From Octopus sinensis (Eukaryota): 21,511 bases of DNA. Numbering within the stretch: position 1 is the stretch's first letter; the number at the start of each line of letters is the position of its first letter. The notes beneath the pieces are model-generated. The model saw only the letters and a program-made list of their open reading frames with translations. It had not been told where the DNA came from and searched no databases. Shown piece by piece: positions 1-21,511 of this stretch. The DNA is taken from positions 1 to 21,511 of the forward strand of contig NW_021823795.1 of the NCBI RefSeq assembly GCF_006345805.1, in the 5' to 3' direction. A program made the position numbers and the translations under genes.

Positions 1-79
1 TTAAGGATACTGCATCGTAGGAATCGAACTCACGGCTTACGATCGTGAGCCGAACACCCTAACCACTAAGCTACGTACC
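1..79 (-). mobile_element. tRNA-derived SINE head (group A1), cut by window edge
   Basis: Reverse complement reads GGTACGTAGCTTAGTGGTTAGGGTGTTCGGCTCACGATCGTAAGCCGTGAGTTCGATTCC. It has Pol III A box (TAGCTTAGTGG) and B box (GAGTTCGATTCC) and is homologous to the head at 228. Confidence 0.8.
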
Positions 80-227
80 TTCGTTAATCCTGATGCAGTA
101 AATAAGGAGCAGCACCCTTATTGGTGGATTCGCTGCAATAGTGACACGGTTGTGGTTGCGATGAGGGTTGTGGTGTTGTGGTGGTATATAGTGTGTCTGT
201 GTGTTAGTATTACTGGTATTAAGTGTA

Positions 228-790
228 GGCGCTTGGCTTAGAGGGTCTTCGGCTTGCAATCGTAAGACCGTCAGTTCGATTCTTCGCAGCGCGTTGTGTC
301 CTTGATCAAGACAATTCATTTTCCACGTTGCTCCACTCAGCTGGCGAAAATGAGCAGTACCTATTTCTTTATCACCCACAAGGGGCTAAACACAGAGGGG
401 ACAAACAAGGACAGACATAGGTATTAAGTCGATTACATCGACCCCAGTGCGTAACTGGTATTTAATTTATCGACCCCGAAAGGATGAAAGGCAAAGTCGA
501 CCTCGGCGGAATTTGAACTCAGAACGTAAAGACAGACAAAATACCGCTAAGCATTTCACCCGGCATGCTAACGATTCTGCCAGCTCGCCGCCTTGAAAAT
601 GAGCAGTACCGGTAATTCAAAGGGGGCCAGCTTGTCACATTCTGCGTCACGCTGAATTTCCCTGGGAACTACGTTAAAGAGCACGCGTGTCTGCGGAGTA
701 CTCAGCCACTTGCACGTTAATTTCACAAACAGGCTGTTCCGTTGGTTGGGAACAACTGGAACCCTCGTCGTCGTAACCGACGGAGTACCA
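228..790 (+). mobile_element. Group A1 SINE (tRNA head + CORE-like segment + A tail), interrupted by a B1 SINE
   Basis: Degraded tRNA head with B box CAGTTCGATTC, followed by a CORE-like GTGTCCTTGATCAAGACA...AAAATGAG. The 3' part (~620-790, ending AACCCTCGTCGTCGTAACCGACGGAGT) is shared with the element at 15924-16316. Confidence 0.8.
362..594 (-). mobile_element. B1 SINE, full length, inserted in the A1 SINE
   Basis: Head AAGGCGGCGAGCTGGCAGAATCG, B box GAGTTCAAATTCC, tail ...GCCCCTTGTGGGTGATAAAGAAATA. Exact 16-bp TSD GAAAATGAGCAGTACC at 346-361 and 595-610. Confidence 0.95.
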
Positions 791-804
791 GAGATTAGTG
801 GTAT

Positions 805-970
805 TCTTTTCTATTCTAGGCACAAGGCCCGAAATTTTTGGGGAAGGGGCCAGTCGATTAGATCGACCCCAGTACGCAACTGGTACTTAATTCATCGACC
901 CCAAAAAGATGAAAGGTAAAGTCGACCTCGGGGGAATTTGAACTCAGAACGTAAAGACAGACAAAATACC
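805..970 (-). mobile_element. B2 SINE lacking the first ~50 nt of its head
   Basis: B core plus B2 tail (GGGCCTTGTGCCTAGAATAGAAAAGAA). It starts at GGTATTTTGTC directly after a B1 tail. Confidence 0.9.
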
Positions 971-1202
971 TATTTCTTTATTACCCACAAGGGACTAAAC
1001 ACAGAGGGGACAAAGAAGGACAGACATAGGTATTAAGTCAATTACATCGACCCCAGTGCGTAACTGGTACTTAATTTATCGACCCTGAAAGGATGAAAGG
1101 CAAAGTCGACCTCGGCGGAATTTGAACTCACAACGTAACGCAGACGAAATACCGCTAAGAATATCACCCGGCGTGCTAACGTTTCTGCCAGCTCACTACC
1201 TT
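971..1202 (-). mobile_element. B1 SINE, full length
   Basis: Near-identical to 362-594 over its whole length. Confidence 0.93.
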
Positions 1203-1207
1203 AAAAG

Positions 1208-1374
1208 TATTCATTTCTACTCTAGGAACAAAGCCCGAAATTTTGGGGGAGGAGGGCAGTCGATTAGATCGACACCAGTACGCAACTGGTACTTAATTCA
1301 TCGACCCCAAAAAGATGAAAGGTAAAGTTGACCTCGGCAGAATTTGAACTCAGAACGTAAAGACACGAAATACC
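1208..1374 (-). mobile_element. B2 SINE lacking the first ~50 nt of its head
   Basis: Closely matches 805-970 and is truncated at the same GGTATTTCG site. Confidence 0.9.
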
Positions 1375-1607
1375 TATTTCTTTACTACCCACAAGGGGCT
1401 AAACACAGAAAGGACAAACAAGGACAAACAAACGGATTAAGTCGATTATATCGACTCCAGTGCGTAACTGGTACTTATTGAATCGACAGCGAAAGGATGA
1501 AAGGTAAAGTCGCCCTCGGCGGAATTTGAACTCAGAACATAAAGACAGACGAAATACCGTTATGCGTTTCGCCCGGGGTGCAAACGTTTCTGCCAGGTCA
1601 CCACATT
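1375..1607 (-). mobile_element. B1 SINE, full length (second subfamily)
   Basis: B head, core and B1 tail. It carries the ACAAACGGATTAAG variant instead of ACATAGGTATTAAG. Confidence 0.9.
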
Positions 1608-1620
1608 GGATTAGTGGTAT

Positions 1621-2170
1621 CAGCGGTAGTATTAGTGTAGTACCATTGTGTTGGCAGTAGTCTTAATAATGGCGCTAATAGCGATGTAAGGAGTGGTTTG
1701 GGCAGTAGTGTTGTTAGTGGTGTTAGTAACGGTGATAGTGGGTTAACATTGATGGCACTGGTTGTTGTGTCATTGCACTGGTAATAGTGTTAGTCTGGTG
1801 GTGGTGGTGGTGTTTGTGGTGGTATGAGTTGCAGTTTTTGTAGTAGTGGTTGAGGTGTTGGTATTGTTGTTTGTGTGTTAGTAGTGATGTTGATTGCAGT
1901 GTTGCAGTGTTGGCGATAGTGGTAGTAGTATTACTGTGTTTGGGTTGTAGTGTTGGTGCATAAGCAGTGGTAGTGGTGCGAGTAGTGGCTTGGGTCGTAG
2001 CATCAGTGAGTTGGTAGTGGCGGTGGTAGTATTGGTGGGAACAGCAGTTTCGGTATTAGTGGTTTTGGTAGTATAGGCAGTAGTAATGCGGTGTGTGTTG
2101 GTATAAGTATCGGCGGTGGTGTTTGTGGTCGTGACATTAGTGTATTAGCAATGATGGTGTCGACACTAAC
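1621..2170. repeat. Degenerate GTA/GTG/GTT trinucleotide low-complexity tract
   Basis: Runs of gtagta/gtggtg/gttgtt with many substitutions. Similar sequence lies at ~130-220. Confidence 0.8.
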
Positions 2171-2339
2171 TGCAGGCTATCAACTCACTCACACCACACC
2201 TCACTACCTTACTCCTCCCTCACATAACTGTTGTCTCTTCTCAGGAACTCCCTCCTCTCCCTGCCCCTACATAACACACTGTTGAAATGTCAAAGGTATG
2301 TCGCTCAAAAGTCTCTTCGCCCCGTCCACCATTGTTTGT

Positions 2340-2381
2340 CTATCTGCCTCCCTTTCTATCATCTATCTATCAATCTATCTT

Positions 2382-2452
<71 letters not shown>

Positions 2453-2457
2453 GTCTC

Positions 2458-2537
<80 letters not shown>

Positions 2538-2766
2538 ACCTATCTATCTATGTTATCTCTCTGCCTACCTATCTATCTATGTTATCTCTCTGCCTACCCA
2601 TACACAGATCCATCCATTTACGTACCCGTTCATCCATGTATATATGTATGTACGTACGTATGTATGTATGTATGTATGTATGTATGTATGTATGTATGTA
2701 TGTATGTATGTACGTACGTATGTATGTATGCATCTATCTATCTATCTATCTAAAAAAAAATCTATC

Positions 2767-2814
<48 letters not shown>

Positions 2815-2883
2815 ATCTATCTATCTGTCTGTCTATCTACCTACCTATATACCCATCTATCTCTGTCTGTCTGTCTCTCTCTA

Positions 2884-2923
<40 letters not shown>

Positions 2924-2960
2924 ACCCCCTCCCACTCTCTCTCTCTCTCTCTCTCTTTCA
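2340..2960. repeat. Compound microsatellite (CTAT)n/(CT)n/(TATG)n
   Basis: Directly visible. It produces the IYLS/YVCM pseudo-ORFs. Confidence 0.97.
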
Positions 2961-3287
2961 GTCTGTTTTTTCTGTGTCACACAGTTTATATACTCACTAC
3001 CAGCCTGCTTGCTTTGTCTGCTGCCTGTCTGTCTACATATCTGTCTGTCTGTCTGCCTTGGGTTCCCGCCCTTCTACATCTCTCCTAACTATGTCATCCG
3101 ATCTGTCTGCCCGGCTGTTCGTCTGCTTGCCTGTTTACCTATCTATGTCATTCGCTCTGTCTTATGTGTGTCGGATTGCCCGACAGCACGGGTGCTCGCC
3201 CCTCTCCCGCCACCACACCGCCTCATCCCCCCCCGTTCTCATCATATCCTCACCACCGCGCAGTGTACTCCGCCTGCACATTCATAC

Positions 3288-3288
<1 letters not shown>

Positions 3289-3331
<43 letters not shown>

Positions 3332-3405
3332 CTATATCTATCTATATATACTTATATATATAAGCATATATATATATATATGTATGTATATATGTGTGTA
3401 TGTAA
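3289..3405. repeat. (CA)n/(TA)n microsatellite
   Basis: Directly visible. Confidence 0.95.
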
Positions 3406-3407
3406 AT

Positions 3408-3855
3408 ACTCTACTCTTTTACTTGTTTCAGTCATTTGACTGCGGCCATGCTGGAGTACCGCCTTTAGTCGAGCAAATCGACCCCGGACTTAATCTTTGT
3501 AAGCCCAGATTACTTATTCTATCGGTCTCTTTTGCCGAACCGCTAAGTGAGGGGACATAAACACACCAGCATCGGTTGTCAAGCATGCTAGGGGACAAAC
3601 ACAGACCACAAATACAACACACACACCACACACACACACACATATATATTATATATATATATATATATATATTATATACATATATATATACGACGGGCTT
3701 CTTTTCAGTTTCCGTCTACCAAATCCACTCACAAGGCATTGGTCGGCTCGGGGCTATAGTAAAGAAGACACTTGCCAAGGTGCCACGCAGTGGAATTAAA
3801 CCTGGAACCATGTGGCTGGTTAGCAAGCTACTTACCACACAGCCACTCCTGCGCC
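3408..3855 (-). mobile_element. Group C SINE, full length, with internal (TA)n/(TG)n tract
   Basis: Head GGCGCAGGAGTGGCTGTGTGGTAAG, CORE-like ACCTTGG(G)CAAGTGTCTT, internal microsatellite ~3610-3690, tail ...GCAGTCAAATGACTGAAACAAGTAAAAGAG. Homologous to 11980-12380 and 15440-15853. Confidence 0.93.
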
Positions 3856-3980
3856 TATATATGTATATATATGCACAATATATGTATACACACACGCATA
3901 CATATATACATCTCTCTCTCTTCTCTGTGCCTATATATATCTATATATTATATATATATATTATATATATATTATATATA

Positions 3981-4048
3981 GGTGTTGCTCCAGCATAGTC
4001 GCAGTCAAATGACTGAAACAAGTAGAAGAATTGAAGAATTAAAAGAAT
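3981..4048 (+). mobile_element. Group C SINE 3' terminal fragment
   Basis: GCTCCAGCATAGTCGCAGTCAAATGACTGAAACAAGTAGAAGA matches the C tail. Confidence 0.85.
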
Positions 4049-4428
4049 GTATACACACACAAACACACACATACATATACACACACACACATACACACAC
4101 ACACATGCACACACACACACACACACATATATTTATACATACATATATATATATATGCGATCATAGACACACCGCTTACGTACATATGTGCATGTATAAA
4201 CACACAGTATGTATGTGTGTGTGTACGTGTATATGCATGTGTATGCATGTGTGTGTATACATGTATATGCGTGTATATATGTATAGATATGCATAAGATA
4301 TATGTACGTATATGTATGTGTGTATATCTTTGTACGTGTTCATGCGTACAAGTATCTTTGTGTGTGTATGCCACACACACACATACACACATACATACAC
4401 ATACATACATACAAACATACATACATAG

Positions 4429-4459
<31 letters not shown>

Positions 4460-4462
4460 CAT
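4049..4462. repeat. Compound (CA)n/(TA)n/(TACA)n microsatellite
   Basis: Directly visible. Confidence 0.95.
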
Positions 4463-4610
4463 GCATCTTTTCCTTCCATCCCACTTCTTTTCTCTGTTAT
4501 TCCTGACCCCGATCTATTTCAGATAGTTTATCCAGAACCTTCTCACCCTGTCCTCACCCCTGTCTCCTAAACCCCCACGCACTCGCACTAGAAGCACAAA
4601 CAAAACCGTT

Positions 4611-4686
4611 TACACACACACACACACACATACACACACACACACACACACATACAAATATATACATTCATATATAAACACACATT

Positions 4687-4741
<55 letters not shown>

Positions 4742-4805
4742 GTTTGTCTGTCTCTCTGTGTGTCTGTCTCTCTGTCTGTCTATCTATCTATCTATCTATC
4801 CATCA

Positions 4806-4883
<78 letters not shown>

Positions 4884-5049
4884 GTCTGTCTATACCCCTC
4901 ACACACGCATATGTGTGTGTGTGTGCGCGCGTATTATAACACACCTAGGCCCCGTGTTTTGTTACACATTTTCCCTCACGACCTACACATACACTTTCCT
5001 TTACTCCTTCATTCTCTCTCTCTCTTCGTCTATACCTATATATGTACAC

Positions 5050-5090
<41 letters not shown>
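4611..5090. repeat. Compound (CA)n/(CTAT)n/(CT)n microsatellites
   Basis: Directly visible. Confidence 0.93.
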
Positions 5091-5093
<3 letters not shown>

Positions 5094-6085
5094 GGTATCA
5101 TATCCACATGCATGTACTCTCATGATATTATGTTGGGCCAAGACTTACAGCTAAGGGGCCATTTTAGTAGCTTTGCTTGACAATCGAATTATCCCGCTGC
5201 CGTCGTCTTTATCAAACACCGTATCAAGATTCTCTCACCTTATTCACCTCCGTGATTCCAAGCTGCCGAAACGTCGTGATTTGGGTTGTGATGCCAGGTA
5301 CCACTAGCAGAACTTGGAGAATATTTAGTCAAATATATCAAACCCAGTACGTTTTTGGGATCTTTTCTCTTTGATTGCAAATTTTCAGCCTCTTCAATTC
5401 CTGATCGAATTGATTTCACATTCGGTATAATGATATGCTTTTATATGCTAATCATTGTTTTGAAATTCATTTTCGCAGTAAATCATTAAATAAAGTGTCA
5501 TTAGCTTTTAAAGTTTGAAAATTTTGGGTAATTTTAGCCAATCGTATGCCACAGACACATTTATGCATGTTTCCATAGTAACAAGGAAAGCATGAGAACT
5601 CTTTTGTCTGCGAGAATGTACTTGTTGACAAATATATTCGACTCGTTGAGATAAACATCAGATGTGTTAAAAATAACAGCCAAATAGGCTTTAAATCACG
5701 TGCCAAAAAAAATCTCTTGTTTTATTTTTGGATAACCATATAAATTCCCATGTGTAGAATACAAATTTGCAAATATTTTTCTGAAAATTCCAAGAAACAA
5801 AAAAAAAAAATTATGAGGGTTTATATGGCGTGCGTAAAGCAGAATTTCATTCATTTACTGTTGAGAACAGGAACTGTCACGCACAAATTGACAGCTTCCA
5901 ATCCTGATTTCTGATTGGGTGAAAATTATCAAACTTTAAACCTCTAAAACTTCTTTGAAAAATTTTCCTGAAAAAAGTGAAATATCTCCTGATATTCAGA
6001 TTGGAAAACTGTATTAATGTACCAAATTAAAAAAATATTCAATGAACTTTGAATTTTCAACGAAAACTCTCGCCACTTGTCAATA

Positions 6086-6326
6086 CTATATATTCTTAAA
6101 GCGACACTCAGTCGCTTAATGCTATACGGACGTAGACTGTGTGTCGATGATCAGTTGGAAAATATGTTTTCCTGGGTCTAAAACAACAGTAACATCGTCC
6201 TTTATAGGACTGCCACCTTCTGTTGGCAAATAAGCTTTACTATTCAGTAGTGTTACTGTATATCTCACGTTCAGAGATTTAAAACAAATTTTCTGTGTAA
6301 CTGTGTGTCGCTTAAAGAATATATAG
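6086..6326. mobile_element. Putative MITE / foldback segment bounded by 22-bp inverted repeats
   Basis: CTATATATTCTTAAAGCGACAC (6086-6107) and GTGTCGCTTAAAGAATATATAG (6305-6326) are reverse complements with 1 mismatch. A TA TSD is possible. Family not recognised. Confidence 0.45.
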
Positions 6327-6575
6327 GATTTCCGAGTGGAGAGAGCTTTCGTCGCTAGCTTGTGATTTTCTGACACTTAGGACGGGTAACCATCCAGAAA
6401 CCTAGGTCTGTGAGTATCACGTAAGGCTAGAGATGGGAGTGATGACCTCCTCTGCAAATGCTCTACGGGCACACACTGTGTGTCGATGGTCAGCTGAAAA
6501 AGATGTTTTCCTAGGACTAAAACAACAATAACATCGTCCTTTATAGGACTTCCACATTCTGTTGACAAATAAACT

Positions 6576-6582
<7 letters not shown>

Positions 6583-6617
<35 letters not shown>

Positions 6618-6789
6618 AACGATGGGTTTCTTCCAGTTTCCGTCTACCAAATCCACTCACAAGGCATTAGGTCGACTCGAGGCTAAAGTAAGTAGAATAT
6701 ATTTGCCCAAGGTGCCACGCAATGGGACTGAACCACCGAACCATGTGGTAGGGTTTCACGCTTCTTACCATCCAGCCACACCTGCGCCT
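6583..6789 (-). mobile_element. Group C SINE left half (tRNA + CORE-like), ending in (TA)n
   Basis: Matches the C head through ...GAAACTGGAAGAAACCCATCG, then runs into (TA)n. The right module is absent. Confidence 0.88.
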
Positions 6790-6830
6790 ATAATAGTAAT
6801 GTATTATCATTTAATGAAGCAATTTCATTT

Positions 6831-7618
6831 CGAGAAGCGCTACCCTTTCGGGATAAGCGCTGCAGGCATGGCTCGAGAAAAACGGGGCCGACCTGCCCGA
6901 GATGCGGTCAGAGCGACGAAACCGTTCTGCACGTACCCGAACAGTGTCCAACCATTTCCGTCCTGTGGGCCTATGTCGAACGACTGCTATCACGTGTGGG
7001 ATAAGTGAGTTTATCAACCAAGTCTATTGAGAATATTGTCGCGCCTCCTTCCTTGAAACGGGAAGGAAGGGCCATTTTCATCGTACTTGTGGCTTTGGCG
7101 AAAGAATGTGTATGGTAGACGCGTCTGAAAGGTCTAGAAGTAAACACTTTCCTCTCTGGTCAATCTCTCATCAACTTCTTCAAGTATCACTTGAAGAGGA
7201 AGGTGAGAGTAGAGAGGGAAGTTTTGTTTAGTGAATGCTTAAAAAAAAAAAGATGGGTGAATGTAGCAAGGATGGCTGTGTGAATGACGAAGCCAGCTTG
7301 AGCATAATCATACGAACCGAAAAACGAATGGAAAAAGAGAGTCACTTACAGTAATGTGTTTTTTGCATGACATTTTTGTCCGAGGTTACCGTGGTCTTTT
7401 CCGTAGGCTTTTCTTTCCACGGATAAACCTAATCTGTTTCCTCTTTTTACATTATGACATTTCTGTGATACACGATCCCTACTGATCGGCCTTTTTTTCC
7501 CACTATCACTTCTGATCGAATTTCTACCCCACTTTTTTTTCTTCTCTTTACAAAAGAAAAGCTCTACTTTGTATTTTGTCCCCACTGTGTTCAGCCCTGT
7601 GTGGCCAACAAAGAAGCA
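6831..7618 (+). mobile_element. Tx1-clade (L1 group) non-LTR retrotransposon 3' fragment: ORF2 C-terminus + 3' UTR
   Basis: Frame from 6831 reads REALPFRDK...PTCPRCGQSDETVLHVPEQCP..LWAYVERLL...AKECVW*TR...FFKYHLKRKVRVER...RWVNVARM. CX2CX8HX4C zinc knuckle at 6894-6947, typical of L1/Tx1 ORF2. In-frame stops at 7002 and 7116, end at 7281-7283. The T-rich UTR ends ...CCAACAAAGAAGCA. Confidence 0.88.

Positions 7619-7714
<96 letters not shown>
7619..7714. repeat. (TATC)24 perfect microsatellite
   Basis: 96 nt of uninterrupted TATC. Confidence 0.98.
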
Positions 7715-7715
7715 G

Positions 7716-7747
7716 GTGTTCAGCCCTGTGTCGCCAATAAAGAAACA
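7716..7747 (+). mobile_element. Second copy of the Tx1 3' terminus (32 bp)
   Basis: GTGTTCAGCCCTGTGTCGCCAATAAAGAAACA versus 7587-7618: 3 mismatches. Again followed by TATCT. Confidence 0.85.
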
Positions 7748-7820
7748 TATCTAAATGGATATCTACCTACCTATGAATCTAAATATCTCTCAACCAATCT
7801 ATCTAAATATCTATCTACAT

Positions 7821-8208
7821 AGCAATGGGCCGAGAGGAAGCTATCTCTAAAAAGGTCGGGCTGAACGTCCTGCCTTGTCCTGACCCTATCATCACGTAAC
7901 TGGAACGCATACTCTCCCGCTTTTGTGGAAGGGAAGAGTTCCAATGGTTAGGCGATCCATTTGCTGCCAACATCCGCTAAATGGAGGGCTGGGTATGCCG
8001 TGGCTGATGATGCGCAGACGCGCAGATACTGCGACACCTCCAGCGTGTCATTGACACCGGTGAAGAAGTGTGGTCGCCGTTTGTGAGACGCGCTTTCCCG
8101 CAGCTCGTCTCATTGACCGAACTTCAATCATGGATCAAGCAGAGACTGAGGCTGGGCGAATGGCACCGCGAGTGTCATCATGCTCTGGAGCAGCTCTGCC
8201 GGGATCAG
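7821..8208 (+). mobile_element. Tx1-clade ORF2 fragment (region after the RT domain), frameshifted
   Basis: WAERKLSLK..., LNVLPCPDP..LERILSRF / LWKGRVPMVRRSICCQHPLNGGLGMPWLMMRR / LRHLQRVIDTGEEVWSPFVRRAFPQL...GEWHREC. The GGLG motif and context are typical of L1/Tx1 ORF2. Two compensating frameshifts (~7922 and ~8028). Confidence 0.85.
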
Positions 8209-8711
8209 ACTTGTGCTACAGCTGTTTCGTAATGTCGTCGCTTTATGTTTGGCGTTGTAAAAGAGCCAAGTAATGAGCATTCCGTTATGTCATATATCAA
8301 ACTTGTTGGCTCCATAAAAATGAACTGGATTATGTACGTGAATTAATATCAAAAATTAAGACAAACTTTTAGAAATAACTACAGTCCTATAACGGAAACT
8401 GTAATAGGAGGACGATTTAAACAAGAAAAAACAAAAACTGAATACATATTTTCTAGGGAGACTCAGGACGTGGCTTTGGTGTGTTGGACAGTCACGTATC
8501 CGATATAATTTACAAAATATCATGAATATACCAAAAAAAAAAAAAAAAATGTCGTCCGATACGCGAATGCGTTTGTGATTGAATTTTTCTTGTCAGACGC
8601 CAAACTACACGTGTAACTTCGACTGGGGAACACAGCTTTAACTAATAATGGACGAGACAAAATAACATTCAGAGGCACTTGGGAACTAATAGACCAGACG
8701 TAATTTCTCTT

Positions 8712-8768
8712 GATATATATATATATATTATATATATATATATTATATATATATATATATATAATATA

Positions 8769-8800
<32 letters not shown>

Positions 8801-8945
8801 AGTGTGTATTTGTGTATGATTATATATATATGCATGTATGTATGTATATATATATATATATATAGACATATGCATGTATACACACAAACACATACACACA
8901 CGTACCCCCCCACACACATATATATATATATATCATGTATGTACA
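8712..8945. repeat. (TA)n/(TG)n microsatellite
   Basis: Directly visible. Confidence 0.95.
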
Positions 8946-9039
8946 TATACAGTGAGCGTAAGATATTTGAGGACATTTATGCTTATAAAAAAAAAGCAGA
9001 TATATAATAACAGATAATAACTTTATTTATCAAAAAATG

Positions 9040-9092
9040 GCACACTGTCGGTTACAAGGACGACGGTTTTAGCTGATCAGCTCAACGGCTGC
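9040..9092 (-). mobile_element. Degraded group A SINE tail fragment
   Basis: CTGTCGGTTACAAGGACGACGGTTTTAGCTGATCAGCTCAACGG resembles the reverse complement of the A tail at 16250-16303. Confidence 0.55.
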
Positions 9093-9094
9093 CA

Positions 9095-9860
9095 GATAAT
9101 TTCTGCGACCACATCACCCCTAACATTTGGCCAGCTAACTCCCCAGACTGCAACCACCTTGATGATTATGTGTAGGGCGAAGTTGAACGGAAAACCGACA
9201 AAATTCCTTGTAACAACAATAATGAACTGCAGGCAAGGATTATGGCAGCATTGACCAACTTAAACAAGGAGACCGTCCGGAAGAGCCGCCGGAGATTCCG
9301 AAGTTTTCTGGAGGCCGTGGTTGAAGCCAATGGCAATTTTATTGAATATATTTACTCTTCAGTATTTCAAGATATGTTTATGTAATTTTGGTAAATAGTT
9401 AAGTTAAGTTAAGTTAATTTTTTGGCTCAAAAAGCAAAAAGCAAGGCCATGTAGGAGGACATGGAGTTATGTACAGGGTGGTGTTCATGCAAAGAGTTTA
9501 GGCCATTTCTGGTCAAGAGAGACTTTGAACTGAGCGGTCGTCGGCATCCATCTTCACTATCTCGTCCGGCAGCTTATTCCACGGATCCGCAACCCTGACG
9601 GAGAAAGCCCCCCTCCTTCGATTGAGATGAAATCGTCGCAGATAGAGCTTTTCGGAGTGACCCCGCAGCCGACGCTCTGGAGCAAGAGTGAAGAACAGCT
9701 CTTTCGAGGGGTTACACTTTCCGCTTATGATGTTGTGAGCAAGAATGAGATCACCACGGCGTCGTCGTTTTTCTAGAGAATAATATCGGTTAAAATGAGA
9801 TGTCAGTGTTATTTTCATTTTTGCGTAATTTCGACGGTAGTTTATTATTCACACCCCGTG
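9095..9860 (+). mobile_element. Tc1/mariner (DD37D/maT-like) transposon 3' part: transposase pseudogene + probable right end, split by a CR1 fragment
   Basis: 9095-9349 translates DNFCDHITPNIWPANSPDCNHLDDYV*GEVERKTDK...ELQARIMAA...RRFRSFLEAVVEANGNFIE. WPxNSPDxNxLD is the third catalytic Asp motif. The 3' non-coding part resumes at ~9783 and ends ...CACACCCCGTG. Confidence 0.85.
9398..9782 (-). mobile_element. CR1-clade LINE 3' fragment with (TTAAC)n tail
   Basis: YSLEKRRRRGDLILAHNIISG...RLRGHSEKL...FSVRVADPWNKLPDEIV is the classic CR1 ORF2 C-terminus. A short UTR and pentamer tail follow. Homologous to 17205-17594. Confidence 0.92.
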
Positions 9861-9861
9861 T

Positions 9862-10031
9862 GTGAGTGCGTATATACAACAAGCTTCTTTCAGTTTCCGT
9901 CTATCAAATCCTCTTGCAATTTCCCCGAGGCTATTGTTGAAGACACTGGCCCAAGGTGGCACGCAGTGGAACTAAACCCAGAACCATGTGGTTGGGAAGC
10001 AAGCTTCTTAACAGACAGCCACGCCTGCACC
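9862..10031 (-). mobile_element. Group C SINE left half, diverged
   Basis: Matches the C head and CORE-like part. It ends at TATATAC with no right module. Confidence 0.85.
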
Positions 10032-10191
10032 TGTATATGTATGTATGTAGGTATGTATGTATGTATGCATGTATGTATGTATGCATGAATGTATGTATGC
10101 ATGTATGTATGTATGTATGTATGTATGCATGTATGTATGTATGTATGTATGTAAGCATGCATGTATGTATGTATGTATGTAGGTATGTATG

Positions 10192-10222
<31 letters not shown>

Positions 10223-11160
10223 GCATGTATGTATGTATGTATGTATGTAAGCATGTATGTATGTATGTATGTATGTATGTAAGCATGTATGTATGTATGT
10301 ATGTATGTATGTAAGCATGTATGTATGTATGTATGTATGTAAGCATGCATGTATGTATGTATGTATGTATGTATTATGTATGTATGTATGTATGTATGTA
10401 AGCATGTATGTATGTATGTAGTATGTAAGCATGTAGTATGTATGTATGTATGTATGTATGTATAAGCATGTATGTATGTATGTATGTATGTATGTAAGCA
10501 TGTATGTATGTATGTATGTATGTAAGCATGCATGTATGTATGTATGTATGTATGTATGTATGTATGTATGTATGTATGTATGTATGTATGTATGTTTGTA
10601 TGTATGTACGTATATAAGCATGTATGTATGTAAGTATTTATGTATGTATGTATGTATGTATGTATGCATGCATGTATGTATGTATGTATGTATGTAAGCA
10701 TGTATGTATGTATGTATGTATGTATGTTTGTATGTATGTACGTATATAAGCATGTATGTATGTAAGTATTTATGTATGTATGTATGTATGTATGTATGTA
10801 TGTATGCATGTATGTATGTATGTATGTATGTATGTATGCATGCACGTATGTATGCATGTATGTATGCATGCATGTATGTATGTATGTATGTATGTATGTA
10901 TGCATGCATGTATGTATGCATGCATGTATGTATGTATGTATGTATGTATGTATTATGCATGTATGTATGCATGTATGTATGTATGTACATATGTATGTAT
11001 GCATGCATGTATGTATGTATGTACATATGTATGTATGCATGCATGTATGTATGCATGCATGTATGTATGTTTGTATGTATGTACGTATGTATGCATGTAT
11101 GTATGCATGTATGTATGTACATATGTATGTATGCATGTATGTATGTATGTATGTATGTAT
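10032..11160. repeat. ~1.13-kb (TATG)n array with CATG/TAAG variant units
   Basis: Directly visible. Source of the 447-aa and 401-aa HTYI pseudo-ORFs. Confidence 0.98.
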
Positions 11161-11305
11161 AATGGAAGAGGTGATGTGGTCTGTTCACTCCAGAATGAAA
11201 TGAAAGGCAGTGTGGCTGGAATGCTTTGATCATAGGTGGATCCCGTCTGGGCTGAACTTGTAGGGCTTAAACAACGACACCAGCCGCGGCGGTAAGAACA
11301 AAAGC

Positions 11306-11377
11306 AAGAAGAAGAAGAAGAAGAAGAAGAAGAAGAAGAAGAAGAAGAAGAAGAAGAAGAAGAAGAAGAAGAAGAAG
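11306..11377. repeat. (AAG)24 microsatellite
   Basis: Perfect trinucleotide run. Confidence 0.97.
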
Positions 11378-11516
11378 AGCAGTGACAACGAAGAACAATA
11401 ACACATGGTGTAGTGCAATAAAGAGAACGAAGTTTTACTGCTGTTAACGCCTTTACGCTTGATTAAGTATTACGGCAGCTCTTATTTCACAGGTAACATG
11501 AGTTACCTATCGATGA

Positions 11517-11655
11517 CACGCACACAGACACACACACACGCAAACATCCTTTACACACACACACACACAAACGTGCGCACGCACACACACAACATACACA
11601 CACACACATTCACAGGTCAGCATGCACATATATATATATATATATATATTATATA
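11517..11655. repeat. (CA)n/(TA)n microsatellite
   Basis: Directly visible. Confidence 0.9.
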
Positions 11656-11931
11656 CATTTTCAACCCGCTGTGAAAAGCAGATGCGGTGGTTAGACCTCG
11701 TGTCATTTTTCCCCTTTTCCCTCCACATACATACATACATCTACACACACGCATACACACACAAACACACACATATGTATGCAAGCGGAGAAACAAAAAA
11801 AAGTGGTACTCGACACATTTGTTAGGAGTTTCATCTACTTTTTTATAACAGTTTGATTCGATTCCATGCAACTTAAAGTTTTATGGGCTCGTAAAACGAA
11901 CCTAGGTCGGCAGGCTTAGGTAGCCTTCTTA

Positions 11932-11979
<48 letters not shown>

Positions 11980-12380
11980 CTTTTACTCTTTTACTCTTTT
12001 ACTTGTTTCAGTCATTTGACTGCGGCCATGCTGGAGCACCGCCTTTAATCGAGCAACTCGACCCCGGGACTTATTCTTTGTAAGCCCAGTACTTATTCTA
12101 TCGGTCTCTTTTGCCGAACCGCTAAGTGACGGGGACATAAACACACCAGCATCGGTTGTCAAGCAATGCTAGGAGGACAAACACAAACATACATGCACAC
12201 ACACATATACATATATACGACGGGCTTCTTTCAGTTTCCGTCTACCAAATCCACTCACAAGGCTTTGGTCGGCCCGAGGCTATAGTAGAAGACACTTGCC
12301 CAAGGTGCCACGCAGTGGGACTGAACCCGGTACCATGTGGTTGGTAAACAAGCTACTTACCACACAGCCACTCCTGCGCC
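11980..12380 (-). mobile_element. Group C SINE, full length, young copy
   Basis: Intact head, short internal TA/TG tract and (TAAAAGAG)n tail. It sits in a (TA)n tract. Confidence 0.95.
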
Positions 12381-12405
12381 TATATAAATATATAAATATA
12401 TAAAT

Positions 12406-12627
12406 GAGGCGGCGAGCTGTCGGAAACGTTAGCACGTTGGGTGAAATGCTTAGCAGTGTTTCGAGCGGTGTTTTGTCTGTTCTGAGTTCAAATTCTGCCG
12501 AGGTCGACTTTGCTTTCATCGTGTCGGGGTCGAAAAATAAAGTAGCAGTCGTGTACTGGGGTCGGTCTAATCGAATGGCCCCCTACCCCCAAAATTTCAG
12601 GCCTTCTGCCTAGTGTAGAAAAGAATA
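12406..12627 (+). mobile_element. B2 SINE, full length
   Basis: GAGGCGGCGAGCTG head, GAGTTCAAATTC B box, B core, tail CCCCAAAATTTCAGGCCTTCTGCCTAGTGTAGAAAAGAATA. Confidence 0.92.
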
Positions 12628-12667
12628 CACACACACACGCTCACACACACGCACGCACACACACACA

Positions 12668-12722
<55 letters not shown>

Positions 12723-12735
12723 TATATATATATGA
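12628..12735. repeat. (CA)n/(TA)n microsatellite
   Basis: Directly visible. Confidence 0.95.
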
Positions 12736-13052
12736 AAGAAGATTTGAAAATGCAATTTTAAAGATGTTTATTCACTTGACCGGTTTCACTTTATTTAGAA
12801 AAATATTGTCAAAAGTAAAATGTAAAGCTTTGTAAAAGCTTTGTCGTATTAAGTACTGGTTATCGCAAAAGTATTAAAAAACAGAAATACATTCTTTGAT
12901 AATAATCAGAAAATGCTAGAAACACTCTACAAGAAAGTATTTAAGAAAATATTCACCAAAAAGTATTAGGTGTTCAATAAAAATCATGTTTCTTTGAGAG
13001 GAACCAACACGTACACACACATAATATCCCCCACCAACACAAAACGCTCAAA

Positions 13053-13165
13053 CTTATAGAATAAGTACTAGCCTTACAAAGAGTAAGTTCTGGGGTCGAT
13101 TTGTTCGACTAAAGGCGGTGCTCCAGCATGGCCGCTGTTAAATGACTGAAACAAATAAAAGAATG
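13053..13165 (+). mobile_element. Group C SINE 3' fragment
   Basis: ATAGAATAAGTACT...GGGGTCGATTTGTTCGACTAAAGGCGGTGCTCCAGCATGGCC...GACTGAAACAAATAAAAGA. Confidence 0.88.
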
Positions 13166-13214
13166 AATGGAAATACAGACATCCCCGCCCCTAGTCGTCA
13201 ATTTAATCCATTGT

Positions 13215-13450
13215 AAGGCGACGAGCTGGCAGAGACGTTAGCACGCCGGGCGAAATGCGTAGACGTATTTCGTCTGCCGTTACGTTCTGAGTTCAAATTC
13301 CGCCGAGGTTGACTTTCATCCTTTCATCCTTTCGGGGTCGATAAATTAAGTACCAGTTACGCACTGGGGGTCGATGTAATCGACTTGATCCGTTTGTCTG
13401 TCCTTGTTTGTCCCCTCTATGTTTAGCCCCTTGTGGGTAGTAAAGAAATA
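13215..13450 (+). mobile_element. B1 SINE, full length
   Basis: Full head, core and B1 tail ending AAAGAAATA. Confidence 0.94.
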
Positions 13451-13655
13451 AGAAGTGTTAGCACGCCGACCAAAACGCATAGCGTCATTTCGTCCGTCTT
13501 AGCGTTCTAAGTTTAAATGCCACAGAGGTGGACTTTGCCCTTCCTCCCCTTTCGAGATCGATGAAATAAGTAGCAGATGTGTACTGGGTTTCAATGTAAT
13601 CTACTTACCCCCTCCTCCGAAATTACTGGCCTTGTGCCAAAATTTGAAACCAATA
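13451..13655 (+). mobile_element. Old B3 SINE lacking the first ~14 nt of its head
   Basis: Begins AGAAGTGTTAGCACG (head position ~15). Diverged B core, tail GGCCTTGTGCCAAAATTTGAAACCAATA. Confidence 0.85.
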
Positions 13656-13668
13656 AAATCCATTTTAA

Positions 13669-13845
13669 TTTTGGTAGAAAGGCAGCCAGTAATTTGGAAG
13701 CAACTGTGTTATGTTATCGACCTCGAAAGGATGAAAGGCAGTATCGACTCTTGTGTCGTTTGAACTCGTAATGTAAAGGGCTGGAGAAAACGCCGCTAAA
13801 CATGTTGTCCGGTTCCCGGTGCGGGGACGATCGTTTCAGCTCCCC
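13669..13845 (-). mobile_element. Old, diverged B-family SINE
   Basis: Reverse complement contains GAGTTCAAAC and TGCCTTTCATCCTTTCGAGGTCGATAA. Confidence 0.7.
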
Positions 13846-13884
13846 ACCCATCGCTAATCTAGTTTTAATATAATGAAGCATAAC

Positions 13885-14117
13885 AAGGCGGTGAGATGGC
13901 AGAATCGTTAGCACGCCGGGCGAAATACTTAGCGGTATTTCCTCTATCTTTACGTTCTGATTTCAAATTCCGCCGAGGTCGACTTTGCCTTTCATCCTTT
14001 CGGGGTCGATAATTTAAGTACCAGTTACGCACTGGGGTCGATGTAATCGAATTAATCCCTTTGTCTGTCCTTGTTTGTCCTCTCTATGTTTAGCCCCTTG
14101 TGGGTAATAAAAAAATA
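13885..14117 (+). mobile_element. B1 SINE, full length
   Basis: Full head, core and B1 tail. Confidence 0.94.
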
Positions 14118-14320
14118 AGAGGCGTTGCAGTGCCGGGCAAAATGCTTAATAGCATTTCGTCCGTCTTCACGTTCTAAGTTCAAATTCCACCCAGGGCAAC
14201 TTTGCCTTTCATCCATTTCGGGGTCGATAAAACAAGCACTTGTTAAGGACTGGAGTCGAGGCGATCGACTTACCCCAACCCCGAATCTTGCTGGCCTTGT
14301 GCCAAAATTTGAAACCAATA
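14118..14320 (+). mobile_element. Old B3 SINE lacking the first ~14 nt of its head
   Basis: Begins AGAGGCGTTGCAGTGCCGGG. Same B3 tail as 13451-13655. Confidence 0.85.
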
Positions 14321-14859
14321 TTATAAAGTGTAATATTGTATAATATACAGACCTACCTATGGCGTTTCTAAATTCTAATAATTATACAAAAATTCTATAA
14401 TTGTAAGCATATTTATAATTAGGGTTCAGAAAAATTTGCTTCACCACTTGCCAAAATTTAGAAATAGCAGTTAAATACTATTCCACTACTATAAGATATC
14501 TCCCAGACAGCAATACTCAACAACTCACGCAGGTAAAGAGAAAAAGTAACGAATCCACCCGGTTTTGATTAACTATACACGTGTTTCTGGGTTAAAGAGA
14601 TGTAAAAAGATTTAAAATCATATTACTATTCACTTACTCCCGTCTTCAGTTTAGTATTTCAATTTTAAATTTGAGAGAGCACTGGTGATTAACATACGTA
14701 CTCGACCAAGCGCCATCGAATCGCATATATCCAAAGAACAGTACTTCTGAATTCAATGAGACGAATGAGATCTCGCATTCTTCCTCAATCACCCACGTGT
14801 GCCACGAGTAATTCCGCAGAAACTGCAGTTTACTATCAGGGAGTGAATTTTATTATCAA

Positions 14860-15337
14860 CTAGCAGTATCGCCCGGCGTTGCTTGGGTTTGTTTTGACCC
14901 TTTAGAATTGGAATTTTTGAAAAGTAAAAATGTTGCATTATGTAGCTTGTTATTCTCTTTAAGTGAACATTTTTCTGGTTAAAATACACCGAAAAATGGC
15001 GACACAGCAGTCAAAAAATCGTAAAAAATGGGGATATGTTGCATAATGTAGCTTGTTATTCTCTTTAAGTAACATTTTTCTGGTTGAAATACACCGAAAA
15101 ATGGCGACACAGCAGTCAAAAAATCGTAAAAAAATAGGGATTTTCATAGAAAAAAGCATCTTTTTGATGTAAATAATTTTTGGTGTTAACATGGTCCGAT
15201 TTGAAGGAAGAGCAAGCCTTCTTCTATCATACTTTCAATTTTGGTCAACTTGCGCCGCAGGGTCTCGGAGGAGATAGTGTTAGTTGAAGGCTACAAAACC
15301 TGCCACACACAGACAACTTTAGCTTTATATATAGAGA
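14860..15337 (-). mobile_element. Non-autonomous Helitron, complete, with internal ~106-bp tandem duplication
   Basis: On the minus strand it reads 5' A|TC (15337-15336) ... GC-rich hairpin-like CCCAAGCAACGCCGGGCG ... CTAG|T (14863-14860), i.e. canonical termini in an A|T site with no TSD. Tandem units at 14930-15035 and 15036-15141. Confidence 0.85.
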
Positions 15338-15439
15338 TTATAATAAAGGGGAAGATTATTCTAATATTTATACTATATTGTATATTATTTTAAGGCATTT
15401 TCCTAAAACTTGAAAACAATTAATTTATAAAACACGTTT

Positions 15440-15601
15440 GTGGCTGTGTGGTAAGTAGCTTGTTTACCAACTACATGGTTCCGGGTTCAGTCCCACTGCG
15501 TGGCACCTTGGGCAAATGTCTTCTACTATAGCCTCGGGCCGACTAAAGCCTTGTGAGTGGATTTGGTAGACGGAAACTGAAAGAAGCCTGTCGTATATAT
15601 G

Positions 15602-15643
<42 letters not shown>

Positions 15644-15853
15644 CGTGTATGTTTGTGTGTCTGTGTTTGACCCCCTAGCATTGCTTGACAACCGATGCTG
15701 GTGTGTTTACGTCCCCGTCACATAGCGGTTCGGCAAAAAGAGACCGATAGAATAAGTACTGGGCTTACAAAGAATGAGTTCCGGGGTCGAGTTGCTCGAT
15801 TAAAGGCGGTGCTCCAGCATGGCCGCAGCCAAAATGACTGAAACAAGTAAAAG
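15440..15853 (+). mobile_element. Group C SINE, nearly full length
   Basis: Starts at GTGGCTGTGTGGTAAG. Internal (TA)n(TG)n at ~15594-15660, tail GACTGAAACAAGTAAAAG. Confidence 0.94.
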
Positions 15854-15923
15854 TATATATGTAAATATGTAGTTTCGATCGCATTACTGAATGGAGTTTC
15901 CAACCCTCTGTTATAAATTCATC

Positions 15924-16316
15924 AGTGGAGGCGCAATGGCCCAGTGGTTAGGGCAGCGGACTCGCGGTCATAGGATCGCGGTTTCGATTCCCAGACCGGG
16001 CGTTGTGAGTGTTTATTGAGCGAAAACACCTAAAGCTCCACAAGGCTCCGGCAGGGGATGGTGGTGATCCCTACTGTACTCTTTCACCGCAACTTTCTCT
16101 CACTCTTACTTCCTGTTTCTGTTGTACCTGTATTTCAAGGGGCCGGCCTTGTCACTCTCTGTGTCACGCTGAATATCCCCGAGAACTACGTTAAGGGTAC
16201 ACGTGTCTGTGGAGTGCTCAGCCACTTACACGTTAATTTCACGAGCAGGCTGTTCCATTGATTCGGATCAACCGGAACCCTCGTCGTCGTAACCGACGGA
16301 GTGCTTCCATCCATCC
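15924..16316 (+). mobile_element. Group A2 tRNA-derived SINE, full length
   Basis: A box TGGCCCAGTGG, B box GGTTTCGATTCC, (TCCA)n tail. Exact 11-bp TSD ATAAATTCATC at 15913-15923 and 16317-16327. Confidence 0.93.
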
Positions 16317-16965
16317 ATAAATTCATCTCTTAACGTTTATCAGTTAGAAATCGATGCTGTTTAAAATCCTTTGATTTCTAAAATCTCGAGATCACAATTT
16401 TTAAATGTAACTTGTTTTGAAAACCACCCACATGCTCTCGTTTATTAACTTAATGCGGCGTCTCCGAACCCACATACGTCATAGAATGATTTTAACATAT
16501 TAAATTCGTTATTGGATGTAACGTACCTGGGCCAACAACGCATAATATATTTACTTTAATTTGAAATTTTAGAACTGGAGGCTGACGAGATTGTATCACA
16601 TTCTCGTTTCTTAATGTAATGAAATATTTTCTGAAAATATTCTTAATCCTAACTGTAATTTATGTTATTGCATTACAATTTTCCAAAATGCAATATTTCG
16701 TTTAATTTTATTTTTTGATATAAATAGTTTGTACACAGTATATTCCAGTCCATTAAAGGTTTTTAACCTCCTACTATTTAAGTGTCGATGTTTAAGTTTA
16801 GACTTCACAAGTTTATTTAATTCCAACATCTTAAAATTTGCTATGAACGTCCCACTTTTACTCCACCCCTTTTCTCCGACCACTCTTCTTGGGAGTGTCG
16901 ATGGGGTAGGGCCCTCACGTACCTTCATAGGATTCTATCAGAGTCAACAGTTATTAGACTTTTGG

Positions 16966-17160
16966 TTGTTATTGTTAAGCAACAAGATGGGTAAGGGTCA
17001 TGGTCTAGGGCTTAGAGGCGGGAGAGCCCAAACCTTGGAAAAAAAAAACTTTGGTCGTCTTGTTGTAGTCGAGGGCTCTTCGTTGACGCCCGACACCACT
17101 GGGAGGTGGCCCTCGAAGTCGCTGGAAATGGAGATCTCCAGGTCCAAATTCTTGAACGGC
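16966..17160 (-). mobile_element. Unclassified 5'-truncated retroelement 3' end inserted in the RTE remnant
   Basis: Flanked by AGACTTTT(T)GG at 16956-16965 and 17161-17171. Removing it restores the RTE peptide QPKSL-ITV. It ends in an AACAATAACAA tail. Confidence 0.7.
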
Positions 17161-17204
17161 AGACTTTTTGGCTGGATTCCCAGGCGCGACCAAATGCGAC
17201 TGTG

Positions 17205-17594
17205 GTTAGTTAAGTTAAGTTAGTTAGTTAAGTTAAGTTAATTATTTGGCTCAAAAAGCAAAAAGCAAGGCCGTATAGGGGGACATGGAGTTATGTACAG
17301 GGTGGTGCTCATGCAAAGAGTTCAGGCCATTTGTGGTCAAGGGAGACTTTGAACCGAGCGGTCGTCGGCATATTCACTATCTCGTCCGGCAGCTTATTCC
17401 ACGGATCCGCAACCCGGACGGAGAAAGCCCCTCTCCTTCGATTGAGATGAAATCGTAGCAGATAGAGCTTTTCGGAGTGACCCCGCAGCTGACGCTCTGG
17501 AACAGGAGTGAAGAACAGCTCTTTCGAGAGGTTACACTTTCCGCTTATGATGTGAGCAAGAATGAGATCACCACGGCGTCGTCGTTTATCCAAG
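17205..17594 (-). mobile_element. CR1-clade LINE 3' fragment with (TTAAC/CTAA)n tail
   Basis: LDKRRRRGDLILAH...FSVRVADPWNKLPDEIVNMPTTARFKVSLDHKWPELFA*. Second copy of 9398-9782. Confidence 0.92.
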
Positions 17595-17861
17595 TGTCTC
17601 GTTGTTGATCTATCCCAAGGTCTCCTGTTGGTTGGTTCGGCTTCAAGAATCCGTGTTGCGATTCTGTCTTACAACATTCTAATCACATGACCGTAGAACT
17701 GGAACTGTGACCACTCAGTGCAAATAAGTAGCGGATCAAACTTGAGAAACTTTCTGATCTCAGACTCAGCATCCTGTCGAGTATCGTTACTCCAGAGGTC
17801 CTTCGGAGGAACAGTATTTCGGTCTCTCGTATTCGCGATCGAACTCTTTTGGTCTTTGTTC

Positions 17862-18093
17862 AAGGCTACGAGCTGGCAGAAACGTTAGCACGCCGGGCGA
17901 AATGCTGAGCGGTATTTTGTCTGCCGCTACGTTCTGAGTTCAAATTCCGCCGAGGTCGACTTTGCCTTTCATTCTTTCGGGGTCGATAAATTAAGTACCA
18001 GTTACGCACTGGGGTCGATATAATCGACTTAATCCATTTGTCTGTCCTTGTTTGTCCTCTCTGTGTTAGCCCCTTGTGGGTAGTAAAGAAATA
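17862..18093 (+). mobile_element. B1 SINE, full length
   Basis: Full head, core and B1 tail. 13-bp TSD GGTCTTTGTTCAA at 17851-17863 and 18278-18290 flanks this copy plus the next. Confidence 0.94.
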
Positions 18094-18277
18094 GGAATTT
18101 CGTCTGCCGTTACGTTCTGAGTTCAAATTCCACCGATGTCGACTTTGCCTTTCATCCTTTCGGGGTCGATTAAATAGGTACCAGTTACGCACTGGGGTCG
18201 CTGTAATCGACTTAATCCGTTTGTCTGTCCTTGTTTGTCCCCTCTGTGTTTAGCCCCTTGTGGATAGTAAAGAAATA
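18094..18277 (+). mobile_element. B1 SINE lacking the first ~50 nt of its head
   Basis: Begins GGAATTTCGTCTG, the same site as 970 and 1374, and ends AAAGAAATA. Confidence 0.92.
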
Positions 18278-18648
18278 GGTCTTTGTTCAATACTCATGAC
18301 AAAAGGCGAGGGTAGGCACGAAAACCGAATTGAAAATAACGAGTCTGGCTTTTTTCCCCCACATCTCCTTTTCTGAGGTTCGAACGCTGGAACTAGTGCA
18401 TTGCTGTGCTTATTCATAACGGGAAAAAACGACCTAGTTTTAAACTCATTAGTCTTATGACTAAATTAAAGAGGTCAAATGATTAATAAATGAAGCTGCC
18501 CGGTCTAAGCACAATCGGTATTTCCTACTGAATTTATCACAGCTTAAATATCGATCATACGATATACTTTAGACAACTGACACCCAACCGACCCTCCTCT
18601 CTGTATAACTCCAACGTACTTCTAAAATTCATTGTTACATAAATATAT

Positions 18649-18682
18649 ACAGGAGTGGCTGTGTGGTAAGTTGCTCGCTTAC
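18649..18682 (+). mobile_element. Group C SINE head fragment
   Basis: AGGAGTGGCTGTGTGGTAAGTTGCTCGCTTAC, then an abrupt switch to unrelated sequence. Confidence 0.7.
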
Positions 18683-19265
18683 TGCGCATGTGTTGTTTGT
18701 TGTCAGTGTGCGCATGCGTTGTTATGTTGTGCACAAGGAGATAGCCGGCTAGCCGGCGAAAAAGTTTCCCAGCTGTAACGTAAGGCTTTTGTTTTTTGGG
18801 TCCAGGGGGTGGGGCTTGTTGTTTGTGGTAATATTTTTACTAGCAAGGAGTCCTCACTGGATTCTGGACTCTAGCCTGCCTGCAGTTGGGATAAGACTGT
18901 TCACATTAAATGAATATTTTGACTCATTGTGAGACGTGTTGTTTGGTGAGCGTGTCTCGCCAGCAAAATTTGTGAAAATTTTATAAAATTCGCGGAGGAT
19001 TTTTCTGTGTTCCTGCTTCAGGACTTGGAGTACCTGAATGGAGTACCAAGTTATGGAAAACCTGTCGGCCAGGATTACCAGAGGCCGGAAGAGTATATCA
19101 AGTTATACATAATAACAATTTATATTAGTTGTGTACTTGATTATTACATTTTTTCAATGAAAATGCCAGTATGTCTTGGACGTTTCGGGTTGTTTGCCTT
19201 CGTTAGACTGTGATACAGGTTGCACCGGAGACGATCAAACTGAAACTTCGAAGTCAATGTTAACC

Positions 19266-19285
19266 TTTTCATTATACATGTGTGT

Positions 19286-19326
<41 letters not shown>

Positions 19327-19376
19327 TGTGTGTGTGTGAGAGAGAGAGTATGTGTGTGTGTGTGTGTGCGTGTGTA
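19266..19376. repeat. (GT)n/(GA)n microsatellite
   Basis: Directly visible. Confidence 0.96.
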
Positions 19377-20473
19377 TAATGGTTAGTTTTCAGAACATTC
19401 TGTTGAGTAAAGCTCGAGCACATTGGAAGGCCAAACCATAATTTCGAAAAAATAAAAACAAAAACAAAAGAAAAAGAAAATGAACAAAAATCAGCATAAT
19501 TTTATGTTTAGCTTATCTGGTATATTCGATCTAAAACATCTTTATGAAATGGCTTTGTGTCTCACTGACGGTAAATTCTTATATGCTGCTAAAACTGTTG
19601 CTGTCACACGTTGAATTTTTCCTCTGGTATTTTCCAAGCTTCAAGCGAAGGGATTCACATCTATCTTTATCAACTCTATTTTGTTCATCGAGTTCTCTTT
19701 CTCACTATTCCTTTCTGTATCGTTAAATCTTCTTTTGAAAACGAAATACGAGATGATATATCTGAGGAAAAAACAATGAAAATATTTTTTTTTTATTAAA
19801 CTCATTGTTAGGCTTCCTCCCATATACAAGTTCTAACGAGGTTAGTACTTGTGCTTCTTGAAGCTTATATAGGCGCAACAGATCGTAGTGTAGGTAAATG
19901 ATTCAGTGAGCACTGGAATAGCTATATTGAAAAGAAACCAGCTTCCATTTCTACCAATATAGATTCAAAAGTAATCTCCAAACGAAGAAGAAAATATAAG
20001 CAGAAACACGATAATGATATGTGCAATGTTTAAAACCCAAACAACGGAACTTGAAAGTGGCAAATGATGAGAGGTCGGTAACCAGTCAAAGTCATGAGAT
20101 CTAAATCAGTCAACATAAACGTAGCAGACTCATTAGTTGGTGCATTCAATACGAAGAAAAACAAAGATAACACTTAGATCTTTAAAAACTGATCATTAAC
20201 AAACTTCCAAACTGTTGTAGTGGAAATTTGTCAGGACGCAGTGGTGTGATGAAAATTTCACGAAAAAATTGTTTTTAATCTACTTTCATTGAATTAAATG
20301 AAAGAGATTAAAAGCGAATTTAGTAGCTTCAATAAATTAACATAAATTAGAAGTGAAACTAAATAAACTGAAAATGAATCTAATTAGTTTACGTGTTCGT
20401 TTTAATTGGCTAATTGGCTCTTACAGGAAATAATTGTTTGACTTTCAACTCACGGTCCCAGATCAAGTTATCT

Positions 20474-20596
20474 ACCATACATACATACATACATACATAC
20501 ATACATACGCATATATATACACACACATATAAACATATTTACATAGGTACGTATACACATATGTACATATACATACAAACTTATTTACACATATGG

Positions 20597-20635
<39 letters not shown>

Positions 20636-20710
20636 CACATACATATATGCATACACACACACACACACGCGTATATATGAATATATATACATATACATAT
20701 GCAGTCACAC
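20474..20710. repeat. (CATA)n/(CA)n/(TA)n microsatellite
   Basis: Directly visible. Confidence 0.95.
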
Positions 20711-20914
20711 TCATATATAAAAGAGCGCGCGCGCGCGATTGCTGTGCTAATTTTTCACGAGATCAGTTGTCGTTCTTGCTAATGATGATGATGGTGATGA
20801 GTTATGAAGAATGATTGATAATGATTAGAATTATGAAACGGGATAAATAATCTAAGTCAAACGAAATGATTGATTGAAAAATGAGAAATTTTATTGGCTG
20901 AAAGATAATTAGCC

Positions 20915-20931
20915 ACCTACTACTACTACTA

Positions 20932-20975
<44 letters not shown>

Positions 20976-20976
20976 G

Positions 20977-21034
<58 letters not shown>

Positions 21035-21140
21035 ATTACTACTAATAATGCTACTACTGCTGCTGTTACCACCTCCTCCTCCTCCTACTACTACTATTAC
21101 TACTAATGCTACTACTACTGCTTCTGCTGCTGTTGCTGTT
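20915..21140. repeat. Compound trinucleotide repeat (CTA)n/(CTG)n/(CCT)n
   Basis: Directly visible. Confidence 0.96.
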
Positions 21141-21262
21141 AGTCTTACAGTTAACAATATTTAGAATTGTAACAAAGTGCAAAAAAAATGTACTTAACAT
21201 CCACATTCACACACACACACACTCTCTATCTCTCTCCTCTCTCTGTCACACGCACGAACACT

Positions 21263-21511
21263 ATCCACACCACCACCACCACCACCACCACCACCACCAC
21301 CCCTCCACCACCACCACCACCCACCAACTCCACCACCACCTCCACCACCACCACCACCACCACCACCACCACCACCACCACCACCTCCACCACACCACCA
21401 CCACCACCACCACACCACCACCTCCACCATCCACCTCCACCACCACACCACCACCACCACCCACCACCACCACCACCACCACCTCCACCACCACCACCAC
21501 CCCACCACCAC
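21263..21511. repeat. (CCA)n imperfect trinucleotide repeat, running off the window edge
   Basis: Directly visible. Confidence 0.97.

What the first reader, a model, noticed from the sequence alone, without database searches (positions are those of the whole stretch)
7575..7747. B1 SINE tail matches the 3' end of the Tx1-clade LINE: candidate SINE-Tx1 partnership
Seen: the Tx1 remnant ends TTTGTCCCCACTGTGTTCAGCCCTGTGTGGCCAA(C/T)AAAGAA(G/A)CA. All seven B1 copies end close to TTTGTCCCCTCTGTGTTTAGCCCCTTGTGGGTA(A/G)TAAAGAAATA. By hand this aligns ungapped at about 36-37 of 44 positions, and both termini stop at the same point. Established: stringent SINEs borrow the 3' end of the LINE whose reverse transcriptase mobilises them, mostly documented for L2, CR1 and RTE clades. 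Inference: B1 is a tRNA SINE mobilised by this or a sister Tx1 family. That pairing is rarely described, and it would explain the target bias below because many Tx1 families are sequence-specific.
Basis: partly seen in the sequence, partly recalled or inferred. Interest (0 to 1): 0.85.

Follow-up and report, generated by a model that had tools for sequence, protein, structure and literature searches.

The report
Octopus SINEs share a LINE tail
A short mobile element that litters this octopus-type genome ends in the same roughly 45-base tail as a long L1/Tx1-type mobile element, so it very probably borrows that element's copying enzyme; this is a new example of a well-known kind of parasitism.

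Summary
Window 7575-7618 matches the last 44 nt of the 'B1' SINE consensus at 34/44 ungapped (37/44 if any variant counts). Both elements end there, and the local alignment score is about 11 sd above shuffles.

The refuting scenario fails. Bases 7575-7618 are the true 3' end of a LINE: an ORF2 C-terminus (6828-7283, zf-RVT), a 3'UTR (7284-7574), the tail, then (TATC)24. Five further copies of related LINEs, from Octopus sinensis, Argonauta hians and a metagenome contig, carry ORF2 or 3'UTR followed by the same tail. Two are closer to B1 (40/47 and 43/54).

The tail holds a 4-bp hairpin with a conserved CUUGU loop. Its stem shows compensatory changes among LINE, B1 and two other SINE tail types. 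In A. hians, SINE copies with at least two distinct body types carry the tail.

The LINE belongs to the L1 superfamily: full-length relatives have APE, RT and zf-RVT, and the best solved relative is human L1 ORF2p. 'Tx1 clade' is inferred from published mollusc phylogenies, not tested here. The tRNA origin of B1 is not confirmed by the tools. The 'Tx1 target specificity' explanation of SINE-into-SINE junctions is not supported; single target-site duplications around composites point to template switching.

This is a new member of a known kind, of moderate interest.

The parts
6828..7283 (+). 5'-truncated LINE ORF2 C-terminus, decayed, with two in-frame stops. It carries the CX2CX8HX4C zinc knuckle.
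   Evidence: Translation. Pfam zf-RVT at E=7.5e-4, below the gathering cut-off. phmmer gave 188 relatives, the best being P0001 at 66% identity, E=1.5e-52. tblastn with P0001 residues 202-349.
7284..7574 (+). LINE 3'UTR.
   Evidence: Aligns with the 3'UTR that follows the ORF2 stop of P0155 on the independent contig L009, up to the first bases of the tail.
7575..7618 (+). LINE 3' tail shared with the B1 SINE (44 nt).
   Evidence: Homologous tails end the LINE copies in L002, L003, L004 (two copies) and L007.
7594..7606 (+). Position of the conserved small hairpin. In this decayed copy it reads GCCC-UGUGU-GGCC and pair 2 is broken. Intact LINE copies read GGCC-CUUGU-GGCU.
   Evidence: the count of structure pairs on A2. 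RNAalifold on A5.
7619..7714 (+). (TATC)24, most likely the LINE's own terminal repeat.
   Evidence: TRF reports 100% matches. Related copies end in (ATT)n (L003, L007) or in ...AAATCTAT (A. hians). A pre-existing microsatellite target cannot be excluded.
7716..7747 (+). Second, extremely 5'-truncated copy of the same tail (32 nt), followed by a decayed (ATCT)n at 7748-7821.
7828..8229 (+). Second fragment of the same LINE family, covering ORF2 between the RT and the zinc knuckle. It lies head-to-tail downstream of the first copy.
   Evidence: tblastn with P0001 residues 10-138 and P0004 residues 5-110.
362..597 (-). B1 SINE copy A, full length, with a 16-bp target-site duplication GGTACTGCTCATTTTC.
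971..1200 (-). B1 SINE copy B, followed by a 5'-truncated SINE with the T2b tail (801-970).
1375..1600 (-). B1 SINE copy C, followed by a 5'-truncated SINE with the T2b tail (1207-1374).
13217..13450 (+). B1 SINE copy D, followed by a 5'-truncated SINE with the T2a tail (to 13655).
13886..14117 (+). B1 SINE copy E, followed by a 5'-truncated SINE with the T2a tail (to 14320).
17866..18093 (+). B1 SINE copy F, the first unit of a dimer.
18096..18277 (+). B1 SINE copy G, the second, headless unit of the dimer. The dimer is flanked by the 13-bp target-site duplication GGTCTTTGTTCAA.
13601..13655 (+). T2a SINE tail (...CTGGCCTTGTGCCAAAATTTGAAACCAATA). It has the same hairpin position and loop, with stem UGGC/GCCA. 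A second copy lies at 14291-14320.
801..856 (-). T2b SINE tail (...CGGGCCTTGTGCCTAGAATAGAAAAGAATAC). It has the same hairpin with stem GGGC/GCCU. Further copies lie at 1207-1250(-) and 12580-12628(+).

Best explanation
Window 6828-7618 is the 3' part of a non-LTR retrotransposon of the L1 superfamily, most probably the Tx1 clade. This lineage is widespread in octopods. Its transcript ends in a conserved tail of about 45 nt: a U/C-rich stretch, a 4-bp hairpin with loop CUUGU, then AAUAAAGAAAU and, in LINE copies, a short tandem repeat.

The B1 SINE carries a copy of that tail at its own 3' end. So do at least two other SINE tail types in the window and SINE copies with at least two body types in Argonauta.

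The inferred mechanism is the standard stringent one. The LINE's ORF2 protein recognises the tail hairpin on the SINE RNA in trans. It nicks the target and reverse-transcribes the SINE from its exact 3' end by target-primed reverse transcription, leaving target-site duplications of 13-16 bp and no poly(A).

Shown: the tail homology, the coincident termini, the constant attachment of the tail to the LINE, co-occurrence in the same genomes, and hairpin covariation.
Inferred: protein-RNA recognition, trans-mobilisation, the direction of borrowing (LINE to SINE), and the Tx1 clade assignment.
For: Tail homology
- 34/44 ungapped. The local score of 25 compares with 9.9 +/- 1.4 in shuffles.

The tail belongs to the LINE
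- L002 (O. sinensis CM016876.1): ORF2 stop at 4837, tail at 5027-5071.
- L003 (A. hians): tail at 5147-5192, then (ATT)n.
- L004 (A. hians): a second subfamily with its tail at 5255-5285, plus a further 3'UTR+tail copy at 5425-5651.
- L007 (JGI contig): ORF2 stop at 1746, tail at about 1975-2019, then a long (ATT)n.
- L009 shares the window's own 3'UTR up to the start of the tail.
- These rest.

B1 matches sister LINE tails better
- 40/47 with L002 and 43/54 with L003. Each alignment ends at both termini.

The tail is conserved where the rest of the 3'UTR is not
- The window LINE gives no UTR hit to L002 or L003 by blastn, yet the tails align.

Hairpin
- 86.7% of cells are paired against 65% in shuffles (0/500 reach it), and 20-52% when partners are slid.
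- There are 10 double-sided changes: B1 GCCC/GGGU, LINE GGCC/GGCU, T2a UGGC/GCCA, T2b GGGC/GCCU.
- RNAalifold predicts the same helix independently on 19 tails.

Retroposition hallmarks
- Target-site duplications of 16 and 13 bp, and no poly(A).

SINE copies in A. hians
- At least 8 copies, with at least two body types, end in GGCCCTTGTGGCTAATAGAGAAATC-like tails next to LINE copies with the same tail.

LINE type
- Full-length distant relatives have APE + RVT_1 + zf-RVT.
- The best solved relative is human L1 ORF2p at E=2e-73, against R2 at 3e-25.
- Published RT phylogenies name Tx1 among the LINE clades of molluscs, O. sinensis included (PMC10294476). The O. vulgaris annotation lists L1-Tx1 as the only L1-type class among recently active LINEs (PMC13282606).
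Against: - No intact, same-genome LINE copy with a tail at least 90% identical to B1 was recovered. The window copy is decayed and only 77-80% identical, and the best match is in another species.
- The hairpin is tiny: RNAalifold gives -3.3 kcal/mol and single-sequence z-scores are about 0. Its covariation rests on roughly three or four independent tail lineages, so related sequences inflate the counts.
- B1 lacks the terminal tandem repeat seen on the LINE copies.
- The Tx1 assignment was not tested against Tx1 reference sequences.
- No functional data exist.
- Repbase, Dfam and SINEBase could not be searched. A better-matching LINE of another clade cannot be excluded genome-wide.
Confidence: 0.75

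Rival explanations
1. The 44 nt at 7575-7618 is a separately inserted, extremely 5'-truncated SINE (or SINE-tail) fragment that merely abuts an unrelated LINE 3'UTR. The LINE itself has no such tail.
For: A 32-nt tail-only fragment does occur on its own at 7716-7747, so such short pieces exist. The independent contig L009 breaks off inside the tail, so it cannot show the whole tail on the window's own subfamily.
Against: Five other LINE copies, from two named species plus a metagenome contig, have ORF2 or 3'UTR running straight into a homologous tail. 3'UTR homology continues up to the tail. The variant at 7575 (GTTCAGCCCTGTGTGGCCAA) differs from every SINE tail in the window. L009's 3'UTR continues into the first roughly 15 nt of the tail.
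Confidence: 0.03
2. The tail is shared, but B1 is actually mobilised by a different LINE. Either another clade has acquired the same tail, or B1 uses a relaxed-type enzyme that needs no tail. In that case the homology is historical rather than functional.
For: The window's LINE copy matches B1 at only 77-80%. Octopus genomes hold very abundant RTE, CR1 and Dong-R4 LINEs (PMC13282606, PMC8967140). Tails can be exchanged between elements by template switching. L1-superfamily enzymes are often relaxed (PMC3472496).
Against: The only other LINE family in the window, at 9513-9818(-) and 17309-17593(-), ends in (TTAAC)n and shows no similarity to the B1 tail. B1 has no poly(A) and ends precisely at the LINE terminus. 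Several unrelated SINE bodies keep the same tail across Octopus and Argonauta, with compensatory stem changes, which argues for ongoing selection on the tail.
Confidence: 0.12
3. The direction is reversed. The LINE lineage captured its 3' end from a pre-existing SINE, or both took it from a third element.
For: Sequence similarity alone has no direction. The composite SINEs flanked by single target-site duplications show that template switching between these RNAs is frequent.
Against: The tail is present in LINE subfamilies that have diverged to about 48-70% protein identity, in two octopod genera. SINE bodies carrying it are heterogeneous. The simplest history is therefore an old LINE tail sampled repeatedly by SINEs. 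Either direction leaves the functional partnership intact.
Confidence: 0.08
4. The similarity is chance resemblance between two U/C-rich, A-rich low-complexity ends.
For: The downstream half (AAUAAAGAAAU) is compositionally simple.
Against: The alignment score is about 11 sd above shuffles, and none of 2000 shuffles reached it. The match recurs in independent genomes and always at element termini.
Confidence: 0.01

Closest known systems
Stringent-type SINE/LINE pairs sharing a 3' tail, e.g. eel UnaSINE1/UnaL2 and zebrafish ZfL2 (Ohshima et al. 1996; Kajikawa & Okada 2002; Hayashi et al. 2014, PMC4176376)
   Same: The SINE's 3' end is homologous to the LINE's 3' end and stops at the same terminus. 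A small stem-loop lies near the end. There is no poly(A). Several SINE families use one LINE tail.
   Different: The partner here is an L1-superfamily (probably Tx1) LINE, not L2, CR1 or RTE. The hairpin has only 4 bp. The SINE lacks the terminal tandem repeat that the LINE copies carry. No assay has been done.
Stringent L1-clade pairs in plants and algae: maize ZmSINE2/3 with LINE1-1_ZM, and Chlamydomonas SINEX-3_CR with L1-1_CR (Ohshima 2012, PMC3472496)
   Same: An L1-superfamily LINE with a conserved, structured 3' end shared with SINEs, which implies specific rather than poly(A)-based template recognition.
   Different: Those elements end in poly(A) and are in green plants. This one is in an animal, has no poly(A), and belongs to a different L1-superfamily branch.
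SINEU mobilised by Tx1-Mar in crocodilians (Kojima 2015, PMC4494074)
   Same: A SINE proposed to depend on a Tx1-clade LINE.
   Different: The SINEU link rests on shared target preference and shared snRNA-derived heads. SINEU ends in poly(A) and no tail homology is reported. Here the link is a shared 3' tail, and no shared specific target was demonstrated.
Octopus and cephalopod SINEs: OK/OR1/OR2 (Ohshima & Okada 1994) and Ceph-SINEs with RTE-derived parts (Akasaki 2010; Kojima 2018, PMC5786205)
   Same: Abundant SINEs in cephalopods with a modular head/body/tail build.
   Different: I could not compare sequences with OK/OR or Repbase entries. Ceph-SINE tails are RTE-related, not L1/Tx1-related. 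Kojima 2018 mentions neither octopus nor Tx1.

Membership tests
Stringent SINE/LINE partnership (shared 3' tail) | The SINE 3' end is homologous to the LINE 3' end and both stop at the same terminus. | tested here: met
   34/44 with the window LINE, 40/47 with L002 and 43/54 with L003, all reaching both termini. Termini are fixed by target-site duplications and by the start of the terminal repeat.
Stringent SINE/LINE partnership (shared 3' tail) | The tail is an integral, constant part of the LINE (ORF2 - 3'UTR - tail) in independent copies. | tested here: met
   L002, L003, L004 (two copies) and L007 carry it. L009 supports UTR contiguity.
Stringent SINE/LINE partnership (shared 3' tail) | SINE and LINE co-occur in the same genome. 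| tested here: met
   Both are in the window. In A. hians loci L003 and L004, LINE copies and at least 8 tail-bearing SINE copies lie within 8 kb.
Stringent SINE/LINE partnership (shared 3' tail) | A conserved RNA stem-loop in the tail, supported by covariation. | tested here: inconclusive
   A 4-bp helix with 86.7% of cells paired against 65% in shuffles (0/500), and 10 double-sided changes. RNAalifold predicts the same helix. It is very weak thermodynamically and rests on few independent lineages.
Stringent SINE/LINE partnership (shared 3' tail) | Tail-dependent trans-mobilisation by the LINE protein. | not testable with these tools
   This needs a retrotransposition assay.
L1 superfamily of non-LTR retrotransposons | APE endonuclease + RT + C-terminal Cys/His motif, with the RT closest to L1-type enzymes. 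| tested here: met
   Distant full-length relatives P0139 and P0127 have Exo_endo_phos + RVT_1 + zf-RVT. P0139 hits human L1 ORF2p at 2e-73 and R2 at 3e-25. Close relatives P0152 and P0161 have RVT_1 + zf-RVT. No copy of this family with the endonuclease region was recovered, because the contigs are cut.
Tx1 clade | The RT domain groups with Tx1 references (Xenopus Tx1L, Keno, Kibi, Koshi) in a phylogeny or RTclass1. | not testable with these tools
   No Tx1 reference sequence or named hit could be obtained. The support is indirect: published mollusc and octopus LINE classifications name Tx1 or L1-Tx1 as the L1-type class (PMC10294476, PMC13282606, PMC8967140).
Tx1 clade | Sequence-specific insertion (typical of many, not all, Tx1 families). 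| tested here: inconclusive
   LINE copies lie head-to-tail next to earlier copies or tails, in the window at 6828-8229 and in L004 at 5013-5651. They sit beside short tandem repeats that are equally well the element's own 3' repeats. Other (TCTA)n arrays in the window carry no LINE tail.
tRNA-derived SINE | The head is recognisably derived from a tRNA, with A and B boxes. | tested here: not met
   ARAGORN finds no tRNA. The Rfam scan at E<=0.1 gives no tRNA hit on any copy. By eye there is a B-box-like GAGTTCAAATTCC and a possible GGCGG/CCGCC acceptor pairing, so tRNA origin remains plausible but unproven.
SINE (generic) | Short, non-coding, multi-copy, flanked by target-site duplications. 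| tested here: met
   About 231 nt. Seven copies lie 5.6-9.7% from their consensus. Target-site duplications are 16 and 13 bp.
SINEU / Tx1-Mar system | snRNA-derived head, poly(A) tail, and a specific DNA-transposon target shared with the LINE. | tested here: not met
   No snRNA hit, no poly(A), and no common transposon target seen.

The most novel reading that the evidence does not exclude
One stringent-type Tx1-clade LINE lineage may be the engine behind much of the octopod-specific SINE expansion. It would recognise a conserved 3' hairpin (loop CUUGU) followed by AAUAAAGAAAU. Several SINE families with unrelated heads and bodies, in Octopus and Argonauta, would have acquired this tail. That would make it the first tail-sharing (stringent) SINE/Tx1 partnership described in animals.
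Probability: 0.45. Interest if true: 0.7.

Novelty: new member of a known kind. Interest (0 to 1): 0.5.

Why it matters
SINEs are among the largest repeat classes in octopus genomes: about 11.6% of the O. vulgaris genome (PMC13282606) and about 40% of its transposable-element content (PMC8967140). Their expansion is treated as an octopus-specific hallmark. Yet none of the papers I could search names the LINE that moves them.

A shared tail identifies a concrete candidate enzyme and a concrete RNA element, a 4-bp hairpin with loop CUUGU. That makes the question testable in a retrotransposition assay.

It would also add an animal example of sequence-specific template recognition inside the L1 superfamily, where the mammalian paradigm is poly(A)-based 'relaxed' recognition. 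If the Tx1 assignment holds, it adds a new partner clade to the list of tail-sharing SINE/LINE pairs. In practice it improves the classification of the hundreds of 'unclassified SINE' families in octopus annotations.

Tried and rejected
- Word-indexed protein search with the decayed window ORF2 remnant found nothing. The exhaustive phmmer search was needed.
- Both metagenome scans found nothing: the exact LINE tail pattern, and a protein-alignment scan in which 114 pattern hits were all unconfirmed by tblastn.
- Contigs L001, L005 and L009 end before or inside the tail and could not be used for it. P0153 was not on record.
- Clade naming through source names failed. Hits to P0152 and cluster members carry no Tx1 or L1 names. 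The PDB holds no Tx1 protein; entry 2v0r 'LTX' appeared only as a weak endonuclease-domain hit.
- Single-sequence folding of tails gives no significant stability, with z between -0.1 and +0.8 except for L004. A longer outer stem (UCUGUGUU/AGUAAAGA), seen by eye, was not predicted by RNAalifold and is not claimed.
- The Rfam E-value scan returned only microsatellite-driven sub-threshold miRNA and snoRNA matches, and no tRNA.
- I checked whether other long (TCTA)n arrays in the window (2355-2862, 4687-4883) begin with LINE tail fragments. They do not. Microsatellite targeting by the LINE is therefore neither shown nor excluded.
- Literature searches for an existing description of an octopus SINE/LINE partner or of SINE/Tx1 tail sharing found none in the searchable library. 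The 'TX1' in PMC4176376 is a mutant name. The supplement of PMC13282606 holds no repeat library.
Full report
**What the window is.** It is AT-rich and microsatellite-dense, packed with short interspersed repeats and LINE remnants. The closest protein relatives of its LINE come from Octopus sinensis and Argonauta hians, so the source is an octopod-type genome.

**The observation.**
- The B1 tail pattern occurs six times at 3 mismatches or fewer, plus once at the LINE end. None is expected by chance.
- The seventh B1 copy (17866-18093) has a 1-nt deletion in the tail.
- A MAFFT consensus of the seven copies is 231 nt, and the copies lie 5.6-9.7% from it.
- Ungapped identity of 7575-7618 to the consensus tail is 34/44. 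It is 37/44 only if any variant on either side counts.
- A local alignment of the whole 3'UTR (7284-7625) against the whole SINE consensus picks exactly this terminal block: 33/41, score 25. In 2000 shuffles the mean was 9.9, sd 1.4, maximum 19.
- B1 copy A is bounded by a perfect 16-bp target-site duplication (GGTACTGCTCATTTTC). That fixes its 3' end at ...AAAGAAATA without poly(A).
- The LINE ends at ...AAAGAAGCA, directly before (TATC)24.
The identity was slightly overstated.

**Is 7575-7618 really the end of a LINE?**
- Upstream, frame 3 from 6825 encodes a decayed ORF2 C-terminus with two stops. It carries a CX2CX8HX4C knuckle and a weak Pfam zf-RVT match.
- An exhaustive phmmer search gave 188 relatives, the best at 66% identity (P0001).
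- The window holds two pieces of this LINE: 6828-7277 (P0001 residues 202-349) and, downstream of the tail, 7828-8229 (residues 10-138). These are two head-to-tail, 5'-truncated copies.
- I then fetched DNA around relatives.
  - O. sinensis (L002): the ORF2 stop at 4837 is followed by about 190 nt of UTR and TATTGTCCCCCTCTATGTTTGGGCCCTTGTGGCTAATAAAGAAAT.
  - A. hians (L003): the stop is followed by about 180 nt of UTR and TATCGTCCCCTCTATGTTTTTGCCCTTGTGGCTAATAAAAGAAATA, then (ATT)n.
  - A second A. hians subfamily (L004) ends CTGTGTCAGCCAGGTGGCTAAGAAAGAAAT.
  - A further UTR-only copy in L004 (5425-5651) ends TCTGTGTCGGCCCTTGTGGCTAATAAAGAAATC.
  - A JGI contig (L007) ends ...GGGCCCTTGTGGCCAATAAAAGAAATC, then a long (ATT)n.
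- UTR homology runs continuously into the tail in L003, L007 and L008.
- The window's own UTR aligns with that of L009, whose protein P0155 is the closest to the window copy. The alignment runs up to the first bases of the tail, where the contig ends.

**Relation of B1 to these tails.** B1 matches the L002 tail at 40/47 and the L003 tail at 43/54. Both alignments run to the termini of both elements. 'A sister family' of the window copy is therefore the better donor. Between LINE subfamilies the rest of the 3'UTR is not alignable, but the tail is. That is what selection on the tail would produce.

**Structure.**
- All tails contain a 4-bp stem and a 5-nt loop: B1 GCCC-CUUGU-GGGU and LINE GGCC-CUUGU-GGCU/GGCC.
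- Two other SINE tail types in the window have the same loop with different stems: T2a UGGC-CUUGU-GCCA and T2b GGGC-CUUGU-GCCU.
- On 15 distinct sequences, 86.7% of cells pair against 65% in shuffles (0/500 reach it) and 20-52% in slid controls. There are 10 double-sided changes.
- RNAalifold on 19 LINE and SINE tails, including Argonauta, predicts the same helix.
- The helix is thermodynamically weak and the covariation rests on few independent lineages. I rate it as suggestive.

**Breadth.** The two A. hians loci hold at least eight SINE copies with at least two distinct body types. One has the B1-like ...AAGTACCAGT... core. Another is built around a GGTTCAATCCTGA motif. All end in GGCCCTTGTGGCTAATAGAGAAATC-like tails beside LINE copies with that tail. 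The partnership therefore looks old and shared across Octopoda.

**What kind of LINE.**
- Close relatives with more sequence (P0152, P0161) have RVT_1 + zf-RVT. Distant full-length relatives (P0139, P0127) have APE + RVT_1 + zf-RVT.
- P0139's best solved relative is human L1 ORF2p over residues 5-858 (2e-73), far ahead of R2 proteins (3e-25). L1-superfamily membership is met.
- Tx1 versus L1 proper could not be tested, because no named Tx1 sequence was reachable.
- An RT-phylogeny study of mollusc LINEs that included O. sinensis names Tx1 among its clades (PMC10294476). Octopus annotations list L1-Tx1 (PMC13282606, PMC8967140). Tx1 is therefore a reasonable inference, at about 70-75%.

**Mechanism.** The best-supported reading is the standard stringent model. 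ORF2p of this LINE binds the tail hairpin of SINE RNA in trans and starts target-primed reverse transcription at the exact 3' end. Target-site duplications of 13-16 bp and the absence of poly(A) fit that model. Recognition and mobilisation are inferred, not shown.

**The 'target bias'.**
- B1 copies B, C, D and E are each followed by a 5'-truncated second SINE, and F and G form a dimer.
- The composites are flanked by single target-site duplications:
  - F+G: GGTCTTTGTTCAA
  - D+T2a: AATCCATTKTAA
  - the four-part array at 801-1600: ACCACTAATC.
- No target-SINE head lies upstream of the B1 units. They are therefore not insertions into SINE targets.
- They look like single events in which the enzyme switched from one SINE RNA to the 3' end of a B1 RNA, or like dimeric master copies.
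- The junction ...AAATA|GGTATTTCG recurs, and both clean target-site duplications start with GGT. That hints at GGT microhomology in priming or switching. This is an inference and was not tested.
- If the composites do arise by template switching, B1 and T2 RNAs are used by one enzyme.

**Prior knowledge.**
- Tail sharing is textbook for L2, CR1 and RTE.
- Stringent L1-clade pairs are known in maize and Chlamydomonas (PMC3472496).
- A SINE-Tx1 link was proposed for crocodilian SINEU, by target and head with poly(A) tails and no tail homology reported (PMC4494074).
- A Repbase-wide SINE/LINE comparison mentions neither Tx1 nor octopus (PMC5786205).
- I found no description of an octopus SINE partner in the searchable library.
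- Repbase, Dfam and SINEBase were not available, so prior curation cannot be excluded.

**Verdict.** This is a real feature with a standard mechanism: a new member of a known kind. Interest is moderate because it names a candidate driver for the octopod SINE expansion and makes that directly testable.

Noticed in passing
window 801-1600 (-), 13217-13655 (+), 13886-14320 (+), 17866-18277 (+): B1 units are joined at their 3' end to a 5'-truncated second SINE (T2a, T2b or B1), and each composite is flanked by a single target-site duplication. The junction ...AAATA|GG(T/A)ATTTCG recurs three times. This suggests template switching between SINE RNAs, or dimeric masters, rather than target-specific insertion.
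   Followed up: partly
window 6828-8229; L004 5013-5651; L006 1-8169: LINE copies of this group tend to lie head-to-tail. In the window a copy is followed by a tail fragment and then a second copy. L004 has two 3' ends 370 bp apart. In L006 the same 401-aa and 395-aa ORFs recur on both sides of the RT gene. This may reflect a preference for inserting next to existing tails or repeats.
   Followed up: partly
L004 5330-5651: A SINE-type head (GAGCTGAACTGAAGGTCGTTGGTTCAATCTGAATC...) lies about 45 nt upstream of a LINE fragment that starts within 3 nt of the ORF2 stop codon and runs through the whole 3'UTR and tail. It could be a chance juxtaposition, or a head + full 3'UTR chimera of the kind from which SINEs arise.
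   Followed up: no
window 9513-9818 (-) and 17309-17593 (-): Two remnants of a different LINE family, with the C-terminal motif ...RRRGDLI...RGH..KL...FS.RV...WN.LP. Their 3'UTRs end in (TTAAC)n-type repeats, at about 9395-9425 and 17205-17244. They show no similarity to the B1 tail.
   Followed up: partly
window 6622-6800, about 9850-10030 (-), about 3700-3860: A further short repeat family (GGGTTTCTTCCAGTTTCCGTCTACCAAATCCACTCACAAGGC...CCAAGGTGCCACGCA.TGGGACTGAACC...), seen as recurring pseudo-ORFs. One copy lies directly upstream of the 5'-truncated LINE.
   Followed up: no
protein P0153: An octopod LINE ORF2 fragment, 69% identical to P0001, is deposited in NCBI as 'MAG: zinc-binding domain-containing protein [Herbaspirillum sp.]'. 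This is probably host DNA contaminating a bacterial metagenome bin. P0001, P0151 and P0152 likewise come from JGI metagenome samples.
   Followed up: no
window 10036-11160, 2355-2862, 4687-4883, 8713-8900 and others: There are very long tetranucleotide and dinucleotide arrays: (TATG)282, (TCTA)127 and (TCTA)49. They produce dozens of sub-threshold Rfam miRNA 'hits' (mir-297, mir-3149, mir-466), which are artefacts of simple sequence.
   Followed up: yes
window 14930-15141: A tandem duplication of a 105-bp unit (2.0 copies, 95% identical). Its nature is unknown.
   Followed up: no
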